From contig CBDBFU010000021.1 in assembly GCA_965205025.1 (NCBI GenBank), forward strand, positions 32,001-96,000: 64,000 nucleotides of DNA, read 5' to 3'. Made by a program: the position numbers and the translations under genes. The notes under the pieces were generated by a model that ran no database searches, was not told where the DNA came from, and saw only the letters and a list, made by a program, of their open reading frames with translations. This document shows, piece after piece, positions 1 to 64,000 of this stretch; within the stretch, counting starts at the first letter, position 1, and each line of letters opens with the position of its first letter. Origin of the DNA: Candidatus Poribacteria bacterium. Lineage in GTDB: Bacteria > Poribacteria > WGA-4E > WGA-3G.

Positions 1-685
1 ACAATGTCCCTGTGACATTTCCTTCGTATTGGAGTGTGGCAGTTATATATTCCCCTGCTATTGTTCCCATACCACTTGGTGATGGCACAACATCCTGAGG
101 TGAAATCGGTTTTCCTCCTGTAGTTAGGTGTGCTGCTACACTAACACATTTTCTGCCAAAATGTAGCATGTTATTCAACATATGAGTGCCAATATTCATC
201 AAACCATAACCACCATAATAACCTTTACCACTCCCATACATATACCGTAATTCACCTATTTTTCCTTCGTTATATGCACGAGATATAGCTTGCATAGATG
301 AACCAACTCTCCCTTGATGATGTACAGCAACCTGAACTCCTTTCTCTTCTGACTTTCTTAATACATCATCGGCTTGTAATAGGTCAATACACATCGGTTT
401 TTCTACTTCAATATGGACCCCGTATTCCAATACACGCATACATAAATCGTAATGAAATTCTGTTCCTGTTGGGATAGCAACGATATCCGGTGAAGAAACT
501 TTAATCATTTCATCTAAATCAGCAAATCTTGATGAAACGCCTACTTCATCCCCTAATGTATTCCTTCGTTCCTCAATTAAATCACAGAGAGCGACTATCT
601 CAGTACGTGGGTGTGCATGGTATGCCCGTGCTGCAGCAGTTCCTCTTCCTCTACAACCTAATATTGCGACTCGGTATATCTTCAT
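1..685 (-). CDS. Gfo/Idh/MocA family oxidoreductase (runs off window start)
   Basis: Read manually: ATG at 685, MKIYRVAILGCRGRG (Rossmann fold), later VEKPMC motif; absent from the ORF track because it is truncated by the window edge. Confidence 0.85.
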   Translation of the reverse strand, partial: MKIYRVAILGCRGRGTAAARAYHAHPRTEIVALCDLIEERRNTLGDEVGVSSRFADLDEMIKVSSPDIVAIPTGTEFHYDLCMRVLEYGVHIEVEKPMCIDLLQADDVLRKSEEKGVQVAVHHQGRVGSSMQAISRAYNEGKIGELRYMYGSGKGYYGGYGLMNIGTHMLNNMLHFGRKCVSVAAHLTTGGKPISPQDVVPSPSGMGTIAGEYITATLQYEGNVTGTL

Positions 686-925
686 AGGTATAATCCTTGT
701 ATGATGACTCTTAATTGTATTTCCTTAATTGTAATAACTATAACAAATGCAGATAGTTATGTCAATTTACAGAATTAATAATTTATATCTAAACAATATC
801 ATTTCTAAATAGGTTTATCCCCTGATTAATTGTTATGCATGACTTGAAATACTACACAAACTGGAAGTTTGTGCTACATTAAAGAGATTCTATTAATGAG
901 ACTTTAATTATTACCATGAATGGTA

Positions 926-1816
926 TTACTTCCTATGGGAAAGATAGGTTGATAATGCAGTATCAAACGGGGTTGTAGTATCAATTTGTACATAGTCAAT
1001 CTGACTGGAACCGCATCCACGTCGGTAATTCTGTATGAATTGGTTTAACCCGTTTAAGTAGTCTGTCTTTAGTGAATCAGCCTGTGTTGAGAGAGTTTGT
1101 CCGTTTTCCATATCCCGAAATATAACGGAACCATTGTATGGAAAGTTAATTTCTGCATGATCAAGCAGATGGAACACAATGACTTCATGCTTCTGATGAC
1201 GTAGATGTTTTAATGCAGAAATAACTTGTGAAGGTTCATCAAGTAAATCAGAAATGACGATCACCAACCCCCGTCTAACAATCCGTTTTGCAAGTTCATG
1301 AAATAGAGTACTTAATTTGGTTTCTTGTCCTGGAGTAGCGTTTTCCAATGTATTCATTATTGCCCGAAGGTGTTTGGCAGTTCCTCTGGGTGGGATATAT
1401 TCTGTAATATCGGTATCAAAAAGTGCTAATCCAACTGAATCCCGCTGCTTTAGCATAAGGTAGGCAAGTGAAGCAGTAAGATAACAACCATATTCAAATT
1501 TGGTAATTGATGAATCAGTATGTTTGAAATTCATTGATGCACTTGTATCTAATAGAATATAGGCTCTTAAGTTTGTTTCCTCCTCAAATTTCTTAATATA
1601 ATATCTATCAGATTTTCCAAATACTTTCCAGTCAATGTATCTAATTTCATCACCTGGCATGTATTGTCTATGTTCTGCAAACTCAACACTGAATCCTTGA
1701 TAAGGACTCTTATGTAGTCCAGTTACAAATCCTTCAACGACTAGTCTCGCGACCAGTTCCATTCCTCCTATTCTTGATAACGTTACAGGATCTAAGTATT
1801 TATGAGTAGTTTGCAT
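926..1816 (-). CDS. DUF58 domain protein (MoxR-associated)
   Basis: GLHKSPYQGFSVEFAEHRQYMPGDEIRYIDWK and LLDTSASM motifs. Confidence 0.92.
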   Translation of the reverse strand: MQTTHKYLDPVTLSRIGGMELVARLVVEGFVTGLHKSPYQGFSVEFAEHRQYMPGDEIRYIDWKVFGKSDRYYIKKFEEETNLRAYILLDTSASMNFKHTDSSITKFEYGCYLTASLAYLMLKQRDSVGLALFDTDITEYIPPRGTAKHLRAIMNTLENATPGQETKLSTLFHELAKRIVRRGLVIVISDLLDEPSQVISALKHLRHQKHEVIVFHLLDHAEINFPYNGSVIFRDMENGQTLSTQADSLKTDYLNGLNQFIQNYRRGCGSSQIDYVQIDTTTPFDTALSTYLSHRK

Positions 1817-1843
1817 ATTTTCTGATTATGATTGAATTAAAAG

Positions 1844-1878
1844 AAAACTCGTCCATAAAAGACTTATGGACGAGTTTT
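1844..1878. terminator. Intrinsic terminator-like hairpin
   Basis: aaaactcgtccataa-aagac-ttatggacgagtttt inverted repeat just after the stop of the 632-aa gene. Confidence 0.65.
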
Positions 1879-1888
1879 AAGAGTATTT

Positions 1889-3787
1889 TTACATTCCCAT
1901 CTGATTCATCATCATGAAAGTTTGAATCAACTGTTGAAAATCACCAAGAGTAATTAACAGGTTTCCACCGATTCCATCATCTTCAACTTTAGCAGAAACA
2001 CCGATGCTATATGTTTCAGGAATACCCATTAACATACCTGATATCATCTCCAATTCAGCGCCGCCTTCCGGCATTGTCTTTGCAGCTAATTTCATGACAT
2101 TTTTGATAGCATTAAGTGGTGATAAGCCAATGAATAAGTTATTCTCTGTACCTAACTTATCAATTAGATTCTGATAACTTGCGTTCTCTCCGACATTTTC
2201 AACTAATTGAGCTTTTCTATCTAATGCTTCCTTGATCTGTTCAGGAGATCCTCCAGCAAAATAAAGGTAACCATCCGAAATTGCATAAGCCATTTGCCAT
2301 TCCTGGGGAAAGAGTCCATGCATTTCTGGTGGAACATCTACAAAAGCTGAACCGAAATTAGGGAAAACGATACTATTTATCTCAACACCATTATGTACTA
2401 AAGGAGTACCTTCATAAACTCCATCATAGATAGCTATTTGTGGAGAATCACCCAGTGCAGATCTCATAATCTCCATATTCTTTTCAAGATTTGTCATAAG
2501 GTGTTCTTTAAAATATGTGATAACGGGTGCTTCATCCTTTAAACCTACTATGGAAATATAATCAGGAATAATGCTCTCACTAATATTCATTGAGAAACTC
2601 CATTCCTCTTCCAAGGCATCATTAACTGCTTCCAACTGTTTAGCGACTTCATCCATATGTGCTGATATATCAGGATCTTGTTCAGTTAATTCTTCTGTAA
2701 GCATATTCATCCAAGATAACGAAAGTTTTGTGAGGAATGTTGAATCACCTTGAAAACTTCCATTAATGAGCGTATTATTGGGTAAGTCATTTAACAAGGT
2801 TAATTCATTTGGCATGAATTCGTTTAATATATCTTGTATTTTTGAATCACTCTTGAATTGGAGGAATGGGGATAATTGTACATCAGTTCCATCTATCTGA
2901 AGTGTTGCCATAAAAGACTTAGAAGATTCAACGAAGTCCATGAATTGATCTAAGGATGCTCGTATAGTCAAACCTGAATTAGCAGATGTGGGATCACTTT
3001 CAAGAGTATCTATGATAGAATCTACTTCCATTTTCAATAGTTCAATAAATTGTTCTATGATAGTTTCAAGATTAATATAAACGGCTAATTGATCAAATCC
3101 ATTTATAATGTTTCCAATGAAAGATTTATAGTCCGGATGATTAACTATTGTCGGAACAGTACCTTTAGTAATATCAATTACATTTTCACAGACTTCTGGA
3201 AGTTGAGAAAAAACAAGTATATTATCAATAATTAGGAAACTACCACTTTCATCTGCAGATGTCCAATATGAGACACCATTATATTCTTTGGGTTCTCCTC
3301 CATCTGCTTCTGCTTCTATAACCTCTATCATCGCATCTGGATCGGTCAAATGGACAGCAGCAGAAATAAAAAATGGGTCTAAACTGTTGAAAAAAACAGC
3401 GAAATCCTGCTCAATATCTAACCCAATTTCTTCTAATTCAGATAAACTGGTAAAACCAGCCCCAAAGGACTCTGCGAGGATCTGTGCAAGTAATTCTGGA
3501 GATACTCCAATTTGTGGAACTAACATTAAAGCAGCATTATTTATTTTATTATCTAAATCCTTCAGACTGGGACAATATATGACTCCTAATGAAGTATCAG
3601 GAATTAGATTTAATACACTATTTTCTGCTACACCCTGATCGGCAATATCAGTTTTCGGTTGAAGTGGATCTGAATTCTCTTGGTCTGATATTTGTGCTAT
3701 CAATTGAAGATTTACACTTACAACAGTAAATAGTAACGTTATAATGAATGCAAATGATTGTTGTGTGAAGGATAGTTTCTTTTTCAT
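1889..3787 (-). CDS. Secreted acidic hypothetical protein (DUF3352-like)
   Basis: 632-aa ORF, N-terminal hydrophobic signal, LIPDTSLGVIY start and KEYNGVSYW / VHNGVEI motifs resembling DUF3352-type proteins. Confidence 0.6.
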   Translation of the reverse strand: MKKKLSFTQQSFAFIITLLFTVVSVNLQLIAQISDQENSDPLQPKTDIADQGVAENSVLNLIPDTSLGVIYCPSLKDLDNKINNAALMLVPQIGVSPELLAQILAESFGAGFTSLSELEEIGLDIEQDFAVFFNSLDPFFISAAVHLTDPDAMIEVIEAEADGGEPKEYNGVSYWTSADESGSFLIIDNILVFSQLPEVCENVIDITKGTVPTIVNHPDYKSFIGNIINGFDQLAVYINLETIIEQFIELLKMEVDSIIDTLESDPTSANSGLTIRASLDQFMDFVESSKSFMATLQIDGTDVQLSPFLQFKSDSKIQDILNEFMPNELTLLNDLPNNTLINGSFQGDSTFLTKLSLSWMNMLTEELTEQDPDISAHMDEVAKQLEAVNDALEEEWSFSMNISESIIPDYISIVGLKDEAPVITYFKEHLMTNLEKNMEIMRSALGDSPQIAIYDGVYEGTPLVHNGVEINSIVFPNFGSAFVDVPPEMHGLFPQEWQMAYAISDGYLYFAGGSPEQIKEALDRKAQLVENVGENASYQNLIDKLGTENNLFIGLSPLNAIKNVMKLAAKTMPEGGAELEMISGMLMGIPETYSIGVSAKVEDDGIGGNLLITLGDFQQLIQTFMMMNQMGM

Positions 3788-3838
3788 ATTATTTCTCCTT
3801 GGGAGAGGATCGAAAGCATCCTCTCTTATAGACTGTCC

Positions 3839-4924
3839 TCATTGGTTTTTTGTTATTAATTGTTCTAATTCTTGTATTTCAGATAAAGATGTCAAAACAC
3901 TAATTTCAACTTCATAATGTCGTCGACCACCAGGTTCGATATGTTGCAATGTACCTTGTTCTCGTTCATCTGCTCTCCCGGAAACTTTACAGTTTGACGG
4001 TTCCAACCCCATAACATAGGATCCTTGACCACACAATTTCCATTGTATAAAATGTGGGAATTGTGTTTTATGATATCTAACCGCAATTCCGATTCCTTGT
4101 TTTTTATTAAATCCACGATTTACAAGTGCTACACGAATATGGTTATCAACATCAGGTTCCATTTCGTGAAAATAAACTTGTTCCTCGACATCTATTGTTG
4201 GGGGTTCTCCGATATTATAGTTATTAAGGTTATTTTTGGCAGGTTCATCTCGGGGAGTTATTTGGGTTGTAGGAGAAATTAATTCACTTCCATCTGCAAG
4301 TATTGGGTATCCGATGTTAATATGGAATAGATACATATGAGGACATTCCTTATACCCTAAGTTTTCAACGATATCTTCAATGTGAATCTTTTTTGAACCT
4401 AATTCTGTCCAAATTCGTCGTGTACGGCACAAGTGTTCTCCTAATGCTGTTGTTTCAGAAACTTTACCTTGTGCCCATAGAATATATCTGTCCCCTTCCC
4501 ACCTACTATCTACCCATACATTTTTTGCTGGAATATGAGAGACTCTACCGTGTAATCCAAGCTCTTCATCGTTATCTGTATTTGGAGGACCAACCTGTGT
4601 CATTCCGCATGTGGTCAATAGACCACCATAGAAACCCCGCAACCAACCTAATCCACTGGGTTCATAAAAGGAAGCTTCAACATCACCAGTACTTGATCGC
4701 CAACATAAAGGAATACCATTATAATCAGCAAATGATATATCCATTCCACGATTTGGGAGGACTATGAAATTTAATCCTGAACCTGTTCTGAAACCGATTG
4801 CATCTGTTCCTTTTTCATTTCCATTTGAGAGTTGATAAGTCTTGACTTCGGCGACTTGTGATATGTCCCCTATGTGGCGAAGTAGTTGAACTCTATCATA
4901 AGTTTCACCAAAAATATTAATCAA
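3839..4924 (-). CDS. Aldose 1-epimerase family protein (DUF4432)
   Basis: RGMDI, GGLLTTCG, LHGR, HINIGYP and GLEP motifs. Confidence 0.88.
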   Translation of the reverse strand: MINIFGETYDRVQLLRHIGDISQVAEVKTYQLSNGNEKGTDAIGFRTGSGLNFIVLPNRGMDISFADYNGIPLCWRSSTGDVEASFYEPSGLGWLRGFYGGLLTTCGMTQVGPPNTDNDEELGLHGRVSHIPAKNVWVDSRWEGDRYILWAQGKVSETTALGEHLCRTRRIWTELGSKKIHIEDIVENLGYKECPHMYLFHINIGYPILADGSELISPTTQITPRDEPAKNNLNNYNIGEPPTIDVEEQVYFHEMEPDVDNHIRVALVNRGFNKKQGIGIAVRYHKTQFPHFIQWKLCGQGSYVMGLEPSNCKVSGRADEREQGTLQHIEPGGRRHYEVEISVLTSLSEIQELEQLITKNQ

Positions 4925-5115
4925 TTAAACTTCTCCTTAATAAGTACAATTGTGTATGATGTGTAAAGGCATTATAGCATATATCACCTAAGTATTACAA
5001 GAAGGATATATCATTAGGCTGTGTAAAGTTTTTGGCCTATAGACGTCAATTTAGTGAAATAGTATGTTTTAAGATTGTTTGAGTTGACAGATAAGAAATG
5101 ATAGATAATTTTATT

Positions 5116-6282
5116 TTATATCGCAGTTCTCAGAATTTCTGCAGCCTGATTAATAACCTTTAATTTTTGTATTGCTATTTCTGTTGTATTAACTGGTCTA
5201 TCAGCAAATGTTCCAAACCCACAATCTGGATTAAGGTATATCTGTTCAGGGATACGATGTTTCAATACTGATTTTACTTTATCGACAATAAACTCTACAG
5301 TTTCAACATGTGTTGTTCTTGGATCAACCACACCAAGACCAATTTCTTTATCTGATGGTAGTTCAGATAAGACATCAATGCTACCTGCTCGTTCTGTCGC
5401 ATATTCCAATACGAATTGTTTTATCTTCATCTGACTAAAAAATGGAATTAAAAGATCATAAGATCCGCGAAGAAGTACATCTTCTTGTTGACTCCAATTT
5501 CCTCTACACACATGTATTGCAGTCTTGATTTTATCATCGAATCCATCAATAACACGATTAATGAGTTCTACAGCAAAATTGAGTTCTTCTTCTGGACTAC
5601 TCTTTTCAGAAAGCGCAGCACACATAAATGTATGGGTTTCATGTGGACCTGTAAATGCTACCTCTGTCAATACAGGTTCATCAAATTGTACATAATCACA
5701 TCCAGCATCTTTTAACTCTTGTAATTCCTGTCGTAGGATACTGACAACATCATCTCCTAATGATTCTTTATCTGGGTAAAAGTCATACGATAACTTCTTC
5801 ACCCACATAGACCTTGTAAGTAGGTATGGACCAGGGAGTGTAACTTTTATTGGCTTGGAGGTATGTTGTTTTAAGAATAAATAGTCATTCAACACAAGAT
5901 GTGTTGTTCGTTCTAATTTTCCATCAACCACGGGATTCTTTAGAGCAAAAGCCGGTACATCAAGGGCATTGAGTAATTGTTCAAACGCAGCTTTGTCCTC
6001 AACATAATCCAGCATTTCTGCCAGAGTCATTAACCGAATTCCATCAATACATCCAGTAATAAATGAGTAGAAATTATCTCTGCGTTGTTCACCATCACTG
6101 ACAATATCTACTCCATTATCTTCTTGTATTTTAAGACTTTCTAATACAGCATCATCAGCGATAGTATTAAAATCTTGGTCACTTATACGACCTTTTCCTC
6201 TATCTCTAAGTGCCCGTGACACAGTCTTTGACCGTGGCATACTTCCAACTACAGTTACGGGAAATTGTGGTAAGTTATTCAT
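5116..6282 (-). CDS. Cobalamin-independent methionine synthase II (single-barrel MetE-like) family protein
   Basis: VVGSMPR, SDGEQRR, QFDEP, Zn ligands HVCRGN, LEYA and NPDCG; only 388 aa, no N-terminal barrel. Confidence 0.9.
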   Translation of the reverse strand: MNNLPQFPVTVVGSMPRSKTVSRALRDRGKGRISDQDFNTIADDAVLESLKIQEDNGVDIVSDGEQRRDNFYSFITGCIDGIRLMTLAEMLDYVEDKAAFEQLLNALDVPAFALKNPVVDGKLERTTHLVLNDYLFLKQHTSKPIKVTLPGPYLLTRSMWVKKLSYDFYPDKESLGDDVVSILRQELQELKDAGCDYVQFDEPVLTEVAFTGPHETHTFMCAALSEKSSPEEELNFAVELINRVIDGFDDKIKTAIHVCRGNWSQQEDVLLRGSYDLLIPFFSQMKIKQFVLEYATERAGSIDVLSELPSDKEIGLGVVDPRTTHVETVEFIVDKVKSVLKHRIPEQIYLNPDCGFGTFADRPVNTTEIAIQKLKVINQAAEILRTAI

Positions 6283-6416
6283 TGTTGATTTACCTTTCTC
6301 AAGTCAGCTATTAAATTGTATTCTATACGAGTTCCACTGGAAAGTTTGTGGTACAAGGTAGTAATTTGGATTATTCTAATTAAAAATGTTAAATGTTATG
6401 ATTCTGTTGCATAACT

Positions 6417-6638
6417 TATTGATGAGAGTTGAGATCTTCAATGATCTTTTCAAAAATTACAACCTGCTGCAGTAGTTGCACCAAATACTGCAGCAGGTTG
6501 GACAATCTCACATAATCGCCACCTATCTATTCCTTCTTGGTTGAGTATGTTTTCCAGATCTGGCATGCTACTTGATGCAAACCCCAATCCCTTCTCCTTC
6601 TGAGTAACCCTGATTGTCTTATATTCATACTTTTGCAT
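6417..6638 (-). pseudogene. DUF4177 domain protein, apparent frameshift near the 3' end
   Basis: MQKYEYK...LNQEG...W; the typical tail VVIFEK continues in another frame from about 6464. Confidence 0.6.
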
Positions 6639-6656
6639 CTGGTGCTCCGTTTTGGA

Positions 6657-7145
6657 TTATGATAAGTAAGGACGTCTGTCTATATAGTAAACAAGATGTC
6701 CTTGATTTTCACTAAAACCGATTGAGTCATAAAATGATTCTTCACAGTTTTCCACGATGTAACCTGTGATGAATGTTGCTCCCATTTTCTCTAATTCATT
6801 GATGAGCACTTTCCCTAATTTATAACCAACTTGTTCTTCATCAGCTTCAATCAGTGATCCGTTGTTGTATTTTGATTTACTCCCCTGATACTGCACATCT
6901 ATAGAAAATTCCATAATATGAGCAGAAAGTCCATCAAAAGTTGCGCGGGCAAGTCCAATAATTTCTGTCTGAATATAAGCGGCAATTATGAGATGTTGAT
7001 GTTCCAGTATTCGCGAGGCAACCTCTTTCCCAAATCCTACTTCACATATATTATTCTTTTCATAAAAAGTGAATAGTTCATCAGGAGTGATATTGGGATT
7101 TACAATGACTTCTATTGAGTCTTTAATTTTGTTTGTCTTATCCAT
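6657..7145 (-). CDS. GNAT-like acetyltransferase-fold protein
   Basis: IIGLARA...DVQYQG...LGKVLI...FYDSIGF pattern. Confidence 0.65.
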   Translation of the reverse strand: MDKTNKIKDSIEVIVNPNITPDELFTFYEKNNICEVGFGKEVASRILEHQHLIIAAYIQTEIIGLARATFDGLSAHIMEFSIDVQYQGSKSKYNNGSLIEADEEQVGYKLGKVLINELEKMGATFITGYIVENCEESFYDSIGFSENQGHLVYYIDRRPYLS

Positions 7146-7204
7146 TTGACATTTTTAGTTACATACAATAACTGTAATAATTATAGTTTATATCAACAGA
7201 AGGG

Positions 7205-8998
7205 TTAAAGTGTCTTGTAATAATCGCGTATTTTATACGATATTAATTGTCTTCTTTCGTTTAAAAATTCTTCATAATTATCTGCAGTAATGGATTCCAT
7301 TTCATCAGGAATACAATGTGATTTCAGATTTTCACGTAATTGTTCTAAATCTCTAATACCACCTAAACGTAATCTACCGTTTTGACATTGTTCAATTACT
7401 TCAGAGAAGTAATTTTTTGGTGGTTTTGCTTTAATCGCTATATTAATTTCACTCTGCATGACGACATAGTTTGCAATTTGATTGTAGCTGCTTTGCGTAT
7501 AACCATGATTCTGTAAATACTTCTTTGGAAAGACATGGTGGATATTTGACTGACCTTCAAGTAGAACTTGCACTGTTAAATCCTTTGAGAGGAATCCTTT
7601 ATCATTTCTCTTAACTTGACTCGCAAGAAAAACATTAAAATATGGACTACTTGCTACAGAGGTTTTTAATCTTAAAGGGAAACCAACATTCCAGAATGTA
7701 TCGGAGAGATCTGAATTTTCAATATCTCTTAAAACAGATACTACACCTGATTCATTAATTAATCGAATGTCCGAATCAAACACTGTTTCAGAAGATCCAG
7801 TATACCTTGCAGTTAACACAGACATTACAAACCAGCGTCTAACAAATGACTCAATTTTTGCATCATCTACTTTTTGTTTTCGTAGTGTCAAATATAATAT
7901 ATACGCAAAATTGGCAGTGTTCTTGGATTTTATCATTGAGGAAGTTATAAAACCAGCAGAACGTAAAATCATTATGAATCGTTTAAAATTTGTCTCATTC
8001 ATAAAATGAAATACACTGTTGTTAAGTCTTTCAAATGAATCTTCTGCTATTGAATCTTCAAAACTGCGAGTTTCAAAATTACGTCCTGATAATAAAGCAA
8101 CTAAGTCACTTAACCTTCCTCTTTGAAATTCAGTGGTAAATGTAACTCTAAGCATATCAGTATAAGAAGGATCATATAGGTCTTCTCTCTCATGTCTAAG
8201 CCATTTCATAGTATTAAAGTATTCAGTGTTATTGAAGCTTTCATCTTGACTTAGGACATTGTAAGATTCTGGAGAAACTGCAAGATTGCAAAAGTAATCA
8301 ATACACTTTCGGAGTAAATGACCATCATATCGGTCATTAGCCGCCATCTTAGACATAACAAAATCCGAAGTATTCAGAGAAACCCCTTTTGAATTAATTC
8401 GAACGAAAATTTCAGTTACAGTATCGATTTTTAATTCAGACTTTAATTCAATTAAACCTATATTATTAAATAGTATATTCTTAAGACGTAAAATTCGATC
8501 ATCAATTATCTCTGTTTTCATCTCTGGATTAACTAAACAATAGTTATCAACTAATTTTCGCATACTTGTTTCTGGTTTAAATACTTCAGAAATATCTTGT
8601 ATCCATTCTTGATTTTTTTGAATAGCGGCGTTTCTTACTTCAAAGATCTTATCTCCAGGATGAAAAGAAATTATAATTCGTTTCTGCGTGTAGTTTTTGT
8701 TAATAATATGTTTACCAGATAATGCTGCAAGAAGCGCAATTACACGTTGTTGTCCATCAATAAGTATTTTCTTACCAATAGACTTCTCTCCATCTTTTAG
8801 TCTAATATTTGGTGTGATCCATGTTATTAGGTAACCTACTGGATATCCTGAATAGAGGGAATCAATAAAATCACGGACTTGAGCAGAATTCCATACAAAA
8901 GGTCGTTGAATCTCTGGAATAGCGATTTCTTCTGAGTCATCCCATGATAATAAATTTTGAATTGTAGTTTGTTTTACCTCGTAAAGTTGTTTTTCCAT
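7205..8998 (-). CDS. DUF262 + C-terminal HNH (GmrSD/SspE-like) nuclease
   Basis: IPEIQRPFVW, LIDGQQR and FVRINSKG (DUF262); HHVFPK...NQIAN (DUF1524/HNH-like). Confidence 0.88.
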   Translation of the reverse strand: MEKQLYEVKQTTIQNLLSWDDSEEIAIPEIQRPFVWNSAQVRDFIDSLYSGYPVGYLITWITPNIRLKDGEKSIGKKILIDGQQRVIALLAALSGKHIINKNYTQKRIIISFHPGDKIFEVRNAAIQKNQEWIQDISEVFKPETSMRKLVDNYCLVNPEMKTEIIDDRILRLKNILFNNIGLIELKSELKIDTVTEIFVRINSKGVSLNTSDFVMSKMAANDRYDGHLLRKCIDYFCNLAVSPESYNVLSQDESFNNTEYFNTMKWLRHEREDLYDPSYTDMLRVTFTTEFQRGRLSDLVALLSGRNFETRSFEDSIAEDSFERLNNSVFHFMNETNFKRFIMILRSAGFITSSMIKSKNTANFAYILYLTLRKQKVDDAKIESFVRRWFVMSVLTARYTGSSETVFDSDIRLINESGVVSVLRDIENSDLSDTFWNVGFPLRLKTSVASSPYFNVFLASQVKRNDKGFLSKDLTVQVLLEGQSNIHHVFPKKYLQNHGYTQSSYNQIANYVVMQSEINIAIKAKPPKNYFSEVIEQCQNGRLRLGGIRDLEQLRENLKSHCIPDEMESITADNYEEFLNERRQLISYKIRDYYKTL

Positions 8999-9141
8999 AT
9001 TCTCTCCTTGGTAATTCCATAATTCTCAATAAACTGATATAAGAATACCATTATATCAACCAAGTATGTTGATATCTAATTTGGCTATTTAAGTACCAAC
9101 GTTTTTTGACCAAATTTAGAAAATCATGTATATAATTTACA

Positions 9142-9489
9142 CTAATATACTGATGATACATTATTATTGAGAATTGTCATTATCTTTGGATTAAATTTCT
9201 TGAAAGCAATTAATTCTGCTGCCTTTAATCTGTTCTTATTTTTAAAACTATCATGCAACCACCAATGAATTGCTGAGATTTTCTCAGGGTTCAATGATGT
9301 CGCTGAAGCCCCCATTGTTACACTGCTATCTTGTCTAATAGTATGTTGTATTATACGATTATGTAAATTTGTACTTGAACCAACATAAACTACTTTACCT
9401 TTATTATCATATATTACATAAATTCCAGGCTTGTTACTACTCACTTCACTTAGTGTAAAGTCAATAATATTATCCCTACTATTCTTCAT
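9142..9489 (-). CDS. GIY-YIG nuclease family protein
   Basis: PGIYVIY...VYVGSSTNLHNRIIQH...AAE. Confidence 0.8.
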   Translation of the reverse strand: MKNSRDNIIDFTLSEVSSNKPGIYVIYDNKGKVVYVGSSTNLHNRIIQHTIRQDSSVTMGASATSLNPEKISAIHWWLHDSFKNKNRLKAAELIAFKKFNPKIMTILNNNVSSVY

Positions 9490-9498
9490 TCCAAATCC

Positions 9499-10239
9499 TT
9501 ATATCACACGTAATTCCACATTCATATTTGTGTCTTGTGTAAGTGTATTTGTAACTGGGGAAGCACCCAATGTCTCCTGCCATAGTTTTTCTAATACTTC
9601 ATCATCCGCATCAGAGGCGACATAGAATGTACCAGTAATCTCTTTAAAACCACTATGACCATTTTGTTCTGTACCTAAAAACACAAAGATGTTATCTATC
9701 TGACCACTTAATGATATTTCTAATTCATCAATTTCAATTTTTTGTTGTGATGCTCTAATCTGAAACCCCATTGCTAAACAAGAACCGAGTGCCCCAAGGA
9801 CATATTCTACTGCACTTGGTGCTGCATCACGGACATCGAAACTTGCTGGTTGTCCAACTGACCATGAATGATTTCTACAAAATACTTTAGCTTGTAATCC
9901 ACCATCCCAATGAATACGCGTCTGCCATCGATAATCACGTGCTTGTTCAAAAGCAGTATTGGCATCTTGTTCATCTTCACCACGTTGAACAAAGTACTTA
10001 TTGTGTTCTGTAACCGACCTCCACCCGAGATAAGGATTTTTTGTCATTCTACACCATGCCGGCAGATCTTCTTTTACACTTATCTCAGTACTCCTAATTT
10101 CAAGCACTTCACCATCTGGAACTTGTTCCATTGATTTCCGAATTAGAAGAAGTAAGCCGGAACCACAATCAAGATTTCCACCTTCACAAATGTGTTGAGT
10201 GTTCAGTGAGTCTGGGGCAATTATATCTTCTTCACGCAT
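9499..10239 (-). CDS. TusA-domain / OsmC-domain fusion protein
   Basis: N-half GGNLDCGSG...GEVLEIRSTE...DLPAWC (TusA/SirA fold); C-half PSAVEYVLGALGSC...SPVTNTL (OsmC). Confidence 0.85.
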   Translation of the reverse strand: MREEDIIAPDSLNTQHICEGGNLDCGSGLLLLIRKSMEQVPDGEVLEIRSTEISVKEDLPAWCRMTKNPYLGWRSVTEHNKYFVQRGEDEQDANTAFEQARDYRWQTRIHWDGGLQAKVFCRNHSWSVGQPASFDVRDAAPSAVEYVLGALGSCLAMGFQIRASQQKIEIDELEISLSGQIDNIFVFLGTEQNGHSGFKEITGTFYVASDADDEVLEKLWQETLGASPVTNTLTQDTNMNVELRVI

Positions 10240-10510
10240 AGATTTATTCCTGAGAGGTGTCTTAAAAAAGTCTAAAATTTATTGAATATGAATACTGGGG
10301 TCGAAGTGCAATTTCGGTAGGAGTAAATGCTGAATGTTATCAATATAAAGAAGGTAACCCTCCCCATAGACATATTCTATAATAGCATAGTAGACTATAG
10401 TTAGTGATCCTATACCAAGTAGGAAGGGAAACCTTATACTTATAATTGGGATTCAACTGATCCCAATTGGATGTTTCTGCATCTATTAGCAGGAACTCCT
10501 TTTCCAGTTG

Positions 10511-10870
10511 TCAATAGGTAATAGAGGATCCACCGGTGGTAAGAAATTCAACTGCTTTTGCCCCACCAACAATTAAGGCTCCGTCTACAAGATTATTTTC
10601 ATCAAGGTTACGCTTTTTAAAACAGGGTGAACAAACCCAAATTATACCACCAACCTCAACAAAGTCATCCATCAGTTGTTTTAAGGGTGCAAAACCATCT
10701 TCATGAATATCATCTGAATACCCATTCTGACTTAGGTGAACACCTTCAGTACTGAGAAAAATTACAGTTTCAATACCTGAGGCAACAGAAGCATTCGCAA
10801 CGACAAAACCGACAGTTGCTTTATCAGTATTGTCTTGTGCGTGCGTAATGCTTATCATCAACTTCGACAT
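10511..10870 (-). CDS. DsrE/DsrF-like family protein
   Basis: Likely start MSKLMISITH at 10870, overlapping the TusA stop (TAATG); IFLSTEGV and WVCSPC motifs. Confidence 0.85.
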   Translation of the reverse strand: MSKLMISITHAQDNTDKATVGFVVANASVASGIETVIFLSTEGVHLSQNGYSDDIHEDGFAPLKQLMDDFVEVGGIIWVCSPCFKKRNLDENNLVDGALIVGGAKAVEFLTTGGSSITY

Positions 10871-11133
10871 TAGGAAGCTGCTCCTTTCTTTATAAGAAAA
10901 TAGGCATTGTCTTCTCCGCAACAATCCGCGAGAAGTTCATTGCCTATCATATTACACCATGCTGCTATATCCACAGGTGCTCCTGGGTCAGTAGCATGGA
11001 CTTGTACGATTTGTCCTGGTTCCATAGATCTCATTGATTTGAGCAATGCTATGATAAGGTCTCCACACCCAAGATCACCAAAATCAAATTCGGCATCTGG
11101 GTTGATACCAGGAAGAATTATATTATTTAACAT
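10870..11133 (-). CDS. Sulfurtransferase TusA family protein
   Basis: DFGDLGCG...MEPGQIVQVHATDPGAPVDIAAWCNMIGNELL. Confidence 0.88.
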   Translation of the reverse strand: MLNNIILPGINPDAEFDFGDLGCGDLIIALLKSMRSMEPGQIVQVHATDPGAPVDIAAWCNMIGNELLADCCGEDNAYFLIKKGAAS

Positions 11134-11183
11134 AATTCAATCATATCATATCAAAGCCATTTTGTCAACGATTACAAAGATAC

Positions 11184-12357
11184 GGGTGTGCAAAGTTTTT
11201 AGCATTAATTTACGTAATAGAAACGGATCAAATACATGTTCTTAATATAAACTGTATCAAATTCTAATTTCACACTTTTTCCATGAGACTTAAAATAAAA
11301 TGAAGAAAACATAAACATATAACAACTAACACATATATATCACAATAACATAAAATAAATTAAAAATATTTGTCATAATGCAAATAAAATGATACAATAC
11401 TATATCGTTCACTAATTATATACAAAAGCTAACACATTACTTGGAAGATACGAAATATTGTTTATGCCGTGAGAGTGTAACTCTCTTCTAATTATTTTGG
11501 CTAATTATTTACGCTTCTAAACTTTATGCCATATTCAACCAAATCCACTATCTGGAAAATAGGAAAATCTATGTTAGAATTACAACTAAAACATTCAGAA
11601 TTATCGCCTTTTGAGAATCGTTCTCAAAACATATATAGCCAGAATCTAAATAAGCAGATTCAGAGGAATATCAATGCGAATTCAACCGAATATTTTTTTA
11701 GTTTTTCAAATTTTAAAATTTTACTCCGATTAATCAAATCCTTTGTTATCCCAATCCACAACAGGGTTTTCGGCTCATTAAAAAGTAATTTCTTAAAAAG
11801 CAACTCAAAAAACTTGAAAAACTTAAATAACTCAAAAAACTTAAAATTAGACCGACTTCAAACAATACAGACTATCATACACACCAGAAAACTACACTGT
11901 ATCTCATTACTACGAAACGTCCATACAGATATAATTCTCTTCATAGAATTGGTGTTTCCCAATCCGTTAGTTCAAAATATAGAAAATACTAAGATCAAAG
12001 AATCCTCTAAATCTATGATTTATGAAATATGTTCCAATACCTTGTCAAAATCACAGGATAAGATATTTAACATTCAAACGATTCCAAATCAATGTACAAA
12101 AAGAAAAGTAAAAGACACAAAATTCAACCCCCACTTTATAATTTTTACAAATTCTTGTAACCTTAAAAAGTGGCTCTAAACCCAGTGTAGTACTGATGGG
12201 ATAGAGGTTTTACCAATGTTACACCATGTAACGAAAAGTGTAACTTTACTCAACATATTGATAGCATAAATATTACTATTGTGAAAAATGAAAAACTGTA
12301 AACTATAACCTAATAACCCTATGATCGTGATATTCATGCCAAAAACTTTACACACCC
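11184..12357. mobile_element. Putative non-autonomous element bounded by terminal inverted repeats
   Basis: Left end gggtgtgcaaagtttttagcat and right end atgccaaaaactttacacaccc are imperfect inverted repeats; a similar end lies at 5017-5036; no transposase. Confidence 0.55.
11526..12179 (+). CDS. Orphan low-complexity ORF (N/K/S/I-rich), coding status uncertain
   Basis: 217 open codons in very AT-rich DNA, but no recognisable domain; overlaps repeat motifs. Confidence 0.3.
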   Translation: MPYSTKSTIWKIGKSMLELQLKHSELSPFENRSQNIYSQNLNKQIQRNINANSTEYFFSFSNFKILLRLIKSFVIPIHNRVFGSLKSNFLKSNSKNLKNLNNSKNLKLDRLQTIQTIIHTRKLHCISLLRNVHTDIILFIELVFPNPLVQNIENTKIKESSKSMIYEICSNTLSKSQDKIFNIQTIPNQCTKRKVKDTKFNPHFIIFTNSCNLKKWL

Positions 12358-12473
12358 TTTTGAGAATTATAGTTTATTCTTCACTACTATAATTTTGACA
12401 ATTCTATTTCAGAGGGGTAACTAAGAATCTAATGATAAGTCTATTTTTTGGAGTTTTGTATATCAAAAATACC

Positions 12474-12541
12474 GTCCTCCAGCGGGGTACTATGTGTCTA
12501 TTGAAAACAATATCGGAACAGTCTGGCACTCCAGCGGAGTG
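12474..12541. repeat. REP-like hairpin doublet
   Basis: cctccagcgggg and gcactccagcggagtg about 50 bp apart. Confidence 0.7.
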
Positions 12542-12608
12542 ATATGTGCCAATACACTTCGTATGAAAAACATATTAGTACTTTAAAACACACTTAGGTT
12601 ATAGTGTA

Positions 12609-12726
12609 ATTAACGTATGTGATTCACGGAGAATTGGTCTACTTTAAATTATAAACCCTTATAGAATAAGGGTTCGTAAAAATGCTCCGTGAAAGTTTCC
12701 GTGAATGGAATTGTGGATTTCTCAAT
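12609..12726. repeat. ~118-bp dispersed repeat (inverted copy at 53700-53817)
   Basis: Reverse complement aligns with few mismatches; central aaacccttatagaataagggtt palindrome. Confidence 0.85.
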
Positions 12727-12802
12727 GGTATATTAACAAATACAATAGTTTAGACAATTCTTATCCATGTTGAACAAATCAGGAGAATCCTACAAAAATA
12801 TC

Positions 12803-13055
12803 GCACTCAGGCGGAGTGCTAAGTCTATAGAATACATATCAGTACATTCTCGCACTCCAGCGGAGTTCTATGTCTATAGAATACCTATTGAAGTAAATTG
12901 ACTTTTCCGAATGCTAATAATGTAAACCAATCAAATAGAATTGGTATAATTTTGAGTTGTCTGAGTCGCGGATTACGCGGAGGAGAGGGAAATATAAGAG
13001 TCGGGAATCGGAGTTCCCTCCTACAGAAGAGACTAATGAATAAATTGATGTCTAT
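12803..13055. repeat. REP-like doublet plus GTAG-type hairpin and MITE ends
   Basis: gcactcaggcggagtgc, gcactccagcggagttc, gtcgggaatcggagttccctcctac and taaattgatgtcta. Confidence 0.7.
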
Positions 13056-13148
13056 GTTGACAAAACTATACACACTCACGATCTGAAGATGTGGGTTAGG
13101 TGTCATACATAACCAATTTTAATCACTAAATTTATTGAGAATGTAAGC

Positions 13149-14024
13149 TTATCGTTCTAACCATCCCGGTAAAGTAATTGTCTCAGATAATTTCCATGCT
13201 GTATAAAACAGAGATGAAGTCCACCGTACAGCTTCCTTAGATCTGTCTTGCGTAAAGTCGAAGAGTTCTTTACTTGGCGCCTTAAGTTTCTGGTAATCTT
13301 CAACTAATTCATAAACTCTATCAACATGACTAAATCCATCCTGTATTTGTTTAGTTATTGCTGGTAATAGTTCTCCTACCTGTTTAACACTTTGATTTTT
13401 GGCAAGTTCCGAAGGATTTAACTTCATGATTTCAATGGATGAATCTACTTTTTCATGAATACCTCTATGAAGGATTGTCCCATCCTCTTGAACTATCCCG
13501 TCAAAATGGATAGTCAAATGCAAAGGTTGGCACATATCTTGTGCATAATGTGCAAGAAAACCTGCATATAGATAACATTTATACCGAATCATTGTGTTAT
13601 CTGGCCATTTTCTATATTCCGCGAAAGCGATTGCTAACCGTTCAGTCCATTCTGCCACAGCATAAGGTAAAAATCCAACCTTGCTTGGTACAAGATTCAT
13701 CTCAGCACAGAATTTAATAAAGGCATTTCTGTCTGTAGGAATTGGATTATCCTCTATGAGTTCAAGATCAAAGTAATGTTCTCCATATTCAGCTATCCGT
13801 GCATTTGGCATATTACTGTTTTTTGAAATATCAGGATCGTAGGCACTATGTGCAATCATCTTCTCTGCAGTGACAGATCTGAAGAATTCAGGCATTTCAT
13901 CAGGTAAGGTTTTTATAGTAGCTTGCGTGAGTATGTCATGTCCACCACCCCACCAAGCAAAAGCGGGTGTAGTGATAAATAAAAACAGGAGAAAAACAAT
14001 TGTATAGATACGTTTCATATTCAT
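13149..14024 (-). CDS. Secreted S1/P1 nuclease / Zn-dependent phospholipase C family protein
   Basis: Signal peptide AFA|WWGGGH, HYFDLE, HYAQDMCQPLH and IHEKVD Zn-ligand motifs. Confidence 0.8.
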   Translation of the reverse strand: MNMKRIYTIVFLLFLFITTPAFAWWGGGHDILTQATIKTLPDEMPEFFRSVTAEKMIAHSAYDPDISKNSNMPNARIAEYGEHYFDLELIEDNPIPTDRNAFIKFCAEMNLVPSKVGFLPYAVAEWTERLAIAFAEYRKWPDNTMIRYKCYLYAGFLAHYAQDMCQPLHLTIHFDGIVQEDGTILHRGIHEKVDSSIEIMKLNPSELAKNQSVKQVGELLPAITKQIQDGFSHVDRVYELVEDYQKLKAPSKELFDFTQDRSKEAVRWTSSLFYTAWKLSETITLPGWLER

Positions 14025-14041
14025 CCTTTCAAAATGTTAAA

Positions 14042-14998
14042 TTAGTCTAATGTAAGATATTCTCCAGAATCTGTATCCTGCCATTTAAATTGAAGTTCAG
14101 TTGTTTCATGTGGTTTGAATGGAATAGCAACAGAATCAACGGTAGGACCAATTATATCAATATCATTTAGATCTGCAGTCCCATACCCTAATTCAGTTGC
14201 ATAGTGGAATAATCCAATTTCTAAGGGTTCAAAACCCATTGCCTTAGAAGTTACAGCGTCGGCAGCAAATACATCACCACTTGAAACAGCAATACCAAGT
14301 TGAACAGAATCTGAACCGCCTGGGCCATTTCCTTGTAACCCCAATGTACCATCAACTACTGCTATATCAGGTTTAAGGTAACGTGAGAGTCTAAGTAAAT
14401 TTATGTTTAGTGTCTGTGCTTCTCGAGGTAGTTCTCTATCTGCATGACTGAGATAACCGTGCATTTTGATTCGATCATCTTTATGTATAGTTCCCATAAT
14501 CATGTTCTTCATTGCAAGGGTTACAACCCCAGCATCATGCGTCTTGGCAATTGCAACGGAAATGGTACAGGGACAGTCAAGTACGGTTTTTGGCATACGG
14601 ACTGTTTCTTCAGTACGTCCAGCCAGAAACACCTTAGTCTGTTCCCACTCAGTTTCGGTATGTAAATCAATTAATTTAATAGGTATATCATATTCTGCTT
14701 GTAAAGCTTCATAACCAAATACTTGGAATGCTTCCCCAGAAAAAGATTCATTTGCGCCTTCGGCAATGATAGCTTCTTTTGGTGGATTCGGTGTACTTAA
14801 TAGGAAATCCAAGGTTCCACGTATAGCATCTACATGTGATGATGCGAGCTGGTTTGTATTTGATAAGAAATTCGGTTTTAATAAAACTTGTTCTTGTACT
14901 CTCGGTGTAATGTCGTCACGAATATTATCTAATGATTGGTAAACATTAGATCTTCTTCTTCCTGTCTTTGCTAAACCAACCTTCGTAGAGTTACTCAT
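14042..14998 (-). CDS. DUF362 domain protein
   Basis: VLLKPN, KTH...VTLAMKNMIMG, VVDG...QGNGP and DVFAAD motifs. Confidence 0.85.
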   Translation of the reverse strand: MSNSTKVGLAKTGRRRSNVYQSLDNIRDDITPRVQEQVLLKPNFLSNTNQLASSHVDAIRGTLDFLLSTPNPPKEAIIAEGANESFSGEAFQVFGYEALQAEYDIPIKLIDLHTETEWEQTKVFLAGRTEETVRMPKTVLDCPCTISVAIAKTHDAGVVTLAMKNMIMGTIHKDDRIKMHGYLSHADRELPREAQTLNINLLRLSRYLKPDIAVVDGTLGLQGNGPGGSDSVQLGIAVSSGDVFAADAVTSKAMGFEPLEIGLFHYATELGYGTADLNDIDIIGPTVDSVAIPFKPHETTELQFKWQDTDSGEYLTLD

Positions 14999-15047
14999 AC
15001 TTTAAATCTCCTCAGAATTAATAGAGATGTTTTGGGATAGTAAAATT

Positions 15048-15932
15048 TCATTTACTACCTAATATAGGTCTTAAAAATCCGTTATGTTTATCTAATAGAT
15101 TGCTTGCCTCAGTTTGGTTTATTCCTTTTTCAATCATAACTATCGCCGTTTTAGCACTTCCTTCAGCCAATTTTAATGTCTCTTGAGCGACTTGTGAATC
15201 AACACCGGTAATTGACTGAACGATTCGTATACTTCTTTGAATTAATTTTGAATTAGATGCATGAACATCTACCATCAAATTATTATATACTTTCCCAATT
15301 TTCACCATTGAAATCGTAGTAAGCATATTGAGAATGAGTTTTGTTGCTGTACCAGCCTTTAACCTTGTGGAACCGGTGATAATTTCAGGACCAACTATTG
15401 GTGTGATGAAGTGATTAATATATTCTTTCAAGTCATTTGATGGTGGTACACAACTGAGTAGAATCGTTGTGGCATTGAGAGAATTGGCTTCTTTTAATGC
15501 TCCTAATACAAAAGGAGTCCGTCCACTTGCTGCAATACCTATTAAGACATCATTAGAGGAAATACCATGTTCTCTTACTTCATAAGCTCCTTTATCTGGA
15601 TTATCTTCTGCTCCTTCAATTGAATTTCGTAATGCTTTATCTCCTCCAGCGATGATTCCTTGTACCATATCTGGGATTGTACTAAAAGTCGGTGGACATT
15701 CAGATGCATCTAACACTCCAAGTCGACCGCTTGTTCCCGCTCCAATATAAAATAGTCTACCACCGTTATTAAAAGCCTCAACAATCAATTCTATAGCGAA
15801 AGTAATAGCAGCTGATTCAGCTGCCACTGCATCAATAACTACTTTATCCTCATGATTGAATATACTAACAATCTCAGGAATAGTTTTTATGTCAATATCA
15901 ATGGACTTTGAGTTTTGTTGTTCGGTAATCAA
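15048..15932 (-). CDS. murQ: N-acetylmuramic acid 6-phosphate etherase
   Basis: GAGTSGRLGVLDASECPPTF, GPEIITGSTRLKAGTA and NLMVDV. Confidence 0.96.
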   Translation of the reverse strand: MITEQQNSKSIDIDIKTIPEIVSIFNHEDKVVIDAVAAESAAITFAIELIVEAFNNGGRLFYIGAGTSGRLGVLDASECPPTFSTIPDMVQGIIAGGDKALRNSIEGAEDNPDKGAYEVREHGISSNDVLIGIAASGRTPFVLGALKEANSLNATTILLSCVPPSNDLKEYINHFITPIVGPEIITGSTRLKAGTATKLILNMLTTISMVKIGKVYNNLMVDVHASNSKLIQRSIRIVQSITGVDSQVAQETLKLAEGSAKTAIVMIEKGINQTEASNLLDKHNGFLRPILGSK

Positions 15933-15942
15933 AAGATGTAAT

Positions 15943-16869
15943 CTAATTACAGGAAGAATTTCTATAGAAGTATGATTTTGCTAAAAGTATTGCACCATCA
16001 ACTGGATCATTTATTGGAAACATTACAGAAATATTATCTATTTTTTCATATAATTTATATTTCAGGTTATCAGAAAATAGCCTTTGATGAATTAGGTTTC
16101 CACCATTCAGGACAATATTAATTGTATCCTTGAAAGTAGCTTGTCTTATTACTGACTCAATTGCACATACCAGTTCATCAGTCGCAGTTTCAATAATGTC
16201 AATTGCAGTCCTATCCCCGTTTTCCATTCCTTCAAATACAGCATCTGATAGTTGAGCAATTTCATTTCGTTCTGCTGCATGTACCCACCGTATCAATTGT
16301 TTTGGATCTTCGAGATTTAGTTGAGTAAGATATAATTCTGTTAATATGGTTGATGGCTGTCTATAATCAGACGCTTTCGCAACCGCTTGAAGTCCCTTGA
16401 TAGCAATGTCATATCCACTACCCTCATCCCCAATGAGATAGCCCCAACCTCCAGCACGAAATTCATTTCCTTGTGAATCAATTCCGTAGACAATTGATCC
16501 TGTTCCTGAGATGACGATTATCCCTTCTGGTTTACCTATTCCTCCAACCAATGCGATATGTGCATCGTGTGTTAGTATTCTCTGTGTTGTGATTTCAATC
16601 TTATCACAGATTTCATTGATTACTTTCTTGTCATCATCACGACCTAATCCTGCCATCCCAATACAAATGACAATGTCGTCATGGGTGCGATCTATCTGTG
16701 AAGTAAGAGTTTTTATTATATCATTTAATACTTGTTGTGTAGTTTCAACCCCAACGACATGATAGTTAGATGGACCATTATTTATCTTAGCAATTTCTTC
16801 ACCTTCGGTAGTGGTTAATACTCCAACCGTTTTCGTTCCACCCCCATCAATACCTATGATATAGTCCAT
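15943..16869 (-). CDS. BadF/BadG-type N-acetylglucosamine/N-acetylmuramic acid kinase
   Basis: GIDGGGTKT, ISGTGS and GGWGYLIGDEGSG; adjacent to murQ. Confidence 0.88.
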   Translation of the reverse strand: MDYIIGIDGGGTKTVGVLTTTEGEEIAKINNGPSNYHVVGVETTQQVLNDIIKTLTSQIDRTHDDIVICIGMAGLGRDDDKKVINEICDKIEITTQRILTHDAHIALVGGIGKPEGIIVISGTGSIVYGIDSQGNEFRAGGWGYLIGDEGSGYDIAIKGLQAVAKASDYRQPSTILTELYLTQLNLEDPKQLIRWVHAAERNEIAQLSDAVFEGMENGDRTAIDIIETATDELVCAIESVIRQATFKDTINIVLNGGNLIHQRLFSDNLKYKLYEKIDNISVMFPINDPVDGAILLAKSYFYRNSSCN

Positions 16870-17037
16870 TTTAATTTTAGCTTTGTCAGAAGCAGTAGTA
16901 ATGAAACTACAATGAATATATGTTCTCTACTTATGAGAAATGTGTTTTAGGTTGACATATCTTAGTGAATAAGTTACAGTAATTTATCATAAAATATACG
17001 ATAAAATCAATCATTTAATCGGATTGGGAGTTAAAAA

Positions 17038-18000
17038 ATGCCTCGTAAATTCTACATCTTTGTATTAATATTCATATCTGTGGTGTATTTAGGTTGTTCG
17101 AATGATTCATCATCAATTGTATGGAAACAGATTGATAGTGGAACAGAAGAACATCTATTCAGTGTCTATTTTTTAGATAAGAAGAATGGATGGGTATCTG
17201 GGGATGACGGTTTAGTCTTATCCTCATCAGATAGAGGTAATACATGGAATCAAAGTGAAACTAAGAGTGGGTTAACAGATACATTAACACGCGTGATGTT
17301 TTTAACTCCAAATAATGGATGGCTTGTAAGTAGGGGAAAGATACATTATACCAGTAGTGGTGGTAGCACATGGGGACTACAACATCAGATTCGTTCTGGT
17401 TCAGCTCAACCACCCGGTATATTAGATTTACACTTTGTAAATTCTGCTGAAGGTTGGGCAGTTGGGGGAACCGATGGTAAAGGAGTTTCAACTATCCTAC
17501 ATACGCATAATGGCGGAACAAGATGGGAGAAAGTAGCAAATCCTTCTGACAAGCATTTATGGGGAGTTTATTTTGTAGATTCAAGTTATGGATGGGTTGT
17601 AGGGGAGATGGGTGAGATATTACATACAAAAGATGGTGGAAAACAGTGGATTCGTCAGATAAGTGGTGCTGAACAACCTTTATTTAAAGTCCATTTTACA
17701 GATTTATTAAATGGTTGGATAGTTGGCACAAATGGATTAATTATACATACTTCTGATGGTGGCAGTAAGTGGAATCATCAACAGTCTAATATTAAGCAAA
17801 GTTTACGTGATGTTTTATTTCAGAATGAACAGGTTGGATGGGCAATTGGTGAAGAAGGTCTGATATTACACACGATGAATGGTGGGGAAACCTGGAATCC
17901 ATATCCATCCCCAACCACCAAAAACCTTCAAGACATATTTTTTTACAATAATACTGGGTGGATAGTAGGTGAAAAGGGAACGATTCTCATGGGTAAATAG
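17038..18000 (+). CDS. YCF48-related beta-propeller lipoprotein
   Basis: Lipobox YLGC; repeated F...GW.VG..G.ILHT.DGG..W units. Confidence 0.9.
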   Translation: MPRKFYIFVLIFISVVYLGCSNDSSSIVWKQIDSGTEEHLFSVYFLDKKNGWVSGDDGLVLSSSDRGNTWNQSETKSGLTDTLTRVMFLTPNNGWLVSRGKIHYTSSGGSTWGLQHQIRSGSAQPPGILDLHFVNSAEGWAVGGTDGKGVSTILHTHNGGTRWEKVANPSDKHLWGVYFVDSSYGWVVGEMGEILHTKDGGKQWIRQISGAEQPLFKVHFTDLLNGWIVGTNGLIIHTSDGGSKWNHQQSNIKQSLRDVLFQNEQVGWAIGEEGLILHTMNGGETWNPYPSPTTKNLQDIFFYNNTGWIVGEKGTILMGK

Positions 18001-18025
18001 CGTGAAGACAAACATAAGTCTGTTA

Positions 18026-18137
18026 TACCATTTCTATAAATGTCTATCCTATGAAGAGTTATTATGCATGTGATAAAATACTGCACAAACTGGAAGTTTA
18101 TGTTACATTAAAGAGACTATAATTATCAGAAATGGTA
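18026..18137. mobile_element. MITE with TACCATTTCT terminal inverted repeats, TA-flanked
   Basis: ta|taccatttct...agaaatggta|ta; its interior cacaaactggaagtttrtg also occurs near 856 and 6336. Confidence 0.65.
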
Positions 18138-18215
18138 TAAAATCGGGATCGGAACCCCCTTCTACAAAGAGGTTAATGCTTAAATTGACACCTATGGTTT
18201 CTATACTCGTCTCCC

Positions 18216-20492
18216 TTGCCCTCGCATTCACAAACCAACACATACGCTCACTACTACACTTTCAGGCTTTCTTCATCACAGAGCGTCACCATTGATCTGG
18301 AGTCCACCACCCCAAGTGATAACTACCTCCACCTCTACAACTACAGTTCTGGTCCGACACACCGAGCAGGCACACAGATCACTACTGATGATGATAGCGG
18401 CGGCAACCAGAATGCCGGTATAACACGGAGCCTTTCTGCATCACAATCCTATACCATTCAGGCAAGACCATTCTCAAGCACCACCGGTTCCTACACGCTC
18501 TCCATTGATCTTGCAGGTGTGACGCCTACCCCTACCCCGACACCGACACCAACTCCAACCCAACCAACCCAGCCGACCTGCTCGGCAACAACGAGGTCAA
18601 ACTGCGCTCTCTCAGAAACCACCTACGGCAACTCAAGCGGCTACTGCAACACTGCCTACGGCGACTGTCTCTACACCTGCAGCAATGGTTCATGGTTACG
18701 CACTGATAACTCCTGTACCAATACCCCTCCTCCTGAACAATCCTGCGGCTATACCGTCTCCTCACCGACTATTACAACGAGCGACCGCACCTGTACCGCC
18801 AGTCCGTATGAAGAAAAGCAAACCGACAGATGGAAGTATGTCTATCAGTATAGAATAGACGGCAATTGGCAGAGCAGCGGCACATTTGGCGATCTTAATA
18901 ACAATCAATCCTATACCATATCAGTCCAGCGGGCAAGACTTGAAGGATCCCACTGTTCCTCAGGCACCTGCAATGACAGCGGCAGGTGTGCCGGCAATGG
19001 CTGCACTTATGCCACCACCCCGCTGAGACCGACGGCATCTGCCGGTGACAGAACATGCACGATAAGTCACGCTGATGACAGTACCACTGCTAATGGTGTC
19101 TCTATCTACACCTATGAGTATCGCCAACAATATGGCACTGCCCAATCAAGCAGTGTGTTTACCGGCCTTTCAAACGCCAGCACCTATTATTTCCAGGTCC
19201 GCCGCAAAAACAACAGCGGCTCCTGTACCAGCTGGTCATCGTGGTCTACCGCAGTAAATTGTACTCCTCGCGATTCCAACAGTACTTGTTATAGTACCAG
19301 AAGACCGCAGTGGAGTACCAACTACGGCTGCCCGACGAGTGGTAAAAGCTACCAGTGCGGCGAAACCAGACCAACCAAAGTTTTCGCTCCCTGCATCACC
19401 GGATTAGACAGAAACTGCGCCGCGGTTGACTGCTCCACCCTCAGCACACCACAACCAAGTAAATCGTGCGGCTGTTGGGTAAGCAATTCTGCCTCCTGCA
19501 CCCCGAAACCCCCAACCCCTGTTCATGGCGGTTGGCGTCATCCCCCCGCAGAATCTGAAATTCCCTGCGGTGAGACCAAAACCTCAGAGTGTGACAACCC
19601 CGAACCAGCCAACGGCGGCAACCAATGCCCCACCAGCACAAAACAGACCAGAGTCGGAACGAAGTGCCAAACAAAGGCTGAGACATGTCAGGATGACGGG
19701 GAGGGAGGAAAAGAATGTAGGAGTTCAGATCCTCCCCTTTGCAACGCCAATAAATGCGGCTGTACCAATTATTTAAGCAAATACTGTAGTACCGTTACCC
19801 AAAACGGACAGGAAAGGGATGCTGTAAAATACTGCTTCTGTAGGATAGAGAATAATCAATGTGTAAAGGCCTGGAAAAATAAGACGATATGTGGTGATAA
19901 TGAGAGCTGTGCTAATCCTAAGAATTCCGACGCTTTCTGTGCTGCTCCCGGCAACTGTCCAACCCTCAATATCCCCACTGGTGGAGGTTGTCCCGCAGGA
20001 GAAGACTTCACTGACGAGGAAGATTCAGACACACACTACAAGTGGTACTGTGGTAGCACCAAATGTTCTGCTGAAAAAGGCTGCACCTCCCACACCGACT
20101 GCGGGGACTCCGAGTACTGTTCCGTCTGTAATATAAGAGGAGAATGTTCCGGTCGTGGGAGCTGTGAATCGTGTACCTGGGGAACAGAATGGTGTGAGGA
20201 CAATGCAATTAAACAGGCATGTAAAACAGGCATGGTGCTTGGATTCGGAGGAACAGGAAGAAAGCGGAAGTCGGACTCCTGCTCAGGTGACAAACCATAC
20301 TGTAGGCAAGGGGAATCGTACTGTACAGCGTGCAGGACTAATAACGACTGTTCCGGATCAACACCCTATTGCAGAGGGAAATGGTGTAACGAATGTACTA
20401 CTGACAGACACTGCCTATTAAAATCAGCGGCAAACCGCTACTGCGTAAAGGGTTCAAACGGTCAGCGCACCTGTGAGCGCACACGACAATAA
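18216..20492 (+). CDS. Cysteine-rich multi-domain extracellular-type protein (PPC-like, Pro/Thr linker, Fn3-like, thrombospondin-1-like), probably 5'-truncated
   Basis: YYTF...IDLES...DDDSGG (PPC), TPTPTP linker, YYFQVR...SSWS, VHGGW...CDNPEPANGGNQC (TSP1), C-terminal CxxxxDC repeats; no signal peptide or RBS; GC-rich. Confidence 0.75.
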   Translation: MPSHSQTNTYAHYYTFRLSSSQSVTIDLESTTPSDNYLHLYNYSSGPTHRAGTQITTDDDSGGNQNAGITRSLSASQSYTIQARPFSSTTGSYTLSIDLAGVTPTPTPTPTPTPTQPTQPTCSATTRSNCALSETTYGNSSGYCNTAYGDCLYTCSNGSWLRTDNSCTNTPPPEQSCGYTVSSPTITTSDRTCTASPYEEKQTDRWKYVYQYRIDGNWQSSGTFGDLNNNQSYTISVQRARLEGSHCSSGTCNDSGRCAGNGCTYATTPLRPTASAGDRTCTISHADDSTTANGVSIYTYEYRQQYGTAQSSSVFTGLSNASTYYFQVRRKNNSGSCTSWSSWSTAVNCTPRDSNSTCYSTRRPQWSTNYGCPTSGKSYQCGETRPTKVFAPCITGLDRNCAAVDCSTLSTPQPSKSCGCWVSNSASCTPKPPTPVHGGWRHPPAESEIPCGETKTSECDNPEPANGGNQCPTSTKQTRVGTKCQTKAETCQDDGEGGKECRSSDPPLCNANKCGCTNYLSKYCSTVTQNGQERDAVKYCFCRIENNQCVKAWKNKTICGDNESCANPKNSDAFCAAPGNCPTLNIPTGGGCPAGEDFTDEEDSDTHYKWYCGSTKCSAEKGCTSHTDCGDSEYCSVCNIRGECSGRGSCESCTWGTEWCEDNAIKQACKTGMVLGFGGTGRKRKSDSCSGDKPYCRQGESYCTACRTNNDCSGSTPYCRGKWCNECTTDRHCLLKSAANRYCVKGSNGQRTCERTRQ

Positions 20493-20590
20493 TAAATGCC
20501 CTACCGGTTATAGTTGTAGCAGGATACTTAGGAAGAAGTGGTGTAGTAAGTGAATTCTGCCGTCTTCCGACCGCACCCTACCCACAACCG

Positions 20591-20887
20591 CTATTTAGAA
20601 ACCTTCGGCAACCACGAGTTACACAACGACTCCAGCAAATCCGAGCCCGCGAACCCCGCGAGCAACGCCACCCGCCAATCGCCGTCAGTCAGCACACCCG
20701 CCACCCCGCCGACAACCACCGCCAACAGCAAGGAAAACAGCAGCTTCACCAGCTCAAACGGCTCCTTATCCCGCACCACATGTTTAGAAACACCCACCAA
20801 CCCCCGCACCAGCCCCCCGACCGCGCCGGGAACAACAGCAAGAGCAATAAACGAAGCATCAAAACTCATATACACACAGTATACCAC
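20591..20887 (-). CDS. Small glycine-rich membrane protein
   Basis: Three hydrophobic helices, GAVGGLVRGLVG...AGFAGSDLLE; likely start MSFD at 20869. Confidence 0.7.
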   Translation of the reverse strand: MVYCVYMSFDASFIALAVVPGAVGGLVRGLVGVSKHVVRDKEPFELVKLLFSLLLAVVVGGVAGVLTDGDWRVALLAGFAGSDLLESLCNSWLPKVSK

Positions 20888-20941
20888 TACTGTGAAAAAG
20901 AAACCGACTTCTGCACAGTGCCGTCACTAGGTATACAAAAG

Positions 20942-20967
20942 AAACGAGCAACTTTCGTTGCTCGTTT
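20942..20967. terminator. Intrinsic terminator hairpin
   Basis: aaacgagcaac-tttc-gttgctcgttt, 3' of the HExxH frame stop. Confidence 0.7.
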
Positions 20968-20982
20968 TAAGATCCAATATAA

Positions 20983-22232
20983 TCAATCATACTGGTTGGC
21001 GAGATACTTCTGGCACCACTTGAAACGGTTGGGGGCTCTTTTTTGTATCCCACCACCCAAAGATTCCTCTCCGACCATTCCAGTTTCCAGTTTCCAGTAC
21101 ATAGCACAGAATTCGGCGGCGTTCTCAAGTAAATCTGACTGGTAATAGTCACTCTGATCAAGCGTTCCCAGCCAATCTTTGCGCGGGATTTCTTGCAGAT
21201 CCTTTTCCCATGCCACTTTATAGGCCTCACCCTCAGGAGTGTTGCTCCATTTCCAGGCACGCCAACGACCATCGCCATGTAGCATAGCAACTGCATGTTG
21301 CCGCGCATGGGCGAGTTCGTGCATAAGGGTACTGTAATAAATTTTACCCCTGTCTTGAAGGGGGGGTAGACTCTAATAACAAGACCTCCGTAAGCCCCTC
21401 CTGGTACCCATGCCGAATCAGATGACTGATCAGCCATTCTATACAAGAGGTCATAGGGCAGTTTCTCACTCTCCAAAATAAAACGAACCGCGTCCGGCCA
21501 CCGTAATCCCATCAAGATAACACCGGGAGCATTGCCAAGACCTTCGCGTTCCTGGTATGCCGCATTGAAGACCTCATTTGGTCTTAAGTGTTGCAGCGCC
21601 GTTGGACGAGAACGGGAGACGATTACCTCTTTTGGCTCAAGGTACTGTCGCTCCACACGAAGGTGAAGCTCGTTCCCTGCCACATCTTCAAAGAGATAGT
21701 AACCGCCCTCATCGGTGACGACTTGCTCCCCTGTTCTCGGACCATTTGTTATGGTCACAAGTGCCTCTGAAACAGGCGCCACATAGTCAGCCATAGCAAC
21801 CTGCCCAACAAAATCCTCAGGGTTACTCTCCGGCGGCGCGTATTCTCTGTAAGGACCGGGAAAATCGAGCACCCATGCCGAAGGCGGTAGAATATCCGCT
21901 ATTGCCACACCCCGGAAATATTCTTGTGTTACCGGTTCTGCTGGCTCCGGCTCCGGCTCCGGCTCCGGTTTTTCCTCTTTTTTCGGCGGATCCTTAGGAT
22001 CCGGCTTCTTCACCTCACCGACCGATGTTATCGGTCCCGTCGGATCTCCCGGCTTCGGCTCAATAACTTCACCTCCACCGCTTATCACATCCCCAACTAT
22101 GTTTTGCTCGTTACAACCAGTAACAAGGACACTACAGAGAACAACAATTGCGAAGGATATCGCTGTCGTTATTGTATATCTTTTTATCAATGTATAATCT
22201 CCATGGCTGCTAAAGGTCATCTGGTATAGCAT
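20983..22232 (-). pseudogene. Lipoprotein with carboxypeptidase-regulatory-like domain and HExxH metallopeptidase, frameshifted at a C7 tract
   Basis: Lipobox VTGC, EP linker, VTDEGGYYLF; adding one C at 21360-21366 joins it to IYYSTLMHELAH...ENAAE in the 20983-21324 frame. Confidence 0.75.
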
Positions 22233-22325
22233 TTGATTCGGAACTCCTCTCCTACAGAAGAGAAGATTGGAGAACGGAATTCACTTCTATCCAAAAACCT
22301 AATGCTTAAATTGTCTCTTTATGAG

Positions 22326-22712
22326 TTACAATAGTTTAACTACCCATGTTGACAGACATGCCACTAAGCCTAAAATTAGTATCCAATTTCGTGTTTTATT
22401 AGATAAACTTTCCCAAATATATATTGTCTTATTTGGAAAAAATGCAACACACAACGCAAGTCCAATTAGTATAAAAGCAAAAGGATTGAACATATAGGCT
22501 TGCAAAAAATTCCCTTGCGTAATTGAAAGACATGCACGTGTCATTCCACACCCAGGACACGGTACGTTAGTAATTGAATGAAATAGACAAGGAATCAATG
22601 AGACCTGTTCTGGAACCAACCCAACCCAAGCGGAATAAATACCTACCCCGAACAATCCAATTATAAATACACGTGCCAGATTCTTATGGTTAACCATCTG
22701 TTGTGTCCCCAT
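22326..22712 (-). CDS. DUF2752 domain membrane protein
   Basis: PCLFHSITNVPCPGCGMTRA...NP. Confidence 0.9.
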   Translation of the reverse strand: MGTQQMVNHKNLARVFIIGLFGVGIYSAWVGLVPEQVSLIPCLFHSITNVPCPGCGMTRACLSITQGNFLQAYMFNPFAFILIGLALCVAFFPNKTIYIWESLSNKTRNWILILGLVACLSTWVVKLL

Positions 22713-23076
22713 ATAATCTATTTATCTGGTATTGTTGTATTGCTAAAGATGCTATTCCAATACCAAAAATTGCTAATAATACACATATAATTGGTAGGTT
22801 ATGATCATGTAATATATCGTTATTACTTTGTATCTCATTAATCCCACAAGCCATTTTGTATTCATAATATATTCCAAAAATACCACAAGTGAGAAATGAC
22901 AGTATTAACCATAGCCAAAAAGAGTAGTCATTTCTACCTAACCAGACATTTAATGTATCCATCTGTTTATATTGCCAATAGAGACCGTATATTCCACAAG
23001 TAATAATTGTAAGAAGTATCCCAACTAATATACTTCGTCTGCCATCAGCTTCAGGATATGGATATTGATTTAGCAT
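22690..23076 (-). CDS. DUF4234 domain membrane protein
   Basis: Duplicated LxxxTCGIY/FGxYW/Y motif and QYQIN. Confidence 0.85.
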   Translation of the reverse strand: MLNQYPYPEADGRRSILVGILLTIITCGIYGLYWQYKQMDTLNVWLGRNDYSFWLWLILSFLTCGIFGIYYEYKMACGINEIQSNNDILHDHNLPIICVLLAIFGIGIASLAIQQYQINRLYGDTTDG

Positions 23077-23103
23077 ATTAAATTCCTTTTAATTGTATTG
23101 TAT

Positions 23104-23216
23104 TACCATTTCTAAATAATGATTACCCATTAGCACTTGAAGAAACCCCCTAAATCCCCTTATCAGGGGGACTACTAAGAGTATTCATAATAGGAACTAT
23201 TTAAATAGAAATGGTA
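23104..23216. mobile_element. MITE with TACCATTTCTA terminal inverted repeats
   Basis: taccatttcta...tagaaatggta; interior ccccttatcagggggactactaagagtattcataat repeated at 53969-54003. Confidence 0.7.
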
Positions 23217-23289
23217 TAATGATGAATTCTACCAGACATTTATTCTTCAACTTTTAGAATTCTGAAATCAATGCCTGGTATTTTCAAAT

Positions 23290-24339
23290 CTATTTACGTG
23301 GTAATTGCACAGTGTTTGGTACAATTATTTCCCCTGCAATAATTTTCTGTTTTATCGTTTCGACCTGGTTTACAATATCATCAGTAAGACTCAATTGATT
23401 ATGTTCGTCTAAAGTATAGTCCACACCACCACCCTCAATACCGATAAAACGGATTCCTGGTATGAACATCCCGTTTACTGTTTCGTTTATGATTGTCTGT
23501 ACAGAGGAAGATATCCCTTTAACCATGCTTGTTAATACTATTCCAGGAGCGAGATGATTGCCATTTGAATCCACCCAAATGATATATTTCATTTGTTCTT
23601 TTGCTGCTTCAAGTACTCCTTGTCCCGAACCTCCTGCAGCAACATATATTACATCCACCCCATCTTCATATAAAGTTAATGCTATCTCCTTTGCTTTATC
23701 TGGTTGATTAAATCCAGTTACATCATCACTTATGTAGTTGACATATACTTGTATATCTTGATTAATTTCATGAATACCTGTGATATATCCTGCTTCAAAT
23801 TCGCGTATCAATGGAACATCAACTGCACCTACAAATCCAATTTTATTTGTCTTGGTCTTCAATGCTGCAATTGTCCCAACCAGAAAAGATCCTTCGTTTG
23901 ATTTATAGTTAACAGAAGCAACATTTGGTAGATCAATTGCTACATCAAAGATAGCGAATTTCACATTAGGAAATTTTGGTGCTACAGATTCAAGTATTGA
24001 TCCCATTTGGTATCCTGCAGTTAGAACAAGATCTGAATTTTGTGCTGCTTCACTTAATATCATTTCGGTGGCAACAGGATCCTCTTCCATGCCGTTTACT
24101 TCAGTAAGGTTTATCCTCAGTTCCTCCTGTGCTTTTTGGACTCCTATGTGAAATTCAGTACAGTATGCAGCAAATCCAACACAGTCATTTGGGTATACCA
24201 TTGTTACCCGAATGGAATCTGGTTTTTCTTGAGATATAATATCAGTTGAAACGACATTCTGTACATTTTCACAACCATTTAAAATAGTTAGTCCTAATCC
24301 AATTAAAATAAGTAAAATAAAAATGCATCTTGTGATCAT
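23290..24339 (-). CDS. BMP family ABC transporter substrate-binding lipoprotein
   Basis: Lipobox LNGC, EGSFLVG, KIGFVG, DVIYVAAGGSG and WVDSN. Confidence 0.9.
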   Translation of the reverse strand: MITRCIFILLILIGLGLTILNGCENVQNVVSTDIISQEKPDSIRVTMVYPNDCVGFAAYCTEFHIGVQKAQEELRINLTEVNGMEEDPVATEMILSEAAQNSDLVLTAGYQMGSILESVAPKFPNVKFAIFDVAIDLPNVASVNYKSNEGSFLVGTIAALKTKTNKIGFVGAVDVPLIREFEAGYITGIHEINQDIQVYVNYISDDVTGFNQPDKAKEIALTLYEDGVDVIYVAAGGSGQGVLEAAKEQMKYIIWVDSNGNHLAPGIVLTSMVKGISSSVQTIINETVNGMFIPGIRFIGIEGGGVDYTLDEHNQLSLTDDIVNQVETIKQKIIAGEIIVPNTVQLPRK

Positions 24340-24450
24340 GTTTACTCCATTAAATAAGAAATATAAAGAATAGAATTATTGTATATTCTAAAACTAAAGA
24401 ATCATCTTAAATATATATGAATTCATGTAATGTCAAATCGAAAATACATA

Positions 24451-24912
24451 TTATAGGTAACATTGATGGTAAATCTGATAAGGGTTAGTAGTATATACTC
24501 TGTAAATGACACGTCCAGAAAAATCAACCATATCTTTCATTCTATCAGATACTGCAGGATTGGTGATATGCTGTAGTGCAGATTGACGAGAAATCCATAT
24601 TGTCTCTAAACTTTCATCACTTGTCTCTAATTCTCCTGAGAGATAATCCCCCAAAAAGCCAAACATTACCTTGGTTGGAGATTTTATATTAGAGTAAATA
24701 CCTACCAACGAACCGATTGAAGCATTAATACCAGTTTCTTCTCGCACTTCTCGGATCAAAGCATCAATAATATTCTCACCTTCCTCAACCTGTCCACCCG
24801 GAAATTCCCATCCACGACGAGGACTTTTTATTAGTAAGATATTTCCATCTGGATGTCTGATTAATCCTGAGACAGCAACAATATGAGTAGGGTGGTTCAT
24901 AGTTGTTTCCAT
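24451..24912 (-). CDS. NUDIX hydrolase
   Basis: Nudix box GGQVEEGENIIDALIREVREETG. Confidence 0.93.
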   Translation of the reverse strand: METTMNHPTHIVAVSGLIRHPDGNILLIKSPRRGWEFPGGQVEEGENIIDALIREVREETGINASIGSLVGIYSNIKSPTKVMFGFLGDYLSGELETSDESLETIWISRQSALQHITNPAVSDRMKDMVDFSGRVIYRVYTTNPYQIYHQCYL

Positions 24913-24973
24913 ATATAGATAGAATTATGAATAAAAGGATAGTTAATGGATATGATTACAGTATGAAGAAATA

Positions 24974-26593
24974 TTATATACCTATTGCGTATCCATCGCG
25001 TCTTGGATCAGCGCCACCCATGAATGTTCCCTCTTCAGTATCAAATGCAATTCCGTGTCCACCGCCAACGGTTGCAGTCCAATCAGGTAATTCCTCCACA
25101 TCGTGTCCACGTGCAATCAATGCTTCTCGGATAGCCACAGGAATCCGTCCTTCCATGGCAACATGTGTTCCTGGATTGATTAGACGAATCCGTGGAGCTT
25201 CAATAGCAGCCTGAATATTCATTCTGTGCTCAATTAGGTTTAAAACCATCTGGAGTGTAGTCTGTAGGATTCCGTGACTACCGGGTGTGCCGATAGCAGC
25301 AAAGGGTCGATCTTTCTTCCATACCTGACATGGTGCCATACACATCTCAATTTGTTTATGTGGACCAATTACATTTGGACTGTCTGGTTCTCTATCAAAC
25401 CAATACATAAAATTATTTAAGAACATGCCTGTATTTCCAAGTATTGTCCCTGAACCAAATGGTTGACCAAGACTTTGTGTTACTGCCACGATATTTCCTT
25501 CAGCATCTGCAGTATCAAAATGTGTTGTACACTCCGTCGTCCAATCATCAGCGATTATCTCTCCTGGTAGTTTATCTTTTGTCCAACGTTCGCCGCCACT
25601 GATTGCAGCAGTTTCAGAAATTCGATCACGTAATGACTGTGCATGATCTTTAGATAAGAGTTTTTGAATGGGAGGGTTGGGTGTAGGTGCATATTCTGCA
25701 CGATCCGCACTTGCAAGTTTAATTGCTTCAATGAGAAGATGTAGATATTCTGCTGTATTATGTCCGAGATTACGCAGGTCGTCGTTTTCAAGAATATTGA
25801 ATGTCTCAAGATATTGGAATCCAGAACATGGTGGTGGCGGACAGAAAATCTTATAATCTTTGTATTCAATAGATAATGGATCTTGCCATTCTACCTTAAA
25901 GTCATTAAGATCTTTTTCCGTGATTAAACCATCATTTTCTTTAGAAAACCTTACAATTTCTTTAGCTATGTCACCCTTATAAAACACCTCAGTTCCACCT
26001 TCAGCAACCTTTCTAAATGTATCCGCTAAATCCTTTTGTATCAATAACTCTCCAGGTTTAGGTGTTCTACCCCGTGATGCTATTACTTCATCAGCTCTCT
26101 TTGAGAAATACGATTGTGCGCCGGCAATAAAATCAGCATTTTTAACTGTTACGGCATAACCATTCTCAGCTAATTCAATAGCAGGTGTAAAGACATCTAA
26201 AATGTCCATACTACCGTATTGTTCTAATAATGCTAACCATCCACCACAACCACCAGGAACCATTCCAGAACGTATACCAATCTTTTGTGAATCTTGTGTT
26301 GGAAAGGCATCAAGTGTCGCGTTATATGGAGCAGTTCCTAAATAATCAATCACATGGTGTATCTTATCTTTTGCACTATAGAGAAGGATATACCCATTTC
26401 CTGCAATACCAGACATATAGGGTTCAACTACATTTAGCGTAGATGCAACAGCAATTGCAGCATCAAAGGCATTTCCCCCAGCAAGAAGCATCCGAACCCC
26501 TGCCAAGCTTGCAAGAGGATGAGCACTTGTAACCATACCACGAGTACCAGTTACAGTAGATCGATGTGTTAAACCATGTGATGGGAATGCCAT
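24974..26593 (-). CDS. ggt: Gamma-glutamyltransferase
   Basis: GGNAFDAA, VEPYMSG, autoprocessing TTHF, GTPGS and GGADPRRDG. Confidence 0.93.
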   Translation of the reverse strand: MAFPSHGLTHRSTVTGTRGMVTSAHPLASLAGVRMLLAGGNAFDAAIAVASTLNVVEPYMSGIAGNGYILLYSAKDKIHHVIDYLGTAPYNATLDAFPTQDSQKIGIRSGMVPGGCGGWLALLEQYGSMDILDVFTPAIELAENGYAVTVKNADFIAGAQSYFSKRADEVIASRGRTPKPGELLIQKDLADTFRKVAEGGTEVFYKGDIAKEIVRFSKENDGLITEKDLNDFKVEWQDPLSIEYKDYKIFCPPPPCSGFQYLETFNILENDDLRNLGHNTAEYLHLLIEAIKLASADRAEYAPTPNPPIQKLLSKDHAQSLRDRISETAAISGGERWTKDKLPGEIIADDWTTECTTHFDTADAEGNIVAVTQSLGQPFGSGTILGNTGMFLNNFMYWFDREPDSPNVIGPHKQIEMCMAPCQVWKKDRPFAAIGTPGSHGILQTTLQMVLNLIEHRMNIQAAIEAPRIRLINPGTHVAMEGRIPVAIREALIARGHDVEELPDWTATVGGGHGIAFDTEEGTFMGGADPRRDGYAIGI

Positions 26594-26595
26594 AA

Positions 26596-26880
26596 TTAAC
26601 TCCTATTTAATACTTTTAATAGTTGATTCCACCCTAATGACCATAACAATCTTCTTTCATTAATGTTATGTTGACAAAGTATCTTGTTATCTATCTCAAT
26701 TACGGGAATATTATCCTTATACTTAGTAAATAAACCCATATTCTTAGTAATGTCAATTTCTTCAATCGAAATATATGACAATTTAGTTTTGATTCTATCG
26801 ATAACTATTTTTGCTTTATCACAGAGTTCACAGTCTGGTTTTGTATAGAAGTGTAGGTTAATCGGTTCAGTTTTCAACAC
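26596..26880 (-). CDS. Glutaredoxin-like (DUF836) protein
   Basis: YTKPDCELC...EIDI...IPV. Confidence 0.82.
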   Translation of the reverse strand: MLKTEPINLHFYTKPDCELCDKAKIVIDRIKTKLSYISIEEIDITKNMGLFTKYKDNIPVIEIDNKILCQHNINERRLLWSLGWNQLLKVLNRS

Positions 26881-27151
26881 GGTACCTGCGATAGAAATAG
26901 ATGTTTAGCATGAACAGATTAGATATTCAATAGGTAATGATTTCAATTCAGGAAAGGATATTGAAGGTTGATAGAAAATATCCTGTAATATTCCTCCAAT
27001 CCCTATATGAGTTTAGCACAAGGCACTAAATTTAGCACTTACTTTTCACATGAACTAATATGTGAGGTATGATAGAATCACTATCAACACAAGGTTTTAT
27101 TAGCAATTAATCAACTATGAAAACAATCAATAGAATTGTGGAGAAGATAAT

Positions 27152-28135
27152 ATGAGACTTGCACAATATGGTATTTCACATGACCATGCCTCTGGGAAAG
27201 CACGTGTGATGAAAGAGAGTAATGAAATTGAGTTTGCTGGTGTTTATGAACCATCAGATGAAGTGAGACAGACCCTTGGTAAAAGTGACACATACGATGG
27301 TGTTTATTGGTTTGAATCTAAAGAAGAAATGCTTAATGACGAATCTATAGTCGGTATTGCTGCACAAGGACGTGTATCTCAGAATCTTACCTTTGCTCGT
27401 GAGATTCTTGAACATGGAAAACACGTGTGGTTTGACAAACCCGCTGGAGATAATCTTGAAGAATTTAGAGAAGTGTTAGAGATGGCACAAGAAGATGAAC
27501 TACACGTCCAACTCGGTTATATGTTTAGATACAATGCAGGATTTCAGTTTATACTTGATTGGGTAGAATCAGGTAAACTCGGTGATATTTTTTCAGTCCG
27601 TGGAAGAATATCCTCTGGTCTTTCAAACGACAGTCATTGGAAACGGTGGGATTCCATTGGTGAACATTCAGGAGGAATAATGTTCATACTTGCATGTCAT
27701 CTCACAGATATTATTGTTGCTTTGTTGGGACGACCAACCTATGTGACACCATTTAGTCGACACGATGGTCATGATGTTCCTTGGTATAGAAACAATACAG
27801 CAGCAGTGTTTGAGTATCCAAGAGCATTAGCAATTCTTGAATCTACGGCATTAGAGATTGATTCAGGTAAAGCAAGACGATTGGAAGTATATGGAACCCG
27901 TGGTAGTGCGATTCTTGAACCACTTGAACCACCATCTCTACGGTTATGTCTTGATAGTGATCGTGATGGATTTGTCAAGGGATGGCAGACTGTTCCTGTT
28001 GAACCTCGACCACGTTATGTAGAAAGTCTACGTGCATTTGTTGCTGATATACGGGGTGAGAAATCTCCTGATCGGTCATTGGAGCATGAATTTATTGTAC
28101 AGGAGACGGTTTTGAGGGCAGCAGGGATAATGTAG
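27152..28135 (+). CDS. Gfo/Idh/MocA family oxidoreductase
   Basis: GKHVWFDKP, GYMFRYN, GKLG and CHLTD. Confidence 0.9.
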   Translation: MRLAQYGISHDHASGKARVMKESNEIEFAGVYEPSDEVRQTLGKSDTYDGVYWFESKEEMLNDESIVGIAAQGRVSQNLTFAREILEHGKHVWFDKPAGDNLEEFREVLEMAQEDELHVQLGYMFRYNAGFQFILDWVESGKLGDIFSVRGRISSGLSNDSHWKRWDSIGEHSGGIMFILACHLTDIIVALLGRPTYVTPFSRHDGHDVPWYRNNTAAVFEYPRALAILESTALEIDSGKARRLEVYGTRGSAILEPLEPPSLRLCLDSDRDGFVKGWQTVPVEPRPRYVESLRAFVADIRGEKSPDRSLEHEFIVQETVLRAAGIM

Positions 28136-28178
28136 TTTGAAATGTAAGAACAAAATAGACTACTTATTCAAGTTTGTA

Positions 28179-28206
28179 GTAGGTTCGGTATGTTAACCGA
28201 ACCTAC
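28179..28206. repeat. GTAG-type hairpin between convergent genes (possible bidirectional terminator)
   Basis: gtaggttcggt-atgtta-accgaacctac. Confidence 0.6.
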
Positions 28207-28227
28207 ATTCTAATGTTGTGGAAGCCT

Positions 28228-29667
28228 TTATGTAAGGATATCCCGTACAACATGTCCGTGGACATCTGTAAGACGGAAATCTCTACCTTGGAAACGGTAA
28301 GTCAATTTTTCATGATCAATTCCTAATAGATGTAACATGGTAGCGTGGAAATCGTGTACATGAACGATATTTTCAACAGCGTTATATCCTAATTCATCTG
28401 TATTTCCATAACTAATTCCACCTTGGACACCACCACCTGCCATCCACATAGAGAATCCTTTTATGTGATGATCACGTCCACTTCCTTGAGCCATAGGTGT
28501 TCTTCCAAACTCTCCACCCCATATTACTAAGGTATCCTCTAACATTCCGCGTTGTTTTAAATCATTAACTAATGCAGCTGTTGCCTTATCAACATAACCT
28601 GCAGTTGTCTTAATAGCATTTTGTATTCCACCGTGATGATCCCAACCACGGTGATAAAGTTGTATGAAACGTACACCACGTTCAGCTAATCTCCGAGCAA
28701 GTAGGCAGTTTGATGCATACGAACCATCCCCAGGTTTGGCACCATACATATCAAGTATGTCTTGTGGTTCATCAGATACATCAGTTAATTCTGGTACACT
28801 TGTTTGCATTCGGAAAGCCATCTCATATTGATTAATGCGTGTGGCAATTGTAGGATCATCAACAGTTTCATTCAGAATGTTATTTAATGATTGTACTGTC
28901 CCTACAACATCTTTCTGTTGTTCTGAAGAAACCCCATTTGGATTAGAAACATAATGAACAGGATCACCAGTTGAATGGAATTGAACTCCCTGGAATTGTC
29001 CTGGGAGAAATCCGCTATGCCATTGTCGGTTTGCTATCGGTTGATCTTGACCACCGCCAGACGAAATGAGAACAACATACCCGGGTAGGTTTTCATTTTC
29101 ACTCCCTAGACCATAGAGTAGCCATGAACCCATGCTGGGTCTACCAGATATTGCAGTTCCAGTATTCATGAATGTATGTGCAGGATCATGGTTAATTTGT
29201 TCTGTTTTTAATGAGCGTATGATACAAATATCATCTGCCAGACTACCAATATGTGGAAATGCAGAACTCATTTCCTGTCCTGATTCACCATATTTCTTAA
29301 ATTCATGTGTTGGACCAAGACATTTGAGTGCATTTGCTTGTCCTTGTAGTTGTGCAATCGGCTGTCCTTTAGTGTATGACATAGGCATAGGTTGTCCATG
29401 CATTTCAGCAAGTTTAGGTTTGTAATCCAATGTCTCTAAATGTGATGGACCGCCTGCCATACAAAGATGTATAACCCTTTTTGCTTTTGGAATAACATGT
29501 GGCTCGGTTATAATTCCTTTCCACTGTTCGATCTTTGGAGCTGCACTTATAAGTGCTGGTGACAACAAAGATGCAAGTGCTAATGAACCGATTCCACGGA
29601 CTGATTTTCCTAAGAACGTACGCCTTGTTAGTTGAAGTTTTACCTTTTCATTGATATCTAATGACAT
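28228..29667 (-). CDS. DUF1501 domain protein (Tat signal)
   Basis: TRRTFL, MAGGPSH, CLLARRLAERGVRF, WDHH and GEFGRTP. Confidence 0.93.
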   Translation of the reverse strand: MSLDINEKVKLQLTRRTFLGKSVRGIGSLALASLLSPALISAAPKIEQWKGIITEPHVIPKAKRVIHLCMAGGPSHLETLDYKPKLAEMHGQPMPMSYTKGQPIAQLQGQANALKCLGPTHEFKKYGESGQEMSSAFPHIGSLADDICIIRSLKTEQINHDPAHTFMNTGTAISGRPSMGSWLLYGLGSENENLPGYVVLISSGGGQDQPIANRQWHSGFLPGQFQGVQFHSTGDPVHYVSNPNGVSSEQQKDVVGTVQSLNNILNETVDDPTIATRINQYEMAFRMQTSVPELTDVSDEPQDILDMYGAKPGDGSYASNCLLARRLAERGVRFIQLYHRGWDHHGGIQNAIKTTAGYVDKATAALVNDLKQRGMLEDTLVIWGGEFGRTPMAQGSGRDHHIKGFSMWMAGGGVQGGISYGNTDELGYNAVENIVHVHDFHATMLHLLGIDHEKLTYRFQGRDFRLTDVHGHVVRDILT

Positions 29668-29802
29668 ACTTGATACCTCCTATTTATATTTTGCCTTCAC
29701 AACAGTGTGCGAGTTTGATTAACGTATCAAAAGATTCTGCGTGGATTTAGGGAATGGTTATTACTGTTTATACCCAACTCACGTTAATCGTATGTATTCA
29801 TA

Positions 29803-30174
29803 TTAAAATCCTTCTACAACAAACTTTATTACTTGGTATATTGGCCATTGAAAAATAAAATATAATAACCAAACGAACCCAAAGATAAATAGAAAAAATC
29901 CAATGAATGCAGCTTTTGGACTCTTTTTTAACTTTGAAGCGAATTCCTCATCCTCTATATCAAGGGAATCATTCTTGGCATGGATAGCAACTTTTGACCC
30001 CACCCATATACCTGCTAATATTGAAATTATTAATGTTAGTCTGAAGAAACCACGTTTCCAATTGATTTTCTTGTCTTGGTTCTCTGAATTATCATCAGTA
30101 AATTCGTAATAGATACCGGTACCTATACCTATTATTACAAATATAATTCCAAGCAGTATTAAGTTCTTCCCCAC
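29803..30174 (-). CDS. Hypothetical membrane protein
   Basis: Three hydrophobic segments, NWKRGFFRL. Confidence 0.6.
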   Translation of the reverse strand: MGKNLILLGIIFVIIGIGTGIYYEFTDDNSENQDKKINWKRGFFRLTLIISILAGIWVGSKVAIHAKNDSLDIEDEEFASKLKKSPKAAFIGFFLFIFGFVWLLYFIFQWPIYQVIKFVVEGF

Positions 30175-30256
30175 GAGATTGTATTTCCTTATGGTTGTAT
30201 CAAATTTTAATTTTTAATATCTGCATAGTACTCTATACAAGCAAATCTTTGAAATA

Positions 30257-30541
30257 TTATGCTAATTTTGATCTACGGTTTCGCATATAGGTAATTATTA
30301 CATAAGGTATCCATATCAGGACAATAGGTAATACTACTGTTAATAGTAAGTCAAAGATCATTGACATTACATAAGAAAAATCTTTGGGAATAAAAACTCC
30401 TGCAATATCTCTTTTTTTAACGTAATATAACTGACGGAGATGAAAGAAAACCATCGTATGTTTTACAGTTGTTACTAAAATTACAAAAGATAGGATTAAT
30501 GTAAAAAAGAAGTAGACTCTTAGATATATATTTGATCTCAT
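30257..30541 (-). CDS. Hypothetical membrane protein
   Basis: Two hydrophobic segments. Confidence 0.5.
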   Translation of the reverse strand: MRSNIYLRVYFFFTLILSFVILVTTVKHTMVFFHLRQLYYVKKRDIAGVFIPKDFSYVMSMIFDLLLTVVLPIVLIWIPYVIITYMRNRRSKLA

Positions 30542-30675
30542 AGTATTCTGTTCTTAGAAGAGAATTAACCTGATGTCGGTTTAAAAATCATCAGTTTCAA
30601 TAACATTTTATTCCTACTTACATCGGTTTTGATTAAATCCTATTCTGTTAAGACAACGCAAGTTGCCCTATTTAC

Positions 30676-30746
30676 CACATAGCATTCCGCTGGAGTGCGG
30701 GATGTTGGTATAACTTTTTCTATAGACATATCACCCCTCTGGGGTG
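30676..30746. repeat. REP-like hairpin doublet
   Basis: gcattccgctggagtgc and cacccctctggggtg. Confidence 0.7.
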
Positions 30747-30846
30747 GGAAAGAGTCTGAAAAATCGTGTTGAAACTACCAAAATCCATTAGAAACAAATT
30801 AGGTTATGATAACGCGCTTACTCGTTATCGGAAAAATCTATAAAAA

Positions 30847-33800
30847 TTAATATCGTGTTATTGTTTCATGTAGATTTAAAATCACACGCGCTACGGAAGT
30901 CCATGCAGCATGTTCTGGGGTATCTATACCTTGAATTTGTGGTGCCTCGCCAGTAGATATGAGTTGATTTGCTGATTCTGGATTCTGAGCAAATTGCATT
31001 TTGTGCTTTTCAAACATTCCAGTAATCAGTTCTAATTCGTTAGGATTTGGTAATCGAGATAGAGATTGTTTATATGCCCAATTAATACGATCCTCTGGTG
31101 TTTCACCACCCTCTTTAATGATTCGAGCTGCATACATTCGAGCTGCTTCAACATAGGTTGGATCATTAAGTAATGTCAATGCTTGCATAGGCGTATTAGA
31201 TGAAGCTCGTTCTGCAGTACATTCTTGTCTACTTGGGGCATCAAATGCCATCATACTTGGATGAAGGAATGTTCGCTGCCAATGTGTGTATAAACCTCGT
31301 CGATATTGACTTTCACCTTTATCATGTACATATTTACGTTTTGGGAAGTTCAGGTTTGAGTAATATCCTACAGGTTGATAGGGTCTGACACTTGGACCTC
31401 CAATTTTATCTTCAAGTAAACCACTGAGTAATAATGCATTGTCTCTAACAATTTCAGCATCTAAACGCCAGTTAGATTGACGTGCAATGAGTCGATTGTA
31501 TGGATCTTTTTCCTGCAAAACATTATTGTGTTTTGAAGATTGACGATACGCATTTGAAGAAACAAGTAATTTTACCATGTGCTTAACATTCCACCCGCTT
31601 TCCATGAATTCAACTGCTAACCAATCAAGAAGTTCGGAATGTACAGGTGGTTCACCTTGAGCTCCAAGGTCATCAAGAACACGAGAAATACCAGTTCCAA
31701 AATAGAGTGCCCATAGACGATTAACAAATGTACGTGCTGTTAGAGGATTCTCTCTTGAAACAACCCATTTAGCAAGATCCAGTCGTGTAGAACGTCTGTT
31801 ATTTATACCGAGATCACCCATGAATTCAGGTATCATAGGATCAACTATATCCCCTGAATCGTCTAACCAATTACCTCTCGGTAGAATCCGTGTAGTACGA
31901 GGTTGAACAGAAACAGTCGTTAGAGAATATGGACTTTGTGCCCTTATCTCCGCTTTCCTTTTTTCTAATGTAGCAATCTCATTTCGGATTCCATCCAGCG
32001 CAGGTGCGATGGTCTTATAGTAATCTTCAATCTGTTTTCTTTGGTTTGTTGTTCTAACGAATGGATCAACCTGTATTGCTTTTATGACATTTGCATCATG
32101 TGAGTTTTTTGTAACGAAACCGAGTGTTGTTGTAATACCTGCGATATCCCAATAGGCTTTTCCACCAAACTGTGTGAATGCCATACCATTTAGAACACTA
32201 CCTGTATTTAGACCTACAATCTCAGGATCAACTTCAAGCCGAACCCATTCACCCAGTTTCGGAAGTTCCCCCATCGGTTTATGTGCAGGCGTGTCATTCC
32301 CAATTTCTCCATAGGTGATTTTGTCTTCACCCCAGAATGCACGATGATCCCAATTGCCGTCATTCCATTGAAGCATAATTGTTTTGGGTGGGTTTTCAGG
32401 ATCTAACCAGACATAAGCATACAGTTTATCACCATCATTTAAAGTGAATTTTCTATTCGCATTATGGAAGCTATGTTGTACAAGTTGATCTGGATTTGCT
32501 GTTTGAAGTCGTGAATATTTCTTACTGAAGACAGGAGCTTCAGTTTTTTCAACAAAGTTCCATTTGCCATCAGTTCTACCGCCATTAGATTGTACATCGT
32601 CAACCCAAGCGAAATCTGCAGGATCAGTTGAGGAAAGGAGTGGTTTAAGTTCATCTTCCCACTTTTTCTGTTCAGACTGTAATCCTGGGGATGACAAATC
32701 AAAAACCTTTCGTAATCTAATCAAATCATCATCAATTTTATCTAATTCAGATTGTTGTTCAGGAGTAGGTAGCATCACAACTGGATCCCACTTACTTCCG
32801 CCACGATATACTCCTGGACCTTCAACATCAGCAAAAAACGCTGCAAAACTATAGAAGTCTTTAGCGGTATATGGATCAAATTTATGGTCGTGACATTGTG
32901 CGCAGCCGAGGGTTGCACCTAACCAGACGGATGCAGTGGTTCGTACACGGTCAGCAGCATATATTGTTAGGTATTCTTTCGCTTGTGCACCCCCTTCCGC
33001 AGTAGTTTGTATTAGTCTGTTATATCCAGATGCAACCTTTTGATCCGGCGTAGCGTTAGGCAGGAGATCTCCCGCTAAATTCTCTATAGTAAATTGGTTA
33101 AATGGCATATTTTCATTGAATGCATTAATTACATAATCTCTATAGGGCCAGACACTAACATTTTCATCGGAATGGTATCCACTTGTATCAGCATATCGAA
33201 CAAGGTCTAACCAGTAAATCGCCATTTTTTCACCAAACTGTGGTTTTGTAAGTAAGCGATTAACCAATTCTTCATAGGCTTGAGGACGTTTATCCCTTAT
33301 AAATTGCTCTACTTCTCCAGATGGTGGTAATAATCCTGTTAAATCAAAATATAATCTACGTATAAGTGTTCGTTTATCAGCTTGGGTTGATGGTGTAAGT
33401 GCTTCATTTTCTAAATTACTGAGAATGAAGTTATCTATAGGATTGTGTATCCAATCAGTATTTTGTACTTCAGGAGGATCAATTCGTTGAGGAGGGTTAT
33501 ATGCCCAATGTTCTTCCCATTCTGCCCCTTCTGCAATCCACTGTATTATGGTATCAATCTGTTCTTGGGTAGGTTGTCGATTTTGAGATTGAGGTGGCAT
33601 TCTTGTATCAAGATTTTCATGTGTGATTCGTAATACCAATTCACTGTTTTCTGGTTCTCCAGGAACAATAATTGGATAGCCGCTTGGTTCAGAGAATGCT
33701 CCTTCTTTAATGTCAAGTCGTAAGTCTGCTTGTCGTGTGGCTGGGTCAGGACCGTGGCATGCAAAACATTTATCAGACAAGATGGGTAGAACATCTCTGT

Positions 33801-33933
33801 CAAATTTTATTTTCTTTGCATTTACAACTTCTACATGTATTGTTAATATCAGAAGAATTAGAATGAACAAACTAAAGAATCTACATAACTGTAAATAAGA
33901 AAATAACTTTGTTTCATTTTTGCGGTGAAACAT
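30847..33933 (-). CDS. PSD1 / planctomycete cytochrome c protein (DUF1549 + DUF1553)
   Basis: CFACHG and CAQCHDHK haem motifs, WLDLVRYADTSG, NPLTARTFVNRLW and NTPMQALTLLN. Confidence 0.93.
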   Translation of the reverse strand: MFHRKNETKLFSYLQLCRFFSLFILILLILTIHVEVVNAKKIKFDRDVLPILSDKCFACHGPDPATRQADLRLDIKEGAFSEPSGYPIIVPGEPENSELVLRITHENLDTRMPPQSQNRQPTQEQIDTIIQWIAEGAEWEEHWAYNPPQRIDPPEVQNTDWIHNPIDNFILSNLENEALTPSTQADKRTLIRRLYFDLTGLLPPSGEVEQFIRDKRPQAYEELVNRLLTKPQFGEKMAIYWLDLVRYADTSGYHSDENVSVWPYRDYVINAFNENMPFNQFTIENLAGDLLPNATPDQKVASGYNRLIQTTAEGGAQAKEYLTIYAADRVRTTASVWLGATLGCAQCHDHKFDPYTAKDFYSFAAFFADVEGPGVYRGGSKWDPVVMLPTPEQQSELDKIDDDLIRLRKVFDLSSPGLQSEQKKWEDELKPLLSSTDPADFAWVDDVQSNGGRTDGKWNFVEKTEAPVFSKKYSRLQTANPDQLVQHSFHNANRKFTLNDGDKLYAYVWLDPENPPKTIMLQWNDGNWDHRAFWGEDKITYGEIGNDTPAHKPMGELPKLGEWVRLEVDPEIVGLNTGSVLNGMAFTQFGGKAYWDIAGITTTLGFVTKNSHDANVIKAIQVDPFVRTTNQRKQIEDYYKTIAPALDGIRNEIATLEKRKAEIRAQSPYSLTTVSVQPRTTRILPRGNWLDDSGDIVDPMIPEFMGDLGINNRRSTRLDLAKWVVSRENPLTARTFVNRLWALYFGTGISRVLDDLGAQGEPPVHSELLDWLAVEFMESGWNVKHMVKLLVSSNAYRQSSKHNNVLQEKDPYNRLIARQSNWRLDAEIVRDNALLLSGLLEDKIGGPSVRPYQPVGYYSNLNFPKRKYVHDKGESQYRRGLYTHWQRTFLHPSMMAFDAPSRQECTAERASSNTPMQALTLLNDPTYVEAARMYAARIIKEGGETPEDRINWAYKQSLSRLPNPNELELITGMFEKHKMQFAQNPESANQLISTGEAPQIQGIDTPEHAAWTSVARVILNLHETITRY

Positions 33934-34069
33934 TTATACAACTCCTCCTCAGAAGTTTAGACAAGGAATGGTGAAAACTAATGTTTATATAATGTGTAAT
34001 TTATCATAAAAGTAAAATATGTGCAATTCAATTCATTTTTTTTGAGCAGTATATCCATTTTAATCCTAA

Positions 34070-34430
34070 TACCAATTTTACTTAATTAGTTCACATTAAT
34101 AGCAGATTGGAAAAGCCAATTTAGATTATAGTAAACTTTAGATTTAATTAGACACTTTACTTGTAGGAGCGACCTCCTGGTCGCGACCGGGAGGTCGCTC
34201 CTACAGAAGAGGGTGGGACGCGAACGTAAGTTGAGCCAATAGAAAATGTAGTATTCATTTTATTGTTTACTATAAATGGAATTCTATAAACATTCCGTCC
34301 CTATGGGACTCAAGATAGTAGATAATCACGTTTTCTATAGACATTTCGTCCCTACGGGACTCATAAGTTTGTATATGATAATCCTTGTATCGCGTAAGTC
34401 AGAATATAAATCTATCAATTGTAAATGGTA
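34070..34430. mobile_element. Composite MITE containing a GTAG hairpin and a REP doublet
   Basis: tacca...tggta ends; gtaggagcgacctcctggtcgcgaccgggaggtcgctcctac; two acatt.cgtcccta.gggact copies. Confidence 0.6.
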
Positions 34431-34458
34431 TAATTATGTATATATCTAATTGAAATAC

Positions 34459-34490
34459 ATTATACTTTAGAGTATTATACTTTAGAGTAT
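34459..34490 (+). promoter_or_regulatory. Tandem 15-bp near-palindromic repeat (putative operator)
   Basis: attatactttagagt x2 about 10 bp upstream of the aggagg RBS. Confidence 0.5.
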
Positions 34491-34514
34491 ATTATTTGCA
34501 AGGAGGAATATGAA

Positions 34515-35933
34515 ATGTTCTTAAACCGTGAATCAGAATTAGAAGCATTGGAACAGATGTATCAATCTGGTAATGCCGAATTCTTTGTATTATATGGCAG
34601 ACGAAGAGTTGGAAAAACTGAACTATTATTACAGTTTTGTAAAGAGAAAAAGAGTATATACTTTGTTGCGAGTCAACTAAATGAACAAGATCATCTACGC
34701 CAATTAAATGAGCTTGCAAGGAACATAATTGATGACCCGTTACTTCAAAGTATGACATTCACGGATTGGGAAACAGCATTAATATATTTTGCACAGAAGT
34801 CACAGGAGGAACGTTTAATAATTGTACTTGATGAATTTCAGTATCTATGTGAAGACAATACAGCACTTCCTTCACTTCTTCAACGTTTTTGGGATTTATA
34901 TGGTAGAAACAGTAATTTATTCTTAATTTTATGTGGTTCACAAGTTAGTTTCATGGAACGTGAGGTATTAGCTGAGCAATCACCACTGTTTGGACGGAGA
35001 ACTGGTCAATTACAATTAATGCCATTATCCTATAGGAATAGTACACTATTTTTTCCGGGTTACAACACAAAAGAGAAAATCATGGTATATAACATTCTTG
35101 GTGGAATACCTGCCTATCTTAATCGTTTTGAGATAGGTTCATCAAGGAAGTCGCAACAAAACCTTGATAATCCAATAAAACATAATGTTATCAATGAGAT
35201 GCTCACACCTCAAGGATATTTATTTGATGAAGTTAACTTTTTGTTACGGATGGAACTTAGAGACATTAGAACTTATAGCAGTGTTCTTCAAGCTATTGCA
35301 GGTGGAGCGACACGGATCAATGAGATATCACAAAGGGTGAACCTTGATCAAGCCAAAACGAATAAATACTTGAGTGTTCTGAGAGATTTAGGATTGGTTA
35401 ACCGTATTATTCCAATAACCGAACGTGCACCAGAAAAAAGTAGAAAAGGAATATATAAGATCTCTGATAATTATCTGAATTTCTGGTATCGGTTTGTACT
35501 CCCTAACAGGAGTCTAATTGAAACTGGAAATAGTCAATTGGTATACCAACAGTTAATAGAACCATTTTTATCCGATTACATGGGACCATTATTTGAAGAG
35601 GTATGCCGACAATATGTATCTCTATATTGGGAGGAGAAACTTAAGATTGCTCCGTTGAGAATTGGTTCACATTGGGAGGTTAATTGTGAAATTGACTTAT
35701 TGACTCATAATACGGATGGTAGTCACTGGTTTGGAGAATGTAAGTGGTGGAATAAACCAGTAGGTATAAACGTACTCAATCAATTAATAGATAAATCTAC
35801 GCAAGTTTCAGAAGAGTGGAGAGAAAATCCAAGATATATACTGTTTTCTTTAAGTGGTTTTACGGAATCTTTAAGACAGATGGCGATAAATGATGATGTG
35901 AGTTTAATTGACCTTGATGATCTTCTTGATTAA
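34515..35933 (+). CDS. Archaeal-type ATPase with wHTH and DUF234/PD-(D/E)xK domain
   Basis: FLNRESEL, YGRRRVGKT, LDEFQY, GGIPAY and EIDL...GECKW. Confidence 0.9.
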   Translation: MFLNRESELEALEQMYQSGNAEFFVLYGRRRVGKTELLLQFCKEKKSIYFVASQLNEQDHLRQLNELARNIIDDPLLQSMTFTDWETALIYFAQKSQEERLIIVLDEFQYLCEDNTALPSLLQRFWDLYGRNSNLFLILCGSQVSFMEREVLAEQSPLFGRRTGQLQLMPLSYRNSTLFFPGYNTKEKIMVYNILGGIPAYLNRFEIGSSRKSQQNLDNPIKHNVINEMLTPQGYLFDEVNFLLRMELRDIRTYSSVLQAIAGGATRINEISQRVNLDQAKTNKYLSVLRDLGLVNRIIPITERAPEKSRKGIYKISDNYLNFWYRFVLPNRSLIETGNSQLVYQQLIEPFLSDYMGPLFEEVCRQYVSLYWEEKLKIAPLRIGSHWEVNCEIDLLTHNTDGSHWFGECKWWNKPVGINVLNQLIDKSTQVSEEWRENPRYILFSLSGFTESLRQMAINDDVSLIDLDDLLD

Positions 35934-35942
35934 TGTGATATA

Positions 35943-37358
35943 TTAATTAATTGGTTGATGTGGATCAATAAAACTATTGTTTTTATCCTTTTGTCGTGGT
36001 GATGGTAATGCGTTTATTTTTGACTGTAGTATTGATAGTTTTTCGGTATAATTTGGATTATCAATAAGATTATTATTCTCGGATGGATCATTAGATAAAT
36101 CGAAGAGTTGATCTTGCCAACCTTTATCATTATCAAATCGAAAATACTTTAGATTTCCTTCTTTTACCATTACAGAAGGACCATTTTGTGCACGCCATAG
36201 TTCACTGTATACAGTATTATCCCAATCCAGAGTTTCATTCTGAATTAGAGGGACAAGTGATTTTCCATCAAGTTCTTCAGGTGCAGGAATATCTGATAAT
36301 TCACATAATGTTGGAAATAGGTCTACTAAGGAAACATTTTCCTCAACTATATTCTGTGCTAAACCAAATCTTTCTGGGTTCCATATAGAAAGTGGTACGC
36401 GAACAGATGGTTCAAAATAACTCTGTTTCTCCCATAACCCTTTTGTCCCTAACATCTCACCGTGGTCAGAGAGAAAGACGATTATAAAATCATCAAGTAC
36501 ATTCAAATGTTCTAATTTCTCAATTACCCGTCCAAATTGCATATCCATCCATTCTATCATACCGTAATAAGCTGCAGTTGCCCTATGTGCTTGCCGGTAT
36601 GTAACATCCTTCCCTACTTCAACTCTAAAGAAGTTATCATAGTCAAAATTCTCATTTGGGTCTTCGATAATAGGTTCAACCCGTTGCATATAATAGTTAA
36701 ACAGATCAAGTGGACATTGGTATGGATAATGAGGTGCTATTAAACTCACAGCCATACAGAGTGGATTTGCTTTTGGTCTATCATAAGAAGCATTAACAAA
36801 ATACTCTTCAAGGAAGAGAAGTGCCCCATCAACATTGTATTGATCATGAAGCATCCAATGTCCAATTCCCGGTTGTGCATCACGGATCTCCTGTACGACT
36901 TTGTTCTGTTTCATTCCTGTTCCAGGTTCACGGTCAATCTGGGCTGTATATTCGTCCTTAACAGGTGGGTATGGATACCCGTTATTACCAATGATATCGC
37001 GTCCAATCCGCTCATGCCATCCATGCATAACATCCTGTCCAACAAAGTGCATTTTTCCGGCACAGCATGAATAGTAGCCATAATTACCTAAATGTCCAGG
37101 TATAGTACGAACTTCGGTTGGCATTGGATCACCGAAGTTTAGACAACCACTATTACGAGGGTAGAGTCCAGATAAGAAACTTTGTCTTGCAGGAACACAA
37201 ACTGGAGAGGGAGTATATGCATTTCTAAAATATGTGCCTTCATTGATAAAACGAGATAATGTAGGTATTCTTATGACAGGATCATTTTCAATAGGTAAGA
37301 TATCAGGTCGGTGTTCATCATTGATTAATAATAGAATATGTGGTTTCTTTGTAGACAT
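35943..37358 (-). CDS. Sulfatase (choline-sulfatase-like)
   Basis: CVPARQS, GKMH, PHYP and SDHGEMLG. Confidence 0.92.
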   Translation of the reverse strand: MSTKKPHILLLINDEHRPDILPIENDPVIRIPTLSRFINEGTYFRNAYTPSPVCVPARQSFLSGLYPRNSGCLNFGDPMPTEVRTIPGHLGNYGYYSCCAGKMHFVGQDVMHGWHERIGRDIIGNNGYPYPPVKDEYTAQIDREPGTGMKQNKVVQEIRDAQPGIGHWMLHDQYNVDGALLFLEEYFVNASYDRPKANPLCMAVSLIAPHYPYQCPLDLFNYYMQRVEPIIEDPNENFDYDNFFRVEVGKDVTYRQAHRATAAYYGMIEWMDMQFGRVIEKLEHLNVLDDFIIVFLSDHGEMLGTKGLWEKQSYFEPSVRVPLSIWNPERFGLAQNIVEENVSLVDLFPTLCELSDIPAPEELDGKSLVPLIQNETLDWDNTVYSELWRAQNGPSVMVKEGNLKYFRFDNDKGWQDQLFDLSNDPSENNNLIDNPNYTEKLSILQSKINALPSPRQKDKNNSFIDPHQPIN

Positions 37359-37396
37359 GGTCGAGGTACAAATAAAAATAGTTCAGGAGAATACTC

Positions 37397-38155
37397 TTAA
37401 TGCAAGGACATCAGACCTTCGGCACCGGGAATGTGTTTTTTCTCAAATTCAGGCGTAATCCACCTTGCTCCAGCATCTTTGCCCGGATTACGGTAAGCAT
37501 AAACGACAGTCCATCGCGTATCACTGTCTGGTTTTCTTGGATTTACTGCATGGGCAGCATGAGTCCACATTAAAACAACAGTTCCAGTTGGAACAGATAA
37601 TTCCTCTATCTCTAAAGGATTACCTGTTTCTGGGTGTGTTTTCCCAGCTAACCACCCTTCACGCAAGGCATTATCTGTTGCACCATGTATTTTAGGGTCT
37701 CTATAAAGATGACTCCCTGGTACAACTTTCAAGCCACCATCATCTGCTTCAAATCCATTAACATAGAAGAATATACGGACAAAACCGTAGCGTGGGTCAT
37801 CTTCAGAATATCCATGACTATGCCAACCAATACCCCCATTACCTCCTGGACGGTTGAGACTTACACAGTGGTCATATCGTATTTCATCACCAAGTACTTC
37901 ACGTGCAAGTTTTAGCATCTGCGGGTGTCCGATTAGACTTTCAAGATAGGTATCATATTCAGCAGAAAACCTGTTTGGTTCATGTCCTTCTTTACATCCG
38001 GGTATGAGTGATTGTATCCGATCCAAAGATTCTGTCAGGTGTTTCTGTGCATTATCAGTCAATAGACTTGGTAATGCATAATGACCATCAAAATCTAATT
38101 CCTTTCTTTCCTGATCACCAAATGTATAATCATGAAAAATGGGAATCTGATGCAT
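37397..38155 (-). CDS. Phytanoyl-CoA dioxygenase (PhyH) family protein
   Basis: GWHSH, GLKVVPGSH and HA...R; HxH in place of HxD. Confidence 0.82.
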   Translation of the reverse strand: MHQIPIFHDYTFGDQERKELDFDGHYALPSLLTDNAQKHLTESLDRIQSLIPGCKEGHEPNRFSAEYDTYLESLIGHPQMLKLAREVLGDEIRYDHCVSLNRPGGNGGIGWHSHGYSEDDPRYGFVRIFFYVNGFEADDGGLKVVPGSHLYRDPKIHGATDNALREGWLAGKTHPETGNPLEIEELSVPTGTVVLMWTHAAHAVNPRKPDSDTRWTVVYAYRNPGKDAGARWITPEFEKKHIPGAEGLMSLH

Positions 38156-38274
38156 AGAATCTCTCCTTTATAAATAGAACTCTCATAAAATGTTGTTCTG
38201 TTAAGTCTATAATTTGAAAGACAAAACAGAACAACAAGAAATAGATACAATTATTACTAAGTATTTGTACAGGA

Positions 38275-39072
38275 CTAATAGACCTTAATGTTCGACCAAG
38301 TTGTTGTAAGTTTATCAGATGGATCAACATTTGCAGCCATTTCTAATCCTTCATTCATGATAGTTTCAATATCATCATCTGACAATGCAACATTGAAGAT
38401 AGCAACATCATCAATAATTCCATTAAGAAAAGAACCCCATTGAGCATGTTGTCCAGTAGCCAGATATATCCCAATTAAAAATGGTTTGTCAGTAAGAGGA
38501 TTTCTTCCTAAGTTTGGAGCAGTGACACCTGATGCAGTTTGTTTAGAATCTATATAGACTCCAAATTCCTCACCATCCCAAGTAACGGCAAAATGATGCC
38601 AATCCGTATCTGGATTCCACGCTGCATCTATATAGTGGAGTGAAGCGGGTGGATCATGTGTGTGATGACGGATAGTAGTCGCATTCCACCAAAACCCTGG
38701 TGCCCAATCATCTTTGGTGACAACTGCCATACCAGCAGCTGGAACTGTATCCAATTTAACCCAAAGTGCTATAGTATGTTCACCACCAACTAATAAGGTT
38801 TCGTCGTGTGGGATCTCAACATAATCATCAGATCCATCAAGACTCACACCTTTTCCATACTTCCCATTAACCCATTTTGCTCCACCGTGAATCTTACCAT
38901 TATTGTCTTTTCCAGAGGCATCCTTGGCTTCGTTACCAGCACCCTCATTAAAGTATAACATTGCGACACAATCTTCAAAATCAATTTTTGCTGAACAAAT
39001 CCTAATAAATGCCAGATTAATAAGAATTAAACTAACACATAATGGTATTATCCGTAATACTGTGGTTTTCAT
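38275..39072 (-). CDS. Secreted LamG-like jellyroll protein
   Basis: FNEGAG...DASG, WHHFAVTWDG, GIIDDVAIFN; C-terminal VDPSDKLTTTWSNIK. Confidence 0.9.
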   Translation of the reverse strand: MKTTVLRIIPLCVSLILINLAFIRICSAKIDFEDCVAMLYFNEGAGNEAKDASGKDNNGKIHGGAKWVNGKYGKGVSLDGSDDYVEIPHDETLLVGGEHTIALWVKLDTVPAAGMAVVTKDDWAPGFWWNATTIRHHTHDPPASLHYIDAAWNPDTDWHHFAVTWDGEEFGVYIDSKQTASGVTAPNLGRNPLTDKPFLIGIYLATGQHAQWGSFLNGIIDDVAIFNVALSDDDIETIMNEGLEMAANVDPSDKLTTTWSNIKVY

Positions 39073-39236
39073 GACTTATTCTCCTATATTTTTTAGACTT
39101 CCCATCTCTTGGTTTACCAATTGTATGTTATTCCTCAATAAGGTCAAGTTCATGTAAGTTGTTATATATAAGTATATAGAGATATAATAACTACTTCAAA
39201 TTAAATCTGTTTACTACTTTATTGTATAGGATATTT

Positions 39237-40082
39237 CTATTTCAGGTTAGGACCTGGTGATCGATTCCACTTTATCGGTTCAGTTTCACCTTTGTATACT
39301 GGTGCGAGTTCAGAAATTCGCTCCCAATCCTCATCTGTCCATGCAGTACTTTGTCTAAGTCTACCAATATGTGCCCTCATTCCAGATGGTAATAGATCAA
39401 AATAGGGATGATACCAAAGTGTAATTACTGTCCTATCTTCCTCAGATTGATTACAGTGTGATGCATGAAGAAGTCGTGAATCACCTATTACAAGATCACC
39501 TGCTTTCACTGGCACATCAAGTTCATCAGGATAATGTTTGAAAGCTGGATGTTCTATATCCTGTACTCGTTGAAGTTCAGCACCATGGGCAGCAGGTAAT
39601 ATATCGTGTAGTTCATGTCTCTTAATATGTGATCCTTTTATTACCCGTAAACATCCATTATATGGTGTTGTATCAACCAGATAATACATGAGAAAGAGTT
39701 GTTGAGGTAGAGGAGTATAACTACATGGGTCGTTCCAACCCCACCAATCCTGATGCCAAAATAAAGGTGGACTCTTAGGTGGTTTACTAATTACATAACC
39801 TGAAGACCATTTAGGTCTTATGAAACCCAATGCTTCAAGAGTTTGTAAGACCCGAGGATAAACTACTAATTCTGAGAATATTGTATGACTATAGACACTG
39901 ATCATACTACCAGAAGAACGGTGGGCAGCACGTTCATCTTCTGTTTGTTGACTTAGTAATTCGTCTGTTATCAATCGAAGTCGGGTTAACATGTCATTCT
40001 GTAATACATTCTTAATTACACAGAACCCATCCCCAATTAATTTATCATATACCTCTTTGGGTCGATTTATTTTTATCCCCAT
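39237..40082 (-). CDS. Phytanoyl-CoA dioxygenase (PhyH) family protein
   Basis: WHQD, NGCLRVIKGSH and LLHAS..N...R. Confidence 0.9.
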   Translation of the reverse strand: MGIKINRPKEVYDKLIGDGFCVIKNVLQNDMLTRLRLITDELLSQQTEDERAAHRSSGSMISVYSHTIFSELVVYPRVLQTLEALGFIRPKWSSGYVISKPPKSPPLFWHQDWWGWNDPCSYTPLPQQLFLMYYLVDTTPYNGCLRVIKGSHIKRHELHDILPAAHGAELQRVQDIEHPAFKHYPDELDVPVKAGDLVIGDSRLLHASHCNQSEEDRTVITLWYHPYFDLLPSGMRAHIGRLRQSTAWTDEDWERISELAPVYKGETEPIKWNRSPGPNLK

Positions 40083-40102
40083 AACTACTTAATTGTTTAT
40101 TG

Positions 40103-40876
40103 TTAGTTCTTATACGCAACTAAAGAAAACCCGTTATCATGATTTGTTTGAAAATTCTTTAACCTACGCTTTTTATAGAAATGGATTATTCCAAATCCAG
40201 TTTCAACAAGACAATCTTCGACTTGTTTTGGATTAAGAAACTTTACGAAAAATTCACATTTAAAATGCTTATTTGTATTGTAATCTAATTTTAACCAAGT
40301 ATGCTTTTCTCCCTTATTTTCCTCATCATATTCAGCATTCTGATGGATATAGACATTTTTCTCAATTTCAGTCTGTTTCTTCCAAGGATAATTCTTTTTT
40401 ATAATTGTCTGATTTGGGTGAACGAAATATAACCTGCCATGCGGTTTTAAAGCTTTATATATACGGGATAACAATGAAACTAACCCATCTTTCGATTTAT
40501 AGAAAAATGAACCTTCAAAGAAAATTACAGAGAACTCCTCTTCAAAACTCATTTCATTATAATCACCTAATATATACTCTATATCTAATTCTTCAGATTT
40601 AGTAATTTCTCGTGCTTCAGATAAGAAATTCTCTGAATAATCCATACCAGTAATATGATAACCCTTACGAGCAAACTCACGAGTATAACTACCAATACCA
40701 CAACCTGCATCTAATATTGTGTCGGACTTGGATAGAGATAATACTGATTCATAGAATGGAATATGTTTACAGACAAATTCGGGTGATTCGAAATTAAACC
40801 TGCCATGTGTTAGATACCATTCATCGTATATCTTATCTCCGAAATCAGTATTGATATATTTTGTTTGAAGATTCAT
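40103..40876 (-). CDS. Class I SAM-dependent methyltransferase
   Basis: ILDAGCGIG, GMDYS and LKPHG. Confidence 0.9.
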   Translation of the reverse strand: MNLQTKYINTDFGDKIYDEWYLTHGRFNFESPEFVCKHIPFYESVLSLSKSDTILDAGCGIGSYTREFARKGYHITGMDYSENFLSEAREITKSEELDIEYILGDYNEMSFEEEFSVIFFEGSFFYKSKDGLVSLLSRIYKALKPHGRLYFVHPNQTIIKKNYPWKKQTEIEKNVYIHQNAEYDEENKGEKHTWLKLDYNTNKHFKCEFFVKFLNPKQVEDCLVETGFGIIHFYKKRRLKNFQTNHDNGFSLVAYKN

Positions 40877-41130
40877 TGACTCCTTACTACAAAGTGATTT
40901 ATTTTAATGGAAATATTTCTATACTTTGTTTCAATACTCTTTATGAAACCATATAATTATATATATGTCAAGAAATTAACAGGATATAAGGAATAAAAGA
41001 TGTGTGAGTATGGTAGGTAGAAAAGTCACTCCAAATTAATATGATTAAAATGTAATCATTTAATTCTAAATCTACTATATGTGGTAACATAATGATATAG
41101 AAATGTCATTATTTAACGTAGGAGAAAACT

Positions 41131-42126
41131 ATGAATGAGAATGTGAGTCGGCAAATTCAACTAAAAAATAGTATTATTGGAATACCTAAACCAGAGGATT
41201 TTCAACTGATTGAGGAAACTTTATCTGAACCGGTGGAAGGAGAGGTATTAGTTAAGAATATCTTTATTTCTGTTGACCCATATATGAGAGGAGGGATGCG
41301 TTCTGTCAATTCTGGGCATTCGCTCCAAGGTGGATGTGTAGGTAAGGTGGTTCAATCAAAATCTGAACAATTGGATGTTGGTGATTATGTGGTCGGTTAT
41401 TTAGGATGGAGAGATTATTATATTACAACTGCTGAAAGTTTACAATCTATCAATTCCACTATAGCTCCGTTACAGTCATTTTTAGGGGCAGTGGGAATGC
41501 CAGGAAGGACTGCCTATTTTGGATTATTAGATATAGGTGAACCAAAAGAAGGAGAAACAGTTTTTGTTTCTGCAGCTGCAGGGGCAGTTGGATCAATTGT
41601 ATGTCAGATTGCTAAAATCAAAGGATGTAAAGTTGTTGCAAGTGCTGGAACAGATGATAAATTAGCATGGTTAACTGAAAAGGCACAGGTTGATGCTGTC
41701 ATTAATTATAATAAAGTTGATGACTTAGAAGCTGAATTACGAAGACATTGTCCAGATGGAATTGATATCTATTTTGAGAACGTTGGAGGTATTCACCTAC
41801 AAGCCGCCTTAGCAGTAATGAATATGCATGGACGTATCCCATTATGTGGGATGATCTCTCAATACAATGATGTAGAACCAACTCCTGGACCAACAAATTT
41901 GAGTTCGGCAATTGGTAAACGGATAAAAATTCAAGGTTTTATTGTTACTGATTACGAAAACCGTAATCAAGAATTCTACCAGAATATGAGAAAATGGATC
42001 TCCGAAGACAAGATCACATGGGAAGAGACAATTGTAGACGGTTTAGAAAATGCTCCAAAGGCTTTTATTTCATTGTTTACTGGGAATAAGATTGGGAAGG
42101 TCGTTGTTAGAGTAGAATCAGATTAG
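41131..42126 (+). CDS. NADP-dependent oxidoreductase (CurA/PTGR-like)
   Basis: SVDPYMRG, GMPGRTAY, VSAAAGAVGS, YFENVGG and CGMISQYN. Confidence 0.92.
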   Translation: MNENVSRQIQLKNSIIGIPKPEDFQLIEETLSEPVEGEVLVKNIFISVDPYMRGGMRSVNSGHSLQGGCVGKVVQSKSEQLDVGDYVVGYLGWRDYYITTAESLQSINSTIAPLQSFLGAVGMPGRTAYFGLLDIGEPKEGETVFVSAAAGAVGSIVCQIAKIKGCKVVASAGTDDKLAWLTEKAQVDAVINYNKVDDLEAELRRHCPDGIDIYFENVGGIHLQAALAVMNMHGRIPLCGMISQYNDVEPTPGPTNLSSAIGKRIKIQGFIVTDYENRNQEFYQNMRKWISEDKITWEETIVDGLENAPKAFISLFTGNKIGKVVVRVESD

Positions 42127-42146
42127 TGTATCTATTTATAACAGAA

Positions 42147-42175
42147 AACGCCGATTACTAAATTGAATCGGCGTT
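42147..42175. terminator. Terminator-like hairpin between convergent genes
   Basis: aacgccgatt...aatcggcgtt. Confidence 0.55.
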
Positions 42176-42278
42176 ATCATTTCTGAATTAATGCATCAAT
42201 GTCTTCAACTATGGATTAGTTCAGATAATCACACGGTGAAGAAACATTAGTATCTATCTACTTAGTTGATTGTATAAA

Positions 42279-43274
42279 TTAGACAAATGCAGCTCTATCC
42301 ACATCTGATAGATATACTCGTGCACCATTTTGTAAAGCGGATCGGTGAACTGCTGCTTCAAACAAGAGCTCGTTCCATGCAGCTTCTCCGTCTGCAGGAA
42401 ATGCTTCGTCATTTTGCATAGCTTTTATGACACCATCAGCCATTCTCTTAAAGGATTGAGGCATTTCAGGCTGTCCGGGTTCGTTATCCCATTTCTCTTC
42501 TACTTCAGAATTATTTGCTTTTCGTCTGACATAAGAACCATCAAGACCTTTAGCTTCAGCATAAGACTTATCACCGAGGATTTTCACACGTAGTGGATGG
42601 TCATCATATCCCCACAAATTAGTACCAATCAGTGAACCCACTACTCCATTTTCCCAACCTATATGAATTAGTCGTTTCCAACCACCACCCTCATTTGGAT
42701 TACCGGTGACACTAACCCATTCAGGAACTCCCATGGACCATAAGATCTGATCAATAACATGGGACCAACAGTTAAAATGGGCACGGGCATGTAACATGCG
42801 TATTTCACCAAGATTACCTTCAACCACATCCTCGTGAAGTTTACGAAAATGTTCCATAAAACGGTAATTGTAATCTATACCAAATTTTTGGTTCGATTCC
42901 CGCCATTCTGCTATAGCAGGAGCAGCAATTGCCAAATCTGCTTCTCGGACAGTGGCTTGTCCTTGTAAACCACATAACGGTTTTTCTGTGAATACATTTT
43001 GTCCAGCAGCGATTAATTCACGTAATGGTGGAATTCGTCTTGTTTCATTCACAATCAAGAGTACCAGTTCAGCATCACAGTTTGCTAATAGCTCTTCAAT
43101 TGTTAGATAACCCTCTACACCAAATTTTTCCTTTGCATTGTTTAATAAATTCTCATCCATATCACAAACTGCGACGACTTCTGCATCTGGATGATCATGG
43201 AAATTACCACCATGCATCATTCCCATTCCTCTTCCACTAATTAAGGCACACTTTATCATATTAAATCCTCTCAA
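42279..43274 (-). CDS. Gfo/Idh/MocA family oxidoreductase
   Basis: VVAVCD, VFTEKP, NYRF and HVID. Confidence 0.88.
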   Translation of the reverse strand: MRGFNMIKCALISGRGMGMMHGGNFHDHPDAEVVAVCDMDENLLNNAKEKFGVEGYLTIEELLANCDAELVLLIVNETRRIPPLRELIAAGQNVFTEKPLCGLQGQATVREADLAIAAPAIAEWRESNQKFGIDYNYRFMEHFRKLHEDVVEGNLGEIRMLHARAHFNCWSHVIDQILWSMGVPEWVSVTGNPNEGGGWKRLIHIGWENGVVGSLIGTNLWGYDDHPLRVKILGDKSYAEAKGLDGSYVRRKANNSEVEEKWDNEPGQPEMPQSFKRMADGVIKAMQNDEAFPADGEAAWNELLFEAAVHRSALQNGARVYLSDVDRAAFV

Positions 43275-43428
43275 TTCTGAAATTTTTAATAGTTTACCTG
43301 TATTCTTATATATTGTAAATACAAGAATATCTCATCATCTCAAATATCTGATTTCAGATACTACATTATTAAGAATTGGTGAAAGATAATGATTCTTTCA
43401 ATTTGAATTACTGAATTACAATTTATTA

Positions 43429-43721
43429 TAGTTTGGACAATTATCAGTTATTTTAGGTTGATCTGATACTAAAGTAGTCGCTTGAATCAAAACTACATCA
43501 TCATACATTTCGCACCTCGAATCAACGGTATGAATGCCATTAGGGCATTCCCCGGGGCTTTGTTAGTGGATTTCACTGTTTTCTACAAATATTTCGCCCC
43601 TCTGGGGCTTTTAATAATTCACATTGCAGTATTTCTTAGTTTAAAATTAATGTAAATGACAGACAGAAATACAACTATCCTTGGAAAAATAACATGACTA
43701 AGTGTTAAACAGTCCAAACTA
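43429..43721. mobile_element. MITE with TAGTTTGGAC terminal inverted repeats, TA-flanked, with internal REP doublet
   Basis: ta|tagtttggac...gtccaaacta|ta; internal atttcgcccctctggggct. Confidence 0.65.
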
Positions 43722-43744
43722 TAGTATAATTTACTGATACTATA

Positions 43745-44878
43745 TTATTGGGATGCTGATTTTGCACAACGAAAACCGATTAAATGACTTGTACGTGCGG
43801 GTTCATTACCCCGTCTATAAGTAATCGAAACTCGAGGTTGACCACTTTCTACCCAAGATCCGCCTCTAATCGAACGTGATGATGTGATTCTCTGATATTC
43901 AATCTGTATCTCTTTAATAGTATCATTTCCACCAATAGGATTGGTATTGGATATATTATCTAAATAGTCTCTTTCATATCGATCAATACACCACTCCAGA
44001 ACATTACCCACCATATCATAAATCTCAAAATCATTCGGTAGATATTTACCTACAGGTGTAGTATTACCTGTGACACCAACATTTAATGAATAATTAGCCT
44101 TCTGATCATCAATTGTATTACCCCATGGATATTTTAGACCTTCAACTCCACCACGAGCTGCCTTTTCCCATTCTGCTTCTGTTGGGAGTCTTTTATCCAC
44201 CCATTGTGCATAAGCAACTGAAGCATACCAACTGACATATACTACTGGATGATCACCTTTATCAATAGGATAGTCATCTCCATCCCAATTTGAAAGATAA
44301 TTACCATCATGGTAGTTTGAGTCAATGTTTTCTTTATTCCAATTTGGATTTTCATCTATGAATTTTTTAAAATCTTGATTGGTAACTTCATATTGATCTA
44401 TATAAAAACTATCTAAAGATATAGCATTACCTATTTGCTCTACAATTCCTGCTTCATCACTAAGATAACCTATCTTGAATTCTCCTTCAGGAATTAATAC
44501 CATTCCATCTGGGATTCCTACTTCTGATTTTATAACAGTATAAGATAGACTATGATTACCTCCATCCCATTCTATTTCAATAGTTAAATCTCCCAGTTGA
44601 AATGGACCTGAAATAGAAATGGAATTTCCATTCTTGGTAATAGCTCCATTCGATACAGTCACATTTTCAGGAGTACCACTGAATTTCACCAGGATAATGG
44701 AATCAGTAGTAATCATATTTCCATCAGAAGGACTTACGGACAATAATAAGATTGAATCTTCTTCACCACATCCGATTACAAGTATAATGATAAATAATAT
44801 ATTAAGGATTGATATATTACACCGTTGCAATAGTTTCTCCTCTTTTAGTATTACACCTAATTGTTTAAAGTTGTCCAT
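43745..44878 (-). CDS. Formylglycine-generating enzyme (SUMF1/FGE-sulfatase) domain lipoprotein
   Basis: YEVTN, HPVVYVSW, RLPTEAEWEKAARGG, DMVGNVLEW, RGGSW and GFRC. Confidence 0.92.
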   Translation of the reverse strand: MDNFKQLGVILKEEKLLQRCNISILNILFIIILVIGCGEEDSILLLSVSPSDGNMITTDSIILVKFSGTPENVTVSNGAITKNGNSISISGPFQLGDLTIEIEWDGGNHSLSYTVIKSEVGIPDGMVLIPEGEFKIGYLSDEAGIVEQIGNAISLDSFYIDQYEVTNQDFKKFIDENPNWNKENIDSNYHDGNYLSNWDGDDYPIDKGDHPVVYVSWYASVAYAQWVDKRLPTEAEWEKAARGGVEGLKYPWGNTIDDQKANYSLNVGVTGNTTPVGKYLPNDFEIYDMVGNVLEWCIDRYERDYLDNISNTNPIGGNDTIKEIQIEYQRITSSRSIRGGSWVESGQPRVSITYRRGNEPARTSHLIGFRCAKSASQ

Positions 44879-44969
44879 TAGTCTGAATCATAGAAATAAC
44901 ATTAGACTTGTTGTAAGTGAGACTATTCATACAGTGTCTATTTTTATGCATTCACTATAGTTTAAATAT

Positions 44970-45854
44970 CTAATTCATACTAAATACATTGTCTATTTCT
45001 AAACTCAATAAATCTAATATCTCTTTCTTAAGGTTAATATAAGAACTATCAGTCGTAGATCTTGGTCGTTCTAAATTAACATATATTTCAGATTTTATTG
45101 TTGCTGGTCGGGCTGTCAACACTATAATTTTATCTGCAAGACTCAGTGCTTCCTCTACATCATGTGTGATTAGAAGAACAGATTGTTTTTTCTTATTCCA
45201 AATATCCATTAGAATTGACTGCATTACAGACCGTGTCATAGCATCCAATGCACCAAATGGTTCATCTAATAGTAAGAATTCCTTATTACATAGGAGTGTC
45301 CTTACCAATGCAACTCGTTGTCGCATACCACCAGATAATTGGTTTGGATAACTATTTTCAAACCCTTGTAATCCTAACTGAGATAGTAATGATAATGCTT
45401 TAGATCTATGTTGTTGCATACCACCAGATAATTGGTTTGGATAACTATTTTCAAACCCTTGTAATCCTAACTGAGACAGTAATGATAATACTTTAGATTT
45501 TAATGATAATACTTTAGATTTTACAAATTCTTTATAATTCCTTCGTATTTCTGGTCCAATAATTACATTCTTTAATACGGTACGCCATGGCATAAGAAGA
45601 TCTTTCTGTTGCATATATCCAAAAGCATCGGTATGGCTATCTACATATTCTCCATTTAAATACATTGCACCATTTTCAGGTGGAATTAGTCCTGCTATTA
45701 TATTAAAAAGAGTACTTTTCCCGCATCCAGAAGGACCTAATAATGCAATAAATTCACCATCATCAACTATAAAATCCAGGCTGTTGAGAACATTTAGCTT
45801 TTTGTTTTTGTGACTGAAGGAATGGGTTAACCCTCTAATGTGTAGTTTCGCCAT
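44970..45854 (-). CDS. ABC transporter ATP-binding protein (SsuB/TauB-like) with internal duplication
   Basis: GPSGCGKST, two LSGGM motifs, LLLDEPFGALD and ITHD. Confidence 0.9.
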   Translation of the reverse strand: MAKLHIRGLTHSFSHKNKKLNVLNSLDFIVDDGEFIALLGPSGCGKSTLFNIIAGLIPPENGAMYLNGEYVDSHTDAFGYMQQKDLLMPWRTVLKNVIIGPEIRRNYKEFVKSKVLSLKSKVLSLLSQLGLQGFENSYPNQLSGGMQQHRSKALSLLSQLGLQGFENSYPNQLSGGMRQRVALVRTLLCNKEFLLLDEPFGALDAMTRSVMQSILMDIWNKKKQSVLLITHDVEEALSLADKIIVLTARPATIKSEIYVNLERPRSTTDSSYINLKKEILDLLSLEIDNVFSMN

Positions 45855-45890
45855 AATAAAATAGTTAAGAAATTTAATGGTTGGAACTCA

Positions 45891-46766
45891 TTATCTTTTA
45901 TTAGTTCGTTGACGGAAGAAACGAATGAGTGGCAGTATATAAGATTGATCAGTTTGTATATCTATTGAATCAACTTGACTATTCTTGAAGGTATTTTGTC
46001 TTTCATTAATAATTTCTGAGTTTTGTTTAATGTATAAGTTCCTTATATGATCTGATCTTGAGTCAATTAGTTTACGTTTACCAGTTTCTGCATCCTCTAA
46101 TTCAATCAATCCGACATTTGGCATCACAGATTCCCTGCGATCTTCAAGTGTAATAGCAATAAGAGTGTGTCTTTTATTCGTCACTCTAAGTTGTTTCTGA
46201 TAATCGGTATCCTTAAAATCTGAAATAAGGAATATTACACTATGGGGTTTTAATACCTTATCAGCAAATCTCAATGCCTGTGATATATCTGTTCCTGAGT
46301 GATTGGGTTGAAATCGTAAAATATCTCGTACGACACGTAGTACATGTTTTTTCCCTTTTTGTGGTGGAACAAAGTGCTCAACGTCATTTGTGAAACAGAT
46401 TAAGCCGACTTTATCATTATTTTTAATTGCCGAGAATGCTAACAATGCTGTTATTTCAGCTGCGATTTCCGCTTTTGTCTCATCAATACTTCCATATAAG
46501 GTGGATGCGCTTAGATCAACAATCAGCATCATAACCAATTCCCGTTCTTCAATATATTTTTTGACAAAAGGCTGACCCATCCGAGCAGTAACATTCCAAT
46601 CAATAGTTCGTATCTCATCCCCCTCTTGGTATTCACGGACTTCATCAAAGGTTAACCCTTGACCTTTAAAAAAACTCTTGTACTCACCTGCGAATACAGT
46701 ATTTACGATACGGTTAGTGAAAATATCAATCCGTTGAATCTTCTTAAGGAGATCTTTCTCTACCAT
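45891..46766 (-). CDS. DUF58 domain protein
   Basis: FDEVREYQEGDEIRTIDWNVTAR, EERE and ISDF. Confidence 0.92.
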   Translation of the reverse strand: MVEKDLLKKIQRIDIFTNRIVNTVFAGEYKSFFKGQGLTFDEVREYQEGDEIRTIDWNVTARMGQPFVKKYIEERELVMMLIVDLSASTLYGSIDETKAEIAAEITALLAFSAIKNNDKVGLICFTNDVEHFVPPQKGKKHVLRVVRDILRFQPNHSGTDISQALRFADKVLKPHSVIFLISDFKDTDYQKQLRVTNKRHTLIAITLEDRRESVMPNVGLIELEDAETGKRKLIDSRSDHIRNLYIKQNSEIINERQNTFKNSQVDSIDIQTDQSYILPLIRFFRQRTNKR

Positions 46767-46842
46767 TACAAACCATACTATAGATTTTCATTGATTAATT
46801 CACTACTTGCCTTTATATTATCAAATGTGAGATTAGAAATCA

Positions 46843-47700
46843 ATGCAAAATAGTTATGGAGGAAGAATGGGATTCAAGCATATTAAAGGCACATCAGCTG
46901 AACAACACAATGAAATAGAAACTGGTTTTATCAAACATGTAGTATTCGATTTTGATGGAACAATCTCATTGATCCGAGATGGATGGCAAAATGTAATGGT
47001 ACCAATGATGGTTGAGTTTCTACAGACAGAAACAGAAACCAAAGAATCACAAGAAGAACTTGAAGGAATTGTTGTAGAATTCGTTGATAGACTAACAGGT
47101 AAACAAACAATATATCAGATGATGCAGTTAGTTGATGAGATTGAAAAACGGGGAGGACAGCCAAAAGATCCTTTAACCTATAAAGATGAATATAATAGTC
47201 GATTACTTCCAATTGTAGACCAGAGGATTTCTGACTTATATAATGGGAAAATTAATCCTGACACTTTACGTGTACCGAAGTCATACGAATTTCTCAAGAA
47301 ACTTAATGATATGGGTATAAAATGCTATCTTGCCAGTGGAACAGATGTAGAATTTGTAAAAAATGAAGCAGAACTTCTGGAAGTTGCTAAGTATCTTACT
47401 GGTGGTATCTATGGGGCATTACGTGAATATAAGAAATTCTCAAAGGCTATGGTAATTCAGAAAATACTCACGGATTTTAATCTTTCGGGGAATGAATTGT
47501 TAATAATAGGTGATGGATATGTGGAGATTGAAAATGCAAAGGCTGTAGATGCGATTGCAATAGGGGTTGCATCAGTTGAAGACAATGTTTACAATATGAA
47601 CGCTGATAAGCGTGAGCGTCTGATTCGTGCAGGGGCAGATATAATCATCGATGATTTTCGTGAAGGGGATGAACTTATAAGTTTTCTGTTTGATTGGTGA
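46843..47700 (+). CDS. HAD family hydrolase
   Basis: FDFDGT, LASGT and IGDG. Confidence 0.88.
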   Translation: MQNSYGGRMGFKHIKGTSAEQHNEIETGFIKHVVFDFDGTISLIRDGWQNVMVPMMVEFLQTETETKESQEELEGIVVEFVDRLTGKQTIYQMMQLVDEIEKRGGQPKDPLTYKDEYNSRLLPIVDQRISDLYNGKINPDTLRVPKSYEFLKKLNDMGIKCYLASGTDVEFVKNEAELLEVAKYLTGGIYGALREYKKFSKAMVIQKILTDFNLSGNELLIIGDGYVEIENAKAVDAIAIGVASVEDNVYNMNADKRERLIRAGADIIIDDFREGDELISFLFDW

Positions 47701-47729
47701 AATCTATGTAATATCACATCTTCAATAAT

Positions 47730-47757
47730 AGGGACATCAGTACAATCTGATGTCCCT
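47730..47757. terminator. Bidirectional terminator-like hairpin
   Basis: agggacatcag-tacaat-ctgatgtccct between convergent genes. Confidence 0.65.
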
Positions 47758-47802
47758 TATATAATTTATCTGAAAGTAAAACGGTTATACTTCGATTTCT
47801 TT

Positions 47803-50079
47803 CTAATTATTCTTTAATTCACCCCAAAGGATCGTTGCTTTACCTTTAGCTTCTACATTCAAATTCTTAGCCTTTGGTTCAGAAATATTGGATATAATGA
47901 AATTGTCAACAACAAAATGTGATAATGGCACCTCACCTGTGTAAGCTATAATTCCAAGAACATCAATATAGGGTAGGTTGGGTTCATCAAATTCAAGAAT
48001 ATGTTCACCTTCAGATAGTAATTCAAAATGACCTTTGTTGAAGTCGATTTCAATATTCTTGAGTGGACCAAATTTTACTTTTGGGTTTTGTCCTTTGAAT
48101 GCTATAGGTCCCCATATACTACTGTGAAGAAAATCATAAGTACGTCTATAAATGTTTCCATCATGGGTTCGCTGTCCAATGAAAATTCCAACACCCGAAT
48201 TTACTGCTTCAAGTATATCCATTTTCACGTTTAATGTTTCAGCTTTTATTTGAAACCCAACAAATTCTAAGATATAAGTTTGAAATATAGCATGATGTTG
48301 CAGTGGTTCAATCCAAACATCCAAGGTCCCATCTTTTGTCTTCCAGGTAGATCGATTACGATTAATTTGATGCTTGGGTTGTTTCCAAGATTTTAGTTCT
48401 GCATCGCTGAAATTTTCAACCCATGCGTCTTTTATAACGATTTTTTCATCATCCAAATTCTCATTTTGATCAATTTTCACTGGACCTTTGTTTGGAATAG
48501 TTGGACCTGAAATTTCAAAATCGTCCAGAATCGCAGATGCATTTTCACTACAACGATCTACAAACATAGCAATGCCTACATAGTTAATTTTATCTATATC
48601 AATGTCTTTAAAATCAGCAATGCATTTTCCTTCAGAGAATAGATAGAAATCTCCATGTTCGAATATGACATCAATTTCGTCAATGTTATATCCAATTGAG
48701 GGTGCAGCATTATATGCTATATTATCTGGATTACCTATTGTATGATTTCCAAATAGATAGGTGTGTTTAAATTGTCGTACAAATAAACTATCTGGCTTCT
48801 TACCTATAAAAATACCAGCGAACGCATTATCCGTTGAATTAACCTTTAGTTTTACTCTAAGTTGTTCTGTATCAATTGGAAATGCAGTAAATTCAAGTGT
48901 TGTATTCGTTTCTTGAGCAAGTTCATCACCAATATTTAACCGATCCCGACAGAACGGTTGTGTATTAACTTCCAGTTGTCCATCTACTATTTCCCATGCA
49001 GCTCTGTCCCGTTGATGTTCAAGTCTTGTCCAAGAATTTAGGTTAGGTTCACCAAAGTCTTCTACCCATGTATTAAAATTTTCAATTAGAAGTGCTTCAG
49101 GAATTGCTGGCATTTTAAAATCATCAGGAGGTGTGATATTCCAAAGCCTGACAAGATCATCATTTCCAACACTTGCTAATGTATTACCATCAGGACTAAA
49201 TGCGATGTCATATTTTTCTATATTGTCATCTTTGAGGTTTTGAATAAGTGTGCCTTTTTTCATATCCCATAAACTGATTTGTCCATCATCTTTTCCTGTT
49301 GCAAGGATTCGTCCATCCTGACTAATATCAACACATAAGAGAAATCTTCCAGTGTCTTTATTTATACTTCGTATATTACTTCCAGTATTTGCATCCCAAA
49401 TATCTATAGCAGCCCAGCCAACAGCAGCTAATGTGAAGTCCTCAGAACTAAATGCAATATCAAAGACATCATGACCAGAAGGTGTGAGTTTATGAATAAG
49501 TACTCCAGTATTTGCATTCCATACTTTTACACTCAAATCTTTACATCCGCCACTTGCAAGAAGTGAACCATCAGCACTAAAGGATAACCCATCAAGATTC
49601 CCTGCCTCCCATGTACGAATTAGTTCACCTGTTTTTGGATTCCAAATATCTATATGTCCATCTCGACTTCCAGTTGCCAGAATATCTCCAACAGGTGAAA
49701 AAGCAATATCCCCTATAAATGTATGATTCCCATTTAATACTCTTAGAAGTGCACCTGATTCAGGATTCCAAAGATTTATAACTTTCTCATTTCCTCCACC
49801 ACTTGCGAGGATAGATCCGTCTGGACTAAATTCCAAACCTGCCCCAGGAATTGTATCAATAACTCGTAAAAGTTGTCCAGAATTAGGATTCCATAAACGT
49901 ATAGTTGCATCGGCACTATAAGTTGCAAGAATATCACCTTCAGGACTATATGCGACACTTATGATTTTATCTGTGTGTCCACTGAGAACTAAGTCTGGTG
50001 TATCTGCTACAAGTGTAAGAGGTAATAAAAATGCGAGTATAGAAATACATAATGTTTTCACGAAATGTTTGACTTTCAT
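47803..50079 (-). CDS. Secreted WD40 protein with two tandem C-terminal domains
   Basis: Signal peptide, about 7 WD40 repeats, duplicated WVE.F....L.SW domain, tail VEAKGKATILWGELK. Confidence 0.88.
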   Translation of the reverse strand: MKVKHFVKTLCISILAFLLPLTLVADTPDLVLSGHTDKIISVAYSPEGDILATYSADATIRLWNPNSGQLLRVIDTIPGAGLEFSPDGSILASGGGNEKVINLWNPESGALLRVLNGNHTFIGDIAFSPVGDILATGSRDGHIDIWNPKTGELIRTWEAGNLDGLSFSADGSLLASGGCKDLSVKVWNANTGVLIHKLTPSGHDVFDIAFSSEDFTLAAVGWAAIDIWDANTGSNIRSINKDTGRFLLCVDISQDGRILATGKDDGQISLWDMKKGTLIQNLKDDNIEKYDIAFSPDGNTLASVGNDDLVRLWNITPPDDFKMPAIPEALLIENFNTWVEDFGEPNLNSWTRLEHQRDRAAWEIVDGQLEVNTQPFCRDRLNIGDELAQETNTTLEFTAFPIDTEQLRVKLKVNSTDNAFAGIFIGKKPDSLFVRQFKHTYLFGNHTIGNPDNIAYNAAPSIGYNIDEIDVIFEHGDFYLFSEGKCIADFKDIDIDKINYVGIAMFVDRCSENASAILDDFEISGPTIPNKGPVKIDQNENLDDEKIVIKDAWVENFSDAELKSWKQPKHQINRNRSTWKTKDGTLDVWIEPLQHHAIFQTYILEFVGFQIKAETLNVKMDILEAVNSGVGIFIGQRTHDGNIYRRTYDFLHSSIWGPIAFKGQNPKVKFGPLKNIEIDFNKGHFELLSEGEHILEFDEPNLPYIDVLGIIAYTGEVPLSHFVVDNFIISNISEPKAKNLNVEAKGKATILWGELKNN

Positions 50080-50152
50080 AGATATTTACTCCTATAACAA
50101 TTGTAATAAGTAGATATTTAGAACACAAATTATAGAAATAATGTAGGAAGTA

Positions 50153-50226
50153 TGGGTGGTACAGGACTTGAACCTGTGACCTCTTGCATGTCAAGCAAAC
50201 GCTCTAGCCACCTGAGCTAACCACCC
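50153..50226 (-). tRNA. tRNA-Val(GAC)
   Basis: GGGTGGTTAGCTCAG...TTGACAT...GGTTCAAGTCC...ACCACCCA; CCA not encoded. Confidence 0.95.
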
Positions 50227-50240
50227 ACAAATAAAGGAAT

Positions 50241-50315
50241 TGGAGGTGGCGGTCGGAATTGAACCGACGAATAAGAGTTTTGCAGACTCCTGCCTTACCA
50301 CTTGGCTACGCCACC
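50241..50315 (-). tRNA. tRNA-Cys(GCA)
   Basis: GGTGGCGTAGCCAAGTGGTAAGGC...CTGCAAA...GGTTCAATTCC...TCCA. Confidence 0.95.
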
Positions 50316-50319
50316 AGGA

Positions 50320-50394
50320 TGGAGCGGGAGACGAGATTTGAACTCGCGACTTCCACCTTGGCAAGGTGGAGCTCTACCACTGAGCTACTCCCGC
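50320..50394 (-). tRNA. tRNA-Gly(GCC)
   Basis: GCGGGAGTAGCTCAGTGGTAGAGC...TTGCCAA...GTTCAAATC...TCCA. Confidence 0.95.
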
Positions 50395-50529
50395 AAACTG
50401 ATAGATGGGTTTTTAGAAGCCCTATCTAAAAGCAAGAGTATAATACCATAAATTGTGTTTATTGTCAAATATTTTGTTTTTTAATACCAATCAATAGTAG
50501 TTAAATATTTTGTTATTTTAATGTAGTTA

Positions 50530-51735
50530 TTAGGTACGGTAATCGGCATTTATCCGTATATAATCGTATGAATAATCACATGTCCACATTGTTATCTCTG
50601 AATCGCCTGTCCGAAGATCAATGACTATACGCACAGGGTCATTATCAAATAATTTTGTTGCTGTGTCTTCATCATAGCCGGCATCCATTCCATTTTTTAC
50701 AAGAACATAGTCGTGAAGCATTACATCAACTTTGTATGGATCAAATTCTGCTCCCGATTTACCGATTGCCATCATAATCCGTCCCCAATTTGCATCGTTT
50801 GCAAACACAGCAGTTTTTACAAGGGGTGATTCAGCAACAGCACGTGCAGCTTTTTCAGCATCGTTTCTACTCTTGGCATTTTTAACAATAACTTCAATAA
50901 GTTTCGTAGCACCTTCCCCATCTCTTGCTAACATTTTGACTAATTCGGTGCAGACATGAAGTAATCCATCATAAAATGCTTCATAGTTATTTCCGTTTGG
51001 TTGCTGTATCAGACTGTTATCTGCTTTACAGGTAGATAGTAGTATTACAGTATCGTTAGTACTTCGGTCAGTGTCAACGGTTAGGAGATTATATGTTTCA
51101 TCAGCAACCTGTGTTAAGGCAGTTTGAAGTGTATCAGTTGAAATACAAACATCAGTGGTAAGGTATGATAACATTGTTGCCATATTGGGGGCAATCATCC
51201 CTGAACCTTTTGCAATTCCACCAATTCTGACGGGTTTTCCTTTAATTTCTAATTCAACTGAAACAGATTTTGGATGTGTATCTGTTGTCATTATGGCTTC
51301 TGCAGCATCAGCACCACCATCAGTACTTAATTGCTTAACTGATTCTTGTATTCCACTTTCAATTACATCCATAGGTAATTGTTGTCCTATAACCCCAGTA
51401 GAAGATACAAGTATATGTTCAGGTGGTATTCCAAGTTGTTCGGCAGTTAGGGTTGCCATGTTCTGTGCATTTATCATACCTTCATCACCTGTACATGCAT
51501 TAGCATTTCCACTGTTGATTATGATTGCTTGTATTGTTGGGTCTTGTAGATGTTGCCGACATAGAATTACAGGGGCAGCGGTGACACTATTCTTTGTAAA
51601 TACACCTGCTGCAATTGCAGGAGTATCTGATACTATTATAGCTAAATCTTTTAGATTATCTTTCTTGATTCCTGCATGTATTCCTGCTGCTCGGATACCT
51701 TGTACAGTGGTGATACCTCCGTCTATCTGCTTCAT
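50530..51735 (-). CDS. argJ: Bifunctional ornithine acetyltransferase / N-acetylglutamate synthase
   Basis: NSGNANA, SSTGVIG, IMTTDT, KGSGMIAPNMATML, STND and DGEGATK; start MKQIDGG follows an aggag RBS. Confidence 0.96.
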   Translation of the reverse strand: MKQIDGGITTVQGIRAAGIHAGIKKDNLKDLAIIVSDTPAIAAGVFTKNSVTAAPVILCRQHLQDPTIQAIIINSGNANACTGDEGMINAQNMATLTAEQLGIPPEHILVSSTGVIGQQLPMDVIESGIQESVKQLSTDGGADAAEAIMTTDTHPKSVSVELEIKGKPVRIGGIAKGSGMIAPNMATMLSYLTTDVCISTDTLQTALTQVADETYNLLTVDTDRSTNDTVILLSTCKADNSLIQQPNGNNYEAFYDGLLHVCTELVKMLARDGEGATKLIEVIVKNAKSRNDAEKAARAVAESPLVKTAVFANDANWGRIMMAIGKSGAEFDPYKVDVMLHDYVLVKNGMDAGYDEDTATKLFDNDPVRIVIDLRTGDSEITMWTCDYSYDYIRINADYRT

Positions 51736-51792
51736 TAATTCTCCTATTTCATAAATCAAGTTAGGGGAGTATAATTGAATGACAAGTAAATC

Positions 51793-53157
51793 TCACCTGT
51801 TGTATTGCTTATCTTGTTCTTGTATGTAATCTTCAAGTTGTTTTGCAATTTCAGGATCAATTTCTTTAAGCCGTTCAAGTCCTTTCATTGGTCCTAATTC
51901 GTTAAGGGTAGCAATTGCACGTTGAGTACGCATCTGTGAAAAGTTTTTACTTAGATTATTTTCAATCATTGTTATGTCTGTCACTGGAGGCTGCTTTGGT
52001 AGAATGGTAGCTCTGACTCCTGTATGCATCGGCATGCTGATGGCATCAAACATCTTTTGAAGTTCGTTATCAATCTCTACCTCATTCAGTTGTAAGAATT
52101 TATCCAACTTCACACCAAGAGCTTCCTCGAGAAAAATAGTTGCCTCACTTTGAATCTGAGGATCATCAATACCTTTTAAAGAGTGCTGTAATGCAATAAC
52201 ATTTACCGTAATGTCTGTCCAATGCTCTTTTACTCCTGGTTGCATAACTTTCATAGTATCCTTATCAGGTTTATTAGAGTTAACAGACTGATCCACTTTA
52301 TCTGTAATGTCTTCTTTAGAATTAAGATGCACGTCTTCGTATTCAACAGAAAAACGTAAACCTTCAATATCTGGTGGAGAGGGTTGTTTCATCCAAGGAG
52401 GTGTATTTTCTAATTCTGTTAAATACGCTTGTATTGCTTTCTGATTCTCTGGGTTGCTTGAACTTAGGATGCCTGTAACTTCATCGTCAATTGTACCATC
52501 AACATTATGTGTCCGACGTCTATAGACTTTTATCATATTCGGATAGGTAGGAATATATTCACCAGTTATTTGATCCTGTGTGACACCATCTACATCTGGA
52601 TCCTTCTTTAAAAACTTAATAAAAGCTTTATTTAATTCATCAATTGCTTTGTCTTTCTCCGTAAGAGATTCCCGTCTGCGATTGAGGATAGATCGAAGAT
52701 CTTCTTTTATTATATTGGGGAAATCTAATATATCTAATTCGGAGATTGCTATTTCAATTTTCTCAAGTACTATCTGTTTTTCTTTTTGATAATCCTCCCC
52801 TTGTGTATAACCGTGGGTATCCCCGACAATGTCTCCAAAACGCTGATCATACTCCCGTGCACTCAACTGTAAATCCGGATTCTTTATAATTAATTTCCGA
52901 ATATGATCTTGCATTTTCTCCATTTCTTTTTCAGGGAGATTTCCCTCCTGCATTAAGAGTTTTGTTAATGCAATACCATTCTCAAAATAACTTTCTTTTT
53001 CCTCTGGTGTTAGTTCACCTGAGAAAGAATAGAGTTTATCTATATGTGCTTGGACTTCTTCACTAATTTTTTGTGTGGGTTGGAATAAAACAAACATTAA
53101 TCCAATTACAACAATTAACAAACCACTTATAATTAGTGCAGTTCTTTTGTTTAACAC
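51793..53157 (-). CDS. Hypothetical membrane-anchored protein
   Basis: Likely GTG start after ggag; N-terminal TM helix; C-terminal LGPMKGLERLKEIDPEIA. Confidence 0.65.
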   Translation of the reverse strand: MLNKRTALIISGLLIVVIGLMFVLFQPTQKISEEVQAHIDKLYSFSGELTPEEKESYFENGIALTKLLMQEGNLPEKEMEKMQDHIRKLIIKNPDLQLSAREYDQRFGDIVGDTHGYTQGEDYQKEKQIVLEKIEIAISELDILDFPNIIKEDLRSILNRRRESLTEKDKAIDELNKAFIKFLKKDPDVDGVTQDQITGEYIPTYPNMIKVYRRRTHNVDGTIDDEVTGILSSSNPENQKAIQAYLTELENTPPWMKQPSPPDIEGLRFSVEYEDVHLNSKEDITDKVDQSVNSNKPDKDTMKVMQPGVKEHWTDITVNVIALQHSLKGIDDPQIQSEATIFLEEALGVKLDKFLQLNEVEIDNELQKMFDAISMPMHTGVRATILPKQPPVTDITMIENNLSKNFSQMRTQRAIATLNELGPMKGLERLKEIDPEIAKQLEDYIQEQDKQYNR

Positions 53158-53281
53158 GAGAATTAACTCCTTTTTGTAATTCCGTTTAAGTCCTAATTGG
53201 TTTACTTCACTTATTCTAAATTCTGACACAATACATAAATAAAATCCTGATTTCTACAGCAACGCGGTATGAAGTGAACGA

Positions 53282-53354
53282 CACATAGCACTCCGCTGGA
53301 GTGCAAGAATGTACTGATCATGTTTTCTATAGACATAGCACTCCGCTGGAGTGC
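53282..53354. repeat. REP-like hairpin doublet
   Basis: acatagcactccgctggagtgc x2, 50 bp apart. Confidence 0.8.
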
Positions 53355-53410
53355 AAAATGATTGTAGGATTCCTTTGATATAGAAAATTCACAAAGAAGA
53401 CTTATCATAT

Positions 53411-53632
53411 CGACTTGTGCCAGTTAACAATTTGTTTTTGTTGTTTTCACGTATTTTGAGTTTTTACTATAAACATTTCGTCCCTACGGGACTCGAGAAG
53501 GTTTGTTTCGTGTTTTACTATAAACATTTCGTCCCTACGGGACTAAAGAATGTCTCAACTAATGAAGGATATTCATACAAACCTTCGTTTATGTGAAGGA
53601 ATTGATTACTAAATGTTATTTAGCACAACCCG
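53411..53632. mobile_element. ~220-bp MITE (second copy 63029-63248)
   Basis: cgacttgtgc...gcacaacccg ends; two acatttcgtccctacgggact copies. Confidence 0.75.
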
Positions 53633-53699
53633 TTATCATTAGAAACTCAACTTACTCAAGGATAAGAATTGTTCAAACTATAGTATCTGTTAAAATTCA

Positions 53700-53817
53700 A
53701 TTGAGAAATCCACAACTCCATTCACGGAAACCTTCACGGAGCAATTCTACGAACCCTTATTCTATAAGGGTTTATAATTTGAAGTATATCAATTTTCCGT
53801 GAATCACATATGTTAAT
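53700..53817. repeat. Inverted copy of 12609-12726
   Basis: Manual alignment. Confidence 0.85.
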
Positions 53818-53946
53818 ATTTGTATTACTTAGGTGTATACGGAGTAGATTGGCTTAGTATTGTGTACTTTCTTGAATCGTAGGATTGGATAGTTTGTATT
53901 CTCTGTGAACAGTCTGTATGCTTCTTTTGTCTGCAGTCAAATGTTA

Positions 53947-54117
53947 TACCATTTCTAAATAATGATTGCCCCTTATCAGGGGACTACTAAGAGTATTCAT
54001 AATGTGAACTACTTAATTACAGTTTGGGCAGTTTTAAGCGATACACATTTCGCCCCTCTGGGGCTTAGACTTTTGGGAGGTATGGCGTTTCTACACACAT
54101 TTCGCCCCTCTGGGGCT
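53947..54117. repeat. MITE left end plus REP doublet
   Basis: taccatttctaaataatgatt; acacatttcgcccctctggggct x2. Confidence 0.75.
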
Positions 54118-54432
54118 ATCAGAGTTTATTTTTCTCAGAACGGATTTCAGCAAGTACCCAATCTGCAAAGGCATCTTGTTCCTTCGGTGAGAGCTTTGAC
54201 ACTTCTGTTAAAGCTTGTTCAAGTCGCGTCGTCATTGAGATATCTCCATACAAGAAGTGGTTCGTTGAGTACTATTAAATTTACAGCATTTTTGGTAAAC
54301 AGTCAACCTATTTTGGTGTGTAATTATATTATAGTCGACTCTGAATCATGGATTCCACGGATTGTTGTCTGAATCGCGGATTACGCCAAGAGTGGGAACA
54401 GGATCTTGTAGGATCGAGATCGGAATCTTCTC

Positions 54433-54762
54433 CTATTGAACATTGTGAGTGAGGGTACTTAATGTGGTAGTTACTTTCTCGTGTGTATATAAATCTGAAG
54501 TAGTAGTGATTGCCGCCCAGAATATAATACGGTTGGTGGTATAGGAACTGTGCAACTGCGATTCATGTTTATGAACAACATCTGAATTAATCTCTGAATT
54601 CAACTGTGTCGGAGATTGAAATGGTCCAGATTCACGGATCGGTTGTGAATCTAAAGTGTGATGAGTTATGCTGGCGCCACAACTTAATAATGATGAAATC
54701 AGAAGTATTACCAACATGTTACGTGTATAAATAAATATGTATCTCATTTTTACATCCTCCAA
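54433..54762 (-). CDS. Small hypothetical lipoprotein-like ORF
   Basis: Lipobox-like LLSC; 3' end runs into a repeat. Confidence 0.4.
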   Translation of the reverse strand: MEDVKMRYIFIYTRNMLVILLISSLLSCGASITHHTLDSQPIRESGPFQSPTQLNSEINSDVVHKHESQLHSSYTTNRIIFWAAITTTSDLYTHEKVTTTLSTLTHNVQ

Positions 54763-54878
54763 GATATATTTATGGAAAACGAACTTTCATCCTATTATAT
54801 ATTAACCTAAGTTGCTAATTTCAAATTTTATATTCTACTATGATGTTCGGTAATTCCTGTAGAATTTTTGGTAAATAG

Positions 54879-55211
54879 TTACTCTGATTGTTCTAAATCA
54901 TTGGTGGGAATACTTTTTAATTTTGAGAGAATTTCCAGTATTTTATCTAATTGTTGTGGGTGCTTGGTATTTAGAAGATAGGAAAGGTTCGTCGGACTGA
55001 GATTTGTCCATACAGAAATTGTATCAATGCCGCCTTGTGCCTCTACGATATCTTTCATGCAAAGTAATAATAATTCAATGTTGCCATCTTTATCAAAATC
55101 TTTGAGAGCAGCTTCAAGATAACCTTTTGCAAATTCCGGTTCGGCAAGGTCTTTGCGGAGGTAATCTTTAAACGGAGTTGTGCAATGTTGTAGTTTAATT
55201 TCTGCTTTCAT
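54879..55211 (-). CDS. Addiction module antidote (HigA-like) protein
   Basis: YLEAAL...LLL...IVEAQGG; start MKAEIK after ggagg, overlapping the toxin 3' end. Confidence 0.82.
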   Translation of the reverse strand: MKAEIKLQHCTTPFKDYLRKDLAEPEFAKGYLEAALKDFDKDGNIELLLLCMKDIVEAQGGIDTISVWTNLSPTNLSYLLNTKHPQQLDKILEILSKLKSIPTNDLEQSE

Positions 55212-55554
55212 TGTCAATTTCCTCCATTTGTTCCAAAAAGTCGTTCCAATATTTTTGCGCTCTATTAATATCCCGCTGTTGTGTACCTTTCGTACCACCA
55301 CAAAGTAAGATTACGATGTTATTTTGAAATAGTCCGAAATAGACACGATATCCGGGTCCATGATGGATCCTCAATTCATACAAATCTGAACTTAATCGCT
55401 TGAAATCGCCAAAGTTACCTGTTCGTACACGTGCAATTCTATTAGAAATGGCTATCCGAGCATTTTGATCTTTAATTTGCATGTACCATTGTTGATACGA
55501 ATTACGTCCGCTTGGTGTGATGTAGGTAAGTATATCTCTGGGACGAATTTGCAT
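55195..55554 (-). CDS. Type II toxin, RelE/ParE (HigB-like addiction module killer)
   Basis: GNFGDFK...ELRIHHGPGYRVYF...LLCGGTKGTQQRDI. Confidence 0.92.
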   Translation of the reverse strand: MQIRPRDILTYITPSGRNSYQQWYMQIKDQNARIAISNRIARVRTGNFGDFKRLSSDLYELRIHHGPGYRVYFGLFQNNIVILLCGGTKGTQQRDINRAQKYWNDFLEQMEEIDNESRN

Positions 55555-55714
55555 GCCTTAAGTATAATACATTTTTAGTAAATATTCAATTTGACATTTC
55601 TCAAATAGTTTAGATGCCAAGAAAATGAATAATATATTAAGTGCTATTCCTTGTGCATCTAAAGTTGAGAGGTCGGATGCAAATTGGGTATCTGAAAGAT
55701 AATATTAGACCTAA

Positions 55715-56019
55715 TACCATATCTAAAATATACTATCGCATTGATGGTGGAGATTCTGCAGGGTCAATCTCCATGTCGCGACCGGTAGGTCGCTCCTACA
55801 GAAGATAGTTTCCAATAATATTCAATTCCATAAAATTTATGTAATGACATATTATTTATTAGAATTGGTATAAATTGACGCCTATAATTGTGCTGTGAAC
55901 TATCACCATAGACGTCAGATGGACTCTTCTGTAGGAGGGAACTCCGATTCCCGACTGTATTGGGGATCGTGATTCGGAGATCGCTCTACAAAAGAGCCTA
56001 ATGCTTAAATTGACGCCTA
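55715..56019. mobile_element. Two adjacent MITEs with GTAG hairpins
   Basis: tacca...tggta (55715-55870) and tagacgtca...tgacgccta (55909-56019). Confidence 0.6.
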
Positions 56020-56096
56020 TAGACAAGTATTGCATCTACCTACAGGATGATTCATAGAACTCATTAGACAAATTGACAGATATTACTTGTATACAC

Positions 56097-57333
56097 CTAC
56101 CTGTGATTAGGTCCACGTATAGGTATTTTGTGCCAACTCCCACCTGTTTCTTTTGCAATGCGTTTATGATCTGGAAAATCCTTACCAAGCACATTTACAG
56201 AGATCTTGTTTTTTTTGACAGAGTTTTATAACACCATCTAATGTATGCCTTTTTATGCTGGTAAATTTCTTTTCATCTGTGAAGAGGAAAAGATGTTTCA
56301 CAGAATCTGTTCTCAACTCCAGTTTTGTGACCGTATAATGAATAGCATCTAATGTACCTAATTCACTTGCGTATACACCTTTTACGTTTTTAATTGAATT
56401 TAAAGACTCTTTGATTAAAGATAGGTTTCGCGTGAGCTTGAATTTAACATAAACTGTATGGATCCTATTTCTCGGAAATCTTTGGTTATAGAAGTGTGTT
56501 ATACCGAACATATAGTCTATTTTTGAAGTTTTATATGTATTACCTATATCAGACAGAAGTTCTACAAAAGAACTGATATTATCAAGCATACTATTGGACA
56601 TGACTAAGACGAAGACAACATCTACGGTGTTTCCTCTACTGCTTGCAATAATATCATTTGTTAGTTTCTCAATGCTGTTAAGGGAAGTGTTGCCTTCACC
56701 CTGACCTTTGCCACCACTACCATGACCTTTGCCACTCCCGTCTCTATTTCCCTCCGAATCACCTATACTACTACCGTTTTTCTTTCCTGTCCCTGTTTTG
56801 CTGTTACCTTTCCCGGTATTTTTTTGTGAATTTCCCTTACTTTTAGTACTGCGATTTTTTGAAACTGTCCACCCTATAAGACCAGATGGTAATTCTGGTG
56901 ACATAATAGATCTGTCATTGGGTTTTAAACGTGTATCAGTTGAGAGATTTGGTGTATCAAATTGGGGATCAAAGTTTGCTGATGCCGATACCTGCCCTTG
57001 ATCTGCCGACGGAGTTGCGGAGGTAGGCAACTTTGCAATCTCTTTGGATTGATTGGGTTTAGCAATAGTTACATCTCTTCTTTGAGGTACCGGTATAACT
57101 TCATTTCGCTTAGTTAATATTGGATTTAGTGACTCTTGCTCATTGACTATTTGTCTCGACAACTCAGGTAGTATTTCGGCATGTATTTTGTCGACTTCGG
57201 TTTCTTCTTGATTGAGAAAAAAGAGGACAAACACCGCCATCATCACTACATGGAAAACTAAAGAAATACAAAAAGCAATTTTTCGATATCTCTGTCGAAA
57301 AGACTTTCTTAAATCATGGTTACTAAGGTACAT
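56097..57333 (-). pseudogene. Membrane-anchored VWA domain protein, frameshifted at an A8 tract
   Basis: TM helix, Gly-rich linker, VDVVFVLVMSNSM (degenerate MIDAS), LFTDE; removing one A at 56209-56216 restores ISVNVLG...IAKETGG. Confidence 0.7.
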
Positions 57334-57723
57334 AATAACAACCTATTTGTATGTTTACAGTAAATATGAAAAAAGTTACACTTTTTGTCACATCGTGTGA
57401 CATTTAAATTGGTGTGTAAATACCTTCTAAACCCTGTCATAGACTGGGTTTAGACCAAATTAGAAAAGAAATTATAAAATTTTTGAATTTTGTCTTTTCT
57501 TTACTTTATTTCTAAAATCCAAAACTGGAATTATGGAAATCAAAAGTTGTTATGAAAGTTATGAAAACGGTTTTTGTGTTCATATTACACTCTGTATTAT
57601 ATAGATATTTTAACGTATGTGAATAATGTATGCAAGTGAATTCCATTTGTCTTATGTCTGGTGTTCTGTGAATTTATTGATTTTTACGAATCTTCTGTTG
57701 CTGGTTATTCTATTTTTCTTCAC

Positions 57724-59799
57724 TTATTTTGATATTGTAAAATGACCTAAGTAAGGTTTCATATCCCATAGTAGGATAGTGCCATCATAACTACCACTTG
57801 CTAAGATAGTGCTATCAGGTGAAAACGCAAGACATTGAATATCTGTCGGGTGTCCCAGAAAAGTTGCTATGTTTTCACCGGTACGAATGTCGAACAACTG
57901 AATAGGAACTTTCTCTAAACCTTTTTTCCAATTTTCACCATAAGCTAAATAATGACCACAATACGAAAACTCCACCGTTGCCACCGAAGGATTCTCTCCA
58001 TAAAGATCTGCGATAGATATTAGTCGCATTGCCACGCGTGCATCACACTGCTCAATATCCCATGCAAGTATATTCTCACCAGAAAATACAGTAATTAGAT
58101 TTCCACAAGGGGAAAACACTTCGGGAATAAAACCAGTGAGCTCTTTACAGATCTCTTCACCGGACATCATATCCCACACCCTATTTGTCCAGTCATCACA
58201 TTTGCTGATAAGGCGTGTACCATCCGGACTGAATCTCACGTAATTGATAGAGTTCGTATGTTTACCTCTTAATATGTGTTGCATCTGTCCACTTGCGACA
58301 TCCCATACATACACTGCCCCGTTTTCGGGGTCGTTTTCATCACAGCCATCATCCCTCTTTTCCGTTCCGTTCCCACAGGCAAGCAGATTCGTGGCGGGGG
58401 CGTATGCCATCGCACGTCGATTAGGTAATGCTTCAGGGATCGTGAGTTCGGCTATCGGTTCACTTTTTCCGATTTCCCACAGATTCAAGGTGTTGCCCCA
58501 ATAGTCAGATTCTCCTGGAGGAAACCCGGTTGCATAAAATTTACCAGTTGAGGTGTCCGAATAAACAGCTACGATATGACAACGCGGCTCAGTAACGACA
58601 TGTTGTGGACGATGGGTTGCAACATCCCATAGCATGACACCGCCAAATTGCCTGTACCCCGCACAGAGAGTCTTTCCATCAGGTGAAAATACGAGAGAAT
58701 GCAGATCGCCAAGTTCCCACGGTAGTATAGAAAGCGGCTCTGTATTTCCCACTGTCTTAGCTTGGACTTCAAAATCACTTTGGTAGGCAAGATGTGTACC
58801 GTTAGAAAAGTGAATAGGATAAATTTCTGCGTCACAGTAATTTTTTTCATGAAAAGTATATAACGCCTTTTGCTGTACGACATCCCACACAGTGATTGTG
58901 CATTGATCGTGAGAGATACCTGCTGCCCGAAGGGTGCCATCGGGTGCGTAGGAGATGTCCATCCAATCGTCATCGGGCGATGGATACGTTTGTTGCAGCT
59001 GCCAAGTGGCAGTCTCCCATACTTGCACAGTCCCCTTCACCCCACCCGAAGCAAGGAACTGACCGCACTGTGAAAAACTGAGCGAGTGCACACCTTCGGG
59101 ATGTCCTGTGAGGCGGATGATGCGTTCACGGGTCGTTATATCCCAGACGCTGATAAAATCAGACCAATGTGACGACGCAAAGAGGCGATTGTCCGGTGAA
59201 AACACCAAGGCGCCGCTAAAATCCCAAAAGAATCCATTGTCAGGCCAGTCATCTATGCGACATAACTCAATTTCATCGGATGGCAATTCCAGCGATGTAT
59301 GTAATCTACCGGTTAACGACTCATAGATGTCAACGATAACGCTTCCATCTCGACCCACTGCCAACCATTGCCCGGATGGAGAAAAACATAGACTACAAAT
59401 TCCACTTAAATAATTTTGAGATGGATCATCCCTGAGTCTTGCTGGATATGTCATGACAGCGATACATTTCTGTCTTTGCATATCCCATATCTTAATAACC
59501 TCATTCCTATCTTTGTCCGTGTTTTTTAATGCTAACCAGGGTTTTCCTGAACAAAGGTCAATGCAGCGGACCATACCTCGTTGCGTTTCAAACAACGTAA
59601 CGGACTGGTGTGTAGTAAGATCATACCACCACACACCTATCCCAGTACCAGTTGCCAAGAACGTTCCATCTGCGGAAACTGCTAAATCGCATAAGGCACC
59701 CGACCCATAACGAGCAATTGCACCTTGTGGCAATTCCCAAGTAGTGAATTCACTTTTATTCATAATTAAACCCATCGAAAGCGAAAACAAATCCGACAT
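57724..59799 (-). CDS. WD40 repeat protein
   Basis: LPQGAIARYGSG start, many FSPDG/GH...WD repeats, LASGSYDGTILLWD; higher GC than flanks. Confidence 0.9.
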   Translation of the reverse strand: MSDLFSLSMGLIMNKSEFTTWELPQGAIARYGSGALCDLAVSADGTFLATGTGIGVWWYDLTTHQSVTLFETQRGMVRCIDLCSGKPWLALKNTDKDRNEVIKIWDMQRQKCIAVMTYPARLRDDPSQNYLSGICSLCFSPSGQWLAVGRDGSVIVDIYESLTGRLHTSLELPSDEIELCRIDDWPDNGFFWDFSGALVFSPDNRLFASSHWSDFISVWDITTRERIIRLTGHPEGVHSLSFSQCGQFLASGGVKGTVQVWETATWQLQQTYPSPDDDWMDISYAPDGTLRAAGISHDQCTITVWDVVQQKALYTFHEKNYCDAEIYPIHFSNGTHLAYQSDFEVQAKTVGNTEPLSILPWELGDLHSLVFSPDGKTLCAGYRQFGGVMLWDVATHRPQHVVTEPRCHIVAVYSDTSTGKFYATGFPPGESDYWGNTLNLWEIGKSEPIAELTIPEALPNRRAMAYAPATNLLACGNGTEKRDDGCDENDPENGAVYVWDVASGQMQHILRGKHTNSINYVRFSPDGTRLISKCDDWTNRVWDMMSGEEICKELTGFIPEVFSPCGNLITVFSGENILAWDIEQCDARVAMRLISIADLYGENPSVATVEFSYCGHYLAYGENWKKGLEKVPIQLFDIRTGENIATFLGHPTDIQCLAFSPDSTILASGSYDGTILLWDMKPYLGHFTISK

Positions 59800-59845
59800 C
59801 TAACAGATGTAAATTTCAGATCATCTAAGTTGGAATTCATGCTAT

Positions 59846-60613
59846 TTAAACTAAACTACCACGAAGGAGTAAATTATCTTTCATCACTACACCTTCACGA
59901 TTTTTTGTTCCGGTAGGCATATAATGAATTGCGAGGGCACGCCTGTCTCGAGATGAATGGTTACGATTTGTTTGGTGAAGTGTCATACAATGATGTACCA
60001 TTACATGTCCTGCACGGACTGGAACTGCTACAGAACGATCTACATCTGCATCCACTTGTAATAGAGCGGGTAATTTGCCTTTTTCTGATTCAGCACGTCC
60101 GTGTGAAGATAAACCTTCTAAATAACTCCCTGGTATAACATTCATACACCCATTTTCTTCATCGGCATCATCAAGTGCTAACCAAATACTAACAAGATCT
60201 GGTGGTTGGCACTGCCAATATGCATTATCCTGATGCCAAAACACCTCTCCACCATGATAAGCGGGTTTGTAGAGTGCCTGGTCATGAAATAATTGGATAT
60301 TTTCTCCAATCAGGCTTTCCACAATATCTAACATTGACTTGTGATATAGTAGTTTTTTATACTCATCATCAATTCGCCACATCTCCATGATTTGAAGCAT
60401 CTCATCGGTAGATTCTCCGTCATCATGGTTTTCTGAATCTTCAACGATTGCCAGGTTACGCATCCCTTCACCCTCAGTATTACGTCTTTTTGTGAATTGT
60501 TCATCGTAATGATTACGTAATACATTTAGGTGATTGTCATCAATGACCTGTTCATCAATTTTTAGATAACCCGTTTGTTTAAATTGTTCTATCTGATGAG
60601 ATGATAATTTCAT
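59846..60613 (-). CDS. Phytanoyl-CoA dioxygenase (PhyH) family protein
   Basis: WHQDNAYW, WLALDD...NGCM and H...N.S...RR. Confidence 0.92.
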   Translation of the reverse strand: MKLSSHQIEQFKQTGYLKIDEQVIDDNHLNVLRNHYDEQFTKRRNTEGEGMRNLAIVEDSENHDDGESTDEMLQIMEMWRIDDEYKKLLYHKSMLDIVESLIGENIQLFHDQALYKPAYHGGEVFWHQDNAYWQCQPPDLVSIWLALDDADEENGCMNVIPGSYLEGLSSHGRAESEKGKLPALLQVDADVDRSVAVPVRAGHVMVHHCMTLHQTNRNHSSRDRRALAIHYMPTGTKNREGVVMKDNLLLRGSLV

Positions 60614-60661
60614 TAATCACTCCTTAAAAATATAGTCACACGATCTTATTAGGGTTTTTAA

Positions 60662-62995
60662 TTAATCCACAGTTGATTCATCAAGAATCTTTTGATATGT
60701 TTCTCTTGCTACATCATAGGCTTTTTGGGCTGCATCACGTTCCTCTTCTCGAATACCGTTAACCTTTTGATTCCAACATACATCCACTGCGTCCAAACAC
60801 CATATTGCACTTTTTCGACTTGCACGTATAGGTTTCTCATCTACAATTACAAAAACTGGGTTTGTATGTGACGATGGAAAAACACGTAATGCTACCCAAC
60901 TGGATTGACTAATTTCAACATTAAATTCAACTGGAACAATGTTACCGTCTGCTCTTACTTCTTGTCGACCTTCTACCTTTCCATTGACAATTAATTCAAT
61001 TGGAACCGTCTGCGTATCATCAATTCTTGCACGTTCTATATCCCAATATGGTTGATGATCTAAAGGTCTATTCTTTATTTCATGATTAGGTGTTTCCGGT
61101 AATAATCCAGCAAAATTTGTCGTGATTTTTACAGTATCTGGTTTTTCTAAATCCAACTGGCTAATTTCACCATTCCCTACTTTTTCACCTACAGGAACTC
61201 CACCAACAGTAAAATCAAGTAAATGTGTTTTTCCATCTCCAACATAAGAACGTCCATCGCGTAAACCTTCTACCCAAGTGTCAAAATCAAGTGGACCATC
61301 ATCCATTTTTACATATATCCGTCCAAGTCCTACGCGTTCTCCATAAATACATGGAAAATCTGTTTCACCACTAATCCGTGTCCGAAAACCACAGTTAAGC
61401 GTGTGATACCAAATATTAAGTTCCCATACAGCAGGTGTATCAACAGTGGAGATAAAATCAACTGCATCATAGACAACATCTACGATATATTCATTCGCGC
61501 CGATACCATCAAATGGAGGCATATCGTAATTTGGCAGTTGATCACCTTCAACAGATAATCCCCAGCCACTATGACTAAAACCTGTAACTGCTCCTTGCTC
61601 TTTTGCCCATTGTAGCACGGGTAGATCCCAACTTGGCCAGTCTTCAATTCGTTCTACCCCATTATAGTCATCTTCAGTAAGTCCTAATAATGACAGATGT
61701 CCAGCGTGTGAAGATGGAAAACCTGATACCTCTACATCATAACGCATCACATAGTCATCTGTAGAAAGTTCATGAACCTTACCATCAAAGAACTGTTTTT
61801 GAAAATACCAACACGGTCCCCATGAGAGGACACAACCCACATTTAGATCTTCACCGAGAATATGTCGCATCATATCTTCAGGTGTAACACCTTCGGTTGG
61901 ACTTTCATAATGTGAACACCCGGCAGCATGAACATGGTGATCACCTGATCTCCAACCTTCTGCTGCAATATGTATCCATCTCTCCAATTTAAAGTTCACT
62001 TCGTGTTTTTCAGTATTTGGTACAGTTATTGCTTTTGATTTTATCAAATACTCAGGACCGCGCGTATACCAGATTGTATAGTCCCCTGGTGGAAGAAGTA
62101 CAGACTCCCCATCATGTCTGTATATCTGATTATGAAAGAAGAAATCAGGGGCTAACCGTCGTCCCCGCATCGGATATACTCTATTGGATGTATCTCGAAT
62201 TGTAAATGAACCTGTTGTAGGTTTTCCATCAAAGTCTAATACTTTAAATGTCACCTCAACTGCGGGTAAACAATCAAATAGTATAGGAACTTCACTTCTA
62301 AAACCGATATCTTGTGTTCCTTGACCGACATTAAAACCGAGGGTTACCTCTCTTTTTCCTGAATCTCGACTGAAGAGTTGAATAATTCTATACTCTAAGT
62401 CCAAACCAGATAAACCCTCTTTTAAAGGTGGTTTTGAGAACATCTGCATTTCCAGAAACCTATGGGGTATGTCACTCTGTTTAATGGTATCTTCCGGCTC
62501 AGCACTTCCTGTTGAACGTTTATAAAGGGGTTCAGCATTTTTGCTTTCTGGTACAAGTGGAGCAGTTACCCCCGCCTCATTATGTACTTTAACCAAGAAA
62601 ATACGCCACCCACTCTGCATCAATTCTTTCTTAGCATTTCCTTCTGTTACCTTTACACGGCTCTCTGGATTTATATGGACTTTAGCTATACAGTATCCAT
62701 CAAGAATTCTTTGTATATCTATTATTGCCTGATTGTGATTCTCTGAGACAAAAGCGGAATTAATTCTTGTTAGATCCGCTTCAGCAAGAGGTGTTCCGAG
62801 ATAGTCTAATGCTTCAATAAGTCTTTCAGTAGCAGATACAAATGGTTGATACTCAACATTAGTCACTAAATCATGTTGGTCTGAATAACTTGGTATAATT
62901 GACAGAGATAATAAGACCAAAACAGATAGAAGTGATGTAAGAATATTATTGCTGAATGACTTATAGATTCTCCGATTGAATAATTCTCCTCTCAT
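60662..62995 (-). CDS. CehA/McbA family metallohydrolase (PHP-like), secreted
   Basis: GWRSGDHHVH, GHL, SHSGWG, WYHTLNCG and GETDFPC. Confidence 0.85.
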   Translation of the reverse strand: MRGELFNRRIYKSFSNNILTSLLSVLVLLSLSIIPSYSDQHDLVTNVEYQPFVSATERLIEALDYLGTPLAEADLTRINSAFVSENHNQAIIDIQRILDGYCIAKVHINPESRVKVTEGNAKKELMQSGWRIFLVKVHNEAGVTAPLVPESKNAEPLYKRSTGSAEPEDTIKQSDIPHRFLEMQMFSKPPLKEGLSGLDLEYRIIQLFSRDSGKREVTLGFNVGQGTQDIGFRSEVPILFDCLPAVEVTFKVLDFDGKPTTGSFTIRDTSNRVYPMRGRRLAPDFFFHNQIYRHDGESVLLPPGDYTIWYTRGPEYLIKSKAITVPNTEKHEVNFKLERWIHIAAEGWRSGDHHVHAAGCSHYESPTEGVTPEDMMRHILGEDLNVGCVLSWGPCWYFQKQFFDGKVHELSTDDYVMRYDVEVSGFPSSHAGHLSLLGLTEDDYNGVERIEDWPSWDLPVLQWAKEQGAVTGFSHSGWGLSVEGDQLPNYDMPPFDGIGANEYIVDVVYDAVDFISTVDTPAVWELNIWYHTLNCGFRTRISGETDFPCIYGERVGLGRIYVKMDDGPLDFDTWVEGLRDGRSYVGDGKTHLLDFTVGGVPVGEKVGNGEISQLDLEKPDTVKITTNFAGLLPETPNHEIKNRPLDHQPYWDIERARIDDTQTVPIELIVNGKVEGRQEVRADGNIVPVEFNVEISQSSWVALRVFPSSHTNPVFVIVDEKPIRASRKSAIWCLDAVDVCWNQKVNGIREEERDAAQKAYDVARETYQKILDESTVD

Positions 62996-63028
62996 AATTC
63001 CTCCATATGTGTAGTTTTCTATAAATTA

Positions 63029-63248
63029 CGACTTGTGCCAGTTACGAATTGTTTTTGTTGTTTTCACGGATTTAGGATATTATACTATAGACATTTCGTC
63101 CCTACGGGACTCAAGAGCGTTTGTTCGGCGTTTTCTATAGACATTTCGTCCCTACGGGACTCAAGAGCGTCTCAAATAATGAAGAATATCCATACAAGCT
63201 GCATTTACGTAATACAATTGATTACTAAATGTTACTTATCATAACTCG
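63029..63248. mobile_element. ~220-bp MITE (copy of 53411-53632)
   Basis: Same ends and internal ctatagacatttcgtccctacgggactcaagagcgt x2. Confidence 0.75.
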
Positions 63249-63264
63249 CTATGTTAATATCTGA

Positions 63265-64000
63265 TTATTTGACTTTACTTGATTGATTACGCGTAAGGGA
63301 TGTATATCGAATACATTCCAATTCTTCACTACTAAAAACACCAGCTTGATAAAGGTTCCGATATTCATCAGAGACACTCTGATCAAATATCATCAGATCA
63401 TCTGTATTGATTGTGACAGGTACACCATTGTCATACAATACACGTATCGGGTGAACTTCCATTTTTGATACACCATCCAACATGACATTGCTAGTAGGGC
63501 AAACATTCAATTGTATATTGTTCTCAGATAACCATTTCATGACTTCAACAGATTCTTTGGCAGCTATACCGTGTTGTACATCGTCCAAATTCAAAAGCTC
63601 AACAGTTCTACGAATTTCTTCTGCATCCTTAAACTCACCTACATGTGCCTTTAGCTTTAATCCGGCATTTTTGTGCTTCGGTATATAAAGACTTGGCATC
63701 TTCAGGAGCACATGCATCTTGATGACTATACAAATCAATGGACTTAAATATATCTAATTCAATCGCTTCATGTGCAAATTTCATCCATTGTGAGTCCTTA
63801 ACACATTCCCGTGCAATTACCGAGTTCAGGACGTAATTCAATCTGTCCTTGATATAAATTGACTAACGATTCAATAAATGTGTGTAGATCGTCTAAACCA
63901 TCCTGATAGAACTTAACCAATCGGATGTCGAAACTCATCTCAAGAATTACCACACCGTCTTGAACTGCATCTTCAATCGCAGACACTGCTACGAATTCAA
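63265..64000 (-). pseudogene. Adenosine deaminase family protein, two apparent frameshifts, runs off window end
   Basis: Three consecutive frames give DGVVILEMS, SIDL and AHVGE...QHG...CPTSN...NTDD; shifts near 63818 and 63672. Confidence 0.75.

Follow-up and report, generated by a model that had tools for sequence, protein, structure and literature searches.

A candidate sulfur-relay module built around a MetE-like zinc enzyme in Poribacteria and other phyla

The window, a stretch of 64,000 nucleotides of Poribacteria DNA, carries on its minus strand four genes that recur together in other bacteria and are referred to here as the cassette. They code for a TusA-family protein (TusA1, 10870-11133, 87 aa), a DsrE-like protein (10511-10870, 119 aa from MSKLMIS), a fusion of a second TusA domain with an OsmC-like domain (TusA2-OsmC, 9499-10239, 246 aa), and a MetE-like single-barrel zinc enzyme (5116-6282, 388 aa). 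The first-pass annotation had described the four genes as co-oriented and the TusA stop as overlapping the DsrE start; both descriptions were confirmed, and direct reading showed one base common to both codons in TAATG. The cassette is not contiguous here, as the fusion is separated from the MetE-like gene by 3216 bp with four other genes. The first-pass annotation was silent on these four genes (3.2 kb).

The intervening genes, also on the minus strand, are a GIY-YIG nuclease-like gene (9142-9489; PF01541, 34.3 bits), a GmrSD-like gene (7205-8998) matched by both the DUF262 domain (PF03235, 106.4 bits) and the PADLOC HEC-05 profile (PDLC04151, 100.8 bits), a weakly GNAT-like ORF of 162 aa (6657-7145; Acetyltransf_10 only at E=0.017), and a DUF4177 gene (6450-6638; 27.9 bits). 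The GC content is about 0.31 over 7-9.5 kb, compared with about 0.36 in the surroundings. A GmrSD-like gene was found at this position in only 2 of 43 Poribacteria loci and a GIY-YIG gene in only 1, and the pair (7205-9489) is a predicted inserted defence islet, outside the cassette. The interval from the fusion to the MetE-like gene contains a homolog of the GNAT-like ORF at 14, and of the DUF4177 gene at 13, of the 43 Poribacteria loci, and neither in the other phyla; these two genes (6450-7145) are Poribacteria-specific additions. The intervening genes differ from one Poribacteria genome to another.

TusA and DsrE proteins are established persulfide carriers. TusA1 matched PF01206 above the gathering cut-off (35.2 bits, cut-off 28.6), and scored under the cut-off of the NCBIfam TusA model PRK00299 (42.5 bits, cut-off 78). 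Both TusA domains had been noted to carry CG instead of CPxP, and this holds for DLGC23GD in TusA1 and NLDC25GSG in TusA2; the motifs read CGDL and CGSG, and the absence of prolines at the active-site motif is invariant in the cassette's TusA domains. In TusA1, where GC23G replaces CPxP, a second conserved cysteine is C60 (AWC), and the G-C-G and the AWC cysteine were invariant in a 31-sequence alignment. The DsrE-like protein matched PF02635 (47.5 bits, cut-off 22.7) and contains the CSPC motif reported for it (VC80SPC83), which was invariant in 38 sequences. The active-site cysteine is conserved, with C80 aligning to the cysteine of the DsrE-like PDB entry 3MC3, while C83 is specific to the cassette's DsrE family. 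The identity of DsrE to its homologs in other phyla was 69-86% (variant A, the arrangement with the TusA2-OsmC fusion). As in the TusA-TusBCD, DsrEFH-DsrC, and DsrE3-TusA relays, TusA-family and DsrE-family proteins are encoded together, and each keeps its family's active-site cysteine. In contrast to those relays, the cassette TusA domains have CG(D/S) rather than CPxP, the DsrE protein has an added cysteine (CSPC), and the proposed terminal acceptor is a MetE-fold zinc enzyme instead of tRNA-thiolation, Dsr, or sHdr proteins. At 39 non-Poribacteria loci, 35 of them with a cassette-type TusA1 upstream of DsrE, the surroundings of the cassette contained no sulfur-oxidation genes.

The fusion consists of the TusA2 domain (residues ~1-95, 9955-10239, minus strand), with C25 in NLDCGSG, and the OsmC-like domain (residues ~100-246, 9499-9942, minus strand), with the single cysteine C154. 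TusA2 scored just under the PF01206 cut-off (26.5 bits, cut-off 28.6), and C25 aligned with the CPGP cysteine of PDB 1PAV in a profile alignment; the OsmC part matched PF02566 (55.5 bits, cut-off 27.5). The fusion has 911 homologs at E<=1e-3, with 61-72% identity across phyla, and C18, C25, C63, and C154 were invariant in 22 sequences. OsmC-family proteins are thiol peroxidases, and the OsmC/Ohr peroxidases use two catalytic cysteines, one peroxidatic and one resolving. The cassette domain has their fold and their first (nucleophilic) cysteine, but it is fused to a TusA domain and lacks the resolving cysteine, the position of which is taken by an invariant S227 in ASPV. The best PDB match, the single-cysteine OsmC-like protein 2OPL, likewise has SPV in place of the second cysteine. 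A classical two-cysteine peroxidase cycle is therefore impossible within the cassette OsmC domain.

The MetE-like protein matched PF01717 with 122 bits over residues 7-381, while PF08267 covered only residues 145-207 (a 60-residue stretch, 29 bits). It is a single barrel without the folate-binding N-terminal domain, and the AF2 model (pLDDT 86, pTM 0.89) agrees. None of the NCBIfam equivalogs reached its cut-off, the best being PRK04326 (203 bits vs 406). In a Foldseek search with the model, the C-terminal barrel of MetE (1T7L) was the best fold match (E 1.8e-24, TMq 0.76), and among solved structures with a single barrel, MesD 3RPD came closest (86.5 bits in alignment; TMt 0.82, ~23% identity). 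The zinc ligands H257, C259, E293, and C354 align to those of 3RPD and of T. maritima MetE (1T7L), and the homocysteine-binding triad, S14 (GSxPR), E65 (DGEQRR), and D201 (FDEP), aligns with GS, DGEQ, and FDEP of 3RPD. Thus the zinc and homocysteine sites of the MetE C-terminal barrel are conserved, whereas the cassette enzyme is half the size of MetE, lacks the N-terminal barrel, and is 18-21% identical. The first-pass annotation was right that the zinc ligands are kept and that an extra TFMCA segment is present (TFMC221AAL). This segment lies in a family-specific loop (residues 211-229, 5596-5652, minus strand) that has no counterpart in the aligned 3RPD and 1YPX and carries C221 (FMC). The four ligands, the triad, and C221 were all invariant in 27 of 27 sequences, eight residues altogether. 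Residues 213-226 are the only stretch below 50 pLDDT in the model, and the C221 loop is predicted to be flexible.

In three representative clusters of the enzyme, the gene calls, seen as protein calls, end exactly before codon 221. One of these clusters has 33 members, and 13 of the 15 listed are exactly 220 aa long, on contigs of up to 159 kb; one C-terminal half of the enzyme begins at L224. As a general rule, calls that end in this way are what a selenocysteine/cysteine pair at a catalytic redox residue would produce. A stop at codon 221, known from truncated protein calls alone, suggests that selenocysteine may occupy this position in some lineages.

Linkage of the MetE-like homologs to TusA, OsmC, or DsrE had been set beforehand as the test on which the proposed pathway could fail, and such linkage was found. 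Of 21 fusion loci outside Poribacteria, 17 have the MetE-like gene downstream on the same strand (no more than 250 bp away in 14 of them), and three of the remaining four end at a contig edge. The four genes lie side by side, in the order TusA1-DsrE-fusion-MetE-like, in Brocadia, Abditibacteriales, Chthonomonadales, Nitrospinota, Armatimonas, and proteobacterial MAGs. In variant B, found in Burkholderiales, Planctomycetaceae, and Chitinophagaceae, a single ORF encodes TusA2 as the N-terminal part of a fusion with the MetE-like barrel (12/12 full-length loci), and OsmC is absent. In variant C, found in two small Pseudomonadota genomes (G705 and G561), an FMC-type enzyme is accompanied by a separate, start-overlapping OsmC-like gene; TusA and DsrE are absent within 8 kb either side of the enzyme gene, and the cassette DsrE query found no homolog in the genome. 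Taken together, variants B and C indicate that no partner is universal. No other conserved gene family was found around the cassette at the 39 non-Poribacteria loci. Within Poribacteria, 32 of 43 loci have the MetE-like gene on the same strand no more than 10 kb downstream; at the other 11 it was not seen in the downstream sequence covered, which spanned the full 10 kb in 8 cases. At 7 Poribacteria loci, all four genes are inverted as a single block relative to the flanks.

The synteny across phyla, the variant B fusion, the lack of any other conserved neighbour, and the block inversion in Poribacteria lead us to favour, tentatively, the view that the four genes form one functional module, a sulfur relay to a MetE-fold zinc enzyme, which was split in the window by later insertions. 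The gene set probably handles sulfur at the homocysteine-binding site in an as yet undescribed manner, and our best guess is that the carriers bring their bound sulfur to this site, where it is alkylated. The mechanism is suggested by the invariant zinc ligands, triad, and C221, the low-confidence C221 loop, the stops at codon 221, and the persulfide-carrier families. TusA1, the CxxC-type DsrE-like protein, and the fusion of TusA2 with its single-cysteine OsmC-like domain would work with a zinc enzyme that binds an amino acid of the homocysteine or methionine type and has an extra redox-active C221 on a mobile loop. We infer a relay direction in which sulfane sulfur would pass as a persulfide from TusA1 to DsrE to TusA2, and then from TusA2 to the C221 loop. 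The zinc site would activate the sulfur for alkyl transfer at the amino-acid site, and a second cysteine (of TusA2, C154 of OsmC, or C221) would resolve the mixed disulfide, so that the presumed product would be homocysteine or methionine made or processed from carrier-bound sulfur. The earlier proposal that the zinc enzyme alkylates carrier sulfur is compatible with the conserved residues. Of the sulfur-relay pathway as first proposed, the gene linkage held across phyla, but a TusA1/DsrE relay is not obligatory, since variant C lacks both proteins. A precedent in the fold for non-methionine chemistry is epoxyalkane:coenzyme M transferase, a MetE-family zinc enzyme in which the zinc-activated thiolate attacks a carbon electrophile other than methyl. 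By description, the two differ in that the cassette enzyme retains an amino-acid-binding triad for which a coenzyme M enzyme would have no use. Our literature search found no publications on this gene set, which is widely conserved yet unstudied.

A possible though doubtful alternative is that the enzyme represents a fifth type of core (folate-independent) methionine synthase, one that methylates homocysteine with an as yet uncharacterised methyl donor. The cysteine proteins would then be accessory, like MesX or corrinoid proteins, and would either provide or regenerate the donor or maintain the reduced state of C221 and the zinc-thiolate site. Since persulfide carriers have no role in methyl transfer that we know of, and plain methyl transfer requires no redox-active cysteine or selenocysteine loop, these partners argue against it. 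The enzyme does have the sequence features of a core methionine synthase, namely a single barrel and the invariant zinc ligands and homocysteine triad, as the consulted sections of Price 2021 (PMC7857596) set them out for E. coli MetE (H641, C643, E665, and C726; S433, E484, and D599, the meaning of the triad being given in section 11). Sulfur insertion is therefore not required to explain the conserved residues, and with the full triad kept the ordinary core reaction could also take place. The nearest solved single-barrel structure, MesD, is a similar case: according to the same parts of that paper, it is a single MetE C-terminal barrel without the folate barrel, has the same zinc ligands and S/E/D triad, relies on an adjacently encoded accessory family, and often co-exists with MetH (PMC7857596; 3RPD). 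The partner of MesD is MesX, however, whereas those of the cassette enzyme are TusA, DsrE, and OsmC-type cysteine proteins. The enzyme is not MesD itself, which section 10 defines by ~55% identity or more to ACIAD3523 and adjacency to MesX (DUF1852) (PMC7857596); the identity to 3RPD is ~23%, and no DUF1852 gene is among the neighbours. A search of 5 cassette genomes for MesX (PF08908), run without a positive control, gave no match.

The genomic background bears on the same question. The cassette enzyme is the sole PF01717 match in 6 of 6 Brocadia genomes (one complete), and PF02574 is absent from all six, which would fit a core synthase. Labelling of methionine has been reported for an anammox bacterium with no annotated pathway in its genome, according to the part of the report consulted (PMC8027424), and this points the same way. 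However, little weight can be given to the Brocadia genomes as an argument, since in the Brocadia class sample both PF02574 and PF01717 are also missing from 30 of the 56 genomes without the cassette. Among these 56 genomes, 21 lack PF01053, and cassette presence in the sample does not cleanly complement the loss of canonical enzymes. In addition, corrinoid, folate, and methyl-donor genes are not conserved nearby at the 39 non-Poribacteria loci, and upstream searches in the window and at 7 loci yielded neither a SAM nor a B12 riboswitch; both findings count against a core synthase. The window's genome has one match to the PLP-type Cys/Met enzyme family (PF01053) and three MetH-type domains (PF02574), so basic methionine synthesis in this genome does not depend on the module.

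It is less probable that the module makes homocysteine, or methionine directly, by a route independent of both PLP and folate. In such a route, zinc would activate a persulfide carried by TusA2 or the C221 loop, an activated four-carbon amino acid held in the S/E/D triad would alkylate it, and a partner cysteine or selenocysteine would resolve the mixed disulfide. PF01053, PF01837, and PF02574 were not found in Brocadia-type anammox bacteria, which have one PF01717 match, so the module could belong to their missing methionine pathway. If so, it might form part of the anammox methionine pathway that the labelling, as partly consulted, shows and the genomes do not (PMC8027424).

A selenium-specific system appears unlikely. 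In it, the carriers would handle selenide or perselenide, and the enzyme would make or process a seleno-amino acid or deliver selenium. The gene calls ending at codon 221 are what selenocysteine would produce, and the window's genome contains selD with an in-frame TGA (364 bits) and tRNA-Sec; selD is also present in 3 of 5 other cassette genomes, and the OsmC part weakly matched the NCBIfam OsmC-related (seleno)protein model (34.9 bits, cut-off 95). However, a selenocysteine residue is the mark of a redox catalyst and not of a selenium substrate, and the 80 loci contain no in-frame TGA at conserved cysteines. No selD above the cut-off was found in the remaining two cassette genomes (G004 and G005), and the Burkholderiales sample showed no enrichment (8/10 cassette genomes vs 230/301 overall, tallies that include the unpublished genome G028, which is not a cassette genome). 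A selenium-only role for the module is thus not supported.

Detoxification or buffering of reactive sulfur species, or of alkylating or oxidising agents, was already put forward as an alternative in the first-pass annotation, and we consider it very unlikely. The OsmC and cysteine proteins would trap peroxide or persulfide, and the zinc enzyme would alkylate (e.g. methylate) it for disposal. The thiol peroxidase activity of the OsmC family agrees with such a role, as does the recurrence of an OsmC-like partner, fused in variant A and encoded by a gene of its own in variant C. Yet the invariant alpha-amino-acid-binding triad is hard to square with a disposal reaction, the OsmC domain lacks the second catalytic cysteine, variant B is entirely without OsmC, and no stress regulator or efflux genes are conserved nearby at the 39 non-Poribacteria loci.

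Finally, although the four genes are non-contiguous in the window and 11 of 43 Poribacteria loci showed no MetE-like gene in the downstream sequence covered, it is highly improbable that this gene is merely a neighbour, functionally unrelated to the TusA-DsrE-fusion trio, given that the intervening genes vary among Poribacteria genomes and include a predicted defence islet, and that the adjacency across phyla, the domain fusion, and the inversion of all four genes as one block in Poribacteria tie the enzyme to its partners.

All four cassette genes lie on the minus strand. TusA1 (10870-11133, 87 aa) is followed by the DsrE-like gene (10511-10870, 119 aa), whose start codon ATG overlaps the stop codon of TusA1 by one base. 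This TAATG overlap, reported in the first-pass annotation, was read in the sequence, and the motifs named there (DLGCG, NLDCG, VCSPC, and TFMCA) were all found in the window. After a spacer of 271 bp comes the TusA2-OsmC fusion gene (9499-10239, 246 aa). The single-barrel MetE-like gene (5116-6282, 388 aa) is set apart from it by 3216 bp and four genes, a separation absent from that annotation. These are, also on the minus strand, a GIY-YIG nuclease-like gene (9142-9489), a GmrSD-like gene (7205-8998, 597 aa), a weakly GNAT-like ORF (6657-7145, 162 aa) whose GNAT signal is faint (E 0.017), and a DUF4177 gene (6450-6638). The GmrSD-like gene matched the PADLOC candidate defence family HEC-05 with 100.8 bits, and GC content is about 0.31 across 7-9.5 kb versus about 0.36 in the surroundings. 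Thus, the stretch 7205-9489 (minus), holding the GIY-YIG and GmrSD-like genes, looks like a small candidate defence islet inserted within the cassette. Upstream of TusA1, the region 11134-13100 is AT-rich (GC 0.29-0.33), and its sole ORF, on the plus strand, codes for a low-complexity protein of 217 aa with no family match.

The linkage of the genes was surveyed in 80 loci with genes for relatives of the fusion protein, one genome per species, with homologs of the window genes placed by tblastn. In the loci nearest to the window, which stems from a Candidatus Poribacteria MAG, the fusion proteins were 81-93% identical to that of the window. Outside Poribacteria, the MetE-like gene was downstream of the full fusion gene and on the same strand in 17 of 21 loci, with a gap of at most 250 bp in 14 of these 17. 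The taxa are Brocadia, Abditibacteriales, Chthonomonadales, Nitrospinota, Armatimonas, Entotheonellaceae, and several proteobacterial MAGs. Of the remaining four loci, three end at a contig edge; in the genome of the last one (L045), the gene is present at another place. An all-against-all ORF comparison of 39 non-Poribacteria loci returned the four cassette families as the only conserved ones, and identities across phyla, for the arrangement with the TusA2-OsmC fusion, were 69-86% for DsrE, 61-72% for the fusion protein, and 62-76% for the MetE-like protein. In Poribacteria, the MetE-like gene was downstream and on the same strand in 32 of 43 loci, at distances of 84-8845 bp; for 8 of the other 11 loci, the full 10 kb downstream was available. 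The interval was filled by GNAT-like (14 loci), DUF4177 (13), GmrSD-like (2), and GIY-YIG (1) genes, and looks like a hot spot for insertions in this phylum. GNAT-like and DUF4177 genes occupied it in Poribacteria and in no other phylum, and the pair at 6450-7145 might represent an extension of the module particular to this lineage. In seven Poribacteria loci (L014, L016, L021, L023, L028, L032, and L041) the four-gene block was inverted as a whole between unchanged flanks, with DUF362 and a 291-aa ORF at one end and DUF4432 and a 632-aa ORF at the opposite end. The four cassette genes very probably form one functional unit.

In 16 more distant loci, from Burkholderiales, Planctomycetaceae, Chitinophagaceae, and others, the OsmC part is missing from the third gene. 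Wherever the MetE-like part was present (12 of 12 loci), it formed one ORF of 503-540 aa with TusA2 at the N-terminus; of the other four loci, three end at a contig edge and one is L072. The TusA2 motif of these proteins (GGDLDCGNGLLLLIRK...EDLPAWCRMTKNEL) is nearly identical to that of the window. Such natural fusion ORFs argue strongly for joint action of TusA2 and the barrel. The AF2 model of the natural fusion (8 sequences; pLDDT 70, pTM 0.67) has a disordered linker at residues 91-113. The proposal of the first-pass annotation requires homologs of the MetE-like gene to be linked to TusA, OsmC, and DsrE, and the survey agrees with it, both in the 17 of 21 loci outside Poribacteria and in the barrel fused to TusA2. 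In some Burkholderiales, a PhnD/PhnE/PhnC-type ABC transporter lies between DsrE and the TusA2-MetE-like fusion (L067, 7391-9967; also L073 and L078); its binding protein scored under the PhnD equivalog cut-off (159 vs 261 bits). The library protein P0139 (620 aa), apparently TusA2, OsmC, and MetE-like in one call, was excluded, as some stretches of it read like out-of-frame translation.

A third arrangement was found in two small Pseudomonadota genomes (1.8-2.0 Mb), G705 (contig C3, loci L083/L086) and G561 (contig C1, loci L084/L087), which encode the same enzyme type with the motif RSFMCAALSEK at 45-46% identity. The gene upstream codes for a cytoplasmic-looking protein with a Phosphonate-bd domain, and the start-overlapping gene downstream codes for an OsmC-like protein of 154 aa. 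No cassette-type TusA or DsrE was found within 8 kb either side of the enzyme, and a whole-genome search of both genomes with the DsrE of the window, run with no positive control, found no DsrE. This arrangement limits the module claim. Thus, what stays constant is the enzyme bearing the additional cysteine, and the cysteine proteins that accompany it differ.

The MetE-like protein matched PF01717, the MetE barrel, with 122 bits, while no NCBIfam methionine-synthase equivalog reached its cut-off (best 203 vs 406 bits) and ESM Atlas matches were to generic methionine-synthase clusters only. Its closest solved sequences were MesD (3RPD, 86.5 bits), 1YPX, and the MetE C-terminal barrel. The AF2 model (27 sequences; pLDDT 86, pTM 0.89) aligned with the barrel of T. 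maritima MetE at TMq 0.76 and with 3RPD at TMt 0.82; sequence identity was 18-23%. From the functional residues that Price et al. (2021; PMC7857596) list, H257, C259, E293, and C354 were assigned as zinc ligands and S14, E65, and D201 as the homocysteine-binding triad, and all were invariant in 27 of 27 sequences. Two features are specific to the family, a segment around ALDVPA and the loop 211-229 with an invariant FMC221. Because this loop is the sole stretch of a confident model with pLDDT below 50, it fits a mobile element, and because it directly follows the strand bearing D201, it would by inference lie at the catalytic face of the barrel. A distant MetE-like relative in the representative library, P0175 (736 aa), carries an apparent intein-like insertion in the barrel.

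Among the carrier proteins, the active-site cysteine is retained in TusA1 and TusA2, that of TusA2 (C25) aligning with the CPGP of 1PAV, and both are without the CPxP prolines, an absence that is invariant in the family. The DsrE-like protein keeps the family cysteine C80 in the alignment to 3MC3 and has an added C83, giving a CxxC pair. The OsmC domain has the first cysteine (C154) only; the second position is serine, as in 2OPL, the closest structure. A third TusA match in the genome of the window (G000:C32:73552-73698, plus strand) is of the canonical CPFN type and unrelated to the cassette, and its reading frame is interrupted, whether through a frame shift or through an in-frame TGA.

We tentatively favour, at somewhat less than an even chance, a relay in which persulfide sulfur would pass through the carriers to the zinc/homocysteine site of the MetE-like enzyme. 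The next possibility, plausible to a clearly lesser degree, is an ordinary core methionine synthase assisted by the carriers, and C221 bears on this point. In a protein-level search of 1.84 billion representatives, three truncated proteins ended exactly before codon 221 (P0137, ...RRTFM; P0211, ...RRTFM; P0192, ...SRSFY), and P0270 started at L224. The P0137 cluster has 33 members; 13 of the 15 members listed were exactly 220 aa, on contigs of up to 159 kb from several sources. Gene callers give such truncations at in-frame UGA, so these truncated protein calls partly support the reading that residue 221 may be selenocysteine in some lineages. No in-frame TGA was found at conserved cysteine codons in the 80 loci, and no internal stop in the three cassette-type enzymes matched in a sample of 401 Pseudomonadota genomes. 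A metagenome scan for F-M-TGA-x-A-L...E-L..A..L.N gave 0 matches, a weak negative since the pattern requires N242, which is missing in at least one distant relative; its cysteine version matched 60 of the 80 loci. As a general rule, selenocysteine/cysteine pairs mark a redox-active catalytic residue. If the selenocysteine reading is true, C221 would be such a residue, which would be superfluous for plain methyl transfer by a core methionine synthase.

The genomic supply of methionine enzymes was also compared. Besides three MetH-type domains, the genome of the window has a single PLP Cys/Met enzyme, and it also carries a second core-MetE-like gene without the FMC loop; therefore, the module is not its only option. 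In all six Brocadia genomes, one of them complete, the cassette enzyme was the only PF01717 match and PF02574 (MetH-type) was not found; PF01053 (PLP-type Cys/Met enzyme) and PF01837 were absent from the three checked. Labelled methionine has been reported in Kuenenia despite the lack of an annotated pathway (Lawson et al.; PMC8027424), and cystathionine enzymes have been noted as missing in anammox MAGs (PMC6714388). The cassette was present in only 5 of 61 sampled genomes of the Brocadia class, and among the 56 members without it, 30 also lacked PF02574 and PF01717 and 21 lacked PF01053. The cassette is not cleanly complementary to the canonical methionine genes in this class, and the absence of canonical enzymes in Brocadia is suggestive, a hint rather than a diagnostic feature.

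A selenium-specific role of the module is rather unlikely. The genome of the window carries selD with an in-frame TGA (364 bits; G000:C4:104148-105074, minus strand) and, by ARAGORN, a tRNA-Sec; thus, this poribacterium decodes selenocysteine, in keeping with such a role. Against a role confined to selenium, selD was above the cut-off in only three of five other cassette genomes, and Burkholderiales showed no enrichment (8 of 10 cassette genomes vs 230 of 301 overall, tallies that include the unpublished non-cassette genome G028). Detoxification as the role of the module is less probable still, and coincidence, the MetE-like gene being only a neighbour of the other three, is highly improbable.

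Returning to the persulfide relay, if the carriers do supply the zinc site, no earlier case of a TusA/DsrE relay with a MetE-fold enzyme at its end would exist, and sulfur amino acids would be built or processed by a new route. No paper on the TusA/DsrE/OsmC/MetE-like gene set was found among open-access papers and bioRxiv, and the terms TusA, DsrE, and OsmC are absent from Price et al. (2021; PMC7857596). A route to methionine that needs no B12, folate, or PLP would bear on symbionts and on autotrophs that grow slowly, for example sponge-associated Poribacteria and the anammox Brocadia of wastewater plants, whose dependence on amino acids influences how their communities behave. With three or four very highly conserved genes and natural fusion variants, the module is compact, and it also occurs in Burkholderiales, an order rich in cultured species open to genetic work; the question thus lends itself to direct testing.

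A two-hairpin element of about 55 nt (10445-10499, minus strand; AAGGAGUUCCUGC...GCAG...GGGAUcaGUUGaAUCCC) lies directly 3' of the DsrE stop codon and was kept in 18 of 18 aligned Poribacteria spacers. Its pairing is preserved by two-sided changes, from CUGC/GCAG to CUAC/GUAG in L014 and from GGGAU/AUCCC to GGAAU/AUUCC in L019, L024, and L026. It has no T-run or Rfam match, and might act in processing or stabilisation at the junction of dsrE and the fusion gene. No riboswitch or leader was found upstream of the cassette in the window or in seven loci, and the T-box in L050 belongs to ilvBN. Elsewhere in the window, Rfam gave no rRNA at 18000-20000, where GC content rises abruptly from about 0.37 to 0.48-0.53, and there are three tRNAs only, at 50153-50394.
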